Source: a virus. Taken from it: a stretch of 37,457 nt of DNA. Positions 1-37,457 of the stretch are shown here, piece by piece. How positions within the stretch are numbered: position 1 is the first letter of the stretch; every line of letters begins with the position of its first letter. A program made the position numbers and the translations under genes. The stretch is taken from the UHGV virus genome UHGV-1707574; one strand, 5' to 3'. Below the pieces are notes generated by a model. The model searched no databases and was not told the DNA's origin. It worked only from the letters and a program-made list of their open reading frames with translations.

Positions 1-341
1 CAAAATCAAAACTCAACGAGCAGCGTGAGTATTACGAAGGTGTTATCTCGGATGGGAGTAAGCGCATTGCTGAACTAGAGGAGCGGGAAATAAAACCAGC
101 CAAAGGTGAAGTTCTGGTCGTTGTATCTGGTTTTACTGGTTGCGGAAAAAGCGCCATTGCCGGGGAAATAGAAATCGCGATGAAGGCTATTGGTGTACCG
201 GTTAAGTGGACTAATGGCGATGCAGAAAAGCGCATGACTGGCGCTGACTGGCTGACTGCGATTGAGATGTACAAACCAACTGTGCGCATCGTGGAAGTTA
301 ATGTGCCACGCGCCCCTGGCATTCGCATCAAAGGAGAGTGA
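1..341 (+). CDS. 3' portion of an upstream gene, truncated at the window edge (frame 3, stop TGA 339-341)
   Basis: Open frame from position 3 to TGA at 339-341; product not recognised. Confidence 0.45.
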   Translation, partial: KSKLNEQREYYEGVISDGSKRIAELEEREIKPAKGEVLVVVSGFTGCGKSAIAGEIEIAMKAIGVPVKWTNGDAEKRMTGADWLTAIEMYKPTVRIVEVNVPRAPGIRIKGE

Positions 342-342
342 T

Positions 343-552
343 ATGGCTATCGCTGCAAGTTACACCATGCATCTCTATTGTGACTGCCGCCAGTGTACGG
401 AAGGTGTATATCCAGTGCCAGACTTCGGTGAGTATATCGGTACGTCATGGTCTGGTTGTGCAAAAGAGGCCCGTAAAGACGGGTGGCGAATAAGTAAAGA
501 CAAAACACGTGCTTTTGCGCCCGGGCATAAAGTTTTGAGGATTAACAAATGA
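343..552 (+). CDS. Small Cys-rich protein, 69 aa (CDC..C..C)
   Basis: ATG at 343 preceded by AAGGAGAG; in frame with ORF 262-552; overlaps start of next gene (ATGA). Confidence 0.45.
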   Translation: MAIAASYTMHLYCDCRQCTEGVYPVPDFGEYIGTSWSGCAKEARKDGWRISKDKTRAFAPGHKVLRINK

Positions 553-1418
553 CCACTATTACCAAAGAACGTATCGAATTATTCATTAAAAATCCGCTTG
601 ATAACGGGCTTACCCGTGGCGAACAAATGGAACTGGCACGAATTGCACTGGCCTCTCTTGAGGCAGAGCCAGTTGGTGCATTCCACATTGCAGAACAGCA
701 AGTTGACAGCACAAGTGACTACCTCAAGGATGGAGAATGGCCTATTGATAATGGAATTATTGAGGTCTACGCCGCTCCCCCCGTTCCAGTAGTACCGGAA
801 GAAAAACCAATGCCTAACGCTCTAAGCATGCTTGAAAGAGAGATCACACAACTGATTGGTGATGCGCAGGAAGCCACTGTTACTGGCTATGAGTTAATCG
901 CTGAAGCTTGGCGTTTGATGGATGGACAAGACCCTAAAACCAGCGATTGGCATAGCAAGGCTTCGAAGTATTTAAATTCCAATATTGTAGAAAAAGTTGA
1001 TGATGACCGTATTGATGCAATTAAGGCTGTTTTGCGTAGACTGGCTGGCAACTATCCGGATATTCCGGATAGTTCGGTGCCAGCGCCAGGAAAGGGCGTC
1101 ACCGGTGAACGTATCCGCATTAAGCCGCATGTTTATCGCGAACTGGTTAACCGTCTCCACGATACAGCGATCAAGTGTGCTGGCACCCAGCAATTACGAG
1201 AAAGAATTAGCCGTGTTTTGGGCGACGTTATTACACCAGATCATCATAAACAAGCCGAGAAAAGTGGCCTGGAAAGGTGTCACCTTGAGACGGCATTAAA
1301 CATTAAGCCGGGGCATACGCTTGGCATTATTGATGCACTATTGGTTCATAAGATGGCCAGGGCTTTATTGCCGCTGGTGGCTGAAAAGCATGAGGCGGAC
1401 CATGCCAACGAAAGCTGA
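549..1418 (+). CDS. Conserved P1-like hypothetical protein, 289 aa
   Basis: Long ORF with ATG/TGA overlap to the upstream gene; function not recognised. Confidence 0.7.
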   Translation: MTTITKERIELFIKNPLDNGLTRGEQMELARIALASLEAEPVGAFHIAEQQVDSTSDYLKDGEWPIDNGIIEVYAAPPVPVVPEEKPMPNALSMLEREITQLIGDAQEATVTGYELIAEAWRLMDGQDPKTSDWHSKASKYLNSNIVEKVDDDRIDAIKAVLRRLAGNYPDIPDSSVPAPGKGVTGERIRIKPHVYRELVNRLHDTAIKCAGTQQLRERISRVLGDVITPDHHKQAEKSGLERCHLETALNIKPGHTLGIIDALLVHKMARALLPLVAEKHEADHANES

Positions 1419-1686
1419 ATTACAGGTGCGCGTAGATGAGCTTGAAAAAGAGAATGCGAGCCTCAAAAAAATGCTGTCGCGGGCGGAAAGGGAATTATCA
1501 GGCAAATTATTGCCAGAAGAACTGCCACCAGCAGATATACCTGATCGAGTGTCCTGGTGGATGAAGTATTTCCGTGCACCGTGGGAGGCGTTTTGGTGCT
1601 ACGACCATCGCAGATGGTGTGATGAACTTGATCGCAGTTTTCCCTACTTTGCGGAAGGGAACACCTGCCCTCAATGCAGGGGATAG
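1402..1686 (+). CDS. Small protein, 94 aa, coiled-coil N-terminus and Cys-rich C-terminus (CPQC)
   Basis: ATG 1402 with GAGGCGG upstream, in frame with ORF 1321-1686. Confidence 0.5.
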   Translation: MPTKAELQVRVDELEKENASLKKMLSRAERELSGKLLPEELPPADIPDRVSWWMKYFRAPWEAFWCYDHRRWCDELDRSFPYFAEGNTCPQCRG

Positions 1687-2021
1687 CATTTGACGAAATC
1701 GATCACCCTATCCTGAACTTCAGAAAGAAGGTCTTTTTCACGCGCCAGGACGTCAGGATATTGACGTTCTGGCCTTACCAGATGCCGGAGCTTCCCATTA
1801 AGCAGAATGGCCTCAGAAAACACTTTTACGCTGTGCTTTATCCCCTCTGTTTCACTTTTCAGCGTCAAAATAAAGCGCAATTGCTTATTAGCCTGATTCG
1901 GATTCAATACACGAATTTGCAGTTCGTCTATGCTGTTTCGCAATGGGATTGATGCCACCACACTGGTGCAGTCCCTGATTGTCTGAATTGAACGGCTAAC
2001 ATTGAGAACGTTATTGTGCAT
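1671..2021 (-). CDS. Hypothetical protein, 116 aa (weakly supported)
   Basis: ORF only; poor SD spacing; competes with the + strand ORF 1674-1952. Confidence 0.25.
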   Translation of the reverse strand: MHNNVLNVSRSIQTIRDCTSVVASIPLRNSIDELQIRVLNPNQANKQLRFILTLKSETEGIKHSVKVFSEAILLNGKLRHLVRPERQYPDVLAREKDLLSEVQDRVIDFVKCYPLH

Positions 2022-2053
2022 GTGCCTGATCCACTAACTCCTGGAGGTTTCTT

Positions 2054-2305
2054 GTGTCAGATCGAAATATAGCAGCTAAAAGCCAGGAAGAGCGAGACAA
2101 GGTGAACGTAGACCTTGCCGCCAGCGGCGTTGCTTACAAAGAACGGCTGAATATACCTGTGATTGCAGAGCAGGTGGCCCGTGAGCAACCGGAAAACCTG
2201 CGCGCCTATTTCATGGAACGGCTACAGCACTACCGGCAGTTAAGCCTCCAGTTGCCAAAAGGGAGCGATCCGGTGTATCAGAACGAGGATGCACCAAAAA
2301 AATAA
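2054..2305 (+). CDS. hot: Hot, homolog of DNA polymerase III theta subunit (HolE)
   Basis: GTG start with GGAGG SD; product segment '[43 protein letters not shown]' closely resembles E. coli theta. Confidence 0.8.
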
Positions 2306-2390
2306 CGGCAAGATGGGGGAGAAATGTGATTAGCCCCCAGCGTGGCGCGCCTACAAACCCCGCTTTCACAAACTATGCCTTTTCAATGTA

Positions 2391-2410
2391 TACTGTATGA
2401 ATAAACAGTA
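2391..2410. promoter_or_regulatory. LexA (SOS) box upstream of humD
   Basis: TACTGTATGAATAAACAGTA matches the CTGT-N8-ACAG consensus, 19 bp upstream of the humD ATG. Confidence 0.8.
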
Positions 2411-2428
2411 TCATTGAGGTAAAACGCT

Positions 2429-2818
2429 ATGGGCTTCCCTTCTCCTGCGGCGGATTATGTTGAAAGCCGAATTTCTCTTGATCAGCAGATAATTAGACAT
2501 CCTTCAGCGACCTACTTCATGCGGGCAGCTGATAGCCATCACCGTGAGGGAATATTGCAGGGTGCTTTGCTGGTGGTTGATTCCTCGCTTACTCCGGTTG
2601 ATGGTTCTCTGCTTGTGTGCGCTATGGAGGGTGAATATCGCATAAAGAGATACAGGAAGTATCCGCGCCAGCACCTGGAGGACTTAAGCACCGGGAAGAA
2701 AGAGGCGTTACCAGTAGATGACGATGGATACACGGGCAGTAATGCTGTTTTTGGTGTGATCACTCATGTCATCAATGATGCCCGAAGTGGGGAATTTGAT
2801 GATTGTCCGGTTATTTAA
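2429..2818 (+). CDS. humD: HumD, UmuD-like SOS mutagenesis protein
   Basis: 129-aa ORF, SD GAGGT, LexA box upstream; P1 synteny hot-humD-phd-doc. Confidence 0.85.
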   Translation: MGFPSPAADYVESRISLDQQIIRHPSATYFMRAADSHHREGILQGALLVVDSSLTPVDGSLLVCAMEGEYRIKRYRKYPRQHLEDLSTGKKEALPVDDDGYTGSNAVFGVITHVINDARSGEFDDCPVI

Positions 2819-2890
2819 GCTGCAAAGTGCTGGTGCTTTATGCCTGTGAAGTTTATAATTGTGTACACATAACGAGTACATGAGGTGTTT

Positions 2891-3112
2891 ATGCAATCCA
2901 TTAACTTCCGTACCGCGCGTGGCAACCTTTCTGAAGTGCTCAACAATGTTGAAGCCGGGGAAGAGGTTGAAATCACCCGCAGAGGCCGTGAACCAGCAGT
3001 AATTGTCAGCAAGGCTACTTTCGAAGCCTACAAAAAAGCGGCGCTGGATGCTGAATTTGCATCCCTGTTTGACACACTGGACTCCACCAACAAGGAACTG
3101 GTTAACCGATAA
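2891..3112 (+). CDS. phd: Phd antitoxin (prevent host death), 73 aa
   Basis: [39 protein letters not shown]...; stop overlaps the doc start (TAATG). Confidence 0.9.
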
Positions 3113-3492
3113 TGAGGCATATATCACCGGAAGAACTTATTGCGCTTCATGATGCGAATATAAGCCGCTACGGCGGCCTGCCGGGAATGTCTGATCCGGG
3201 TAGGGCAGAGGCCATTATCGGGAGAGTTCAGGCCAGAGTTGCCTACGAAGAGATCACCGACCTTTTCGAAGTCTCCGCCACCTACCTGGTGGCTACAGCG
3301 AGAGGGCATATATTCAATGATGCCAATAAGCGTACCGCGCTAAACAGTGCGCTGCTATTTCTACGCCGTAACGGGGTGCAGGTATTTGATTCACCTGAAC
3401 TGGCAGACCTTACTGTAGGCGCTGCGACTGGCGAGATATCTGTATCTTCTGTCGCCGACACGTTACGTAGATTGTATGGTTCTGCGGAGTAG
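3112..3492 (+). CDS. doc: Doc toxin (Fic-family kinase, death on curing), 126 aa
   Basis: [22 protein letters not shown]... recognised as P1 Doc; coupled to phd. Confidence 0.95.
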
Positions 3493-3496
3493 ATTA

Positions 3497-3676
3497 ATGG
3501 CACGCAAATACAACAAATTGTCCCGTGAAGCGTTAAAGATGCTTCTTGATGGCGTGAGTCGCCGCAAGGTAAAGCAATACCTGGTTGGTAAGCAAATTGG
3601 AGTCAGGACCGCTATTGCTGTGTTATGCCGTCAGGAAATGGTTGTGCTTAAACAGAGAATGCCGGGCAGCAGATAA
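3497..3676 (+). CDS. Small basic protein, 59 aa (post-doc region)
   Basis: ATG 3497 with GGAG SD 8 nt upstream; in frame with ORF 3476-3676. Confidence 0.45.
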   Translation: MARKYNKLSREALKMLLDGVSRRKVKQYLVGKQIGVRTAIAVLCRQEMVVLKQRMPGSR

Positions 3677-3703
3677 AGCCCAATCAGTGATTAAAGGTGT
3701 GAT

Positions 3704-4747
3704 GTGAAAGCCGTAATTACTCCCTTTGTACAGAAAGAGCTTGGCCTCGCCACGTTCAAAGTGGATCAGGAGGTCAGAAAGCTGGTGGAGGCTGGCCGTA
3801 AATTTATTATGGAGCCGGTGCCGCGTGAGTTAATCGAGCACATGGAAGACGGCCTCGTTGTTACCGAGCAAACCATGGCAACAAATGAGGCGTTGCAGCC
3901 GTTTTTTAACAGCGATGAACTGTTTCGCCGTATTGGTGGAATTGACGCGCTGGTGGCGTGGTTGCGTAGGAAAGAGGGTCAATGCCAGGCCGCAGATCGT
4001 AGTTGGTGTGACAACCATATTGTCCACGCTGAACGAGACAATAGCGCGGTGTTGTTGTGCTGGCATCACGATAACCATTACCGGATGCGTGGTTTTAATG
4101 AGCTGAAAGAAACGCTGCACAATAATCGCGTTAACTGGATACTGGATGTCGCCCGTCAGGAAATGGGCCTTTCAAATAGCCATGATTTAAGTATTCAGGA
4201 GCTGTGCTGGTGGGCTTTCATGCGCAACATGATGCACCTGATGCCGGAAGAAGTCTGCCGCATATCAATAAATAAGATGAAGGCTACTCCGCAGGATAGC
4301 GGACCTCTGAAAGAGGCGGATATTCGCCCGTATGACGATCGCGCTACAGCATATGTTCATATGATGGAAGAACGCGCCGCGCCGATGCGTGCAAAAGTAT
4401 GCCCTGTGGATGTTGACTCCGACCCAGGTATGGCGCATTTCAAGATACCAAAACTTCAATCGCTAAAATTGCCCGAGTACATGGACTTTGTGGCTTCCCG
4501 TCCATGCTGTGGCTGTGGAGCTGCGGGAGCTGGCGCTCACATTACGCCTTATATCGTTCGTCATAGTCGATTATGCGCGCATGACATTTATGCTATTCCT
4601 CTGTGCCAGTCATGCCAGCGTGATATTGAGCGTGACCGCGATAATTGGGAGAAGACGCACGGTAGGCTGGCGATGCATCAACGATTGTTCTTTGATTACG
4701 CGCTTGGAGTTGGCGCTATCACAAGTCATTCGTCGAGCGTTAGATAA
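3704..4747 (+). CDS. Cys/His-rich protein, 347 aa (post-doc region, possibly PdcB-like)
   Basis: GTG start with AGGTG SD; C-terminal CCGCG...CQSCQ cysteine clusters. Confidence 0.7.
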
Positions 4748-4748
4748 A

Positions 4749-4765
4749 ATTGCTCTAATGTATTG
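4749..4765 (+). promoter_or_regulatory. C1 operator-like site upstream of lpa
   Basis: ATTGCTCTAATGTATTG, 14/17 to the P1 C1 operator consensus ATTGCTCTAATAAATTT; lpa is known to be C1-controlled. Confidence 0.6.
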
Positions 4766-4835
4766 CTATTTCTTTAATCGAGGGTATTATATTCGACGTT
4801 GATTAGTTGACATGGGCTAATCAGTAGGTGACAGG

Positions 4836-5288
4836 ATGTTACTTAACTGGCAGGGACGCCACTTCATGGAAATAAATCACTCACGAATAACATCGTACGA
4901 GATTGCGGATTACATGATCCGCACTAAATCTCTTCTATCAGCGAAAGAACTCGCAGCAATTCTTGAAAAGGAATACCCGCATCTGGATGTCGATAAGCGC
5001 GATGTTTATCTGCGCTTAAAGGCTATCGCTGTGTCTAAGTATTCGTCTGTTTTGATTGATGACAGTACACGCCCACGTAGATTTCAGATCCACTCTCTGA
5101 ATCCTGAATTCTTTCGCCGCAGCCGCGCTCCGCGCCGGTTTGATGAAAAACTCCAGAACGAACTCTATATGACGCAGGACGAAAAGGAACGCCGGGAGCA
5201 CCAGCCTTGGGTGATGGCGCGTCAACTTTTCAATAAGGTGGTCCGTCAGCACCGTCATTACGGTAATGCCACATCCGCACGTATCTGA
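4836..5288 (+). CDS. lpa: Lpa, late promoter activator (gene 10), 150 aa
   Basis: 150-aa ORF in the expected position between post-doc genes and pacA; C1 operator upstream. Confidence 0.85.
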   Translation: MLLNWQGRHFMEINHSRITSYEIADYMIRTKSLLSAKELAAILEKEYPHLDVDKRDVYLRLKAIAVSKYSSVLIDDSTRPRRFQIHSLNPEFFRRSRAPRRFDEKLQNELYMTQDEKERREHQPWVMARQLFNKVVRQHRHYGNATSARI

Positions 5289-5298
5289 TTGATTGCTT

Positions 5299-5317
5299 GC
5301 CCGTTCCGGGCCTTTTG
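5299..5317 (+). terminator. Short hairpin plus T-run after lpa
   Basis: GCCCG-TTC-CGGGC followed by CTTTTG. Confidence 0.35.
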
Positions 5318-5318
5318 A

Positions 5319-5337
5319 CATGTGACTTTCGTTACCC
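5319..5337 (+). promoter_or_regulatory. Candidate late (Lpa-dependent) promoter element upstream of pacA
   Basis: CATGTGACT-N4-TTACCC; one of four similarly built copies of CA(A/T)GTGA(C/T)T-N4-T.A upstream of genes. Confidence 0.4.
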
Positions 5338-5374
5338 TCGCGTCAAAAAGAGTTTTATACGAAAGGAAGCATAA

Positions 5375-6568
5375 GTGACCTGGGACGATCACAAGAAGAA
5401 TTTTGCTCGCCTGGCGCGAGATGGTGGTTACACCATCGCACAATATGCCGCCGAGTTTAATCTCAACCCAAACACCGCACGTCGTTATCTCCGTGCATTC
5501 AAAGAAGACACCGGAACAGCGGACAGCCGTAAGCCAAATAAGCCTGTCAGAAAACCACTAAAAAGCATGATCATTGATCACGCCAATGATCAACGTGCAG
5601 GTGATCACATTGTGGCTGAAATGGCTGAAAAACAAAGAGTTAATGCTGTTGTCAGTGCCGCAGTCGAGAACGCGAAGCGCCAGAATAAGCGCATAAATGA
5701 TCGTTCTGATGATCATGACGTGATCACCCGCGCCCACCGGACCTTACGTGATCGCCTGGAACGCGACACCCTGGATGATGATGGTGAACGCTTTGAATTC
5801 GAAGCTGGCGATTACCTGATAGATAACGTTGAAGCGCGGAAGGCCGCGCGCGCTATGTTGCGTCGGTCCGGGGCTGATGTTCTGGAAACCACTCTTCTGG
5901 AAAAGTCTCTCTCTCATCTCCTTATGCTGGAGAACGCCAGGGATACGTGTATTCGCTTGGTTCAGGAAATGCGCGATCAGCAAAAAGACGATGATGAAGG
6001 AACTCCGCCTGAATACCGTATCGCGAGCATGCTAAACAGCTGTTCCGCGCAGATAAGCAGCCTGATCAACACCATTTACAGCATCCGGAATAACTATCGA
6101 AAAGAAAGCCGGGAGGCGGAAAAGCACGCTTTGTCTATGGGGCAAGCTGGCATTGTTAAGCTGGCATACGAACGAAAGCGTGAAAACAACTGGTCAGTGC
6201 TGGAGGCAGCTGAATTCATCGAGGCGCATGGAGGGAAAGTACCGCCCCTGATGCTGGAGCAAATCAAAGCCGATCTGCGTGCTCCTAAGACCAATACCGA
6301 TGATGAGGAAAGGCAAACAGCCGTCGGTGGCCCTTCTCTTGAAGATCTGGACAAAGTTGCGCGAGAACGGGCCGCCAACCGCCGCGCCGATGCCGCATTG
6401 TGGATTGAGCAGCGTAGGGAAGAAATCGCCGATATCGTTGATACAGGCGGTTATGGAGATGTTGATACTGAAGGTGTATCAAACGACCCATGGCTGGAAC
6501 AAGACCTGGACGAAGACGAGGAGGAAGACGAAGAAGTTACCCGCAAGCTATACGGGGATGATGATTAA
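5375..6568 (+). CDS. pacA: PacA, terminase small/pac-recognition subunit, 397 aa
   Basis: GTG start with AAGGAAG SD; pac hexamer cluster lies inside the 5' part; acidic C-terminus; overlaps pacB start. Confidence 0.9.
5568..5726. other. pac packaging site (two clusters of TGATCA/G hexamers carrying Dam GATC sites)
   Basis: TGATCA at 5568, 5575, 5587, 5602; TGATCG/TGATCA at 5698, 5710, 5721 (another TGATCG at 5749). Confidence 0.8.
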
Positions 6569-8052
6569 TGGCCAGAAGTTGCGTAACGGATCCACGTTGG
6601 CGCGAGCTGGTGGCGCTATATCGTTATGACTGGATTGCTGCCGCTGATGTTTTGTTCGGCAAAACACCTACCTGGCAGCAGGATCTGATTATTGAGTCTG
6701 TGCAGGAACAGGGTAGCAAGACATCTGTTTCGTCTGGTCACGGTACCGGGAAATCAGACATGACTTCTATCATGATCATGTTGTTCATAATCATGTATCC
6801 AGGTGCCCGTGCCATTATCGTTGCGAACAAAATTCAGCAGGTAATGACCGGTATATTCAAGTACATCAAGATAAACTGGGCTACTGCCACCAGCCGTTTC
6901 CCATGGCTTGCTGATTATTTTGTTCTGACAGAAACCGCTTTCTATGAGGTTACAGGTAAAGGTGTATGGACTGTAGTACCGAAGGGCTTTCGTCTGGGAA
7001 GTGAAGAAGCTCTCGCCGGTGAACACGCAGATCATCTTCTGTATATTATCGATGAAGCCTCCGGTGTCAGTGATAGAGCTTTCGGTATCATCACCGGTGC
7101 TCTTACCGGACAGGATAACCGCATCTTATTACTGTCACAGCCTACACGCCCAAGCGGCTATTTCTACGATACACACCATAAACTGGCCAAGCGTCCTGGT
7201 AACCCTGATGGCGTTTATACGGCGATCACGCTTAACAGTGAGGAATCACCGCTGGTAACGCCAGCATTTATCAAAATGAAGCTGGCGGAGTACGGCGGGC
7301 GCGATAACCCTATGTACATGATTAAGGTACGCGGCCTATTCCCTAAATCACAGGATGGCTTCCTTCTTGGACGTGATGAGGTTGAACGTGCAACGCGGCG
7401 GAAAGTCAAGATTGCCAAAGGATGGGGCTGGCTTGCATGTGTGGACGTTGCTGGTGGTACGGGAAGGGATAAGTCCGTTATCAATATCATGATGGTGTCC
7501 GGCCAGAGAAATAAACGCCGTGTAATCAACTATCGAATGCTGGAATACACAGACGTTACAGAAACGCAGCTTGCCGCCAAAATTTTCGCAGAATGTAATC
7601 CTGAGCGATTCCCAAATATCACCATAGCGATAGACGGCGATGGGCTGGGTAAAGCAACGGCGGATCTGATGTACGAGTATTATGGTATTACCGTACAGCG
7701 TATACGCTGGGGTAAAAAGATGCATAGCCGTGAAGATAAAAGCCTGTACTTTGATAAGCGTGCTTATGCCAACGTTCAAGCCGCAGAGGCCGTAAAATCA
7801 GGTCGTATGAGACTGGATAAGGGTAATGAAACTATTGAGGAAGCGTCGAAAATCCCTGTAGGGATTAACTCCGCAGGTCAATGGAAGGTGATGAGTAAGG
7901 AGGATATGAAGAAAAAACTCAACCTGCACTCACCAGACCATTGGGATACATATTGTTTCGCTATGCTGGCGGATTATGTTCCCCAGGATGAAGTGCTTAG
8001 CGTCGAAGACGAAGCGCAGGTTGATGAAGCTCTGGCATGGCTTAATGAATAA
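6568..8052 (+). CDS. pacB: PacB, terminase large subunit, 494 aa
   Basis: Walker A GHGTGKS, Walker B LLYIIDE, C-terminal acidic nuclease-like motifs (CVDVAGG, AIDGDG, SPDHWD). Confidence 0.9.
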
Positions 8053-8076
8053 CTCATTGACCATGCCGGATGGAAA

Positions 8077-8928
8077 CTATTGCGCGCTTTCGGGGTTGTC
8101 GTTTACTGGCTGCCCCTTCTTAGTTTTACGGCTGCGCGTAACTGATGCGGCTGATTTGACCTTTTTCTCTTCGCGAGTGATGGCAATTTGTTTTTTTACA
8201 TTTTCAATATCTGCCAGGCGATATATTTTTGCCTGCGGCCAGCGGTCGCAGATGATCGGTTCTATAGAGTCATAAAGGCTAAATTTTGCTTTCTCGAATT
8301 CACCGTTGATGATAATTCCATCACGGAGAGTTTCATCGCAGATAAACACACCACATAGCGGCACATGGTAACTAACTGATTTACCATCATTGTAGTTAGG
8401 GCTACTAGAAATGTAATGGACGCGCAGCATTGTTTCGCTAAAGCCGTGTACGCGCATACGGAATTTTTCATCCTCCGGGTACTGCTTCATTAGCTCTTTT
8501 GTTGCTTCCAGGTTCTCTATGTATTTCGCACTGTGCTCATTGATCCCTGCGCTTTTCTGGATGCGAATGTCCTTATCAATCAGATGAATAATGCGGCCAG
8601 CGGTCATGTTGACGCTGTTCACTGCTTCTGTCTGATAAGTCGTAACCTTACGCACACCGCGAAGGATGTTAGGCACTGGATATAAAATAGTCTTTGGGAT
8701 ATTGAGGTCTGGGTACTGTTCCAGTTCCCGCGCCATTAAAGTCCATTTATCAATTTCAGCCTGAATGCTGTCAGTTTCTTTGAACGGCAGAACGACAACC
8801 GGGCGTACAGGACGACCGTCGCTGGCGGCATCAACGTGTTGGGCGCGTGCAACAGCTTTTTTTAGAAAGAGATCCCTGAAGCTGACGAACTCCTGGTACA
8901 GTTGTTCGCCGTAGACATAATTTATCAT
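8077..8928 (-). CDS. c1: C1 repressor of lytic functions, 283 aa
   Basis: 283-aa ORF beginning MINYVYGEQLYQEF..., strong SD GGAGGAGG; position next to coi and loxP. Confidence 0.95.
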   Translation of the reverse strand: MINYVYGEQLYQEFVSFRDLFLKKAVARAQHVDAASDGRPVRPVVVLPFKETDSIQAEIDKWTLMARELEQYPDLNIPKTILYPVPNILRGVRKVTTYQTEAVNSVNMTAGRIIHLIDKDIRIQKSAGINEHSAKYIENLEATKELMKQYPEDEKFRMRVHGFSETMLRVHYISSSPNYNDGKSVSYHVPLCGVFICDETLRDGIIINGEFEKAKFSLYDSIEPIICDRWPQAKIYRLADIENVKKQIAITREEKKVKSAASVTRSRKTKKGQPVNDNPESAQ

Positions 8929-8954
8929 TGATCCTCCTCCAGAATTGACATGGC

Positions 8955-8989
8955 CAACAACTCACAGCGGATTACACTGGGAGTTGTTG
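8955..8989. repeat. Inverted repeat in the coi-c1 intergenic leader
   Basis: CAACAACTC (8955-8963) and GAGTTGTTG (8981-8989), perfect 9-bp arms with a 17-nt spacer. Confidence 0.4.
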
Positions 8990-9038
8990 ACCACCATTAT
9001 AGAAGGATCCAACGAAAATAATAGATTTATTAGTGCAT

Positions 9039-9248
9039 TTATTGTGAGTCTGGCTGGTTAGTGGCCATGAGATATTCGATTGTGTCAGTGAGATCATCCA
9101 GGTCGTCTTGGGTGATGCGGTACTCCTGATTGGATATCTTTGAGTAGTGTTCAGCAATGGCGCGGGCAGCGTCGGTTTCGGCGGGGTCTACAGATAAAGC
9201 GTTAGAGCAATGTCTAACGTCGTCGATGGTTGGTGGAATGAAAGCCAT
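9039..9248 (-). CDS. coi: Coi, C1 inactivator, 69 aa
   Basis: 69-aa acidic ORF immediately upstream of c1 on the same strand. Confidence 0.85.
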   Translation of the reverse strand: MAFIPPTIDDVRHCSNALSVDPAETDAARAIAEHYSKISNQEYRITQDDLDDLTDTIEYLMATNQPDSQ

Positions 9249-9485
9249 AATTATGCCTCACTGTATTGACAACACAGAGCCTGAAGCTCTGACCTACTGT
9301 TTCACCCATGATCCATGCTGGGGTAATCTAACAACATTGCGCTGTGTGTAAGATGAGCAATGCATAGCTGTAATGCCGTTGTATAAGGTTTCCCTGTTTG
9401 CTCATTTCCTTCTGAGCCGCTCTACAACGCTGAAGACACATTAAATAGTGAATCCAAAGTCGTATTACGAAACGGCGGCAAAACT

Positions 9486-9502
9486 ATAATTTATTAGAGC
9501 AA
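9486..9502 (-). promoter_or_regulatory. C1 operator (Op99-type) upstream of the coi/c1 operon
   Basis: TAATTTATTAGAGCAAT, reverse complement matches the consensus 16/17. Confidence 0.7.
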
Positions 9503-9569
9503 TTGTCAAACAACTATGAAAAACAATCCAGTTTTTGGCTGGTGGAGTGGGATTTTTCTCTCAAAATTT

Positions 9570-9586
9570 ATTGCTCTAATAATTCT
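9570..9586 (+). promoter_or_regulatory. C1 operator (Op99-type)
   Basis: ATTGCTCTAATAATTCT, 15/17 to consensus. Confidence 0.7.
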
Positions 9587-9629
9587 TGATTTTTATGCGC
9601 GGCTGGACGTAAACTCCTCTTCGGACCTA

Positions 9630-9663
9630 GTAACTTCGTATAGCATACATTATACGAAGTTAT
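9630..9663 (-). other. loxP site-specific recombination site
   Basis: gTAACTTCGTATA-GCATACAT-TATACGAAGTTAT: 13-bp inverted arms around an 8-bp spacer that is the reverse complement of canonical ATGTATGC; outermost base of one arm is G rather than A. Confidence 0.95.
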
Positions 9664-9682
9664 CTTAAGGGTTATTGAACAT

Positions 9683-9754
9683 GATCAATTTACCTGTAAA
9701 TCCATACAGTTCAATACCTTACAGGTCAAATAGTGATCACTTGATCATTTGATC
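9683..9754. promoter_or_regulatory. GATC (Dam site) cluster in the cre upstream region
   Basis: GATC at 9683, 9735, 9743, 9751; a Dam-sensitive cre promoter is described for P1. Confidence 0.55.
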
Positions 9755-9760
9755 AAGGTT

Positions 9761-9819
9761 GCGCTACGTAAAATCTGCGAAATGTTGGCAGTGTTAGTGC
9801 TCCAGATTTCGCGTAGCGC
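9761..9819. repeat. Imperfect inverted repeat between loxP and cre
   Basis: GCGCTACGTAAAATCTG (9761-9777) versus CAGATTTCGCGTAGCGC (9803-9819), 15/17 complementary, 25-bp spacer. Confidence 0.4.
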
Positions 9820-9851
9820 ACTTAGCACCACCAATCAATCAGAGGTGAAAA

Positions 9852-10073
9852 ATGGGATATTCAGCTGCTAAAGTGTCCACTCATCTTGAGCTTGAGAAAA
9901 ACCGTGGTTACTGGCGGGCAAAAGGGTTTGATCGTGATAGTTGTCAACTGTCATTATCGCGCGGTGAAGAGAAAATAGAACGCACGCGCGGTCGCTGGCG
10001 TTTCTATGACGAGAACCATAAACAGGTAAAGGCAGAGCCGATCCTGTACACTTTACTTAAAACCATTATCTGA
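9852..10073 (+). CDS. Possible small ORF (73 aa) immediately upstream of cre
   Basis: ATG 9852 preceded by GAGGTG; stop 8 nt before the cre ATG; no recognisable product. Confidence 0.3.
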   Translation: MGYSAAKVSTHLELEKNRGYWRAKGFDRDSCQLSLSRGEEKIERTRGRWRFYDENHKQVKAEPILYTLLKTII

Positions 10074-10080
10074 GTGTTAA

Positions 10081-11112
10081 ATGTCCAATTTACTGACCGT
10101 ACACCAAAATTTGCCTGCATTACCGGTCGATGCAACGAGTGATGAGGTTCGCAAGAACCTGATGGACATGTTCAGGGATCGCCAGGCGTTTTCTGAGCAT
10201 ACCTGGAAAATGCTTCTGTCCGTTTGCCGGTCGTGGGCGGCATGGTGCAAGTTAAATAACCGGAAATGGTTTCCCGCAGAACCTGAAGATGTTCGCGATT
10301 ATCTTCTATATCTTCAGGCGCGCGGTCTGGCAGTGAAAACTATCCAGCAACATTTGGGCCAGCTAAATATGCTTCATCGTCGGTCCGGGCTGCCACGACC
10401 AAGTGACAGCAATGCTGTTTCACTGGTCATGCGACGGATCCGAAAAGAAAACGTTGATGCCGGTGAGCGTGCAAAACAGGCGCTGGCGTTCGAACGCACT
10501 GATTTCGACCAGGTTCGTTCACTCATGGAAAATAGCGATCGCTGCCAGGATATACGTAATCTGGCATTTCTGGGGATTGCTTATAACACCCTGTTGCGTA
10601 TAGCCGAAATTTCTAGGATCAGAGTTAAAGATATCTCACGTACTGACGGTGGGAGAATGTTAATCCATATTGGCAGAACGAAAACGCTGGTTAGCACCGC
10701 TGGTGTAGAGAAGGCACTTAGTCTGGGGGTAACTAAACTGGTTGAGCGATGGATTTCTGTCTCTGGTGTGGCTGATGATCCGAATAACTACTTGTTTTGC
10801 CGTGTCAGAAAAAATGGTGTTGCCGCGCCATCTGCCACCAGCCAGCTATCAACTCGCGCCCTGGAAGGGATTTTTGAAGCAACTCACCGATTGATTTACG
10901 GGGCTAAGGATGACTCTGGCCAGAGGTACCTGGCCTGGTCTGGACACAGTGCCCGTGTCGGAGCCGCGCGAGATATGGCCCGCGCCGGAGTTTCAATACC
11001 GGAGATCATGCAAGCTGGTGGCTGGACCAACGTAAATATTGTCATGAACTACATTCGTAACCTGGATAGTGAAACGGGGGCAATGGTGCGCCTGCTGGAA
11101 GATGGCGATTAG
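10081..11112 (+). CDS. cre: Cre tyrosine recombinase, 343 aa
   Basis: Protein MSNLLTVHQNLPALPVDATSDEVRKNLMDMFRDRQAFSEHTWKMLLSVCRSWAAWCKL... recognised as Cre; loxP about 420 bp upstream. Confidence 0.98.
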   Translation: MSNLLTVHQNLPALPVDATSDEVRKNLMDMFRDRQAFSEHTWKMLLSVCRSWAAWCKLNNRKWFPAEPEDVRDYLLYLQARGLAVKTIQQHLGQLNMLHRRSGLPRPSDSNAVSLVMRRIRKENVDAGERAKQALAFERTDFDQVRSLMENSDRCQDIRNLAFLGIAYNTLLRIAEISRIRVKDISRTDGGRMLIHIGRTKTLVSTAGVEKALSLGVTKLVERWISVSGVADDPNNYLFCRVRKNGVAAPSATSQLSTRALEGIFEATHRLIYGAKDDSGQRYLAWSGHSARVGAARDMARAGVSIPEIMQAGGWTNVNIVMNYIRNLDSETGAMVRLLEDGD

Positions 11113-11129
11113 CCGTTCATTTGCGCCAG

Positions 11130-11146
11130 ATTGCTCTAATTATTTG
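11130..11146 (+). promoter_or_regulatory. C1 operator-like site just downstream of cre
   Basis: ATTGCTCTAATTATTTG, perfect 11-bp core, 14/17 overall. Confidence 0.5.
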
Positions 11147-11477
11147 ATATTTATGGTGACACATGCGGAAGGATTTCAAAATAGACGGAAAATATGTGGT
11201 GCTGTCTGTAAGCTCTCAAATTCAGTCACCATCTGTCATTGTCACCGTAAAGTTGAGCGATAGGATGCCTGATATCGACTCGATATCTGTTGCGTTCCCC
11301 GTTAAAAGCATGCGGAGTGCTGAACATTTTGTGCTGAATGCAACGGAGGAGGAAGCGCGGCGCGGGCTTACTAGAGTGATGGCGGAATTTGGCGAACTCC
11401 TGGGTAAGGTAAACAATTCCCTTTCAATCAGTTCAGCAAGATCCAAAGCGTTAACAGCTTCCATGATGAAATAAAAA

Positions 11478-11498
11478 AGCCTGGCAAGGAGCCAGGCT
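11478..11498 (-). terminator. Intrinsic terminator-like hairpin oriented for the - strand
   Basis: AGCCTGGC-AAGGA-GCCAGGCT with an A6 run on the + side (a U-run on the - strand). Confidence 0.45.
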
Positions 11499-11604
11499 AC
11501 ACAAAAGAGCGGGTTTGTATTCCGCATCCAATCAATCAAGAAGGAGTATAGCACACAGGTACTGAAGTGAAAAAATGTGATTCGCGATAAACAAAATATC
11601 GACC

Positions 11605-11628
11605 ATTGCTCTAATTGATCGCTATAAT
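11605..11628 (+). promoter_or_regulatory. C1 operator overlapping a -10 hexamer (ref promoter)
   Basis: ATTGCTCTAATTGATCG (11605-11621) followed by TATAAT (11623-11628); ref is known to be C1-repressed. Confidence 0.65.
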
Positions 11629-11688
11629 TTAGCCGCAGTTTTTGTCAACTACGAAGACGTTGCCATTACTTAACTCCTTGACATCATT

Positions 11689-11714
11689 GGCGGCCATCAG
11701 GCCGCCTTTTTTTT
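11689..11714 (+). terminator. Terminator-like GC hairpin plus T8 directly abutting the ref start codon
   Basis: GGCGGCC-ATCA-GGCCGCC then TTTTTTTT; ref ATG 6 nt later with no SD. Confidence 0.55.
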
Positions 11715-11719
11715 GCCAT

Positions 11720-12280
11720 ATGAAAACAATCGAACAAAAAATTGAACAGCACCGTAAGTGGCAGAAGGCAGCCAGAGAACGAGCGATCGCTCGGCAACGG
11801 GAGAAGTTGGCTGATCCGGCCTGGCGAGAATCTCAATATCAGAAAATGCGGAATACTATCGACCGCCGTATCGCTAAACAGAAAGAGCGCCCACCAGCCA
11901 GCAAAACGCGGAAAAGCGCGGTAAAGATAAAATCTCGTGGCTTGAAGGGGCGAACACCGACAGCGGAGGAACGGAGCATCGCCAATGCTCTTGGCGCTCT
12001 CCCCTGCATTGCCTGCTACATGCATGGAGTAATATCTGAAGAGGTGTCTCTGCACCATATTTCCGGTCGTACCGCGCCTGGTTGTCACAAAAAGCAATTG
12101 CCACTTTGTAGATGGCACCACCAGCATGCAGCACCGGCTGAAGTAAGAGCAAAATACCCCTGGCTGGTCCCTGTTCATGCCGATGGTGTGGTTGGAGGCA
12201 AGAAAGAATTCACCCTGCTGAACAAGTCAGAGATGGAGTTACTGGCTGACGCCTATGAGATGGCAAACATCATGCACTAA
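11720..12280 (+). CDS. ref: Ref, recombination enhancement function (HNH-type endonuclease), 186 aa
   Basis: MKTIEQKIEQHRKWQKAARERAIARQ...; Cys/His cluster CIACYMHG...HHISGR...CRWHH; position after cre. Confidence 0.9.
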   Translation: MKTIEQKIEQHRKWQKAARERAIARQREKLADPAWRESQYQKMRNTIDRRIAKQKERPPASKTRKSAVKIKSRGLKGRTPTAEERSIANALGALPCIACYMHGVISEEVSLHHISGRTAPGCHKKQLPLCRWHHQHAAPAEVRAKYPWLVPVHADGVVGGKKEFTLLNKSEMELLADAYEMANIMH

Positions 12281-12319
12281 TAAATATATTATTTTTAATA
12301 ATAAATGATTGACAACTGA

Positions 12320-12338
12320 CAAGTGACTTCAGTCAGAA
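12320..12338 (+). promoter_or_regulatory. Candidate late promoter element upstream of the mat-like gene
   Basis: CAAGTGACT-N4-TCAGAA, same 9-mer as upstream of prt. Confidence 0.35.
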
Positions 12339-12430
12339 TCATCACATGCCCGGTACGGATGGATCCCTTTTCAAATATTCCATGGACGGCACAGTCTGAG
12401 TACCGGGCGCTACCTTCAGTTGTATTGCTA

Positions 12431-12457
12431 AGCCGCCGCTGGTGGCTTTTCTTTTTT
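12431..12457 (+). terminator. Hairpin plus T-run immediately upstream of the mat-like start
   Basis: AGCCGCC-GCT-GGTGGCT followed by TTTTCTTTTTT. Confidence 0.35.
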
Positions 12458-12468
12458 GTAGGGGCGTT

Positions 12469-13110
12469 ATGGATAAGAAAATATGCGTTGTTTCGATGAG
12501 CGTCGGCAAACCGGCATCAATGACTGCTGCATGGATCAATAACGAGCTGATAATGGCTGAGCGGACCAGCTACCCTGAACGCCGCCGCGATATGGAACTC
12601 CAGCTGCTGCGCGAATTGCGAGAAAAAGAGGAAAAGGGTTTTATCGTGCTGGTGGAAGAGGAAAACAGCTTTATTACTGGTCGAGTTGGCCAGCGTGTAA
12701 GGTTGCGCGATCCCTTCATGAACGGCAGGCCGGTACTAATTGAGGCAATGCAGATTTATAAGGAGCTGGAACGCCAGAAAGCAATCAAGTTACCGCGCAA
12801 GGAATCCGGCAAATACATCCTCCACCAAAGCATCTTCGATTCCGAACACGATAAAAAAGGCGATGAATTTTTCAACATCAACTGGAGCGAAATAACGACA
12901 GAGCACGTTCTGACGTTGTTATGCTGCTTCGCAACGGAATATAACAACGTTGCAAGCGCCGACTACATTAGGGCAATGGCAGGAGAAGTTGATGCCCGCC
13001 AGGAATCATCGTTACTAAGCCCTCTGATTAACATAATTCGCGGAACCCAAACACTGGCACAAAAACGGGTGCCTAAAGGGGAGTTAACTGGAAAAGGAAA
13101 TTATCTATAA
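12469..13110 (+). CDS. mat: Mat-like protein (particle maturation), about 213 aa; name by synteny only
   Basis: ORF 12442-13110, most likely ATG at 12469 (MDKKICVV...); composition like the P1 backbone; follows ref. Confidence 0.6.
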   Translation: MDKKICVVSMSVGKPASMTAAWINNELIMAERTSYPERRRDMELQLLRELREKEEKGFIVLVEEENSFITGRVGQRVRLRDPFMNGRPVLIEAMQIYKELERQKAIKLPRKESGKYILHQSIFDSEHDKKGDEFFNINWSEITTEHVLTLLCCFATEYNNVASADYIRAMAGEVDARQESSLLSPLINIIRGTQTLAQKRVPKGELTGKGNYL

Positions 13111-13166
13111 ACGTCAATGCATTAGGGTATACTTCTCCATAGAACTATAAGTAAATGGAGTAAGTA

Positions 13167-14474
13167 ATGAGCGAATATGTTGAGTTAGCATACGCTGCCG
13201 CTACAAGCAGGCTTTGTCTATTTACCGGGACTGGCTTTTCAAAGGCAGTCTCGAACGGTGAAGCTCCAACGTGGAAGGAACTATTAAAAAAAGTTTGCAG
13301 CAAAGTTCACAATGCCAAAAAGTTGGAAGACACGTTATTCCCTGATGATAAACCACCAGCACTGAGTCTTGAAGAAGCCGCACAAATACTATCTTTGAAG
13401 CTCAATATTGAGGGTAAGTCGATTTATGATGAAATTGTTGACATCATATCTCCAATTCAACTTGGAGAAGACATATCAAATATAAAAGATTTTTTCCAAA
13501 AAAACTCATTCCGTGTCATTACAACAAATTATGACAAGTTGGCTGAATGCTTGGTTGGAGATGAAAGTGTGCAGTCTATCACGCCCGGCCTGCCAATTCC
13601 AAAGTATCCATCCAAGGTGAAAATATATCATGTTCATGGTTCTATTGATTCGCCAAAAAATATGATTGTCACTTCAGATGATTACTTCAGATTTATAAAT
13701 TCCGATACTTATTTTTCACGAAAACTTAGTACGATGCTGCATGAAAATACAGTTGCGATATTAGGGTATTCTTTAAGCGACACAAATCTTAAAGCAATTA
13801 TAAATGACTATAAAAAATTTTCGAAAAATAATGCCCTGTGCTCTAATATCTTTTTGATATCTCGCAACAAAGTAAGTCAAGATATGAAGGATTATTACTT
13901 CTATTGCTTTGGTATAAGGGTAATTGACAATACAGAAATAGATTGTTTCTTTAGTCGATTAAGTTATAAGATTTCTCTCATTAAAGACATCATTGAAAGA
14001 GCGCGCGAAAATATCAGAAAAGTTGTTTCGGGGGCTTACACTTATAAAAATGAATATCTTAAATTAGAGGATTCATTTTATCAAATTATATCATCAATTA
14101 TATCGGAAGGTTTAGATTGGAATGATGATAAAGTCGTTTCTCTTTTCGAAAGGATAATAGAAAAAAAGAGAAAGTTAACAAGGAATAACGGAGCGTGGGA
14201 GCAATATGAACAGTTGGCAAAATGGCTTATATATTTTGGAAGCATCATAGAGGTTAGCAATACTAAGTATGAAAAAACATATTTAGACGCAGTTGAATAC
14301 TCGATGGGTCATATGAGTAAAGAAAGGAATTGGGGAGTTTCTTGGCATGCTTACAGAGCTTGGGAAACACGATGGCCTGCAATAATTGCCTCAAATAGAT
14401 TAATGATAAAAAACCACATTGAAACATTAGGCACCTTGAAGGACGCCAACCTTATAGTTAAGAATATAGTGTAA
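13167..14474 (+). CDS. SIR2-like (sirtuin/ThsA-type NADase fold) protein with unassigned C-terminal domain, 435 aa; candidate standalone anti-phage defence gene
   Basis: ATG 13167 with GGAG SD; motifs LFTGTGFS (res 19-26), ITTNYD (N121), IYHVHGS (H157); strongly AT-rich relative to flanks; terminator downstream. Confidence 0.8.
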   Translation: MSEYVELAYAAATSRLCLFTGTGFSKAVSNGEAPTWKELLKKVCSKVHNAKKLEDTLFPDDKPPALSLEEAAQILSLKLNIEGKSIYDEIVDIISPIQLGEDISNIKDFFQKNSFRVITTNYDKLAECLVGDESVQSITPGLPIPKYPSKVKIYHVHGSIDSPKNMIVTSDDYFRFINSDTYFSRKLSTMLHENTVAILGYSLSDTNLKAIINDYKKFSKNNALCSNIFLISRNKVSQDMKDYYFYCFGIRVIDNTEIDCFFSRLSYKISLIKDIIERARENIRKVVSGAYTYKNEYLKLEDSFYQIISSIISEGLDWNDDKVVSLFERIIEKKRKLTRNNGAWEQYEQLAKWLIYFGSIIEVSNTKYEKTYLDAVEYSMGHMSKERNWGVSWHAYRAWETRWPAIIASNRLMIKNHIETLGTLKDANLIVKNIV

Positions 14475-14489
14475 TTGTGGTCGATAAAA

Positions 14490-14521
14490 ATTTATCGGGC
14501 AGATAAAACTGCCCGATAAAT
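14490..14521. terminator. Bidirectional intrinsic terminator between the SIR2-like gene and lxc
   Basis: ATCGGGCAG-ATAAAA-CTGCCCGAT flanked by A/T runs on both sides. Confidence 0.7.
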
Positions 14522-14769
14522 TAATCAGCATTCAGGAGCAATGCGTTATCTATGATGATCTGCTCCCATTCTTCGAATGCCCGGTCACGGACGCCCTGGG
14601 GAACGCTGTTAGTTTTGAAATCGACGACCGTACGCCATTTCCCGTCCGGACGGTACATGCGCAGAGCTTTACTTCCCCCTTCCCTGCGCACCTCAACGTT
14701 ATGCTTATCAGCAAACTCTTGTAATGCTCGTAGCGTCCCATGCTTTACTGTGTAGTATCGCTTTTTCAA
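14521..14769 (-). CDS. lxc: Lxc, modulator of C1 repressor activity, 82 aa
   Basis: 82-aa ORF, TTG start with GGAGAG SD; position immediately before ulx/darB. Confidence 0.8.
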   Translation of the reverse strand: MKKRYYTVKHGTLRALQEFADKHNVEVRREGGSKALRMYRPDGKWRTVVDFKTNSVPQGVRDRAFEEWEQIIIDNALLLNAD

Positions 14770-15206
14770 GTTTTCTCTCCAGCCTGTGCTAAGGCTTCAA
14801 CTTCCAAATCGTAAGACTCAAACTCATAGTCCTGGTCGTCAACCTCTTCAGGCACTGGCAGTAAATGCCAGGCTGAGTATATCTGACCATTATCAAAACG
14901 CTCCTGGCTGTAGAGCGTCGCAGCTATGAGCGTCAGCGCCGGGCGGTCATAACGGTAAATTTTGCGAACGTCACGGTCAACGAGACGACCGAAATTACCA
15001 TAACCGCGCTCCAGTAATAATTTTTTAATTTCCGGCCAGTATGGACCATAGCTGCGGTACAGGCGGGGATTTTTCAGTAATCGCCCGCGTAGCCCTGACA
15101 GGAAGAAATCAACGTATTCGTCTTCTGTCTTTCCTAACAACGCTGTACGGAGTACCGCCTCAAGATATGTTTTATTCGGTTTTATTGTATCAGATAGTGT
15201 GGCCAT
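14766..15206 (-). CDS. ulx: Ulx-like protein, 146 aa (upstream of lxc)
   Basis: ATG 15206; stop overlaps the lxc start; name by synteny. Confidence 0.6.
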   Translation of the reverse strand: MATLSDTIKPNKTYLEAVLRTALLGKTEDEYVDFFLSGLRGRLLKNPRLYRSYGPYWPEIKKLLLERGYGNFGRLVDRDVRKIYRYDRPALTLIAATLYSQERFDNGQIYSAWHLLPVPEEVDDQDYEFESYDLEVEALAQAGEKT

Positions 15207-15239
15207 ATTATGCGACGCCCGGCGAACCGGGCGCTCCTG

Positions 15240-18200
15240 TTATGCGTATTGTTGGATGACGGCCAGAACGTCCGCCACGTTGTGTTTTGTCTCGATAATC
15301 CACCAGTTACCCGGGAAATCGCTGTTCTTCGCCTTCGCTGGCAGCCAGCGAGCGCCGAATTTCGCCTTGATTGCGTCTTTCGCACGGAAAAGAACGCCTT
15401 TCATGCCTGAGGCTTCCTGAAGCCCAAATACCTCGCCAGCGGCGAATTTTGGTGCGTACATCATCTTCAGGTCGGCGGTGGATACGCGATAATTCAGACC
15501 AAGAGACTGAGCTATGCTGGTGGCATCACCCTGTATTGATGATAACTCTTCTTGTTTCTCGTTTCTGGCGGCAATTTCTTCCTCCGTGATGTTGCCAAGG
15601 GCCAGGTTTATCCGATCAGCGTCGGCCTGTTTCTCTTCATCGGTGCGCCCGGCAAGAACCGTGTTAATTCTCTGCAATATCTCCACATGATTCTTACGCA
15701 TGCTGAGCAATTCCGGCGTAACTTCGTTAAGATCCACCAGCCCAAGGATGGCAAGGTCGGAAAACATTGATACCAGGTTGTAGGTCATGCGATAGCTGAG
15801 TTGGCCATAGGCTGATGGCAACTGCACCGCATCCATTTTATAGGCATCCATAAATTTAGAGCCGTCGTTTACGACATCCGCAATTGCCGGTGTGATTTTT
15901 CCTGTGGTGGCGGCCTCCCTGATTGCTGTTACCCACGATTGAGTCAGCGCGGAAACTGCATGATTCAGATTGGCTTTGCGTTCTGCTGCAATGCGCGCGC
16001 TTGCAGCGTCCATTGACTGTTTGATCTCGTCTTTATTGCTGTAAATGCCAATGGTGCCAAACTGTGCTGTGGTGATCTCATAATCTGACGCCCGGAACTC
16101 ATTGGTACCGAAAATGGCATTGGTGACTTCAAGTTCAGAATCCCCGTTACGAGTAGCCCCCTGGCTTGTTTTTTCCGGCATTCTGGCGATCGCATCCGCT
16201 ATTTTCTCCTGAATTGCTTCAGGGGATAGCGTATCTCCGTATGACGCGATTACATCGCCATAATTGGAGCCAAACAGTTCAACCAGGAATGTTTCTGCCG
16301 AACGGATCTGGCGGTTATTCCCTTCCGACATCATACCAAGCACCCATTTTGCAATTGACGACTTCAGCGCGCCGTCACGGCGATCCGGGTAAACCGCATG
16401 CTTCAGTGGGTCCGTATAGGTACCAACAAAATCAATGCTATAGCCTGACTCTGTAGTCTGAACGCCGTATGAGTCAGTGATTTTGATCATGCCGCGCTGC
16501 TGGAAACGGTAGAAATCGTCACAGGAAATGATGTCGTTAATCCCGGCGATGGAGACGCCGCCACTGATTTTCTGCATAACAGCATCTTCATCGGGAGTTA
16601 CATCAACCTGTTTATCCAGCGTCTTCACATCCCAGTTACCCGATTTGGTGCCTTTGAAGGTAAAGATGATCTCCACGTCTGCGCGCTGGCTGTCGAAGTC
16701 CAGCGACTTAATGCGAACGATATCACCGGCACAATCGTAGTATTGGCCTACACGCCATGAGCGATCGCCGATAACAAGGAACTCACTCGCATGGTTAACC
16801 AGGTCAGGATCAACATCCAGAATGCCTTTATTTATTGCATCCTCCACCAGCGGGCGCAGGCGTTTGATATCCGTCGCGGCCTTCTGAGTACGGTTCAATA
16901 ATTTCTCATAGCGGGAGATGGCTTGAGAGATATTAGCCTTGCGCTGAATGGCGTTTTTCAACGACGCGCGATACTGTGCTAACAACATACGGTCTGTGTG
17001 ATGGACGCTCCCCCAGCGGGCCTTCCAGTCTGCGTTATCAGCTGCTTTGGCCATTACCGCCTGTTTGAATTTAGCTACCTCGGCGGTGGTCTTTTCAAGT
17101 TCCGCTTTGCTTCGCTCTAATTCAGCGGTAAGTACCTCCACATCCTCGCCAGCTGCGTGCTGCGCCTTGATGTAGTTCTGAAGGTCGATAGTAGCCTGTT
17201 CTTTCTGGCGAGCGCGTTGCGCGGCTTTCGCCTTATCCATTTGAACCTGCATCATTGCCAGACGTTCGCCATCATCCTTAGCGGTATACATCTGCATTTC
17301 GATCATTTCGTTGGCGTCGGCGTTCTCCATTTCAGACTTATCTGAGCGGAGGATATCGGAGATCCAGCCTGCTTTACGCTTCAGCGTCTTCAGTCGGTAT
17401 TCATCGAAAGAACCCTTGCCGCAGTAGTAGTGAACGCGAACGCTTGCACGGTTGGAGCCAACTCGTGCACCGCGACCGTTACGTTGTGCGATACTGGCTG
17501 GTGTCCACGGCAACGTCAGGTGGTGGATATCCGTCGTTCCTCGATGCAGGTTGATACCCACCTCTGCCTTTTTGTTGCAGATGATGATCGGAGTCCGGCC
17601 CTCCTGGAAGTCGGCTGCAATCTTTTCCAGACCGCCCAACGACATTTCATTTTGCTGCGCGATATAGGCGTCATACAGAGCCATTTGCTCGTTGTATTTC
17701 GCTATCTGTGCATCTGTTGGTTCATCCGGTAGCTCTTTCGGCGGTTTAACCGCTTTCAGTTTCTTACCGGTTTTACCTGCCTCGGCAACCGTCTGAGCAT
17801 TCAGGATCCCCACCTTTGAAGGTTCAAGGTTAAGAGCATTGCAGATAATGCGCTTGAGCTTCTGGTGTTGCGTTTTTTCATCGGTGAAGATGATTTGCTT
17901 ACCTTCCGGGAAAAACTCCTTCAGCGTGGCAATCAGCTTCGCGTATTTGGGCGTAACGGGGTGAGTTACGGTCTGTTCGTCAATGCCAAACCTGGCCAGG
18001 CGCTTATTCACTTCCTGCTCGAACGCTTCCGGAACCTGCAACTGAATAAACTCGCCCTTATCTATCAGGGAGTATTGCGATTGCTGCGTGATTGAATCAT
18101 CACTGTCGTCGTCTTCGCTGGTGGCTTGTTTAGGCAAACTGTCCGCCAGCTGCTGCACCGCATCGGCGTACTCCGGCAGGAAACGATAGGTGATCCGGCG

Positions 18201-21200
18201 ATAGTACAGGTCCATGTCAGTACATACGCGGTCCATATCCCTGATTATTGAGAAGATCGGACGGGCTTTCTCGTGCTCAATCACGCCGTCTTCATTGACC
18301 GAGGTCGTTACGCCATTGTTGGCTTTGGCCGCCGCTTCCGCCTGCTGACGTAATTCTTCATACGCCGCCAGTTGTTCTTCAGTAAGTGGTGCATCCTGCT
18401 GGTGCTCGTCCAGTTCCGGGATCTCCACGGTATCCTTAACGTCTTCCGCCGTTTTAAGCGTTGTCCAGCGATGGAATATGCCGCGCAGCGCATCAAGGTT
18501 TTCAAAGCCCACCAGCGCCATTTTTTCTTCAACTTCACCGCTGATTTTCTGTACCGTTTCCAGCCTGGTCTTGCCGAAGAATTTAACGAAGTCATCAGGA
18601 CCGTAGATCCCCATCTTCTGCCAGTATTCCTTCGGCAGCACATGAGAAAGCATGTTGTATGCATCGATCGGGGTGTTAACGACTGGCGTTGCAGTCAGGA
18701 GAACCGGTCCGCGCCCACCATTCTTTTTCATCAGGTACGCGTTTTTAATTGCCATATCCCGCGCCGATTGCGCCACCGCGCTGGTGGGCAGATAGGCCAG
18801 TTGTGACGCTTCGCGACCATTTTTATAGCTATTGCGGTAGTTGTGACCTTCGTCAGCGATCACACTATCGAAGCCCATATCCTCAAAGTACGGATACTTC
18901 TCTGCTTTTTCGGTGCCGGTATCTGAATACTCCGACAATACCCGGCGACGCGCGGCCTCTTTGCGGTGGGAGTCGGAGTCCATTGCGCTGGCTACGCGCC
19001 CGGCGGCAACGAAGTCATAAAGCATATCCTGTGCATGCTCATCTACGGTGTCATCACGTAGCGGAATGCGGGCGTATTGTTCTTTGGTAAACACGACTGC
19101 ACGGTAATTTGAGTGCGGGATCGCGTTCATCCGCGCCGTGATAGTGGCTTCATCTGCCAGTTTTAGGGCATCGCGCATAACTGGAGTGCCATCAGTACCA
19201 AGAACAGGTTTACCGTTCTCATCGAGCACCGGCACCTGGCGAATCTGATCGCCATCCATCAGCACATCAAGACCGACGAACAGGTAGTTACTGAATGCCT
19301 CTTCACTCAGGAATTCTTTTGCTTCGTAATACCAGTTTTCCAGCACTGATTTAGGCACTACATACGCAGTACGGGTGGAGCGACCGTTCTCATAGTTGAA
19401 CGCTTCAAGCGCCAGCGCGGTCGTAGTTTTACCCAGCCCGGTGCCGAAGCCCAGGATGCCGCGCCCATCTTCGGACAGTCGGCGCACTTCGCTATTCTGG
19501 TAATCAAATGGCTGGCGCTTACCGCTTAATCCCTTCAACCCAAGCGGATCGCCAGAGTGTTCATACGGGATATTGCTATTGAACACATCGTTGTATTTGG
19601 CAACCAGTTCATCGTAGCGATCGTGCGTCTTGATCCACTTATTGAACTGGTCCTCAAGCAGTGCCATCTGCTCGCGGTAGCCGTTCGCCGTCGCGCTATC
19701 TTTGCCACCGATACGCGCACCATTGAGATACTTTTCCAGCTGTGCCGGGAACCCGGTCGCGTTTTCACCTGATTTACGGTCCCACTCGTAGCGGATCTCG
19801 CCTGTTTCTTTATCCTTGCGCTGGACGACACCGTATCGGTGCCCGACGAACAGACCATCACCACCGTGATAGGTGTCAGAAACCATTTCGTCGCCTTCCA
19901 GCTGCACTGACTGCACATAGCGAAGATCCGGATAGCCGTTTTCCTGCAAAAATTCCAGAATGACGGAACGGTCGAACCAACGGCTATTGAGCTTAAAGCG
20001 GATATTCTCTGCTGGCGTCTTGATGCGCTTCTCTTCGATCGCTGCCAGCTGATTAAGGACGTTGTTCTTTACTGGACCGTCGGGGAGTGTGGCAAGGAAT
20101 TCCCGTTTTGGTGCCACTATCTCGTTAATGTCGCCGCTGGTGGCGCGGGCGAACGGAACAATCCCGCCATACGGTGAAACCGCAATGCCAGGGGTGCTGG
20201 CCAATAAATTAAGCAACTCGTCATCACTGGCTGGCAGTTCGCCGGTAAACGCAAGGCGGAAATCATCGAGCTGGATTGGATCGCGAGTGAGATCACTGTA
20301 GAGATAACGCAGGGTGTCCTGATAGCTGGTGGAGTCATAACTGGCGCTGGAATCATGCGTAACCAGTTTTCCTGTCAGCTCGTCAGAAATAGTGCCATCC
20401 AGCTTAATTGCACCACGGAAAGCAAACCAGGCGCGCGCACCGCTCCCCGATAATTTCGCTATCGGACCGCGACCGGGGTTACCAAAACGGTCAATCTCTG
20501 CCTGCAAACGGGATACCAGAGAAAGGCGCTGCTGTTCGATTTGTTCAGCACTATGCCCGGCGGCCTTCATGTCCTGATATTCAATTAACATCCGGCCAAT
20601 CATCGCCCCGCGATACAAGCGTTCACGGTATTTTTCAGGCTGGCTGTTAATCCAGTCCACCAGCTGCACCATATCGTCGCTGATTGATGTGGTGTACTTA
20701 TCGCGGACATTTGCCATCTGGGTAAATGTCATGCCGAGACGGCCTTCTGTTGTAGTCAGGTTACGCTGAAGAGCCTCCCAGCTATCCGCGCCATAACTGG
20801 CAGCATCGATCTTAAGTTCCTTCCCGGCATCAGCTTCAATCCAGCGACCACCAGCATATTTTTGCCATACACCATTAATCAGGCGCATTTCCCCTTCACC
20901 AACAACGTCTGCGGTCGGTGACGGTTCAGCCATATCGAGCAAAGACCAGTCGATACGGCTTTCGAAACGATGAATCAGCTTCGCTTTAAGAGCCTGGTTA
21001 TCAATCTGACCGTCGGCACGAACCTCAATACGCCCCTGGAAGCCCTTTTCCTGGGTGCCATGAACAAACCGGCGGCCATCCTTTTCAAACCACTTGCCAG
21101 AAATAAACGTTGGCCAAAGCACATTTGCCGATTCAAGAGTGCCTTCATCCACCAGGGGGATTTTCTCAGCCATCTCTGCCGGATGTTTGCGCATCAGCAC

Positions 21201-22007
21201 CACATCAACGACTGTACTGGTCCCGTTTGCGTCAAAAGTACCGGTAGGCAAGCGGTGAGCGCCAAGAAATTCAGCTTTCCGTGATAGGCGCAGGCGTAAC
21301 CGCTTCATGTTTGAACCTGAAACAATGGACGGCGGCACAATCACACACATGAATCCGCCAGGCTTTATCTTGTCCAGCATGCGGAGCATGAAGTAAGAAC
21401 CCATGTCCGTTTCTTCTGCGTAAGGCTTATCGATGTTGCGTGTGTTATCACGACCGCCGAACGGAACGTTACCCACAACATGGTCGAATGAATCGTTAGG
21501 CGTGCTTATAGCCAGCTGTTCGAACGGGGAAATCTGTACGCTGTCTTCCGGGTGTAACAACTGGTTTATACGACCGGAAACACTGCTGATCTCAGTCGCG
21601 GTCATCACCGTACCAACCGGTTTTGTCTCATTAAAAACGCCGGTTCCCGCCGATGGTTCCAGAGTGTTACCTACGTCCGCGCCGTAGAGCTTCATGATCT
21701 CCCAGACACCTTCAGCGATCGGCTTTGGTGTGTAATATTCGGAGACGGACCCGCCAATGCCGCCTTCACCGGTGTACCCAGCCAGGATCTGGCGCTGTTC
21801 ATCTGTCAGTGTCGCGCCGTCCACCAGCGAATTAAGCAAATCTATCGCCTTCTGATTCGCCTCCCGGCGTAGTCGGTCATAGCTTTTGCCTTCCACCTTT
21901 TCCACGCCGTATCTAATCGGCGCTCGGTGAGATGTTATTGCCCTAATGTATTTCAATATTTCGCTGACACTTGAACAGCGAAACACCCCCATAGATAGCT
22001 TGTTCAT
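15240..22007 (-). CDS. darB: DarB, 2255-aa methyltransferase/helicase-type anti-restriction protein
   Basis: Single 6.8-kb ORF; SF2 helicase motifs GFGTGLGKT and VIADEGHNYR; size and position match P1 DarB. Confidence 0.9.
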   Translation of the reverse strand: MNKLSMGVFRCSSVSEILKYIRAITSHRAPIRYGVEKVEGKSYDRLRREANQKAIDLLNSLVDGATLTDEQRQILAGYTGEGGIGGSVSEYYTPKPIAEGVWEIMKLYGADVGNTLEPSAGTGVFNETKPVGTVMTATEISSVSGRINQLLHPEDSVQISPFEQLAISTPNDSFDHVVGNVPFGGRDNTRNIDKPYAEETDMGSYFMLRMLDKIKPGGFMCVIVPPSIVSGSNMKRLRLRLSRKAEFLGAHRLPTGTFDANGTSTVVDVVLMRKHPAEMAEKIPLVDEGTLESANVLWPTFISGKWFEKDGRRFVHGTQEKGFQGRIEVRADGQIDNQALKAKLIHRFESRIDWSLLDMAEPSPTADVVGEGEMRLINGVWQKYAGGRWIEADAGKELKIDAASYGADSWEALQRNLTTTEGRLGMTFTQMANVRDKYTTSISDDMVQLVDWINSQPEKYRERLYRGAMIGRMLIEYQDMKAAGHSAEQIEQQRLSLVSRLQAEIDRFGNPGRGPIAKLSGSGARAWFAFRGAIKLDGTISDELTGKLVTHDSSASYDSTSYQDTLRYLYSDLTRDPIQLDDFRLAFTGELPASDDELLNLLASTPGIAVSPYGGIVPFARATSGDINEIVAPKREFLATLPDGPVKNNVLNQLAAIEEKRIKTPAENIRFKLNSRWFDRSVILEFLQENGYPDLRYVQSVQLEGDEMVSDTYHGGDGLFVGHRYGVVQRKDKETGEIRYEWDRKSGENATGFPAQLEKYLNGARIGGKDSATANGYREQMALLEDQFNKWIKTHDRYDELVAKYNDVFNSNIPYEHSGDPLGLKGLSGKRQPFDYQNSEVRRLSEDGRGILGFGTGLGKTTTALALEAFNYENGRSTRTAYVVPKSVLENWYYEAKEFLSEEAFSNYLFVGLDVLMDGDQIRQVPVLDENGKPVLGTDGTPVMRDALKLADEATITARMNAIPHSNYRAVVFTKEQYARIPLRDDTVDEHAQDMLYDFVAAGRVASAMDSDSHRKEAARRRVLSEYSDTGTEKAEKYPYFEDMGFDSVIADEGHNYRNSYKNGREASQLAYLPTSAVAQSARDMAIKNAYLMKKNGGRGPVLLTATPVVNTPIDAYNMLSHVLPKEYWQKMGIYGPDDFVKFFGKTRLETVQKISGEVEEKMALVGFENLDALRGIFHRWTTLKTAEDVKDTVEIPELDEHQQDAPLTEEQLAAYEELRQQAEAAAKANNGVTTSVNEDGVIEHEKARPIFSIIRDMDRVCTDMDLYYRRITYRFLPEYADAVQQLADSLPKQATSEDDDSDDSITQQSQYSLIDKGEFIQLQVPEAFEQEVNKRLARFGIDEQTVTHPVTPKYAKLIATLKEFFPEGKQIIFTDEKTQHQKLKRIICNALNLEPSKVGILNAQTVAEAGKTGKKLKAVKPPKELPDEPTDAQIAKYNEQMALYDAYIAQQNEMSLGGLEKIAADFQEGRTPIIICNKKAEVGINLHRGTTDIHHLTLPWTPASIAQRNGRGARVGSNRASVRVHYYCGKGSFDEYRLKTLKRKAGWISDILRSDKSEMENADANEMIEMQMYTAKDDGERLAMMQVQMDKAKAAQRARQKEQATIDLQNYIKAQHAAGEDVEVLTAELERSKAELEKTTAEVAKFKQAVMAKAADNADWKARWGSVHHTDRMLLAQYRASLKNAIQRKANISQAISRYEKLLNRTQKAATDIKRLRPLVEDAINKGILDVDPDLVNHASEFLVIGDRSWRVGQYYDCAGDIVRIKSLDFDSQRADVEIIFTFKGTKSGNWDVKTLDKQVDVTPDEDAVMQKISGGVSIAGINDIISCDDFYRFQQRGMIKITDSYGVQTTESGYSIDFVGTYTDPLKHAVYPDRRDGALKSSIAKWVLGMMSEGNNRQIRSAETFLVELFGSNYGDVIASYGDTLSPEAIQEKIADAIARMPEKTSQGATRNGDSELEVTNAIFGTNEFRASDYEITTAQFGTIGIYSNKDEIKQSMDAASARIAAERKANLNHAVSALTQSWVTAIREAATTGKITPAIADVVNDGSKFMDAYKMDAVQLPSAYGQLSYRMTYNLVSMFSDLAILGLVDLNEVTPELLSMRKNHVEILQRINTVLAGRTDEEKQADADRINLALGNITEEEIAARNEKQEELSSIQGDATSIAQSLGLNYRVSTADLKMMYAPKFAAGEVFGLQEASGMKGVLFRAKDAIKAKFGARWLPAKAKNSDFPGNWWIIETKHNVADVLAVIQQYA

Positions 22008-22020
22008 TGGTAATCCTTAA

Positions 22021-22039
22021 CAAGTGACTAGTGTTAAAT
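22021..22039 (+). promoter_or_regulatory. Candidate late promoter element upstream of prt
   Basis: CAAGTGACT-N4-TTAAAT about 45 bp upstream of the prt start. Confidence 0.45.
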
Positions 22040-22073
22040 TCCGTTCAAACACGATGCGAATTATTCTAATTAA

Positions 22074-24804
<2,731 letters not shown>

Positions 24805-24811
24805 CCACCAA

Positions 24812-24840
24812 AAATAACCCCGGCGGCTGCCGGGGTTATC
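24812..24840. terminator. Intrinsic terminator between pro and the lyz-side transcript
   Basis: AACCCCGGC-GGCT-GCCGGGGTT flanked by AAAAAT and TTATCGTT. Confidence 0.6.
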
Positions 24841-24848
24841 GTTAACTA

Positions 24849-25103
24849 TTATCGCCTTCGTCTGCGTGCCATATATTTTCGCACCGCGCGACGTGGGCAA
24901 TCTGAAGCGGTTTCTTTCTGCTGCATCAATCTTGCAGCCATGCTCAAAAATGTCAGGCACAGCCGAAGCCCGGCATATAATAGCGGTTCCAGTGGCCACG
25001 TCTCATTGAGCACATATACCGCCATGAAAATCGAGTCGAAAACTATCGCCGCCAGCGATAACTTCATTGTCGAAAGTCGGCGGAGCTGCCGGAGTTTATT
25101 CAT
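24849..25103 (-). CDS. Small membrane protein, 84 aa, translationally coupled to lyz
   Basis: ATG overlaps the lyz stop (ATGAATAA); two hydrophobic segments and a poly-Arg C-terminus. Confidence 0.45.
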   Translation of the reverse strand: MNKLRQLRRLSTMKLSLAAIVFDSIFMAVYVLNETWPLEPLLYAGLRLCLTFLSMAARLMQQKETASDCPRRAVRKYMARRRRR

Positions 25104-25653
25104 TGACCAGTCCCGTCAGGCAAAGCTGGCGTTCTTTTTCACGGCGAATCTTTAAACCTCGCAGGGGCACGCCGTTACTGTTCACGAAATCAGGGAGATG
25201 GTTACACATATTCACCCATTCTCCTTTCTGCGCCCACTTGTGGATGGACGTTTCTACTCGCATGCCTCGCGCTTTGCTGTAGTAGGTCCGTAAACTATTG
25301 CATCCCATATTGAATGCCGCGCTTGTCATTGCGCTGAAGGCATTATCGGGCATGTCTTTGCCCCGGAAGTGCTGGTTAATACAGCGTTCAGCGATCAGGA
25401 TATTCTTTTCCCAATCAGCGGCGATTTGCTGGTCGGTTTTTCGCACGCCTGGCGTTACCCCGTGTGTATTACCAATCCCGTCAGTCCATACACCCGCCGG
25501 GCACATGTATGGATCACGTCGGCAACCTTCAGCGTTACCAATCAGCTCAAGCCCCGCCGGGTTGGTTCGCACATTGCCATTACCCATCACGATGGTAATC
25601 ATCACCGCGATAGCGCAAATTGCACCGCCTCCTGCGGCTGTTTTTCCCTTCAT
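25096..25653 (-). CDS. lyz: Lyz, SAR-type endolysin (lysozyme), 185 aa
   Basis: Starts MKGKTAAGGGAICAIAVMITIVMG (signal-anchor-release N-terminus), GAGGT SD; the ORF frame is open upstream to 25752. Confidence 0.9.
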   Translation of the reverse strand: MKGKTAAGGGAICAIAVMITIVMGNGNVRTNPAGLELIGNAEGCRRDPYMCPAGVWTDGIGNTHGVTPGVRKTDQQIAADWEKNILIAERCINQHFRGKDMPDNAFSAMTSAAFNMGCNSLRTYYSKARGMRVETSIHKWAQKGEWVNMCNHLPDFVNSNGVPLRGLKIRREKERQLCLTGLVNE

Positions 25654-25741
25654 AAAGACCTCATAAGCGAATTTTTTACGCTCCAGGACAAACACCCATT
25701 CACAGCCAATACCGACTGACTCGATCCCTTTAGAAGGTACA

Positions 25742-25760
25742 GGATAATGCAAATCACTTG
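25742..25760 (-). promoter_or_regulatory. Candidate late promoter element upstream of lyz
   Basis: On the - strand CAAGTGATT-N4-TTATCC, about 90 nt upstream of the lyz ATG. Confidence 0.4.
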
Positions 25761-25786
25761 TTAGCTACGTTTCAAAGATATACATT

Positions 25787-25803
25787 ATTGCTCTAATTAA
25801 TTT
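25787..25803 (+). promoter_or_regulatory. C1 operator upstream of ssb
   Basis: ATTGCTCTAATTAATTT, 16/17 to consensus, 20 bp before the ssb start. Confidence 0.65.
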
Positions 25804-25822
25804 ATTTTATTAGGTGAGATAA

Positions 25823-26311
25823 GTGGCACAACGCGGTGTAAATAAAGTCATCCTGATAGGTACCCTGGGACAAGACCCAGATATCAGGTATATACCAAAT
25901 GGCGGAGCAGTCGGAAGACTCAGCATCGCAACGAATGAATCATGGCGCGACAAGCAAACAGGCCAACAGAAAGAGCAAACAGAATGGCATAAAGTCGTTT
26001 TGTTCGGAAAACTTGCTGAAATTGCGAGTGAGTATTTACGAAAAGGTTCTCAGGTCTACATCGAAGGGAAACTTAAAACCCGTAAGTGGACAGATGACGC
26101 CGGTGTAGAACGTTACACGACGGAAATTATCGTCAGCCAGGGCGGAACCATGCAAATGATCGGCGCTCGCCGCGACGATTCACAGTCCTCAAATGGCTGG
26201 GGGCAGTCAAACCAACCTCAAAACCACCAGCAGTACAGCGGTGGCGGCAAACCTCAGAGCAGCGCCAATAACGAACCTCCAATGGACTTTGAAGACGATA
26301 TTCCGTTTTAG
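25823..26311 (+). CDS. ssb: Ssb, single-stranded DNA-binding protein, 162 aa
   Basis: GTG start; OB-fold N-terminus, Gly/Gln-rich linker and acidic tail DFEDDIPF. Confidence 0.95.
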
Positions 26312-26513
26312 AGTTTATGAGTAAAAAACGACTGAAAGAAAAGCGGTGGTCCAGACGCCGACAAAAGCACGAACTCGCAAACAAACGCCAAAGTTGGCAA
26401 TGGCACGCGCTTTTCACGAAAAGAACACCCCGAGATATTGCGTTCGCTGGTGGGAAAACATTCCTGACCCACCTGAAGGCGCAATACATCAGGTTTTAAG
26501 CAGAGGAAAGACT

Positions 26514-27191
26514 ATGAATAACATGACAACGAAAGAGCTTTTGACGGCACTTCCAAAATACAAAAGCCATAAAACAGTTCGCGCCTCAAAAATCAAAGAT
26601 ATCGAAATTATCGCCCTAATGGATGTGGTCCTTTTTTGCAACATCGAAGTCGTTGAGCCAGAAGGGGTAAAAGTCCATGTTGATAAAATATTTTTGCAAA
26701 AACACCGACCAGAAATTGGCGGATATCTGGTCGCTTATGAGGACGGTTCTCTGTCCTATTCACCAGAAAAAACATTTGAAGAAGGCTTTAGTCGGACTAA
26801 CGACTTCTTCGAAAATGGGGTATCGCTCAGCATTGAAGGTCACAATGGGGTGACATTCATTACAGCCAGGGACGTAACTATTTCTGCTGGCGGTATCGCT
26901 ACTCTACAAGAAGAAATCGACCTTGAAGCAGCCGACTTTTCTGACGCGCTGATGTGGCTGAAGGATGGCAAGAAAGTTGCCCGACGCGGGTGGAACGGCG
27001 AAAACCAATTCTGCTGGCTGGTTCCTGAAGGACAGTACCCGGCACGAATGGAAGCCATTAAGGGATATTTCCCCGGCGACCTCGTTCCGTATGGTGCTTA
27101 TTTCGCCTTAAAAAATGCACAAGGTGTAGTTGTTCCGTGGGTTCCTTCTGTAGGCGACTTACTGGCATGTGACTGGTTTGTAGTGGAGTGA
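26514..27191 (+). CDS. Two-domain protein, 225 aa; C-terminal DUF2829/Tad2-like domain
   Basis: ATG 26514 with GAGGAAAG SD; C-terminus FSDALMWLKDGKKVARRGWNGENQFCWLVPEG...VPWVPSVGDLLACDWFVVE. Confidence 0.7.
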   Translation: MNNMTTKELLTALPKYKSHKTVRASKIKDIEIIALMDVVLFCNIEVVEPEGVKVHVDKIFLQKHRPEIGGYLVAYEDGSLSYSPEKTFEEGFSRTNDFFENGVSLSIEGHNGVTFITARDVTISAGGIATLQEEIDLEAADFSDALMWLKDGKKVARRGWNGENQFCWLVPEGQYPARMEAIKGYFPGDLVPYGAYFALKNAQGVVVPWVPSVGDLLACDWFVVE

Positions 27192-27197
27192 TTTAAC

Positions 27198-27980
27198 GTG
27201 GAAAATACTAAAGCAATTCAATACCGCCTGCGTAATGGTCAGAGTGTCGAAGTGACCATCAATAATGATGGTGTGCCTGGCGAAAAGGTTTCGATCTCTG
27301 ATCTGGCTATCGAAAAAACCATCATGTGCCACCTTGGCTTTACTGAAGAAGTGAGCAAAAAGCATGGTGTAGCAATCTGGAGCGCAATGGATACTGGTAT
27401 GCACAGATTCATTACTGCTCGTACCCCAGGGATGACCATGATGGACCTCATGCAGATTGCGCCGCTGTTTGAATGTGAGCCTTTAGATGTATTCAGCAAT
27501 CCAGCTATCTGCCAGCAGCTATATGGTGAGATGAAACTCGCGGTTACCCCCATTGTGCTGCATGAAGGATCGCTTGCTGGCGTGTGGAAAGTGGAGCGTA
27601 TTTCAAGCTACATGCCTTTCCATGTCAACGGCGTAATCACTGGTGAAAATCAACCTGTTTCCGTTATAAAGTCAGACCTCAAGCGCGCAATTCTTGAAGC
27701 AAGTTGTCGAGTTGTCGGCCTGGGCAAACAGTCTTATGTTTCCTTCCCGGCTGGCCCTGAAGGCCCGGCAGAAATTCTGATTATGGATGCCGATCTGCTA
27801 TGGCAAATACAGTTTCTGATTGGCAAAAGCATCATCCGCGCTGAAGAACTCGATCAGTACATTACCTGCACGATGACGGATGAAGTCAAAAGTGTGGCTA
27901 TAGCCAATGCCCGGAACCTATGTCGTGCTGCATTAACAGAACTGCAAGAAAACACCACGGAAGAGGTGGAAAGTGATTAA
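27198..27980 (+). CDS. Hypothetical protein, 260 aa
   Basis: GTG start with GGAGTG SD; stop overlaps the next gene's start. Confidence 0.65.
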   Translation: MENTKAIQYRLRNGQSVEVTINNDGVPGEKVSISDLAIEKTIMCHLGFTEEVSKKHGVAIWSAMDTGMHRFITARTPGMTMMDLMQIAPLFECEPLDVFSNPAICQQLYGEMKLAVTPIVLHEGSLAGVWKVERISSYMPFHVNGVITGENQPVSVIKSDLKRAILEASCRVVGLGKQSYVSFPAGPEGPAEILIMDADLLWQIQFLIGKSIIRAEELDQYITCTMTDEVKSVAIANARNLCRAALTELQENTTEEVESD

Positions 27981-29067
27981 TCGTATACAGAATGAATCTG
28001 CCTGGTTAGCACTGATAGAACGGTATAAAGACAATTGGGAACTGGCAGCAAAAGAGTTGCTTGATATTGAGTTAACACCTCATCAAGCAAAAATTATTAA
28101 CGCGATAAAGAACACCGGAGCCAAAGTCACTGCCACCACACCACATGGTATTGGGGAAACCTCTATTGTGGCAGTGATTAGCATCCTGCAAACAATACTG
28201 TATTCGTGTTCCCGTACAGTGGTTGTTTCTCCTGCGATTAACGATAGTCGAAAAACAATAATTGACTATATGTTCCGTTATTGGGAGCGAGTTACCCAAA
28301 AACACCCTTTTCTTGGCAATTATTTCAGAATACACCCTGACAAAGGGTTGGTGCATATCAGTGAAACATGGGGATGCGTCTATATAACCTATTGTCTGAA
28401 TAACGAAGAGTCTCTGGCTGGTTTTACTGGACCGCACGATCTTTTCATCGTTATTAACTCGGCGGAAATCAGCGATCGCGCTCATGCAGTGATAACTGGC
28501 AATTTAACCAATTATGACTCGCGCCTGCTGTTGCTGTCGAAACCATCGGAACGCGAGAAAGGGTACTTTTATGATTCGCATCACCGGTTGGCCCATAGTA
28601 AAAACAATCCTGCTGGTTTTTTCACGGCGATAACTCTAAACACAGAGGATTCACCTCTCGTTTCTGAAGCATATCTTGAATTCAAAGCCAAAGAGTTTGG
28701 TGGGCGCAATAGCGATGAATATCGCCGATTGATCTTGGGGAAATTCCCCGGGATTCGGGAGTTGATGGAAAAGTCATCTGTTCCCCGTAATATGCACTTC
28801 ACAATGACTGACGGTAGTAAATGGGTAGTGCCTACGATCGTGATCGCCAAACACCATGCGAAACATCACGCTCAAAAACACAACTCCAGCACATTAGACT
28901 GGCTGAAGGCCTATACAATACCGTTATTCTCGGCAAACCATAACGCTATAACTGAATGGGCTAAACAAATCCCCTGGCAGGATGTGGCTGAAGAGGCATT
29001 TGTCGAAAAACCACCAAGAGATTTGCACGAGCACTGTTGGCTGACATCAGAAAAAAGCTTCTCGTGA
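27973..29067 (+). CDS. PacB-paralog: terminase large subunit ATPase-like domain with degenerate Walker motifs and no nuclease domain, 364 aa
   Basis: GTG start with GAGGTGG SD; extensive similarity to PacB residues 1 to about 270 in this same window, but GHGTGKS becomes PHGIGET and IIDEAS becomes VINSAE. Confidence 0.75.
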   Translation: MINRIQNESAWLALIERYKDNWELAAKELLDIELTPHQAKIINAIKNTGAKVTATTPHGIGETSIVAVISILQTILYSCSRTVVVSPAINDSRKTIIDYMFRYWERVTQKHPFLGNYFRIHPDKGLVHISETWGCVYITYCLNNEESLAGFTGPHDLFIVINSAEISDRAHAVITGNLTNYDSRLLLLSKPSEREKGYFYDSHHRLAHSKNNPAGFFTAITLNTEDSPLVSEAYLEFKAKEFGGRNSDEYRRLILGKFPGIRELMEKSSVPRNMHFTMTDGSKWVVPTIVIAKHHAKHHAQKHNSSTLDWLKAYTIPLFSANHNAITEWAKQIPWQDVAEEAFVEKPPRDLHEHCWLTSEKSFS

Positions 29068-29070
29068 GGT

Positions 29071-29097
29071 AAAAATCCCGCCGATTGGCGGGATTTC
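29071..29097. terminator. Bidirectional terminator between the + cassette and the dar operon
   Basis: AAAAATCCCGCC-GATT-GGCGGGATTTCTT. Confidence 0.7.
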
Positions 29098-29098
29098 T

Positions 29099-29407
29099 TC
29101 AATATACGATCTGGTCTACATGATCACCAAAATCATCGTCGTCGTCCTCATCGCCACCATCTACTGCTGGCCAATCAACAAACCAGCCAGCGTAAAGATG
29201 CAGCGTTCGGAGAACATCACTTGCGGGAGCATCAAGGGTGTTAACGAATCCCATATAGCTATTGGGATTTGCCCCAGCTATGGCTTCAGCGATCATGTCC
29301 TCGGTAATGTCACCGGAGATAATGCTTAAACGCCCGGAAACTTCTTCATTATCATCAAATTCGATAATGGCATCTCCACCTAATGGCGCTGCGATTTTAA
29401 TCTGCAT
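29099..29407 (-). CDS. Small acidic protein, 102 aa (last gene of the dar operon)
   Basis: ORF with poly-Asp tract DGGDEDDDDD; overlaps the upstream gene by 11 nt. Confidence 0.55.
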   Translation of the reverse strand: MQIKIAAPLGGDAIIEFDDNEEVSGRLSIISGDITEDMIAEAIAGANPNSYMGFVNTLDAPASDVLRTLHLYAGWFVDWPAVDGGDEDDDDDFGDHVDQIVY

Positions 29408-32384
29408 TATTTAGCTCCTTTGCCACACCTAATAACAGTTCCAGCAATCCGTCACCATTCATCAGTGATGCGGCAGCGGCCTCTTTGTCATGATACAACT
29501 GAAGAGCCATAGAGAATACTTCCGTTGCTGACGTTTTGGAAATAGTCGGTGATTTCTGCCGAATTTTCCCGGTGTTACTTACTGAGGCTGGCGGGTATAC
29601 CTTCGCCATATAAATATTACTCAATCGAGATCTGAAGCACCATTCAGGCTTGCCACGCCCACCGATATTGACGAAAGATGGCTTATCCCCTTCAACATTG
29701 GCCTTCAGGAATGACCGGGCTTTCTCTAACAAACCAGGGTTACTGTACTCAAGATGATGACCCAGCTCGTGCCACAGTGCACTTGCATTTTCATCGTTCA
29801 AATTGACAGCAACAACACCATTTAGATTTGCATATGCCCTTCCCTGGTGGTGAACTACCTTTGATAAGGTCGATATTTTCCCGCCAGTCAGGCGATAAAT
29901 ATCAGCAAGTTCCTTGCGCAGGTCTATCCCACCATTCTGTCCAGCGCGGGCTTCTTCCACTTCTTCTGTGATAAAAGAGTCGGCCCACTCAAGAGCTTTT
30001 TCTTCAGATACGGATGAGTTTGCGATCGCACTGTTCATGGCAGATAACACTTTCTCGTGGACCGAACCCATACTTCGCTGATTCATTTGCCAGCGTGTCT
30101 GCGGGTTATATGAGAATCGCTTAAGTAGTTGGTCAAGCTGCTCAAGTTCTTCTTCACTGACATACTTTTTAGCCTCACCAATAATGCCAGGGAGAATATT
30201 GCCGTTAGGATTAAACGCTCGCGAAAGGAAGAGTTTCAGCGCCCCCACGCCCTCCGATGCTTCAATATCACCAATAACCCGGTTAACAATGGCCGCACTC
30301 TTCGGATTAGCATCTGCCAACGCTCTGGCTACGATTTGCAGGGACGATACGACCTCACGCTGCATATCAGTCCTGATCTCATCAATAAACTCTGGCGTTA
30401 TGCCGTGCTCTTTAAGGATATCCCGGCCTTCCGCCGTTACCCCATCGATATCACCGACATGTTTATTAACACGACTTTGCAATGCCTTAAATGCCTTCAG
30501 AATTCCACGGGCATCATCCGCTTTACTAACGGCCTTCCTGAATGCTGGCAAGAAGTCTGAGTTAACCTCATTTTGTTGATCGGCCCACTGAATGGAGGCT
30601 TCTTTCATCTCGTCCAGAGTCAGATCACCCAACGCGGTATGGTCTGTGAATATGAGCGACAACCTCTGAACCATTTCTGCCAATGGTGATGCCGAATGCG
30701 CCGCGCTAAGGAATGCTTTCACCCTGGTTGGGCGAATGGAAAACCAGTCAATAGCTGGTGGCATATCTCCGTTTTTTATCGCCTGCGCTATCTCGTCAAA
30801 GCCATCGCGCCCAAGGGAGGATGCGTGATTTAACAAGCCGCGAAGTAACGAATTGCTGATACCGAATAATCGGCACCATTTTTTCACGTCGGCAACAGGC
30901 ATTCGAACAAAATGCGCAAGCACTTGTACAAGCTGTTCATCCTGGGGATCTGTGCGGGAAAGCAGCCTGATCAGATGAATAATGTCTTTGATGCCGGATG
31001 CCCGATGTAATAGCAAACTGGTATACGGAGCAACACCGTTGTAACTACCGCCGGAAACGGACTCGAAAAGACCGCCGGATATCCCTTGCATGCCTTCGTA
31101 TTCCAGTTCCTGAGACACCTGGCGAAGGATATCCTGTAACGACACATCGCCGCCGCCAAACATATCCCCGAGCGCCTGGCCCTGGTGCTGTAACTCATCA
31201 TTGATACGTTGCGCCATCAACTTAAAGGCGGTGGCCATACGCTTCGCGCTACGGTTATTCGCGACGATGAACAACGCGAGTGCTTTCACTTCCGGGGCCG
31301 TTTCGCTGAACATATCCCCCTGAGCAATAACATCGGTAATATGCTGGCCTGACTCCTTCGATTGCCTTACCAGGTCTACCGCATCTTTCAATGCCGCCAG
31401 CGCCTTTTTATCGAGGCTATCCGCTGTCTCAATGCCATCAACAATAGTTGTCACAGCCTGCTTGTGCGCTTCTCCTGATAAAGCCTGCATCTGGACAAAA
31501 TCATTGGCTGCCGCATTAAGCGCCGTCAGAACATTACGCATATCCGGATCAGGTTCTTCTGCAACCATCCTTACCAGGCGCGCATCCTTATATGCCTTGG
31601 CAAAGATCGCGTTTTGTATACGGTCAACAAGTTGCCGTGTTGGTCGCCCATCTTCAGTTACAAGGCCAGCCGCCTGTGTGGCACCAACTTGCGTCATGAA
31701 TCCGCGAATAAACGCGTCATTACTGCGGCTAAGCAGATCTCCGCTTTCTGACGGGTTAAACAACGCCATCATCGCCGGTGTTATGCTGTCGGCATCAACA
31801 AAAGCCTTTTCACTGGCTGCCATTTCCTGGAGATCAGAAATATTTGAGTCCTTGGCAAACTGAACACGGTCAACCTTCGTTAACCGGCGGCGCACCAGTA
31901 CCGGAGCCGTCATTGATTCAACCTTTTCAGGCCGTATGCCGAATTCGGTCGCATGTTCAATCAGGTACTCCCGATACCGATCCGCATTACCGTCCTGATA
32001 GGCTTTGATGATCCCCATGGTCCGTCCATTACCTGACTCAACGGCATTGTCCTCACCAATTATCGGCGCGCCATGGCTGGATAAACCGGAATCAGTAAGC
32101 TGAGCTGGCCGCAAATCTTTGGATATCTGGTTAACCTGAAGAAGGCTGGATGCGCGGGTCCGGTCGCGCGGCTGAAGTTCCTGGGGATAGTCAGGATTAA
32201 TTTTCCCATCCAGAGTATTGGATACCAAAAGAGCTGAGGCATCGACGATATCAAACGCTGTTTTTACCTCGTCTCCCTTCGCTGTCACCACATACGAAAC
32301 CCGCCCATAATCGGGCAGGTTCTTTAGCAGCTCGATCAGCGTTTCTATGCTGGTGGCCATTACCACCTGATCGCTTAAGCTCAT
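29397..32384 (-). CDS. ddrB: Large dar-operon protein, 995 aa (DdrB-like by synteny)
   Basis: 995-aa ORF; contains a WHELGHH (HExxH-type) motif near the C-terminus. Confidence 0.75.
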   Translation of the reverse strand: MSLSDQVVMATSIETLIELLKNLPDYGRVSYVVTAKGDEVKTAFDIVDASALLVSNTLDGKINPDYPQELQPRDRTRASSLLQVNQISKDLRPAQLTDSGLSSHGAPIIGEDNAVESGNGRTMGIIKAYQDGNADRYREYLIEHATEFGIRPEKVESMTAPVLVRRRLTKVDRVQFAKDSNISDLQEMAASEKAFVDADSITPAMMALFNPSESGDLLSRSNDAFIRGFMTQVGATQAAGLVTEDGRPTRQLVDRIQNAIFAKAYKDARLVRMVAEEPDPDMRNVLTALNAAANDFVQMQALSGEAHKQAVTTIVDGIETADSLDKKALAALKDAVDLVRQSKESGQHITDVIAQGDMFSETAPEVKALALFIVANNRSAKRMATAFKLMAQRINDELQHQGQALGDMFGGGDVSLQDILRQVSQELEYEGMQGISGGLFESVSGGSYNGVAPYTSLLLHRASGIKDIIHLIRLLSRTDPQDEQLVQVLAHFVRMPVADVKKWCRLFGISNSLLRGLLNHASSLGRDGFDEIAQAIKNGDMPPAIDWFSIRPTRVKAFLSAAHSASPLAEMVQRLSLIFTDHTALGDLTLDEMKEASIQWADQQNEVNSDFLPAFRKAVSKADDARGILKAFKALQSRVNKHVGDIDGVTAEGRDILKEHGITPEFIDEIRTDMQREVVSSLQIVARALADANPKSAAIVNRVIGDIEASEGVGALKLFLSRAFNPNGNILPGIIGEAKKYVSEEELEQLDQLLKRFSYNPQTRWQMNQRSMGSVHEKVLSAMNSAIANSSVSEEKALEWADSFITEEVEEARAGQNGGIDLRKELADIYRLTGGKISTLSKVVHHQGRAYANLNGVVAVNLNDENASALWHELGHHLEYSNPGLLEKARSFLKANVEGDKPSFVNIGGRGKPEWCFRSRLSNIYMAKVYPPASVSNTGKIRQKSPTISKTSATEVFSMALQLYHDKEAAAASLMNGDGLLELLLGVAKELNNAD

Positions 32385-32396
32385 CCCTGTTACGCC

Positions 32397-32762
32397 TTAT
32401 GCTGCCTCTTTAATGTTGGCGGCTATCCATGCCGCCGTGTGCTGTTTAACCTGGTCCAGGTCGATGTATGTGCCAACATATTGACTCAAATCCTGCAAGG
32501 TACCGATAAATGCATCGGTGCTCTGATCGACGAATTTATCAGCCAGGAAATCAGCAACCAGTTTTGGCACACCATCATGTACCGAAGGTTGTTTTTCCTC
32601 GCCACTACTGCCGCCGGACACACCGTACCCCATCTGTTGCATGATCTGGTCAATTTCATCGCTGATATCCAGCAACTCCATGCCACTCGCGGTAGCCGCT
32701 TTGGACATCAGAGCATCCAACTTATCGCTGAGATCCATTAACTCAATAGCTGATAGTGTCAT
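32397..32762 (-). CDS. ddrA: Small dar-operon protein, 121 aa (DdrA-like by synteny)
   Basis: ORF overlapping the darA stop by 4 nt. Confidence 0.6.
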   Translation of the reverse strand: MTLSAIELMDLSDKLDALMSKAATASGMELLDISDEIDQIMQQMGYGVSGGSSGEEKQPSVHDGVPKLVADFLADKFVDQSTDAFIGTLQDLSQYVGTYIDLDQVKQHTAAWIAANIKEAA

Positions 32763-34678
32763 ACCGCTACCCCCGCTTTCTGGATTGCTACCAGCAGATC
32801 AGCCAGGTGGCGAGCAGCGCCATTAACCAGCTCTTCGTTTTCCTCAAAACGCCCGGCAGCCTGAAGGGCTGCAATCGCTTCCCGGACATTACCCCGGGCG
32901 TTACGGATCTCCGCCATGTCAGTGCTTTGCATATCCATCACGTTATTGAGATATTCAATGGCTTTATTAGCCTCTGCATCTGCTTCGCTAACCGTTTCAT
33001 CAGGCTGTGCCGGGGCAGGTTCTGGCTGAGTAATCTCACCGACTTCGGCCTGCAATGCATTGATCATGCTCTGCACCATTTTCTCGGTGCCAGCGCCCCC
33101 CGGAAACGCAATATTGGGGAAAGTTTTTTGAAACTGAGTTTTCAGCATTACGCGGAACTCGTCTGGTGAGCTGGTGGCCAGATCCAGAGCTTTTTGTGCA
33201 TATTTGCCAAACGGACCATTAGTAAGTGTCTTCGCCAGGAAGTCGAAAGAATCCTCGCGAGGCAATAACTTCAGGTCGTACTCACTCATTTGCTGATCAG
33301 AAAGCGGGGTATCGTAAGTAGCAATGCCGTAGCGTGCATATTCATAATACGGGTCACCTTCATCAGGGCGCGGCAGAATTGCTTTGTTACCTTCAGGTAT
33401 TGCGCCAGGGGCCGCCGGACGCATTTGCAAGGCATATCGATATGCACCTACAGAGACTTCTGGTTCAGGCGAAGAGCTACCGGTATCCTCCGCTGGTTCA
33501 GGTTCGACGTTTTCCGGTTTATGTTCTTCTGGTTGGACCAGATATTCCGATACATTACCCGCTTTGTAGGCTTTAAACAGCTTGCCGATCGCATCTGCCA
33601 TGTCCACACCCTGTATGGATTTAGCCTTGATCATGTACACGCTGCCATCCGAATCGGTTAACTGGATATACCCTTCGCCGTCCTCAATGAATTGCTTCAT
33701 TGATGCACCATTACTGAGCGTCACTTCCCCGTCCATATGCATACGATTTTTGATACTGGCAAGGCGATCCGTCAGCGCGCGAGAGTGCCCACCAGTCATC
33801 CCCGCTGGAGCAATGGTATCGCGCCCACCAGTGCGATTGAGCTGATCAATCTCCGTCTGCAAACGCTCATTCTCTTCATAAAGAGAATCCGCTTCCGATG
33901 CAACAGCGTTAATTTTCTGCTCCAGATCTGCCTTCTGCCCTTCTACCGCTGCCACCTGATCCGCGAGGTCGCTCATGGCATCCTCTTTCTGGTCACTGTC
34001 AGCCTGTAGTTGGGTTATTTCATCAACAAGGGCTTTTTTCTTCTTCTGCGCACGCTGGAATTTTGCCGAGTTTTTCTCTGCAAGGTTGGCAAGTTTCATG
34101 GTGACCTGCGCCAGCGTCATATCACGTCCACTCATCGGAGCAACGGTGTGAGTAACGTCTTTTTTATTCAGTAAGAACTGGAAAGCAACCAGCGTATCGC
34201 TATTGGTGATCCGGTTTTCCGCTGTCGGGCTATGAAACAGAATGCTGATAGTCTGACCATCACTGAGCGGAATAATGGCTGGCAAGACCGGCAGCCCGTT
34301 AACGTTACGTGCCCGGCCAATTTCAGCGCCGCCGATCGCGCGCGCGCCGCTCTGGGCCACATCCCCCGTTTTATCACTCCCCGCAGAGATTCCGGTACCA
34401 TTCAGCTTCTGGTTCAATGCCCGGACAAATGCCTGCATGGTCCGGTGTAACTGCAAACGAGTAGAACTAATCGCCTCCAGTAAATCCGTAGCACACCAGT
34501 GGATCGGCGTGTCATAGAAGAACGTAGCCTCGATTTCCTCCAGGGTGTTGGATTCCGTCATCAGATAGCGGTCCTCACCGGCCATTAATGCGCGATATTC
34601 ATCATCAGTCACTGGCGGGGGAAGCACGTCAAGCCCAGGCTTGATCGTCACCCCTTTATTGATATTGAACTGTTCCAT
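32759..34678 (-). CDS. darA: DarA, capsid-internal anti-restriction protein, 639 aa
   Basis: 639-aa ORF; shares the segment AEKNSAKFQRAQ with the upstream hdf product (ARKNSAKFQKS). Confidence 0.85.
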   Translation of the reverse strand: MEQFNINKGVTIKPGLDVLPPPVTDDEYRALMAGEDRYLMTESNTLEEIEATFFYDTPIHWCATDLLEAISSTRLQLHRTMQAFVRALNQKLNGTGISAGSDKTGDVAQSGARAIGGAEIGRARNVNGLPVLPAIIPLSDGQTISILFHSPTAENRITNSDTLVAFQFLLNKKDVTHTVAPMSGRDMTLAQVTMKLANLAEKNSAKFQRAQKKKKALVDEITQLQADSDQKEDAMSDLADQVAAVEGQKADLEQKINAVASEADSLYEENERLQTEIDQLNRTGGRDTIAPAGMTGGHSRALTDRLASIKNRMHMDGEVTLSNGASMKQFIEDGEGYIQLTDSDGSVYMIKAKSIQGVDMADAIGKLFKAYKAGNVSEYLVQPEEHKPENVEPEPAEDTGSSSPEPEVSVGAYRYALQMRPAAPGAIPEGNKAILPRPDEGDPYYEYARYGIATYDTPLSDQQMSEYDLKLLPREDSFDFLAKTLTNGPFGKYAQKALDLATSSPDEFRVMLKTQFQKTFPNIAFPGGAGTEKMVQSMINALQAEVGEITQPEPAPAQPDETVSEADAEANKAIEYLNNVMDMQSTDMAEIRNARGNVREAIAALQAAGRFEENEELVNGAARHLADLLVAIQKAGVAV

Positions 34679-34679
34679 G

Positions 34680-35291
34680 TTAATTTCCTGCTTTCAGTTG
34701 CTTAAGACGGCGTTTGAGTTCGCCATTTCGGGCCTTTTCGTTATTGAGTCGGCCTGTCTCCTTATCCAGCTTCGCCCGCAAATCAGTGATCTGCTGTTGA
34801 TTGAAAGACACCGAGTTCTGCGCTGATTTATAAGCGGCAACCACCTGAGCATTCCGCTGTTTTGCCTCTTGCAGGCGCTGAAAGTTGGATTTTACTGCCG
34901 GTTTCTTGTCTACCGGATTGGCAACACGTTTCGCTTTGGCGATCAGTGATTTCTGGAATTTTGCGGAGTTTTTGCGGGCCGCTTGCCCCATGACGGTACC
35001 AAGCGTCTTGATATCCGGCGATTGAGCGTTAGGAATAGCTTTTCCATTCAGCCTCACAGACGATATATCGCCAGTATCGTTTACCTGTATGGCAAGAATT
35101 TGTCCGTCGTTAAGAACCAGCTTTGCGGTTTTAACTTTAACGCCATCTTTCGTTGTTGCGCGGTTGCTGGAGTCAACCTCAATTACCGTAACACCGGTTT
35201 TATTGATCGCCGCGATAAGGGATTTCAGCCCCTTTTCATTAACCTGGTCAAAATCGACCGTTGCATACTTATTTTTCGTCATCTGACACAT
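34680..35291 (-). CDS. hdf: Hdf, homolog of a DarA fragment, about 200 aa
   Basis: Similarity to a DarA internal segment seen directly in the sequence; start at ATG 35291 or 35282. Confidence 0.7.
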   Translation of the reverse strand: MCQMTKNKYATVDFDQVNEKGLKSLIAAINKTGVTVIEVDSSNRATTKDGVKVKTAKLVLNDGQILAIQVNDTGDISSVRLNGKAIPNAQSPDIKTLGTVMGQAARKNSAKFQKSLIAKAKRVANPVDKKPAVKSNFQRLQEAKQRNAQVVAAYKSAQNSVSFNQQQITDLRAKLDKETGRLNNEKARNGELKRRLKQLKAGN

Positions 35292-35712
35292 CCTGTGCGA
35301 GATTTATTACGTAACTTCTGCGGATTTGCTGAGTAACAGGGAAAATCCGATACAACGGGTTAATGAACGAGTCGCCATGCGTAACCATGACGTTGAAATG
35401 CCACAGTCGCTCTCCTTTACCCATATATTCAGTGGGTATGTACAACCATTCACTGTTTTCGCCCTGTTCAGCCGACGTCAAACAACGTTGTTCGCCTTCA
35501 ATCACTGTCGTCGGCTTCTGAACATCGCGGATCCAATATCTGACCGTTGCGCCGCGCAAAAACGGGAATTTAGACCGGTATTTGAACGGCACCCGGATGA
35601 AACCCGGTTTAATTTCCACATCACCAAGTTCTAAATGCGTGATGTCCTTGCGTTTTAGCAAATAGCGATCGGCTAAGGCTAACGCAAGAACGCATACACC
35701 CCAGCCAATCAT
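35269..35712 (-). CDS. lydB: LydB-like antiholin, 147 aa (by synteny)
   Basis: Soluble 147-aa ORF immediately downstream of the holin-like gene, 4-nt overlap. Confidence 0.6.
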   Translation of the reverse strand: MIGWGVCVLALALADRYLLKRKDITHLELGDVEIKPGFIRVPFKYRSKFPFLRGATVRYWIRDVQKPTTVIEGEQRCLTSAEQGENSEWLYIPTEYMGKGERLWHFNVMVTHGDSFINPLYRIFPVTQQIRRSYVINLAQDVSDDEK

Positions 35713-36038
35713 TTCCCGCCTCCCTTTTTCACCAAACTTGTAAGAACATTCAGAATGCTATCGATATTCACTCGTTTCATCCCTGAAATCACCTCATGAC
35801 CGTTATTGCTGGCTATCGTTACCATTAAGTACGTAATGGATAACTCCCAGCCCTCGTGTTGCCCCAATAGGTACGCCACCGCGCCAGCTGTCACTGCAAC
35901 AAAGATCTCCGTAACCAATCCCAACAAATTGCCAGACTGGCGACCGTCTCGGACATCCATCAGGAACGTGCCTATCCCACCAATTACTGAAAGCAGGAGC
36001 GCAATAGCAACTGGAGCTAATTCCTGTGTGTCAAGCAC
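35709..36038 (-). CDS. lydA: LydA-like holin, 109 aa
   Basis: Two hydrophobic helices (AIALLLSVIGGIGTFLM; VTEIFVAVTAGAVAYLLG), charged C-terminus. Confidence 0.65.
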   Translation of the reverse strand: MLDTQELAPVAIALLLSVIGGIGTFLMDVRDGRQSGNLLGLVTEIFVAVTAGAVAYLLGQHEGWELSITYLMVTIASNNGHEVISGMKRVNIDSILNVLTSLVKKGGGK

Positions 36039-36112
36039 AAGTTCCCTCCTACGTTGTCAGGAGGTAATGGTATGCAAAGTAACTTCTCAACCGGTTATGT
36101 TGCATAAGAGAC

Positions 36113-36376
36113 TTACCTATTCAACCGACTTTTGGAACCTTCAATAATAAGCCTGCTATTGGCGCTGAAAATAAGAACCATGCAGCTCTGAAGGCTTTCA
36201 TTCATATCCTTATATTCCGCGAGATACATGCCAATAAAGCCAGCAAGTACGGCGGAAATACATTCGGCCAGCAATTTCTTGCATGAAGACTCGTAACGGT
36301 TTTCACATAGCCCACTCAAATACGAATACACCCCACCAAGAAGGGATAACATCACGATATGTACATAAAATGTCAT
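36113..36376 (-). CDS. Small membrane protein, 87 aa, heading the lyd/dar operon
   Basis: ORF with two hydrophobic segments; function unassigned. Confidence 0.45.
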   Translation of the reverse strand: MTFYVHIVMLSLLGGVYSYLSGLCENRYESSCKKLLAECISAVLAGFIGMYLAEYKDMNESLQSCMVLIFSANSRLIIEGSKSRLNR

Positions 36377-36811
36377 TTTTTACCTATACAACAGTAAGTT
36401 GAACAACATCTGAGAACGGTATGCACTTTGTGATTTCCACACACACTGGTTTTGTTAATTAAAACCTGTAGCTTGCAATAAATAACGATAGTGGGCAGAA
36501 AATATGCTAATAGGCTATGTACGCATATAGACAAATGAACAAAACACAGCTAGGCAGTGAAAAGCACTTGAAAGCGCAGGATGTGAGCTAATTTTTGCGA
36601 ATAAGGCGAGCAGCAAAAAGGCTGGGCACCCTGGGTTAAAAAAGGTTCTGCGTATGCTTTCCAGAGGTGATACCCTAGTCTCGGGCTAGGGACAACATTT
36701 CGAGGACAGTTTTCATTAGCGGTCAGCAGGCGCTAGATACATCGAATTGATGTGCCGCGCGATAAATGTACCTATTCTATCAAGATAAATTACACCGACG
36801 CGGCATTAGAA

Positions 36812-37384
36812 TTACAGCTCAGATTGAGTTTGGCGCTTCTCTACAGGATGATAACGATAAATCGTCGATACACCGATATCGTAAATAATTGCCAACTGTT
36901 TCCTGCTGTAGCCATTTTCGATCAACCTCGCTATTTGCTCATGTTGTTCTTTTGTCAACTTCGGGCGACGTCCGCCAATGCGTCCCTGTTCGCGTGCAGC
37001 TGCCAGTCCGGCCAGTGTTCTCTCAACAATTAATTCACGTTCCATTTCTGCTAAAGCCCCCATGACGTGAAAAAAGAAACGCCCCATGGGTGTTGATGTG
37101 TCAATACTGTCTGTCAGACTACGGAAATTAACACCTTTTTCCCGCAACTCCTCTATAAGCGTGATAAGGTGTTTCATACTTCTGCCAAGCCTATCCAGCT
37201 TCCAGACAACCAGCGTATCTCCTTCTGATAACGTTCTGAGCAGCTTTTTCAAGCCTGGTCTGGCTGACTTTGTTCCGCTTATTTTATCTTCAAAAATCAG
37301 TTCACATCCTGCGCAGTTCAGTGCATTTCTTTGTAAATCTGTGTTTTGGTCATTTGTTGACACACGAATGTAGCCAATTTGCAT
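36812..37384 (-). CDS. cin: Cin serine invertase (C-segment DNA invertase)
   Basis: MQIGYIRVSTNDQNTDLQRN...DRLGRSMKHL... serine recombinase catalytic motifs and C-terminal HTH; ATG 37384 with AGAGG SD. Confidence 0.9.
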   Translation of the reverse strand: MQIGYIRVSTNDQNTDLQRNALNCAGCELIFEDKISGTKSARPGLKKLLRTLSEGDTLVVWKLDRLGRSMKHLITLIEELREKGVNFRSLTDSIDTSTPMGRFFFHVMGALAEMERELIVERTLAGLAAAREQGRIGGRRPKLTKEQHEQIARLIENGYSRKQLAIIYDIGVSTIYRYHPVEKRQTQSEL

Positions 37385-37433
37385 GAAAAACAACCTCTTT
37401 GTTTAGTTAAAAATACATCGTTGGTATAGGTAG

Positions 37434-37457
37434 GGATTAAGACTAAAACGTTGGTTT
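37434..37457. other. Possible partial cix crossover site at the window edge
   Basis: ...CTAAAACG-TT-GGTTT resembles Din-family half sites (AAAACC-NN-GGTTT); truncated by the window end. Confidence 0.3.

What the first reader, a model, noticed from the sequence alone, without database searches (positions are those of the whole stretch)
13111..14521. A single AT-rich SIR2-like gene sits where P1 carries its type III res-mod genes
The flanks are P1 backbone: ref and a mat-like gene to the left, lxc-ulx-darB to the right. In P1 as I recall it, the mat-lxc interval holds the EcoP1I res/mod genes, several kb long. Here that interval is only about 1.4 kb and contains one 435-aa ORF with its own SD and a strong bidirectional terminator shared with lxc. 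Its composition is visibly different from everything around it (long A/T runs, AAA/AAT/ATA/TTT-rich codons; by eye roughly one-third G+C against about one-half in the flanks, exact values need computing), which is the signature of a horizontally acquired cassette. The N-terminal half carries SIR2/ThsA-type hallmarks: a glycine-rich loop, a TTNYD asparagine and a HxHG histidine at the spacing expected for sirtuin-like NADases. No partner gene (TIR, HerA, Argonaute, STAND NTPase) is present, so if it is a defence gene it acts alone. Hypothesis: an NAD-depleting abortive-infection or superinfection-exclusion protein carried as cargo in the variable defence slot of a P1-like phage-plasmid.
Basis: partly seen in the sequence, partly recalled or inferred. 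Interest (0 to 1): 0.9.

Follow-up and report, generated by a model that had tools for sequence, protein, structure and literature searches.

The report
Solo SIR2 defence candidate in P1 slot
A P1-like phage-plasmid carries, where phage P1 has its restriction-modification genes, one AT-rich gene for a 435-residue SIR2-type enzyme that most likely destroys NAD+ to stop other phages; the gene is already catalogued in over a hundred plasmids, but I found no paper that tested it.

Summary
ORF 13167-14474 (435 aa) fills the 1,410-bp mat|lxc interval, where P1 has 6.3 kb of res/mod. It has 34.9% G+C against 48.6% for the window.

It is a defence-type SIR2_2 protein (Pfam E=1e-23). The GxG loop, TTNYD N121, HVHG H157 and GYSxxD are invariant, and N121/H157 align with DSR2 N133/H171. 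Residues 256-435 form a short alpha-solenoid found only in this family.

No neighbouring gene family recurs across 60 species. The gene also sits alone in P1-like plasmids and at an E. coli prophage end, so it stands alone.

It fails membership of DSR1, DSR2, ThsA, SIR2-HerA and Lamassu, and matches PADLOC candidate PDC-S25 only over the SIR2 core.

It is not new as a sequence:
- About 125 of about 700 P1-like PLSDB plasmids carry the family in this slot, as two lineages 59% identical.
- It is annotated "SIR2 family protein" and is phrog_7567 (unknown function).
- The slot's variability is published.

In one plasmid SIR2 sits beside res-mod, so it is an added module, not strictly a replacement.

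Most likely it is an auto-inhibited, phage-triggered NADase that aborts infection (confidence about 0.6). Activity, trigger and expression in lysogens are untested. Verdict: a new variant of a known kind, of moderate interest.

The parts
12469..13110 (+). mat (maturation control), P1 backbone and left flank of the slot. Its last ~100-150 nt diverge from P1, so the left recombination boundary lies inside it.
   Evidence: The global alignment to P1 2600-3480 is ~99% identical up to about window 12990 and then decays. The CDS is annotated at the equivalent position in pSJ_98. The Pmat/Omat region upstream (about 12268-12340) is conserved with P1.
13111..13166 (+). 56-nt leader with Shine-Dalgarno GGAG at 13157-13160. 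It is shared almost unchanged (55-56 of 56 nt) by both SIR2 lineages found in P1-like plasmids, but not by chromosomal homologues.
   Evidence: Sequence. Comparison of leaders. Only weak sigma-70-like matches (8 of 12) were found here.
13167..14474 (+). SIR2-family gene, 435 aa, identical to WP_023156640.1. It is the whole cargo of the slot.
   Evidence: ORF. Pfam SIR2_2 scores 84.4 bits against a cut-off of 24.5. It is 100% identical to the annotated CDS in pSJ_98 and others. dN/dS between alleles is 0.12-0.16, which indicates purifying selection.
13167..13931 (+). N-terminal SIR2 (Rossmann-type) NADase domain, aa 1-255. The N121 codon is at 13527-13529 and the H157 codon at 13635-13637.
   Evidence: phmmer aligns aa 14-282 to DSR2, with TTNYD on DSR2 T131-D135 and H157 on the residue mutated in DSR2 H171A. 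Foldseek hits DSR2, KomC, ThsA and Avs5 SIR2 domains with E down to 4e-8. The motif residues are invariant. There are no CxxC pairs, so no sirtuin zinc module (read from the sequence).
13932..14471 (+). C-terminal all-helical domain, aa 256-435. It is a short alpha-solenoid and the presumed sensor or regulatory domain.
14489..14522 (.). Perfect 14-bp inverted repeat (AATTTATCGGGCAG / CTGCCCGATAAATT, loop ATAAAA) between the convergent SIR2 and lxc genes. It overlaps the lxc stop codon by 2 nt and is probably a terminator, clearest for lxc.
   Evidence: It folds at -23.3 and -23.1 kcal/mol, z -7.1 and -7.6. The consensus scan did not call it. Each slot variant carries a different hairpin at this place.
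14521..14769 (-). lxc (bof), the C1 co-repressor. It is P1 backbone and the right flank of the slot. Homology to P1 and P7 resumes exactly at its stop codon.
   Evidence: Megablast matches to P1-like phages and P7 start at query position 2522, which is window 14521. P1 annotation.
14766..22007 (-). ulx and darB, the P1 anti-restriction genes. They are backbone context only.

Best explanation
The gene encodes a self-contained, single-protein anti-phage effector of the defence-type SIR2 class. It rides as cargo in the mat|lxc accessory slot of a P1-like phage-plasmid.

Proposed mechanism
1. The protein is made in cells that carry the element and is held inactive.
2. Its family-specific C-terminal alpha-solenoid (aa 256-435) senses infection by another phage. 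Most plausibly it binds a phage protein, or it controls oligomerisation.
3. This frees the N-terminal SIR2 active site (GxG loop, N121, H157, GYSxxD).
4. The active site hydrolyses NAD+ and starves the infected cell. The incoming phage fails, and the sister cells that carry the plasmid survive (abortive infection).

What is shown and what is inferred
- Shown: the fold, the motifs and their conservation, the fixed two-domain architecture, the solo status, purifying selection, and the mobile, AT-rich, defence-slot context.
- Inferred by analogy with DSR2, ThsA, KomC and Avs5: NADase chemistry, auto-inhibition, a phage trigger, an abortive outcome, and expression in the lysogen.
For: SIR2 domain
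- Pfam SIR2_2 E=1.1e-23.
- PADLOC hits fall only on SIR2 modules of defence proteins: PDC-S25, ThsA, LmuA, Dsr2, Dsr1.
- PDB sequence and fold matches are all defence NADases: DSR2, KomC, ThsA, Avs5. N121 and H157 lie on DSR2 N133 and H171.
- Every catalytic motif is invariant in 40 homologues.
- The protein has no CxxC zinc module (sequence).

C-terminal domain
- It is a confident alpha-solenoid. DSR2's sensor domain belongs to the same fold class (abstract of PMC11850899).
- It occurs only in this family.
- It diverges faster than the enzyme domain.

Solo status
- The cassette has 56 nt upstream and 46 nt downstream of the ORF.
- No neighbour family recurs in more than 4 of 60 species-level loci.
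- The 118 immediate neighbours share no family beyond genus-level synteny.

Defence context
- The same slot holds EcoP1I res-mod or a RelA/SpoT family gene (possibly CapRel-like) in relatives. A DefenseFinder survey of P1-like elements reports RM III, dGTPase, PrrC and CapRel.
- An E. coli chromosomal homologue sits alone at a prophage end beside the integrase.
- Other homologues abut a type I restriction enzyme, an HD-domain (dGTPase-like) gene, PD-T7-1, PD-T7-5, AbiU and HamB-like genes.
- The gene is 10-20 G+C points below its host in 6 of the 7 other homologue loci measured.

The gene is functional
- dN/dS is 0.12-0.16 between alleles.
Against: - No activity, phenotype or trigger was tested, and I found no paper on this family.
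- No convincing sigma-70 promoter lies between mat and the gene, and no terminator separates them. Transcription may therefore come from Pmat/LPmat. In P1 these are annotated as C1-controlled and late. That would mean little expression in a quiescent lysogen.
- Many C-terminal residues are invariant, including W344, W353, W393, W399 and W403. That fits a structural or regulatory role as well as a variable sensor.
- dN/dS is below 1 throughout, so there is no signal of an arms race.
- Defence genes are adjacent in only a minority of the 60 loci. Many neighbours are housekeeping genes.
- The catalytic-core segments aa 180-226 are modelled with low confidence.
Confidence: 0.6

Rival explanations
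1. It is a SIR2 enzyme that serves P1's own life cycle rather than lysogen defence. It would be co-transcribed with mat from the C1-repressed and late promoters and act during induction or lytic growth. For example, it might exclude co-infecting phages or remodel host metabolism at that stage.
For: The gene lies 56 nt downstream of mat on the same strand. There is no terminator-like site between them and only 8-of-12 promoter matches. The Pmat/Omat/LPmat region is conserved with P1. Both SIR2 lineages in P1-like plasmids keep the same leader and mat 3' end.
Against: Homologues at 50-60% identity live in chromosomes with unrelated upstream regions and no mat. The protein's function therefore does not depend on P1 biology. 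The RelA/SpoT family cargo of 673R5 occupies the same slot in the same orientation. Weak or unconventional promoters are not excluded.
Confidence: 0.12
2. The SIR2 domain uses NAD+ for something other than bulk depletion. It might ADP-ribosylate a phage or host target, or make a signalling nucleotide, with immunity or toxicity coming from that product.
For: Motifs and fold establish NAD+ binding and cleavage but not the acceptor. The conserved, Trp-rich C-terminal domain could hold a substrate.
Against: All the closest solved relatives are described as NAD+ hydrolases (molecule names). No downstream effector gene that could read a signal is linked to the family.
Confidence: 0.13
3. It is a genuine NAD-dependent protein deacylase (a regulatory sirtuin), as the current RefSeq product name says.
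For: RefSeq names it 'SIR2 family NAD-dependent protein deacylase'.
Against: It matches PF13289 SIR2_2. All solved relatives found are defence-associated SIR2 proteins (DSR2, KomC, ThsA, Avs5), most of them named as NADases. It has no CxxC zinc module (sequence). Its distribution is patchy, AT-rich and linked to mobile elements. Its NCBIfam hits are only to Dsr1 and Dsr2.
Confidence: 0.04
4. It is inert hitch-hiking cargo or a decaying gene with no current function.
For: It is AT-rich foreign DNA in a recombination-prone slot.
Against: The ORF is intact in over 100 plasmids. dN/dS is 0.12-0.16. All catalytic residues are invariant across Proteobacteria at 52-62% identity.
Confidence: 0.03

Closest known systems
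DSR2 (defence-associated sirtuin 2, Bacillus subtilis; PDB 8wkt, 8k98 and others)
   Same: It is a single-protein system. It has an N-terminal SIR2_2 NADase domain with the same Asn/His pair (N133/H171 against N121/H157). This is followed by an all-helical alpha-solenoid region that acts as the phage-protein sensor in DSR2. DSR2 is the best sequence and fold match in the PDB (abstract of PMC11850899).
   Different: DSR2 has about 1,000 residues, with MID and CTD domains. This protein has 435, with a solenoid of about 180 residues. Similarity stops at about aa 282. It scores 22.5 bits on the NCBIfam Dsr2 equivalog, whose cut-off is 1,400. The C-terminal domain has no detectable sequence relative outside its own family. 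The trigger is unknown.
ThsA (Thoeris effector) and KomC (Kongming effector)
   Same: They share the SIR2_2 NADase core: PADLOC ThsA E=2e-17 and PDB 6lhx, 8bto and 8zsf.
   Different: ThsA has a SLOG/STALD ligand-binding domain and needs ThsB. KomC works with KomA and KomB. Here the C-terminus is an alpha-solenoid and no partner gene is linked. ThsB was adjacent in 1 of 60 loci only.
PADLOC candidate PDC-S25 (and phrog_2695)
   Same: It is the best PADLOC hit (E=1.4e-26). It is a single-gene SIR2 'phage defence candidate'.
   Different: Only profile positions 127-289 of 517 are matched, which is the SIR2 core. The rest of that roughly 520-aa family is unrelated. As far as I found, PDC-S25 itself is only a computational candidate.
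Accessory slot between mat and lxc of P1-like phage-plasmids (res-mod 'variable region 1')
   Same: The location is the same, and the low G+C is as reported for this region (PMC9603915). Relatives carry EcoP1I res-mod or a RelA/SpoT family gene (possibly CapRel-like) here.
   Different: SIR2 as an occupant is not mentioned in the papers I could read. Yet it is among the commoner occupants, in about 18% of PLSDB P1-like plasmids.

Membership tests
SIR2_2 (Pfam PF13289), defence-type SIR2 domain | Score above the Pfam gathering threshold over the whole domain | tested here: met
   84.4 bits against a cut-off of 24.5. Residues 117-252 cover profile positions 3-140 of 141.
SIR2_2 (Pfam PF13289), defence-type SIR2 domain | Catalytic Asn and His, plus the GxG and GYSxxD NAD-binding motifs | tested here: met
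   N121 and H157 align with DSR2 N133 and H171; the latter is the residue changed in the H171A structures. G21, G23, N121, D123, H157, G158, G200, Y201, S202 and D205 are invariant in 40 sequences.
SIR2_2 (Pfam PF13289), defence-type SIR2 domain | NAD+ glycohydrolase activity | not testable with these tools
   This needs an enzyme assay.
DSR2 | Full-length equivalog match (NCBIfam NF041819, cut-off 1,400 bits); about 1,000 aa with MID and CTD | tested here: not met
   22.5 bits, over aa 117-208 only. The protein has 435 aa.
DSR1 | Full-length equivalog match (NCBIfam NF041818, cut-off 1,400 bits) | tested here: not met
   26.2 bits, over aa 112-209 only.
Thoeris ThsA | C-terminal SLOG/STALD domain and an adjacent ThsB (TIR) gene | tested here: not met
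   The C-terminus is an alpha-solenoid. The cassette has no second gene. ThsB is adjacent in 1 of 60 loci.
SIR2-HerA | An adjacent HerA-type ATPase gene | tested here: not met
   The only other ORFs in 13111-14520 are short antisense ORFs inside the SIR2 gene. No recurrent neighbour was found in 60 loci.
Lamassu (LmuA with SIR2 effector) | An LmuB SMC-like partner and the LmuA C-terminal region | tested here: not met
   The LmuA profile is matched only at positions 14-238 of 433. No LmuB lies in the slot. An AAA_23/SMC_N gene lies about 4.4 kb downstream on the opposite strand in one locus only.
SPARSA / short pAgo-SIR2 and Avs5 (SIR2-STAND) | An Argonaute partner, or a fused STAND NTPase | tested here: not met
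   No such domain is in the protein or next to it.
PADLOC PDC-S25 | A match along the whole profile of about 520 positions | tested here: not met
   Only profile positions 127-289 of 517 are aligned.
phrog_7567 / the family of WP_023156640.1 (about 435-aa SIR2 plus solenoid) | An end-to-end match | tested here: met
   E=3.8e-248, residues 1-434 on profile 1-434 of 434; the function is listed as unknown. It is identical to the annotated CDS in many plasmids.
Anti-phage defence system (functional class) | Protection against phage when expressed; loss of protection in catalytic mutants | not testable with these tools
   Only context supports it.

The most novel reading that the evidence does not exclude
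This is the founding, still untested member of a distinct defence family: a minimal 'mini-DSR' of about 50 kDa. In it a SIR2 NADase is fused to a private alpha-solenoid of about 180 residues that alone recognises a phage component. The family is spread across Proteobacteria. It is carried by roughly one in six P1-like phage-plasmids as two deeply diverged lineages. It apparently went unreported in a DefenseFinder survey of these elements. If so, it would be the smallest self-sufficient SIR2 sensor-effector, a compact model for how such enzymes are gated, and an unrecognised contributor to phage exclusion by clinical E. coli plasmids.
Probability: 0.5. Interest if true: 0.55.

Novelty: new variant of a known kind. 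Interest (0 to 1): 0.42.

Why it matters
P1-like phage-plasmids are common in clinical and livestock E. coli and Salmonella and often carry resistance genes. If this gene is an active NAD+-depleting defence, about 18% of these elements give their hosts a phage-exclusion function. The survey I read, which used DefenseFinder, did not report it. That matters for phage therapy and for competition between mobile elements.

Mechanistically, a 435-residue protein that both senses and kills would be a much simpler system than the roughly 1,000-residue DSR2 tetramer. It could help show how a SIR2 NADase is kept off and switched on.

The finding does not open a new class of biology. SIR2 NADase defence, single-protein sensor-effectors and prophage defence slots are all established.

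Tried and rejected
1. Partner gene. I looked inside the cassette. I looked in six individually inspected homologue contexts. I also looked across 60 species-level loci, by all-against-all clustering of 671 neighbouring ORFs and by PADLOC and Pfam scans of the 118 nearest ones. None was found. The large ORF upstream in the three Acinetobacter loci appears to be aconitase, which is housekeeping.
2. Mat as partner. The Pseudoalteromonas homologue also has a gene of about 207 aa upstream. That gene did not recur in the clustering, and Mat is present in P1 without SIR2. Rejected.
4. Positive selection on the C-terminal domain. dN/dS is higher than in the N-terminal domain but well below 1, so no arms-race claim is made. 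The alleles are mosaic: the first 300 nt are identical in L017.
5. A dedicated promoter or C1 operator for the gene. The consensus scan, a relaxed scan and an operator search found nothing convincing in 12700-13166.
6. Literature. Searches by accession, PDC-S25, SIR2 with P1-like or phage-plasmid, single-gene SIR2, DSR and DefensePredictor found no experimental work on this family. Subscription-only papers are not covered.
7. Exact source record. No PLSDB plasmid matches the first 25 kb of the window end to end. pSJ_98 differs elsewhere: the TnpB gene annotated in pSJ_98 has no counterpart ORF at the corresponding place in the window.
Full report
**What is there**

The window is a P1-like phage-plasmid backbone. 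It runs through phd/doc, pacAB, c1, cre, c8, ref, mat, lxc, ulx, darB and onwards. Between the stop of mat (13110) and the stop of the convergent lxc (14521) lie 1,410 bp.

This interval contains a single substantial ORF, 13167..14474 on the + strand, encoding 435 aa. A GGAG sits 6 nt before the ATG.

A perfect 14-bp hairpin at 14489-14522 lies between the two convergent genes. It folds at -23 kcal/mol with z about -7 on either strand. A U-run follows it only on the lxc strand, and the consensus terminator scan did not call it.

In P1 itself the same interval is 6,281 bp and holds res, mod and an IS5.

The ORF has 34.9% G+C (GC3 32.6%), against 48.6% for the window and 47-52% for the flanking genes. 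It is the lowest-GC stretch of the whole window.

**Breakpoints**

On the right, homology to P1, P7 and relatives resumes exactly at the lxc stop codon.

On the left it does not end at the mat stop. Identity to P1 is about 99% up to roughly 12990 and then decays through the last 100-150 nt of mat.

**What the protein is**

Residues 117-252 match Pfam SIR2_2 at 84.4 bits, against a cut-off of 24.5.

PADLOC hits fall on the SIR2 modules of PDC-S25, ThsA, LmuA, Dsr2 and Dsr1.

Against the PDB, the best sequence matches are DSR2, KomC and ThsA. The best fold matches are DSR2, KomC, ThsA and Avs5.
- In the DSR2 alignment, TTNYD (119-123) lies on DSR2 T131-D135.
- H157 lies on the histidine replaced in the H171A structures.

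In an alignment of 40 homologues at 52-87% identity, these are invariant: the GxG loop (G21, G23), N121, D123, H157, G158 and the GYSxxD motif at 200-205.

The protein has six cysteines and no CxxC pair, so it lacks the zinc module of classical deacylating sirtuins (sequence).

The full-length AlphaFold model has pLDDT 78.9. It gives a Rossmann-type domain for aa 1-255 and an all-helical domain for aa 258-435. The least confident segments (aa 141-145, 180-193, 203-226) lie inside the highly conserved catalytic core.

**The C-terminal domain**

Modelled alone, it has pLDDT 89.8 and is a bundle of helices, eight of them long.

A phmmer search of aa 256-435 against 1.84 billion representative proteins found 75 clusters. 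Every full-length hit is a 421-480-aa protein with the match at about residues 255-435. The shorter hits look like fragments.

Ten of the more distant full-length hits all have a SIR2_2 N-terminus. The domain is therefore private to this family and is not a module shared with other effectors.

It diverges faster than the enzyme domain:
- between close alleles, 69-74% identity against 95%;
- against distant homologues, 45-56% against 60-68%.

**It stands alone**

The cassette has room for nothing else. Six homologue contexts inspected by hand share no neighbour. The genera are E. coli, Pseudoalteromonas, Pantoea, Paracidovorax, Rhizobium and Marinobacter.

I then fetched loci from 65 species and called neighbouring ORFs in the 60 with an essentially complete copy of the gene. 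I clustered the 671 ORFs all against all.
- No family occurs in more than 4 loci, and none at a fixed adjacent position beyond within-genus synteny.
- Pfam and PADLOC scans of the 118 nearest neighbours confirm this.
- They also show a scatter of defence genes next door: dGTPase twice, type I restriction enzyme, PD-T7-1, PD-T7-5, AbiU, HamB-like, and one ThsB.

In E. coli chromosomes, a 60%-identical copy sits alone at the end of a prophage beside the integrase.

In the seven other homologue loci measured, the gene is 10-20 G+C points below its surroundings in six. The exception is Pseudoalteromonas, whose surroundings are equally AT-rich.

**How common it is, and the slot**

The gene is absent from 50,697 phage records, both as DNA and by tblastn. 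In PLSDB:
- 127 plasmid records match the query, against 699 that carry the lxc-ulx backbone. That is roughly 18% and an upper bound, because a few records match only the junction.
- About 40 records carry this allele at 99% identity or more.
- Among 5,426 complete E. coli genomes, 134 have a match, almost all on plasmids.

All are annotated 'SIR2 family protein' or 'SIR2 family NAD-dependent protein deacylase'. The family is phrog_7567, with function listed as unknown.

Two lineages occupy the slot.
- Lineage A is the window's allele plus variants at 84-87% identity.
- Lineage B is only 59% identical to A. That is as far from A as either is from homologues in other genera.

Both lineages nevertheless share the same mat 3' end and an almost identical 56-nt leader. 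Chromosomal homologues lack that leader. Close alleles are mosaic, and dN/dS is 0.12-0.16 overall, so the gene is maintained by selection.

The slot itself is variable:
- empty in RCS47;
- a RelA/SpoT family gene, possibly CapRel-like, in 673R5 and SJ46;
- two other genes in Ro157c2YLVW;
- res-mod in P1.

In pE2865-1 the order is mat - SIR2(B) - res - mod - lxc. A copy of about 100 bp of the lxc 3' end lies between SIR2 and res. SIR2 is thus an added module, not strictly a substitute for res-mod.

The variability and low G+C of this region are already published (PMC9603915). A DefenseFinder survey of about 1,600 P1/D6 elements lists RM III, dGTPase, PrrC and CapRel in its text, but no SIR2 system (bioRxiv 10.1101/2025.09.12.675607). 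The survey's tables are images that I could not read.

**Most likely mechanism**

By homology the N-terminal domain binds and cleaves NAD+. By analogy with DSR2, ThsA, KomC and Avs5, the enzyme is probably held off until infection. The C-terminal solenoid probably either binds a phage protein or governs oligomerisation. DSR2's sensor domain belongs to the same fold class (abstract of PMC11850899). Activation would drain NAD+ and abort the infection.

Only the fold, the motifs, the architecture, the solo status and the context are shown. The chemistry, the trigger, the auto-inhibition and the phenotype are inferred. I put this at about 0.6.

**Main uncertainty**

I found no convincing promoter between mat and the gene, and no terminator between them. 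There is also no C1 operator in the cassette.

The P1 regulatory region upstream of mat is conserved here. In P1 it is annotated as a C1-controlled promoter plus a late promoter. If that is the only source of transcription, the protein may be scarce in a quiescent lysogen. The gene might then act during induction or lytic growth instead.

Other rivals are:
- a different NAD+-consuming chemistry, such as ADP-ribosylation or signal synthesis;
- a true deacylase, as RefSeq names it, which is unlikely;
- inert cargo, which purifying selection contradicts.

**Comparison with known systems**

It works most like a DSR: one protein, a SIR2 domain at the N-terminus and a helical sensor behind it. It is not a member of DSR1 or DSR2, scoring 26 and 22 bits against equivalog cut-offs of 1,400.

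It also lacks the SLOG domain and ThsB of Thoeris, the HerA of SIR2-HerA and the LmuB of Lamassu. It has no Argonaute partner and no STAND module. It matches the computational candidate PDC-S25 only over the SIR2 core.

I found no paper that tested this family. Subscription-only literature was not searchable.

**Verdict**

The finding is a new variant of a known kind, not a new kind.

It is a good, cheap experimental target: common, compact and apparently unreported in a DefenseFinder-based survey. A specialist would not be surprised to find a solo SIR2 protein in a prophage defence slot. The sequence is already catalogued. Interest 0.42.

Noticed in passing
L015 5350-5545 (pE2865-1, NZ_AP018809.1, about 5985-6180): In the one plasmid found with both SIR2 and res-mod in the slot, a copy of about 100 bp of the 3' end of lxc lies between the SIR2 stop and the res terminator. 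The intact lxc follows after mod. This looks like a scar of module insertion by homologous recombination through lxc.
   Followed up: partly
window 13081-13166, compared with L015, L016, L017, L025 and L026: The end of mat and the 56-nt leader are 55-56 of 56 nt identical between SIR2 lineages A and B. The proteins of those lineages are only 59% identical. Chromosomal homologues have unrelated leaders. The leader is either a recombination anchor or a conserved regulatory element.
   Followed up: partly
window 12430-12469: A terminator-like hairpin with a T-run (AAGCCGCCGCTGGTGGCTT TTCTTTTTTG) lies between the conserved Pmat region and the ATG at 12469 that RefSeq uses for mat. It lies inside the longer mat CDS annotated in P1 (2716-3468). 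Just after it, the window has a 1-nt deletion relative to P1, which breaks that longer frame. It may be an attenuator, or the P1 mat start may be mis-annotated.
   Followed up: no
window 14489-14522, compared with L019 (RCS47), L020 (673R5), L015 and L016: Every variant of the slot brings its own, different GC-rich hairpin immediately after the lxc stop codon. The lxc terminator therefore belongs to the variable cargo and not to the backbone.
   Followed up: partly
L002-L005 (E. coli chromosomes), gene at 6001-7311: A 60%-identical family member (33% G+C) sits alone at the edge of a prophage, next to the integrase and beside the narP/ccm region. In some strains an AIDA-type autotransporter gene lies just beyond it. 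This is a second, independent mobile-element slot for the family in E. coli.
   Followed up: partly
window 13167-14474; RefSeq records: RefSeq now names the product 'SIR2 family NAD-dependent protein deacylase'. The protein lacks the sirtuin zinc module, and its solved relatives are defence-associated SIR2 proteins, most named as NADases. The name is probably misleading.
   Followed up: yes
window 4749-25803 (seven sites): Seven matches to the P1 C1 operator consensus ATTGCTCTAATAAATTT with at most 3 mismatches, against 0.18 expected by chance. They are at 4749, 9023, 9487, 9570, 11130, 21937 and 25787. None lies in or next to the SIR2 cassette.
   Followed up: no

Follow-up and report, generated by a model that had tools for sequence, protein, structure and literature searches.

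An OB-fold-Tad2 fusion protein of a P1-like phage-plasmid as a probable accessory sponge for Thoeris signals

A 225-aa protein encoded by a P1-like phage-plasmid is probably an accessory anti-defense protein that works as a Tad2-type sponge for Thoeris signals, judging from homology with characterized relatives. Its gene lies on the + strand at 26514..27191 of a 37,457-nt stretch of viral DNA (UHGV virus genome UHGV-1707574), hereafter the window, which represents a P1-like phage-plasmid (Punavirus) and is 96-99% identical to vB_EcoM-813R1, SJ46, Ro157c2YLVW, and P1. We divided the protein into three segments: an N-terminal module with a predicted Dec-like OB fold (aa ~10-97; 26541..26804, + strand), a variable, beta-rich linker (aa 98-136; 26805..26921, + strand) with pLDDT <50 in the AF2 monomer, and a C-terminal Tad2-like sponge domain (aa 137-225; 26922..27188, + strand).

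Gene layout and the C-terminal Tad2-family domain

The open reading frame starts at ATG 26514 and ends with the TGA at 27189-27191. A Shine-Dalgarno-like AGAGGAAAG at 26502-26510 stands upstream of this ATG, and the ribosome-binding site together with the start codon (26502..26516, + strand) marks the left edge of a gene-sized indel in DNA alignments. A longer mechanical ORF begins at GTG 26346, but its frame is not conserved; a 5-nt indel just past ssb shifts it from one related phage to another. The 225-aa protein is 100% identical to a 453-member cluster named "DUF2829 domain-containing protein [Escherichia coli]", and PHROG 872 matches it over its entire length (E=1.8e-59).

The first-pass annotation had assigned the last ~85 residues to the DUF2829 family on the basis of sequence motifs. 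We found the first of these, FSDALMWLKDGKKVARRGWNG, at aa 142-162 and the second, PWVPSVGDLLACDWFVVE, at aa 208-225. A Pfam search with PF11195 (Tad2-like, formerly DUF2829) scored 80.2 bits, above the curated cut-off of 25 (E=1.6e-22, aa 141-224), and covered profile positions 2-73 of 73, a sequence match far beyond chance. When we compared aa 137-225 with all PDB chains using phmmer, ModTad2 (9EIB/8V3E) matched at E=8e-21, HgmTad2/AcrIIA7 at E=9e-12, SPO1 Tad2 at E=1e-9, and SptTad2 at E=3e-9. Solved Tad2 structures also ranked first in both fold searches. Scans of the window protein with PADLOC and NCBIfam models returned zero matches.

We then considered the ligand pocket. In HgmTad2, gcADPR is held by W21, N22, G23, M76, A78, T82, V84, W87, L88, S90, T92, and D93 (Li et al.). 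We transferred these positions by HMMER alignment and checked the numbering; the counterparts are W160, N161, G162, L199, N201, V205, V207, W209, V210, S212, G214, and D215. All six polar or aromatic anchors (W160, N161, G162, W209, S212, and D215) are identical to those of HgmTad2, and the hydrophobic liners are conservatively replaced (M76 to L199, V84 to V207, L88 to V210). Three positions differ (A78 to N201, T82 to V205, T92 to G214). The beta2-beta5 insertion has the same length as that of ModTad2, with one gap across 88 residues.

Taken at the level of sequence and fold homology, these comparisons show that the C-terminal 89 residues are a genuine Tad2-family domain and belong to the ModTad2-like branch, and family membership holds for every feature testable in this analysis. 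ModTad2, also written MoTad2 (Myroides odoratus prophage; 9EIB, 8V3E), is a stand-alone protein of 88 aa, whereas the window protein is a fusion. SPO1 Tad2 (gp34.65; 8SME-8SMG) and HgmTad2/AcrIIA7 (8KBI-8KBM) share the Pfam family and the fold with the window domain but are only 32-43% identical to it, and HgmTad2 differs further in a long insertion that binds cyclic dinucleotides.

The Dec-like OB module and its wider family

The first-pass annotation had described the N-terminal part as about 140 residues of unassigned sequence. Such an extension is present and has no Pfam, NCBIfam, or PADLOC match, but it is not featureless, as it consists of a Dec-like OB fold and the linker. The AF2 monomer contains a second confident domain, with block-mean pLDDT of ~82-93 over aa 11-90. 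The best structural match of this OB fold is phage L Dec (6E3C; Foldseek E=4.3e-4, probability 1.00), and a profile built from 16 N-terminal sequences matches Dec residues 14-92 (E=2.4e-5); in Dec itself, residues 12-89 make up the capsid-binding OB fold. By both searches, the N terminus has a Dec-type OB fold. We also tried the module as an Acb4 domain (PF13876, N4 gp49/Sf6 gp66), a lead that came from a similar motif (GYLV..Y.DG...SP..FE); a profile match was not found.

In the Dec monomer, residues 90-134 lack an ordered structure; on trimerization they fold into a three-stranded beta-helix. The unmodelled aa 98-136 of the window protein sits where Dec has these residues. As a candidate trimeric beta-helix, the linker was searched against the PDB and gave non-significant matches only (VgrG, E=0.86). 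It is replaced or missing in many homologues, and P1-like alleles carry two exchangeable types of it. If the linker did form a Dec-like trimeric stalk, it might fit poorly with a Tad2 tetramer, a point against our preferred explanation.

The OB module belongs to no Pfam family, yet it is abundant. When we searched exhaustively with HMMER, the N-terminal profile matched 4,997 cluster representatives at E<=1e-3, and 2,479 at the stricter limit of E<=1e-10. Most of the listed matches are stand-alone or short proteins, many of 83-130 aa, and have in common the motif LPxY(K/R)CHKxVxAxKI...KHxPxxGGYxVxYxDGYxSYSPAxAFExGY. In a few giant proteins the match is confined to the GGY hairpin portion, which recurs many times; tandem OB-OB proteins were also found.

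We scanned the best 129 non-giant matches to the OB profile for Pfam partners and found Sequestin (PF21825) in 16, Tad2 in 12, Acb4 (PF13876) in four, and the Acb2/Tad1 hairpin (PF24729) in three; the remaining partners were two unrelated families with one weak match each. In all of these fusions the OB module precedes the sponge partner, on its N-terminal side. Some homologues of the window protein end in a Sequestin domain (e.g., P0099 and P0106), and in Klebsiella sister phages the same early locus, beside repressor/cro-like regulators, holds an OB-Tad2 gene in SopranoGao and an OB-...-Sequestin gene in LASTA.

Comparable fusions have been reported by Tal et al. (bioRxiv 10.1101/2025.07.12.664507), including Acb4-Tad2 of Pasteurella phage Pm86 and Tad2-Sequestin. 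These proteins, like the window protein, join Tad2 to a second module, but there the partner is a proven sponge, whereas the window protein's partner is an uncharacterized OB fold. Sequestin itself was discovered through its fusion to sponges, and by the same logic the OB module is a candidate anti-defense domain.

Stand-alone OB genes offer a second view. A search of IMG/VR by two motif patterns alone yielded 439 confirmed loci. We kept 80 loci, from which 79 ORFs were called, 41 of them stand-alone (<=135 aa). Among 127 same-strand neighbors of 36 distinct stand-alone OB genes, Pfam identified the Acb2/Tad1 hairpin three times, Acb3 once, Acb4 once, and DNA methylases three times, and portal, terminase, and capsid genes were also present. 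With local HMMs, Tad2 or Sequestin was found beside stand-alone OB genes in 0 of 202 neighbors. The neighborhood is suggestive but mixed.

We weighed the hypothesis that the OB module is itself signal-binding and represents a new sponge family, in which case one polypeptide would neutralize two immune signals, as the Acb4-Tad2 and Tad2-Sequestin fusions do. It agrees with the sponge families being the only substantive Pfam partners in the best 129, with the fixed N-terminal placement, with the exchange of OB-Tad2 for OB-Sequestin between SopranoGao and LASTA, and with the route by which Sequestin came to light. The Acb2/Tad1-hairpin, Acb3, and Acb4 neighbors at the 36 viral loci fit as well, as do the 83-130-aa length of most members, which is the sponge size class, the invariant polar and aromatic motif (CHK...GGYxVxY..GYxSxSP..AFE.GY), and the purifying selection on the OB segment described below. 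However, when short phage proteins were screened on a large scale with structural guidance, Sequestin, Lockin, and Acb5 were reported but the OB family was not, and the number of sponge families given in a 2026 paper is still six. The P1-like clade also loses family-invariant residues (CHK becomes SHK, AHK, or HHG; DGY becomes DGS or NGY), and stand-alone members have mixed neighbors, portal and terminase genes among them. On balance, we regard a signal-binding OB module as possible but rather doubtful. We are similarly tentative about the broader idea that the OB family (~5,000 representatives, mostly stand-alone phage proteins of 85-130 aa) serves anti-defense, whether as a new sponge family with an immune signal of its own or as a universal sponge-helper. 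If that were true, the P1-like protein would be a two-headed inhibitor, and the capsid decoration protein Dec would have branched off structurally from this fold, or vice versa.

Closest tested relative and signal specificity

To relate the Tad2 domain to measured phenotypes, we used Table S2 of Hadary et al. (bioRxiv 10.1101/2025.08.24.671296), which lists sequences and phenotypes for 84 tested sponge homologues. We read its 21 phenotype columns as seven systems with three readouts each. This reading gave the published outcome for three controls: SPO1 Tad2 scored against type I Thoeris alone, MoTad2 against type II Thoeris as well as the two Pycsar systems, and T4 Acb2 against the two CBASS systems.

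The closest tested relative is Tad2_68, which is 68% identical (56/82, gapless) to aa 139-221; ModTad2 is 45% identical to the window domain, and seven further tested Tad2 proteins aligned at 30-38%. Tad2_68, from an IMG/VR metagenome, shares the GWNG motif and the PW.PS.GD.LA.DW end with the window protein, and its insertion (VP.G.YPARMEA.KG.F..D.VPY.AYFALKNAQG) matches as well. It is a stand-alone protein of 87 aa, whereas the window protein has 136 additional N-terminal residues (OB module and linker). Tad2_68 inhibited type I Thoeris in the plaque assay and type II Thoeris both in liquid culture and in the plaque assay, and it was negative against type IV Thoeris, two CBASS systems, and two Pycsar systems (10.1101/2025.08.24.671296). 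We take this phenotype, transferred by sequence similarity, as the best available functional inference for the window protein. The anti-defense role suggested at first pass, with Thoeris or CBASS hosts proposed as its test, is supported by homology for His-ADPR and 3'cADPR, the signals of type II and type I Thoeris, on which relatives act, but not for CBASS, where the closest tested relative gave no inhibition.

We note that specificity shifts between close Tad2 relatives, among Thoeris type I, II, or IV signals, cyclic dinucleotides, and cUMP/cCMP, so that 68% identity does not fix the ligand. About a quarter of the tested sponge homologues (19/84) inhibited 0/7 systems. Hadary et al. removed Tad2 proteins with a PF21825 or PDB 6E3C-like domain from their test set, which means that the architecture was noticed earlier but not studied. 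An N-terminal fusion is compatible with Tad2 function: the Acb4-Tad2 fusion is active, and 151-158-aa forms of HgmTad2 exist.

Such shifts lend some weight to another hypothesis, that the Tad2 domain targets a different signal: cUMP/cCMP of Pycsar, N7-cADPR of type IV Thoeris, or the cyclic dinucleotides of CBASS. ModTad2, the closest solved relative, binds His-ADPR; it shows no inhibition of type I Thoeris and binds cUMP/cCMP besides, in a second pocket at the insertion. The insertion of the window domain has the ModTad2 length and a common motif (VP.G.Y...IK..F.G..V.Y), and E. coli Pycsar and type IV Thoeris systems feature in published experiments. Against this, Tad2_68, a much closer relative (68% versus 45%), scored negative in all the Pycsar, type IV Thoeris, and CBASS tests, with two systems each for Pycsar and CBASS, and the cyclic-dinucleotide residue of HgmTad2, R31, corresponds to V170 here and is likewise V in ModTad2. 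We consider a non-Thoeris or type IV ligand unlikely.

Locus, mosaicism, and proposed role

The gene order around the Tad2 gene is lyz (-), ssb (+), Tad2 gene (+), isaA-like (+), a 364-aa gene (+), and hxr/ddrB/ddrA/darA/hdf (-). This arrangement bears out the first-pass description of a + strand cassette converging on the dar block. The first gene of the unit, ssb (25823..26311, + strand), matches PF00436 SSB at E=1.9e-39 and is annotated ssb in P1 relatives. Downstream, the 260-aa isaA-like gene (27198..27980, + strand) is 94% identical to P1 IsaA by tblastn and falls in PHROG 2326. The 364-aa gene (27973..29067, + strand), the last + strand gene before convergent hxr, matches PHROG 5902 at E=1.6e-186 and has weak similarity to the terminase large subunit PHROG 2 (E=3.6e-9). 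The P1 reference carries IS1 and isaB between isaA and hxr; we ruled out the 364-aa gene as the intact form of an IS1-split P1 gene with isaB as remnant, since tblastn found no match to it in the P1 reference stretch. On the - strand, hxr and ddrB (29099..32384; ORFs, P1 annotation) begin the dar/ddr anti-restriction block, which has 97-99% DNA identity to P1-like phages carrying DdrB, DdrA, DarA, and Hdf.

DNA alignments show the Tad2 gene as an exact gene-sized indel at the isaA-like start codon. Upstream, homology between phages with and without the gene extends through the ribosome-binding site and ATG, and in phages without it the same ribosome-binding site and ATG start the isaA-like gene. 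The right edge lies at ~27203, where homology resumes four codons inside the isaA-like gene. Ro157c2YLVW and SJ46 carry the gene, but reference P1 and 813R1 do not.

Upstream of ssb, the C1 repressor operator Ossb with its overlapping ssb promoters (25787..25803, + strand) reads ATTGCTCTAATTAATTT, with one consensus mismatch, and is identical to the annotated Ossb of reference P1. Seven C1-operator-like sites occur in the window versus 0.18 expected. Ossb is the likely control point of the + strand transcription unit. A consensus scan found no + strand promoter-like or terminator-like sites from ssb to the cassette end, and the only match in the window to the LPlyz -22 late-promoter box was LPlyz itself, on the opposite strand. 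From the conserved operator, the lack of internal promoters and terminators, and the lack of a late box, we infer that the Tad2 gene is co-transcribed with ssb from the C1-repressed promoters and is thus expressed early.

The locus bears directly on whether the product could instead be a virion protein, in which a Dec-like OB domain and trimeric stalk on the capsid would present the DUF2829 domain at the surface and the protein would not act as a sponge in the cytoplasm. The homology of the N terminus to the capsid-binding OB domain of phage L Dec speaks for such a protein, as does a linker that is unmodelled in the monomer like the Dec segment that becomes a beta-helix only in the trimer. Some stand-alone homologues adjoin portal, terminase, or capsid genes, and one homologue has a tail-fiber repeat. 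However, Dec is a late capsid-binding trimer, whereas the window gene sits in an early, repressor-controlled ssb unit behind the C1 operator rather than in a late operon, and has no late-promoter box. It is also dispensable, being absent from reference P1 and many P1-like phages. In contrast to Dec, relatives of the window protein's OB module are fused to cytoplasmic sponges, and the would-be stalk is missing or replaced in many homologues and has no significant beta-helix match. We therefore judge a structural role very unlikely.

The gene occurs in 229 plasmid records from Escherichia, Salmonella, Shigella, and one Klebsiella. Comparison of seven alleles of P1-like elements revealed a mosaic. 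The window protein and allele L092 are 53% identical (aa) in the OB module, 95% in the linker, and 100% in the Tad2 domain, and alleles L091 and L096 are 98%, 97%, and 70% identical in the same segments. At the sequence level, the OB, linker, and Tad2 segments assort independently among P1-like elements, which include at least four types of OB module, two of linker, and three of Tad2 domain. A long insertion marks one of the Tad2 types, and another has EWKG in place of GWNG together with a short insertion. Between diverged types, dN/dS was 0.21-0.35 for Tad2 and 0.36-0.55 for OB; by this estimate purifying selection acts on both segments, though less strictly on the OB module. In D6-like plasmids, 14 nt separate dut from the OB-Tad2 gene downstream of it, and a dUTPase-Tad2 protein (P0056) that we had considered as a designed fusion is probably a deletion product.

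A product outside anti-defense altogether, such as an AcrIIA7-like anti-CRISPR, a type I toxin, or a decaying remnant, is extremely unlikely: AcrIIA7, with which the family was founded, was described as inhibiting Cas9, and RefSeq annotates one plasmid homologue as "MW1434 family type I TA system toxin", but the anti-Cas9 activity of HgmTad2/AcrIIA7 was not reproducible, no NCBIfam model, toxin or other, matched, and hundreds of elements keep the reading frame intact, with purifying selection acting on it.

We favor a Tad2-type sponge for Thoeris signals and propose the following mechanism. By homology with its relatives, the Tad2 domain would form a homotetramer, built as a dimer of V-shaped dimers, with pockets between subunits, and these pockets would bind and sequester the ADP-ribose-derived alarm molecules made by Thoeris TIR proteins, most likely His-ADPR and/or 3'cADPR. 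Deprived of its signal, the Thoeris effector would stay off. The C1-repressed ssb promoters would drive the gene as soon as repression is absent, in early infection or on induction, and this early production would coincide with the time at which a sponge is needed. The Dec-like OB module recurrently accompanies sponge domains as an apparent accessory module and could provide a second binding site, a scaffold for oligomerization or valency, or a protein-binding module. The mosaic locus, whose segments appear to recombine independently, is what would be expected of an arms-race gene.

A DefenseFinder screen has reported Tad2 in 56% of P1 and 93% of D6 phage-plasmids, and RefSeq already applies the DUF2829 name, so that the anti-Thoeris reading, though well supported, is not a new one. 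The OB-linker-Tad2 architecture and the association of a Dec-like module with four unrelated sponge families have not been described. The OB module is a lead worth following, as it is abundant and has no Pfam family, and as proteins carrying it were left out of the one large experimental survey of Tad2 diversity.

Clinical E. coli, Shigella, and Salmonella commonly carry P1-like phage-plasmids, whose Dar/Ddr anti-restriction system is packaged in the virion. A Thoeris sponge in the early ssb unit would add signal-level counter-defense beside Dar/Ddr and could affect which hosts P1-like elements enter and persist in. The OB module could reveal a new sponge family or a general principle of sponge scaffolding.

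Organization of the + strand cassette

The spacer that separates ssb from the ATG of the OB-Tad2 gene (~200 nt; 26312-26513) is highly conserved across P1-like phages. Its reading frame differs between phages, as a 5-nt indel lies right behind the ssb stop codon. In the reference P1 annotation, this spacer is included at the 5′ end of isaA, which is thereby given a length of 320 aa; the isaA start was probably annotated too far upstream, resulting in an over-extended gene.

The cassette has a second variable spot, at the 364-aa gene that ends it (27973-29067, + strand; PHROG 5902). This gene occupies the slot that is filled by IS1 plus isaB in reference P1, and nothing in L003, the part of reference P1 that was compared, matches its product at the protein level. 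At its N-terminus, the product weakly resembles the ATPases of terminase large subunits (PHROG 2, E=3.6e-9). We note that some records label the gene "terminase large subunit."

On the opposite strand, hxr (29099-29407, − strand) and ddrB (29397-32384, − strand) overlap by 11 nt (29397-29407), as they also do in P1, an arrangement consistent with translational coupling.

The OB module in other proteins

The OB module is shared by two proteins of the sister Klebsiella Lastavirus phages SopranoGao and LASTA. In SopranoGao gp55 (2986-3582 of locus L007), the module is followed by Tad2, and in LASTA gp52 (2995-3870 of locus L008), it is followed by a middle region of unknown nature and then Sequestin. 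Both genes are found at the identical early position, adjoining repressor/cro-like regulators.

The OB profile also matched giant proteins of 1,781-4,931 aa (P0121-P0125, P0134, P0141, P0143, P0144, and P0149). These matches are confined to the GGYxVxY...SP hairpin part, which recurs 9 to 28 times per protein, suggesting that these proteins contain a repeat built from this hairpin. In the E. coli homologue P0023 (306 aa), an N-terminal phage tail-fibre repeat (PF03406) is joined inside the OB module; P0023 could be a recombinant with the tail-fibre gene or an assembly artefact.

Tad2 variants and a dUTPase fusion

In the D6-like plasmids (L091-L094 and L096), a dut (dUTPase) gene lies 14 nt upstream of the OB-Tad2 gene. 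In P0056, a 241-aa dUTPase-Tad2 fusion (cluster of 15 members), dut is fused to the linker's end, and the OB module is missing. We consider P0056 to be probably a deletion derivative.

The Tad2 domain itself varies at this locus. In a subset of alleles, the GWNG of the Tad2 signature is changed to EWKG and accompanied by a short insertion; the Asn replaced by Lys corresponds to the ligand-contacting Asn of HgmTad2. Another subset carries a long insertion (DKQGASRLTPIKHAANGELEINFDSPLA). These variant alleles are found among P1/D6-like plasmid loci (L091-L096) and proteins including P0021, P0028, P0031, P0036, P0046, and P0050. The EWKG/short-insertion and long-insertion alleles may differ in ligand specificity.

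Follow-up and report, generated by a model that had tools for sequence, protein, structure and literature searches.

What occupies the interval between ssb and the convergent dar operon in P1-like phage-plasmids, and what might it contribute to infection? Clinical E. coli, Shigella and Salmonella frequently carry these elements, whose few variable loci decide which host defences can be overcome. We analyzed the virus genome UHGV-1707574 (37,457 nt, hereafter the window), in which the ORF list places three tandem + strand genes downstream of ssb (25823..26311, + strand, 162 aa), which opens the operon and bears the annotation Ssb in P1, 813R1 and SJ46. The initial annotation had described three tightly coupled ORFs of 225, 260 and 364 aa, and the coordinates bear this out: ORF1 spans 26514-27191 (225 aa counted from its ATG), ORF2 spans 27198-27980 (260 aa, GTG start) and ORF3 spans 27973-29067 (364 aa, GTG start), with 6 nt between the ORF1 stop and the ORF2 start and an overlap of 8 nt between ORF2 and ORF3 (GTGATTAA). 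Shine-Dalgarno-like motifs mark the starts of ORF1 (AGAGGA, within the ssb-ORF1 spacer, 26312..26513, + strand, serving ATG 26514), ORF2 (GGAG) and ORF3 (GAGGTG). Facing the cassette is hxr (29099..29407, - strand; ORF list and P1 annotation), the last gene of the leftward ddrB/dar operon, with its stop at 29099-29101 and ddrB lying beyond it.

The ORFs are real rather than chance readings, as indicated by database matches of 96-100% identity (ORF1, 100%, in a cluster of 453 members; ORF3, 97%, 851 members; ORF2, 96% to its closest cluster) and by purifying selection on all three (dN/dS 0.1-0.4). An alternative start at GTG 26346, which would give a 281-aa ORF1 and corresponds to the 320-aa P1 IsaA, was rejected: this frame contains in-frame stops in four related loci, which supports the 225-aa call for ORF1. 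The sequences further suggest that isaA, as annotated in the P1 reference, starts too far upstream. An Rfam search of 25000-30000 and an NCBIfam search gave no match, nor did PADLOC for ORF1-3, IsaB or Hxr at E values up to 0.01.

Alignment to P1 places the cassette on a known map. ORF2 matches P1 isaA codons 61-320 at 93.6% nucleotide identity and 94% amino acid identity over 259 residues, matches phrog_2326 at 1.9e-149 and, by sequence and by position downstream of ssb, is the ortholog of P1 IsaA (gp017), of which it represents the core (260 aa; 27198..27980, + strand). Like the isaA-IS1-isaB region of P1, the cassette sits between ssb and hxr, and the same arrangement has been reported for pTZ20_1P; unlike that region, the window has neither IS1 nor isaB (the P1 segment L001 3806-5518, which carries both, has no match in it) and holds a PacB paralog in their place. 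The Tad2 gene described below is a second difference from P1, inserted precisely between the isaA ribosome-binding site and ATG on one side and isaA codon ~4 on the other; the locus shows a Tad2 gene slotted with codon precision behind a pre-existing ribosome-binding site. On this alignment, the cassette represents the hypervariable accessory locus isaA-IS1-isaB of P1-like phage-plasmids in its IS1-free form, as had been guessed from the sequence alone. That region has been published as variable (region 2 or RD-2) and is a known cargo hot spot; the literature already reports Tad2 from P1-like elements as well as variation at the isaA locus. The cassette as a whole is not a characterized part of P1, which holds only isaA of the three genes, where it is non-essential and uncharacterized.

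We then considered whether the three genes form a unit, as had been proposed. ORF1 is absent from P1, and ORF3 from P1, SJ46 and D6. Among PLSDB plasmids, 336 carry isaA, 148 the N-terminal half of ORF1 and 120 ORF3, while all three genes occur together in 20; the association is not obligate, and within the P1 lineage ORF1 and ORF3 are gained and lost independently around isaA. Nonetheless, the order Tad2-IsaA-dead TerL recurs at ~50% identity in D6-like elements, with isaA and ORF3 codons overlapping there too. That two diverged lineages keep both this order and the coupled translation of isaA and ORF3 could point to joint action, which a reading as independent modules underrates.

The expression signals point to a single early transcript. 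The promoter P2ssb and the C1 operator Ossb (25758..25803, + strand; coordinates transferred from the P1 annotation) lie upstream of ssb in a region with one difference from the P1 reference in 91 nt, outside both annotated elements. No further promoter-like site was predicted on the + strand between P2ssb and ORF1, and scans of the cassette predicted no internal promoter and no + strand terminator. From this absence of predicted signals between them we infer that ssb and the cassette are co-transcribed, and presume that P2ssb/Ossb controls the entire ssb-ORF1-ORF2-ORF3 transcript. Downstream, a hairpin at 29073-29096 lies between the ORF3 stop (29067) and that of hxr and is common to both genes, in agreement with the shared terminator at the point of convergence noted in the initial annotation. 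Its G+C-rich stem of 10 bp folds at -21 kcal/mol on either strand (z -4.4 and -5.1, with none of the shuffled sequences folding equally well) and is flanked by T-runs on both sides (TTTCTT and TTTTTA), the features of a putative bidirectional intrinsic terminator. In SJ46, which lacks ORF3 (junction 27980|29071), the homologous flank is kept from window position 29071 onward, hairpin included. A simple terminator scanner left this hairpin unlisted.

This regulation bears on the possibility that ORF2 and ORF3 make up a defence or exclusion module by which the prophage shields the lysogen from other phages. Variable regions of P1-like plasmids also hold defence systems, and this locus is a cargo hot spot; however, the only recognizable promoter is C1-repressed, so that no expression of ORF2 and ORF3 is expected in the lysogen, ORF3 lacks any effector-like domain and PADLOC recognizes none of the three proteins. 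We regard such a module as improbable. The suggestion that the cassette encodes virion-associated proteins also fared poorly: a scan of the cassette found no late-promoter motif, and IsaA, like IsaB and Hxr, is not mentioned in the paper on the P1 virion proteome.

ORF1 is the sole member of the cassette with an inferable mechanism. Its C-terminal part (aa 137-225 plus the stop codon, 26922..27191, + strand) matches the Tad2/DUF2829 family PF11195 over profile positions 2-73 of 73 (79.6 bits against a gathering cutoff of 25; E 2.5e-22), confirming the sponge-like domain noted earlier. Among PDB entries, ModTad2 is matched most closely (9eib, E 6e-20; 8v3e also matched), followed by HgmTad2/AcrIIA7 (E 4e-10) and SPO1 gp34.65 (E 7e-9). 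Sharing 40 of 89 residues with ModTad2 (45%), the domain is, on these profiles, a Tad2 sponge of the ModTad2 clade. Like the ModTad2 and SPO1 proteins, ORF1 is phage-encoded and apparently expressed early, and its match extends over the whole domain. ModTad2 is a His-ADPR sponge that blocks type II Thoeris (bioRxiv 10.1101/2024.01.03.573942), and among phage-plasmids DefenseFinder detects Tad2 in 56% of the P1-like and 93% of the D6-like ones (bioRxiv 10.1101/2025.09.12.675607).

While characterized Tad2 proteins are single-domain tetramers of roughly 90-170 aa, ORF1 reaches 225 aa through an unusual extra N-terminal domain (aa 1-135, 26514..26918, + strand), made up of a region that may resemble the OB-fold of the phage L decoration protein Dec and a beta-rich linker. 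A profile of 15 homologs matches Dec (6e3c) at E 2.4e-6; the match is partial, restricted to Dec residues 51-121, and takes in the motif GGYL...SY..E.AFE..Y. No Pfam match was found for this domain, and the corresponding PHROGs (872/11049) are both of unknown function. Any kinship with Dec, a capsid protein, would extend to part of the fold, and in ORF1 this region is fused to a cytoplasmic sponge domain.

The middle gene offers less to go on. ORF2 had been called featureless, and this held: no match was found in Pfam (even at E 10), PDB profiles, PADLOC or NCBIfam, the AF2 model has a pLDDT of 47.7, and the best Foldseek match with that model has E = 1. An Xre-type HTH around the motif LGFTEE...PLDVF was considered and rejected on the same Pfam, PDB-profile and Foldseek results. 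The model shows a helix, three strands and two helices at aa 35-110 and is unreliable elsewhere. The gene evolves with dN/dS of 0.10-0.11.

ORF3 had been read as a dead terminase paralog, and the comparisons support this. The active large terminase gene of the window, pacB (6568..8052, + strand, 494 aa; located by tblastn of ORF3 against the window), adjoins pacA (5375-6568), which encodes the pac-recognition subunit. ORF3 aligns to PacB aa 11-274 with 35% identity over 266 aa (E 8e-55), and Foldseek with its AF2 model retrieves the TerL proteins of Sf6, P74-26, HK97, D6E and T4 at the top (E 2e-9 to 1e-5). The N-terminal domain (aa 1-260, 27973..28752, + strand) shares with PacB the ASCE ATPase fold, the conserved Q-motif and the Walker A glycines. 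Where PacB and ~65 active relatives have the Walker A motif SGHGTGKS, however, ORF3 reads TPHGIGETS, with Glu in place of Lys, and its Walker B motif is LFIVINSAE against LYIIDEASG in PacB, with Asn-Ser in place of Asp-Glu; in the pairwise alignment PacB keeps both motifs intact (GHGTGKS and IIDEAS). The C-terminal RNase H-like nuclease domain is also missing, as ORF3 ends 103 aa past the ATPase domain in a different, ~100-aa C-terminal domain (aa 261-364, 28753..29067, + strand). This tail is not a relic of the PacB nuclease: BLASTP found no similarity to the PacB C-terminus, and its relatives are a standalone 123-aa protein (P0266) and phrog_17928. The AF2 model is confident overall (pLDDT 87.6), exceeding 90 in the ATPase domain and reaching 60-79 in the tail, predicted as a beta-hairpin and helices. 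Judged from these alignments, ORF3 is a truncated, ATPase-dead paralog of the phage's own PacB. Our literature search on terminase decoys and PacB paralogs found no description of it, and the paralog appears not to have been described previously.

The loss of the catalytic motifs and of the nuclease domain, together with the frequent absence of the gene, might suggest that ORF3 is the functionless remnant of a pacB gene, acquired by duplication or capture and now decaying. Yet 119 of 120 PLSDB records match ORF3 over the full query, 115 with an identity of >= 95%; dN/dS is 0.25 in the P1 lineage and ~0.15 against D6-type copies, which are 52% identical; the predicted fold is confident; and there is an entire clade of relatives, 25-49% identical, that are dead in a similar way and likewise lack the nuclease. 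The remnant reading is already disfavoured, and we give it very little credence. Able neither to hydrolyse ATP nor to cut DNA, ORF3 most likely acts by binding, either to a partner of PacB or to a sensor of PacB.

If the target is a partner, ORF3, possibly with IsaA, would modulate DNA packaging by binding PacA, the portal or PacB itself, either timing the phage's own pac cleavage or poisoning the motor of a co-resident or superinfecting competitor of the P1 or D6 type. The relationship to the ATPase domain of its own phage's PacB with loss of all catalytic residues, purifying selection across ~50% divergence and the translational coupling to isaA shared by the P1 and D6 lineages fit such a role, as do the additional copies in P1-like genomes described below. 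On the other hand, P1, SJ46 and D6 package normally without this optional gene, isaA is non-essential in P1, and ORF3 expression is predicted to be early, ahead of the late pacA and pacB. We consider a packaging role unlikely, if worth keeping in mind.

If the target is a sensor, ORF3 would serve as a decoy or shield against host proteins that recognize the ATPase domain of large terminases (Avs1-3, Upx), occupying the sensor without presenting the active site with bound ATP that activation requires. In their structures, EcAvs2 and SeAvs3 contact the active site of the terminase ATPase together with its bound ATP; for SeAvs3, recognition of active-site residues and of the ATP ligand is described, and Upx is modelled to bind the ATPase core. 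The residues lost by ORF3 are exactly the ATP-binding ones, and the gene lies beside Tad2, a proven anti-defence class, and the dar/ddr anti-restriction genes. A close parallel is T4 vs.8, a standalone TerL-ATPase paralog of unknown function that engages EcAvs2 (bioRxiv 10.64898/2026.04.30.721860). Both vs.8 and ORF3 are second, nuclease-less copies of their own phage's terminase ATPase domain; unlike ORF3, vs.8 retains Walker A and B and activates EcAvs2. The decoy is purely inferential, as the lost features may make ORF3 invisible to sensors rather than inhibitory, and the literature search on the topic found no terminase decoy; we rate it a little below the packaging role. The broader idea that dead PacB paralogs constitute an undescribed family of terminase mimics in P1/D6-type phage-plasmids, acting with or without IsaA to blind Avs1-3/Upx or to disrupt the packaging motor in competing phages, is somewhat less doubtful than either, though still speculative.

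On balance, we lean toward an IS1-free accessory locus within an early, C1-repressed operon, in which ORF1 is a sponge and ORF2 and ORF3 are separate accessory genes. The cassette would be transcribed with ssb from Pssb and end at the bidirectional terminator common to hxr/ddrB. At an early stage of infection or induction, ORF1 would sequester the ADPR-derived alarm signal made by TIR proteins, most likely the His-ADPR of type II Thoeris and possibly gcADPR, so that the Thoeris effector would stay untriggered. ORF2 and ORF3 would be selectively maintained as separate members of the same early anti-defence island. The anti-defence role proposed in the initial annotation is thus well founded for ORF1; ORF2 and ORF3, judged by neighbourhood alone, may share it. 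As a sponge, ORF1 is unremarkable, and the dead PacB copy is a modest curiosity. The locus also brings to light a conserved clade whose terminase ATPase domains are dead. Should these be terminase mimics, they would represent a new phage route against terminase-sensing immunity or competitors; otherwise, the cassette is one more accessory island of the usual kind.

Further copies were observed elsewhere in P1-like genomes. A dead copy related to ORF3 follows a gene for a Ref-like nuclease, and a weaker PacB-N-like match lies upstream of pacA (L071). The copy after the Ref-like gene was considered as a homolog of P1 Mat and rejected, Mat having no similarity to ORF3, P0153 or PacB. A scan of genome contigs for the contexts of dead copies returned mostly PacB orthologs and nothing new. 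Finally, the ssb-ORF1 spacer holds a candidate 60-aa basic ORF (26317-26499, + strand), whose frame is open in five relatives with a pN/pS of 0.3-1.

The cassette lies in a P1-like phage-plasmid; in PLSDB, one plasmid, NZ_CP069885.1, matches the cassette at 100% identity. It consists of three tandem genes on the + strand between ssb and the leftward genes hxr (29099-29407) and ddrB (29397-32384): ORF1 (26514-27191; 225 aa from its ATG, or 281 aa from a GTG at 26346), ORF2 (27198-27980; 260 aa, with its own GGAG and GTG) and ORF3 (27973-29067; 364 aa). All three starts carry a Shine-Dalgarno-like motif; ORF1 and ORF2 are 6 nt apart, and ORF2 overlaps ORF3 by 8 nt (GTGATTAA). The stop codons of ORF3 and hxr are separated by a hairpin (AAATCCCGCC-GATT-GGCGGGATTT, 29073-29096) that is flanked by a T-run on each side and has a folding energy of -21 kcal/mol whichever strand is taken (z -4.4 and -5.1). 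The ORF list, junctions and folding thus agree with the initial annotation, which described a three-ORF + strand cassette with a hairpin, converging on leftward genes. The ssb-ORF1 spacer is filled by a putative, very basic 60-aa ORF (26317-26499, +) that starts 6 nt past the ssb stop and ends 15 nt short of the ORF1 ATG; its frame is open in five related loci, with pN/pS of 0.3-1.

This locus has been published as highly variable (region 2 in PMC9603915; RD-2 in PMC6906374). We mapped its mosaic structure by pairwise BLAST of the window against P1, 813R1 and SJ46. Positions 25701-26517 correspond to P1 ssb and the first 171 nt of annotated isaA, and 27202-27981 (ORF2) to the rest of isaA, at 93.6% nucleotide identity. 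The ORF1 body between them (26518-27201) is found in neither P1 nor 813R1, while the ORF3 segment (27982-29100) is replaced in P1 by IS1 and isaB and is missing in SJ46. The tentative placement of the cassette in the P1 isa region was therefore correct. Junction alignments show that the RBS and ATG used by ORF1 are those that start the IsaA core in P1 and 813R1, so the Tad2 gene fits exactly into the interval from that ATG to roughly isaA codon 4. P1 isaA is annotated with 320 aa (extension at NC_005856 21569-21739, or 2842-3012 of our P1 segment) and SJ46 J46_0048 with 281 aa, both from upstream GTG starts. The extension contains in-frame stops in four relatives, pointing to ATG 26514 as the real start; the equivalent ATG is probably the real start of both annotated genes.

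The sponge-like domain previously noticed in ORF1 is a Tad2-like domain (PF11195, aa 141-224, E 2.5e-22). In a PDB sequence search, ORF1 matched ModTad2 (9eib, E 6e-20, 40/89 identical), as well as 8v3e, HgmTad2/AcrIIA7 and SPO1 gp34.65. The ModTad2 clade sequesters His-ADPR and blocks type II Thoeris (bioRxiv 10.1101/2024.01.03.573942), SPO1 Tad2 binds gcADPR, and the ligands of HgmTad2 include cyclic dinucleotides. Pfam recognises nothing in the N-terminal 135 aa; when 15 homologs of this domain were combined into a profile, it hit residues 51-121 of Dec, the decoration protein of phage L (6e3c, E 2.4e-6). An identical protein is in an NCBI "DUF2829 domain-containing protein" cluster of 453 members. 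In related P1/D6-type contigs Tad2 has other partners, namely an N-terminal dUTPase (P0056), a C-terminal crAss001_48-like domain (P0061/P0073) or a tail-fibre repeat (P0023), a variety suggesting frequent domain shuffling around the sponge. According to a preprint (bioRxiv 10.1101/2025.09.12.675607), the share of elements with a DefenseFinder Tad2 hit is 56% among the P1-like and 93% among the D6-like.

By sequence, ORF2 is IsaA, a narrow family with 20 matches, all from E. coli P1/D6-type elements and including a 49% variant; other lineages of phage-plasmids have weaker relatives (25-30% identity) downstream of cre. As first described, this middle ORF is featureless: Pfam, PDB, PADLOC, NCBIfam and Foldseek searches returned nothing, and its AF2 model is poor (pLDDT 47.7), with confidence for aa 35-110 only. 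It is nevertheless under strong constraint (dN/dS ~0.10 versus P1).

Relatives of ORF3 numbered 3 by word-indexed search versus 746 by exhaustive search. Its residues 5-260 align with the N-terminal half of 470-570-aa proteins, of which ~65 full-length members have GxGK[ST], [DE]E and a nuclease domain; among these active relatives is pacB of the window (6568-8052). In ORF3, as in 12 short relatives of 230-444 aa, the lysine and the acidic pair are missing and there is no nuclease domain. ORF3 aa 11-272 are 35% identical to the window PacB (E 8e-55), with TTPHGIGETS versus SSGHGTGKS at Walker A and IVINSAE versus IIDEASG at Walker B. AF2 predicts the ORF3 structure confidently (pLDDT 87.6), and in both PDB and BFVD large terminases come out as the top matches to the model. 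The earlier call of a dead terminase paralog is thus upheld. Some database records label ORF3 "terminase large subunit", which is unwarranted since it fails three of the four defining TerL features. Nor is it likely to be a pseudogene: dN/dS values of 0.25 inside the P1 lineage and ~0.15 against 52%-identical copies argue against decay. The ORF3 tail of ~100 aa bears no relation to the PacB C-terminus; it has a standalone homolog (P0266, 123 aa) and belongs to phrog_17928, where it corresponds to the C-terminus (positions ~400-500) of a 511-position profile. In 813R1, tblastn of the ORF3 homolog (3796-4866; annotated product 356 aa) covers ORF3 aa 1-334 only, so the C-terminal end differs in that allele.

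For such a protein, only binding-type modes seem plausible. ORF3 might interfere with or regulate PacA, PacB or the portal, or it might mimic terminase towards terminase sensors. Structures and models have Avs2, Avs3 and Upx engaging the terminase ATPase domain, Avs2 and Avs3 also its bound ATP, and a second ATPase-domain copy has a precedent in T4 vs.8 (bioRxiv 10.64898/2026.04.30.721860).

Neither P2ssb nor Ossb, the C1 operator, differs from P1, the one changed base in a 91-nt stretch lying outside both, and predictions gave no promoter and no + strand terminator from ssb to ORF1. The P1 late-promoter motif AAGTGAYTT-N4-NANNNT occurs at 7 window sites (713, 5320, 12321, 22022, 25741(-), 34944 and 36067(-); 1.4 expected), preceding pacA, prt and lyz among others; none precedes the cassette. 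We infer that ssb-ORF1-ORF2-ORF3 form one early, C1-repressed transcript, a timing that suits a sponge. The evidence best supports reading the cassette as an early, accessory operon for anti-defence: ORF1 would soak up a Thoeris signal, and ORF2 and ORF3 would be independent cargo under selection. That its proteins themselves act as a defence system is unlikely, as PADLOC gave no match. Earlier work had already covered the locus, how variable it is and the presence of Tad2 in P1-like elements; in the literature searched, we found no description of the putative fusion of a Dec-like domain to Tad2 or of the clade of dead PacB paralogs.

The idea of the cassette as one unit holds only in part. 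Within the P1 lineage the genes are not a unit: among the plasmids in PLSDB, 336 carry this isaA, 120 carry ORF3 and 148 carry the N-terminal half of ORF1 (at ≥95% identity in ~100 cases); just 20 have the full set, against ~35-40 expected under independence. D6-like elements do keep the same order, dut-Tad2-IsaA(48%)-dead TerL(52%), with a 10-nt overlap of the isaA stop and dead TerL start in one locus (L011); in these elements the array converges on doc/phd/humD, not hxr, and D6 itself lacks the dead TerL. These gene orders are most simply read as an old array of three genes that has lost its flanking members again and again.

Dead TerL copies also occur elsewhere, after a radical-SAM gene and, in another P1-like lineage, after a Ref-like nuclease gene. 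The latter copy (P0153, 263 aa; L099 7336-8792, also L100 and L101) overlaps the gene for the Ref-like RecA-dependent nuclease by 4 nt. It occupies the position of mat in P1, yet Mat is not homologous to it. At approximately the P1 mat/res position, the window has two ORFs of 222 and 435 aa (12442-14474, +) between the cre/ref region and darB. A further ORF that weakly resembles the PacB N-terminus and ORF3 (23-28% identity) is found in a related viral contig (L071, ~1890-2460), upstream of pacA.

Follow-up and report, generated by a model that had tools for sequence, protein, structure and literature searches.

Why does a P1-like phage-plasmid that already encodes a functional large terminase carry a second gene resembling it, 20 kb from pacA/pacB and not next to pacA? 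Few proteins of tailed phages are as conserved as the large terminase, which bacterial STAND immune sensors recognise as a main pattern. We addressed the question in the UHGV virus genome UHGV-1707574, the window being the whole stretch of 37,457 nucleotides. The first-pass annotation had read the second gene as a truncated copy of the terminase that encodes a catalytically dead ATPase domain. A dead terminase ATPase paralog devoid of the nuclease domain is supported by every test that was run, but the protein is not a simple truncated copy of the phage's own pacB product. The genes and domains concerned are the following.

27973..29067, plus strand: gene of the 364-aa paralog, with a GTG start; dead TerL-type ATPase domain followed by a nin-region-type C-terminal domain.
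27973..28755, plus strand: ATPase-like domain (aa 1-261), homologous to PacB aa 1-262.
6568..8052, plus strand: pacB, the functional large terminase used as reference copy (494 aa), 3' of pacA (5375-6568).

By BLASTP, residues 11-272 of the paralog align with residues 11-274 of PacB, with 94/266 identities (35%), 58% positives and E = 8e-55. The similarity reported for the first ~270 residues is therefore significant, and both stretches quoted as examples lie within the alignment. Nothing past residue ~272 aligns with the nuclease domain of PacB, which is absent from the paralog, as had been proposed. The paralog also matches phrog_5902 and phrog_2 'terminase large subunit' (E 3.6e-9), and a HMMER search returned 1,212 relatives of the ATPase domain, mostly full-length terminases of ~500 aa. 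No meaningful match was obtained in Pfam, NCBIfam or PADLOC; sequence searches of the PDB with the paralog and with the family profile found nothing, and the paralog, IsaA and the Tad2-like protein encoded upstream matched no PADLOC-DB model at E <= 0.1. The AF2 model of the full-length paralog, calculated from a 3-sequence alignment, is poor (pLDDT 53). PGAP labels the same 364-aa ORF 'hypothetical protein', and some records name the paralog 'terminase large subunit', wrongly.

The catalytic motifs of the ATPase domain are degenerate at the following places.

28141..28161, plus strand: Walker A/P-loop, PHGIGET (aa 57-63), for GHGTGKS in PacB.
28441..28467, plus strand: Walker B strand, LFIVINSAE (aa 157-165), for LLYIIDEAS in PacB.
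28525..28551, plus strand: coupling (C) motif region, LLLLSKPSE, for ILLLSQPTR in PacB; Q, T and R lost.

In PacB, the Walker A (GHGTGKS) and Walker B (IIDEAS) motifs are intact. In the paralog they are not, even when properly aligned: G57-H-G-T-G-K-S63 of PacB faces P57-H-G-I-G-E-T63, so that the Walker A lysine is indeed replaced, by glutamate. The acidic pair of Walker B is lost as stated earlier, but the register then given was off by one residue. BLAST, MAFFT and hmmalign agree in placing PacB D162 opposite paralog I161 and E163 opposite N162, instead of the D to N and E to S substitutions; under either register, the paralog has no acidic residue at the Walker B positions. Losses not listed before affect S56, G57, H153, Q191, T193 and R194, taken as invariant in active PacB-like terminases, with conservation of 100% for Q191, 86% for T193 and 89% for R194 among the 36 active proteins examined, these last three being unconserved in the dead clade. 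The P-loop lysine, conserved in 100% of the 36 active relatives, is absent from 13/13 dead-clade members. K62, D162, E163, S56, G57, H153, Q191, T193 and R194 are all lost across these 13 members, in which the fold-defining motifs are kept. The residue at the lysine position is E, R, H, M, T, I, C or N, and no family member combines Lys with Ser/Thr. As the substitutions vary among the members of the dead clade, constraint at the catalytic site appears relaxed. PacB and the paralog have in common the N-terminal helices, the Q-motif, the P-loop glycine scaffold and the motifs GYFYD(S/T)HH, E(D/E)SPLV, YGGR and G-FP. In the N-terminal ~45 residues and in the C-terminal half of the ATPase domain, conservation within the dead clade equals or exceeds that within active PacB-like terminases.

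Beyond the ATPase domain, the paralog carries the following.

28756..29064, plus strand: C-terminal domain (aa 262-364), related to a widespread phage early-region protein of ~100 aa that is otherwise stand-alone.
28849-28881, plus strand: KHHAKHHAQKH stretch, local, within the C-terminal domain.

This part had been called an unrelated His-rich tail. It is unrelated to the nuclease domain, but it is not a mere tail: the domain is conserved, has over 1,100 homologues (1,112 at E<1e-3 in a profile search; best profile match, E 4.5e-47) and also matches the C-terminus of phrog_17928 (E 1.4e-13). In an alignment of 115 sequences, 9 columns are invariant (D, S, W, P, A, T, F, W, W), all of them kept in the paralog, and the shared motifs are MxDGSxWxVP, IA..(H/R)A..(H/Y)(H/Y)A, PLF and W..V. 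Only the P1-type copies are rich in histidine; at the same positions, the other members carry R or Y. The AF2 model of the domain (pLDDT 86.8) has a fold of a beta-hairpin and helices, without match among solved structures. The family is unnamed and has no Pfam entry.

Stand-alone homologues of the C-terminal domain typically adjoin dnaB, ssb, erf or recE. In lambdoid prophages the gene follows DnaB, between the DnaB-type helicase gene and ninB; in Cronobacter phage JK004 it is gene 35, again after DnaB, and in Bordetella phage PHB04 the domain comes after recE and an SMC-like ATPase. ORF36 of Xanthomonas phage CP2 has the domain at its C-terminus (aa 411-500), 36% identical to that of the paralog and fused to a DUF1351-like region (a weak, sub-threshold match), directly 5' of erf-exonuclease-endonuclease-ssb. 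DUF1351 genes are typical upstream neighbours of erf/recT/sak4-ssb modules, in the position of Mu Gam-like genes (PMC8093625).

The paralog belongs to a family of Walker-dead, ATPase-only relatives of PacB, of ~250-265 aa and sometimes with C-terminal additions, whose ATPase domain ends at a G-(E/L/K)-F-P motif and which forms a subset of phrog_5902. In an NJ tree, the dead sequences form a single clade beside the PacB-like terminases; the tree carries no bootstrap values, so long-branch attraction may explain this grouping. The dead lineage is apparently separate, old and monophyletic, with about a dozen deep lineages conserved. In the P1-type clade the dN/dS ratios span 0.16-0.30, in the second clade 0.07-0.26, and the ORF is intact in 23/23 copies examined. 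The paralog is thus maintained by selection, and it is neither a relic nor a truncated duplicate of recent origin. Homologues at 52% identity have the same architecture and the same gene partner. We found no paper on the dead ATPase-only family in searches for a P1 pacB paralog, for inactive terminase homologues and for the ssb-hxr region, and the family is undescribed. Taken together, these data make it almost certain that the paralog is a pseudo-enzyme, i.e. a PacB-type ATPase domain without hydrolysis apparatus or nuclease, fused to a ~100-aa early-region domain, intact, under purifying selection and part of an old dead ATPase-only family.

Members of the family are hosted by P1-like and other phage-plasmids of Enterobacteria, ~2% of complete E. 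coli genomes included, and every backbone with a dead gene also has its own intact PacB-type terminase. The paralog is not universal in P1-like genomes; it is found in ~19% of P1-like plasmids, e.g. in NZ_CP023961. The dead gene and isaA travel as a cassette between different phage-plasmid backbones, in the order ssb-(tad2-like)-isaA-paralog in P1-type elements and dUTPase-tad2-like-isaA-gene in the second clade, and wherever a viral locus with the paralog reaches far enough, isaA is found directly 5' of it. At two other loci (L042 and L054) the dead gene directly follows a DnaB/Ban-type helicase gene, and at a third (L041) the start of a short dead ATPase overlaps the stop of a homologue of Ref, a RecA-dependent nuclease (PF16786). 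The short dead members P0008 and P0009 had no genomic context among the viral contigs searched. A 177-aa ORF 3' of the dead ATPase in locus L060 was compared by BLASTP as a possible split-off nuclease domain, without significant similarity.

The arrangement of the locus in the window is the following.

25787..25803, plus strand: C1 repressor operator, equivalent of P1 Ossb/Op21, overlapping the ssb promoter region; one mismatch to ATTGCTCTAATAAATTT.
25823..26311, plus strand: ssb, 98-100% identical to ssb of P1-like phages.
26514..27191, plus strand: Tad2-like (DUF2829) gene, 225 aa, from an ATG at 26514 with an RBS; optional cassette member.
27198..27980, plus strand: isaA, 260 aa, 94% identical to P1 IsaA aa 60-320; phrog_2326, function unknown.
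29073..29096, no strand assigned: perfect GC-rich hairpin of 10 bp, AAATCCCGCC-GATT-GGCGGGATTT, separating the paralog from the convergent hxr gene.

The C1 operator motif ATTGCTCTAATAAATTT has 7 matches in the window against 0.18 expected, and the annotation of NC_005856 has Ossb/Op21 and the promoters P1ssb/P2ssb at the same position. The site at 25787-25803 is the sole recognisable control site upstream of the cassette; a scan between ssb and the paralog gave no promoter and no convincing terminator. The Tad2-like protein matches Pfam PF11195 (E 2.5e-22) over aa 197-280 of a longer GTG ORF listed from 26346, which is probably over-extended; RefSeq has a DUF2829 protein. The gene is present in some paralog-bearing loci only, and most P1-type copies are without it. 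IsaA falls into no recognisable family, and a profile search of the PDB found no solved relative. As a candidate PacA paralog, which would have made a second terminase pair, the 260-aa gene was rejected (no similarity, E 12); it is isaA. The GTG start of the paralog, with an SD-like GAGGTGG ahead of it, has an 8-nt overlap with the isaA stop, an arrangement from which the paralog is predicted to be translationally coupled to isaA. The hairpin folds as RNA with -20.7 kcal/mol (z = -4.9; 0/200 shuffles as good) and likely is a bidirectional terminator closing the ssb operon. From these sequence features, we infer that the paralog is co-transcribed with ssb in a C1-repressed operon.

The locus adjoins the dar anti-restriction operon, and the ssb-hxr region is known as hypervariable (PMC9603915). 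In P1, pacA and pacB are essential, and ssb and isaA are non-essential (PMC10695390). Canonical P1 has IS1 and isaB at the exact place of the paralog, which is dispensable for the P1 life cycle. P1 isaA is part of a wider cassette, and IS1 may have disrupted this cassette in the laboratory phage. P1 IsaB was considered as an IS1-cut C-terminal remnant of the paralog and discarded (no similarity, E 0.85); the P1 DNA differs there.

What, then, would such a protein do? We tentatively favour a non-catalytic, binding-only adaptor or scaffold in an accessory layer of the early replication/recombination programme, as a reading of sequence and neighbourhood. The paralog would act outside the packaging motor. 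Its translation, along with that of IsaA, would take place from the C1-repressed ssb operon at an early stage of induction or infection, ahead of the late pacA/pacB. A first binding surface, for DNA or for a protein (e.g. IsaA), would be formed by what is retained of the ATPase fold, namely the structural core, the N-terminal helices and a lid-like C-terminal half (GYFYDSHH, EDSPLV, YGGR, G-FP). A second surface would be the fused C-terminal domain, directed to the target that it has in phages where DnaB, SSB, Erf/exonuclease or RecE is encoded alongside, and the mechanism would involve no ATP hydrolysis. The link to replication/recombination, an option beyond the adaptor, interference-factor and decoy roles suggested at first, is proposed because both halves of the protein adjoin such genes in independent backbones. 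Early operons near replication genes also house unrelated accessory and counter-defence genes, one member of this very cassette being Tad2-like, so that the neighbourhood is weak evidence for an adaptor. Also counting against it, no DNA-binding or partner-binding motif was identified in the paralog, the gene is dispensable and missing from ~80% of P1-like plasmids, and its patchy spread in a hypervariable region fits an arms-race gene at least as well.

Counter-defence by mimicry of the terminase is an alternative that we regard as unlikely, though worth setting out. An early decoy with the shape of the ATPase would occupy or mislead Avs1-3 and Upx before PacB appears. In a detail to which we give the same limited credence, the decoy, without the bound ATP and the active-site residues that close the interface, would hold the sensor and leave oligomerisation untriggered. 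Extended to the dead family as a whole, which would then be an ATP-free replica of the terminase ATPase that pre-occupies or mis-assembles Avs1-3 and Upx and lets PacB go unnoticed, the proposal appears still more doubtful from sequence. The ATPase domain alone is a ligand of EcAvs2 and Upx, and Avs2 and Avs3 touch the terminase-bound ATP and the active-site residues (PMC13601566), exactly what the paralog has lost; however, the loss of these contacts may merely abolish sensor binding. Moreover, Upx senses the unfolded ATPase core regardless of catalysis, and an extra TerL-like fold could therefore be a liability. The early C1-controlled expression inferred for the gene, the adjoining dar operon, the patchy distribution in a hypervariable region and the engagement of EcAvs2 by the ATPase-only vs.8 of T4 would all suit a decoy. 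So would the presence of a Tad2-like (Thoeris anti-defence 2 domain) gene within the cassette in two lineages, but that gene is missing from most P1-type copies. Ratios of dN/dS of 0.07-0.3 and a deep conserved family are unlike a fast arms-race gene, the known anti-Avs proteins (ORF55 ligase, ORF83) act by other means, and the fused C-terminal domain and the linkage to isaA, Ref and DnaB are left unexplained.

Less probable than a decoy, in our estimation, is a regulator of packaging or an interference factor, in which the dead domain would keep its surfaces for PacA, PacB subunits or the portal and act in a dominant-negative or titrating manner. The purpose, put forward with equal reserve, would be to delay pac cleavage until concatemers are present or to sabotage the terminase of co-infecting phages or satellites. 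The dead clade has lost the catalytic residues but not the conservation of the N-terminal ~45 residues and of the C-terminal half of the ATPase domain, and an intact PacB-type terminase exists in every carrying backbone. There are precedents in TerI, which binds TerS, in Ppi and RppA, which act on TerS, and in PLE Gpi, which acts on TerL (bioRxiv 10.1101/2025.02.27.640495). Against this, near-identical copies of the paralog (>= 98.9% nucleotide identity) accompany two variants of pacB that share only 81% of their nucleotides, which disfavours tight co-evolution with PacB. The gene is apparently repressed in the lysogen behind the C1 operator, and a prophage would thus not exclude superinfecting phages by this means; from the sequence, it would be expressed with early and not with late packaging genes. 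The independent life of the C-terminal domain beside replication/recombination genes is not explained either.

We consider very improbable that the paralog is an unconventional active NTPase binding its nucleotide by non-canonical residues (e.g. the E62/T63 region, N162, E165). The dead clade does keep the P-loop glycines G59 and G61 and the Q37/Q38 motif, and several family members have an Asp one residue past the Walker B position (IIVDSA, IVMDAA, IITDAA), but none has the P-loop Lys with Ser/Thr, and all have lost the catalytic Glu and the residues of SQPTR, with replacements that vary by member. A functionless, decaying remnant of a duplicated terminase gene, for which the loss of catalytic residues and nuclease domain and the dispensability in P1-type phages could speak, is the least credible reading, effectively refuted by the selection analysis (23/23 ORFs intact, dN/dS 0.07-0.30) and opposed by the 52%-identity homologues with the same architecture and partner, the dozen deep lineages and the SD-preceded start coupled to isaA.

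A dead ATPase family that is conserved and under selection means that the terminase fold was taken up for a further task apart from packaging. Whichever reading holds, that task would be a new one: an accessory of replication/recombination, which is the adaptor preferred here, a mechanism of interference with packaging, or the first inhibition of terminase sensing by a mimic of the target. If the decoy were true, the paralog would be the first anti-Avs protein that mimics the sensed phage protein, and phages would be able to evolve 'silent' versions of the conserved pattern molecules that they encode.

Compared with PacB, the paralog has the same ATPase-domain fold by sequence homology (35% identity over 266 aa), but it has neither the Walker A Lys, the Walker B Asp, the catalytic Glu and the SQPTR residues nor the nuclease domain. 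It differs as well by its place in an early C1-controlled operon, its foreign C-terminal domain and its dispensability; unlike a functional TerL gene, it is not adjacent to a small terminase gene, does not lie in a late packaging operon and is not essential. Its C-terminal 103 aa are a member of the stand-alone early-region family, here fused to a dead terminase ATPase.

TerI of the Listeria prophage phi10403S, Ppi of SaPIs, RppA of PICIs and Gpi of PLE are element-encoded, non-enzymatic proteins that act on the packaging complex. The paralog could possibly be a functional analogue of them if it binds PacA or PacB. None of the four is described as terminase-derived, and TerI is expressed in the lysogen, whereas the paralog lies behind a C1 operator.

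The T4 protein vs.8, an activator of EcAvs2, is an uncharacterised paralog of the T4 terminase gp17 with the ATPase domain only (PMC13601566). Homology between vs.8 and the dead family was considered and rejected, the best BLASTP HSP covering 25 residues with a pairwise E of 0.023 and the hhalign probability being 0.2%. Therefore vs.8 is an independent derivative of another terminase lineage and stands outside the dead family. It differs from the paralog in having kept canonical Walker A (GGRQSGKS) and Walker B (LYIIDE) motifs. Like the paralog, it is a stand-alone phage copy of the terminase ATPase, without nuclease domain and away from the packaging genes, and by this likeness vs.8, though not detectably homologous, can be regarded as the nearest analogue of the dead family.

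The window was assigned to a P1-like (Punavirus) phage-plasmid. The open reading frame at 27973..29067 (+ strand) has a GTG start codon and a product of 364 aa, which BLASTP aligned with PacB (6568..8052) over 266 residues, 35% of them identical and 58% positive (paralog aa 11-272, PacB aa 11-274; E = 8e-55). The similarity to PacB proposed in the first-pass annotation is thus confirmed, both stretches that it quoted lying inside the alignment. The Walker A lysine is lost as claimed there, PacB GHGTGKS (aa 57-63) reading PHGIGET in the paralog. The Walker B acidic pair is also lost (PacB LLYIIDEAS, 157-165; paralog LFIVINSAE), but the register proposed was one residue off: BLAST, MAFFT and hmmalign agree on a paralog shifted by one residue, with PacB D162 opposite I161 and the catalytic E163 opposite N162, and an acidic residue is absent in both registers. 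Neither non-significant similarity nor intact Walker motifs were found with BLASTP, MAFFT or hmmalign. Past aa ~272 the paralog shows no alignment to the PacB nuclease domain, which had been reported as absent. These data show that the paralog is a terminase ATPase fold without ATP-hydrolysis residues and without nuclease. Of the five features that define a working large terminase it lacks four and, therefore, should not be annotated as one. In the databases the gene is labelled either 'hypothetical protein' or, wrongly, 'terminase large subunit'. The latter label stands beside a real pacB in MH422554.1 (16006-17100) and MH445380.1 (116879-117973); these two GenBank labels are mis-annotations because the catalytic motifs and the nuclease domain are missing.

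Relatives were collected by an exhaustive HMMER search with the paralog and its two closest relatives as queries. The majority of the 1,212 proteins recovered are PacB-like terminases of ~500 aa with intact GK(S/T) and DE motifs. Proteins with degenerate motifs are scattered among the top matches, between intact terminases.

Degenerate-motif relatives (protein, length, Walker A, Walker B)
P0004, 366 aa, PHGIGHK, IVMDAA
P0005, 266 aa, PHGIGRA, IVVNAA
P0008, 264 aa, PAGVGMH, IITDAA
P0009, 264 aa, GGGVGTH, IVLHAA
P0010, 444 aa, GDGTGIS, IIPDAT
P0012, 263 aa, PSGIGCK, ICPNAN
P0014, 252 aa, APGVGTN, IVPQAS

The same set also takes in P0047, P0069 and one fused protein each from L042 and L054. Most dead members end a few residues past the closing G-x-F-P motif of the ATPase domain and are, therefore, ATPase-only proteins. 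When 36 active PacB-like terminases were contrasted with 13 dead sequences (PacB numbering), S56, G57, K62, H153, D162, E163, Q191, T193 and R194 were nearly always kept in the former and all lost in the latter. Common to both sets are Q37/Q38, G59, G61, A150-G151 and S190, together with the motifs GYFYD-HH, SPLV, YGG and G-F. The residues replacing the lost catalytic ones vary from one dead member to another, as expected under relaxed constraint at a defunct site. In a neighbour-joining tree without support values, which the mutual attraction of fast-evolving sequences may affect, the 13 dead sequences form a single clade beside the PacB-like terminases, and P0044 and P0141 form a second dead pair apart from it. 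The description of the paralog as a truncated copy with substituted Walker A/B residues was right as to the loss of catalysis, but this loss is wider than the two motifs and older. The paralog is a pseudo-enzyme that branched off from a well-known protein family.

Two further loci carry dead ATPases. At L059 (4621-5424) the second dead pair P0141/P0154 (267 aa) sits amid tail-fibre-like and tail-protein genes, not early genes, so PacB-like ATPase domains may have lost their Walker motifs more than once, in different contexts. At L060 (1229-1978) the stop of a dead ATPase of the more distant P0047-like lineage is overlapped by a 177-aa ORF (1975-2508), in which VDVTGAGKA resembles by eye the terminase nuclease-domain IDGDGLGKA; BLASTP was not significant, and the pair is possibly a split degenerate terminase.

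Viral contigs yielded 10 more P1-type copies and 12 copies of a second clade (clade 2), ~52% identical to the window protein, and reading frames are intact in 23/23 copies. Nei-Gojobori dN/dS is 0.16-0.30 for informative pairs of the P1-type clade (L018, dS 0.136, omega 0.25; L036, dS 0.19, omega 0.26) and 0.07-0.26 for clade 2, with constraint in the ATPase part and the tail alike. The paralog is under purifying selection. In vB_EcoM-813R1 (ON470617.2; L002 9001-10094) the match covers 1,094 nt instead of 1,095, the annotated CDS stops early and tblastn is continuous up to aa 334 only; this would be explained by deletion of 1 nt or by a sequencing error, either of which would truncate the tail domain.

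The C-terminal ~100 aa are conserved across the P1-type protein, clade 2 and a third, fused clade, and match the C-terminus of phrog_17928. A tail-only profile search recovered 1,112 proteins (E<1e-3), the best 120 of which are nearly all stand-alone and 96-110 aa long, lack a Pfam domain and have uninformative names. The first-pass annotation had seen an unrelated His-rich tail. This holds in that the tail has no match to the nuclease domain, but it is a fused domain with many relatives; the histidine run is limited to P1-type and clade 2 copies, with R and Y in the family consensus.

Tail domain in other phages
Lambdoid prophages: stand-alone gene flanked by the DnaB-type helicase gene and ninB
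Cronobacter phage JK004: stand-alone gene in the slot of the fused gene of L042/L054 (related phage)
Xanthomonas phage CP2: C-terminus of ORF36 (511 aa)
Bordetella phage PHB04: gene after recE and an SMC-like ATPase gene

CP2 ORF36, whose DUF1351 match is weak and sub-threshold, lies directly upstream of erf-exonuclease-endonuclease-ssb. DUF1351 genes typically precede erf/recT/sak4-ssb modules, a place taken elsewhere by Mu Gam-like genes (PMC8093625).

Window locus
25787-25803: C1 operator (P1 Ossb/Op21 site), 1 mismatch to consensus
25823-26311: ssb
26514 (ATG) to 27191, +: Tad2-like/DUF2829 gene
27198-27980, +: isaA, 260-aa product 94% identical to P1 IsaA
27973-29067, +: paralog
29073-29096: perfect 10-bp hairpin, -20.7 kcal/mol, z = -4.9
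After the hairpin: convergent hxr gene, then the dar operon

The paralog starts 8 nt inside isaA, with GAGGTGG preceding the GTG, which indicates translational coupling to isaA. A consensus promoter scan from ssb to the paralog found none, and terminator-like matches on the + strand of this interval are absent or unconvincing. Together with the C1 operator and the start overlap, this leads us to infer that the paralog belongs to the C1-repressed early ssb operon. The C1 operator consensus has 7 window matches (<=3 mismatches; 0.18 expected by chance), at 4749-4765, 9023-9039, 9487-9503, 9570-9586, 11130-11146, 21937-21953 and 25787-25803, including a pair near c1 (8077-8928, minus strand) and the site upstream of ssb.

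The Tad2-like protein (225 aa) carries PF11195 (Tad2-like, Thoeris anti-defence 2 domain; E 2.5e-22) in its C-terminal ~84 aa, behind an unrelated N-terminal domain. Since an RBS and ATG occur at 26514, the listed ORF with its GTG at 26346 is probably too long. Within the isaA cassette the gene is optional and mosaic, with 58%-100% identity to the window copy among loci with the same isaA and paralog. IsaA was looked at in the window (27198-27980) and at L037 819-1781. The P1 reference IsaA (320 aa) has a 59-aa N-terminal extension without counterpart in the window; the true P1 start probably lies further downstream than annotated because the extension DNA is replaced in elements with the Tad2-like gene.

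Clade 2 copies are found on 60-86-kb contigs, ~5.5-6.8 kb downstream of an intact PacB that belongs to the element itself (57% identity to window PacB), with a Cre-like recombinase gene in between at L021. Their tad2-like-isaA-paralog cassette follows a dUTPase gene and precedes a UmuD-like gene. Wherever the sequence of a paralog-bearing viral locus reaches far enough upstream, the gene directly before the paralog is isaA. At L040/L041 a short dead ATPase start overlaps the stop codon of a homologue of Ref, a RecA-dependent nuclease (PF16786): in L041 the Ref homologue (5327-6001; PF16786, E 2e-34; 48% identical to window Ref, 11642-12280) and the dead ATPase (5998-6789, 263 aa) overlap by 4 nt, which suggests a Ref-dead-ATPase gene pair in this phage-plasmid lineage. 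Located 2.7 kb upstream and preceded by a dUTPase-like gene is a distant homologue of IsaA (25% identity). The third clade, on ~95-kb Salmonella/Cronobacter-type phage-plasmids, has the fused dead ATPase and tail (362 and 367 aa) after a DnaB/Ban-type helicase gene (L042 5983-7071; L054 5209-6312), at a distance of 33 nt in L042 and beyond a called 113-aa gene in L054. The interval L058 5010-5306 is grouped with these two loci. In unrelated phages, both halves thus recur beside genes for single-strand binding, helicase and recombination. Two other phage-plasmid lineages have dead ATPases together with distant homologues of IsaA (25-47% identity). The public gene call at L054 covers the last 103 aa only (P0253), despite a continuous 367-aa ORF.

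Canonical P1 has the order ssb-isaA-IS1-isaB-hxr, and P1 IsaB, compared directly, is unrelated to the paralog, which therefore fills exactly the IS1+isaB slot of the laboratory phage. SJ46 (ssb-tad2-like-isaA-hxr) lacks the paralog; MH422554 and 813R1 (ssb-isaA-paralog-hxr) lack the Tad2-like gene. Eight hypervariable regions have been described in P1-like phage-plasmids, the ssb-hxr interval among them (PMC9603915), and its varied cargo fits this description: IS1+isaB in P1, an nmpC/ompD porin gene with odaA in P7, JL22 and phi456, and an ISSod13-family transposase in RCS47. Presence in all P1-like genomes is not borne out, the paralog occurring in 120/617 PLSDB plasmids and 3/19 phage records with a pacB match. 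It was found in 100/5,426 complete E. coli genomes (99/101 places on plasmids). P1 requires pacA and pacB, whereas its ssb, isaA and isaB score as non-essential (PMC10695390). These data show that the paralog lies at a distance from the packaging genes and is dispensable for P1-type phages. At the nucleotide level, window pacB is 81% identical to canonical P1 and P7 and 99% to SJ46, phiW39 and 813R1; the paralog occurs at 98.9-100% identity with both pacB types. The literature searched on P1-like phages held no mention of the paralog, and that searched overall no description of a Walker-dead PacB-type ATPase family, its early-region domain fusion or its isaA linkage.

The paralog would be expressed early with ssb and act through binding, not catalysis. 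We tentatively propose a non-catalytic adaptor among the accessory functions of the early replication/recombination programme, ranked first because this association recurs for both domains in at least six independent contexts. The proposal is held loosely because early operons also house phage counter-defence genes. A terminase mimic aimed at terminase-sensing immune receptors ranks second and is rather doubtful. The ligand of EcAvs2 and Upx is the ATPase domain alone, and a Tad2-like gene shares the cassette; nevertheless, the paralog evolves slowly, Upx recognition is independent of catalysis and the tail is left unexplained. Avs2 and Avs3 contact terminase-bound ATP and active-site residues (PMC13601566 for all receptor data), exactly those missing in the paralog, which would suit a mimic. 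Titration of PacA, PacB or portal, ranked third, is somewhat less probable still: mobile-element proteins targeting terminase are known (TerI, Ppi, RppA, Gpi), but a paralog behind a C1 operator would therefore give no protection of the lysogen, and near-identical paralogs accompany pacB variants only 81% identical. An atypical active NTPase is very unlikely, and a functionless relic, with every frame intact and dN/dS of 0.07-0.30, was rejected as even more so.

The nearest described analogue of the paralog is T4 vs.8, a T4 terminase paralog that consists of the ATPase alone and activates EcAvs2. Unlike the P1-type protein, vs.8 keeps both Walker motifs, and it has no detectable similarity to the dead ATPase family; it is, therefore, an independent case from another terminase lineage.
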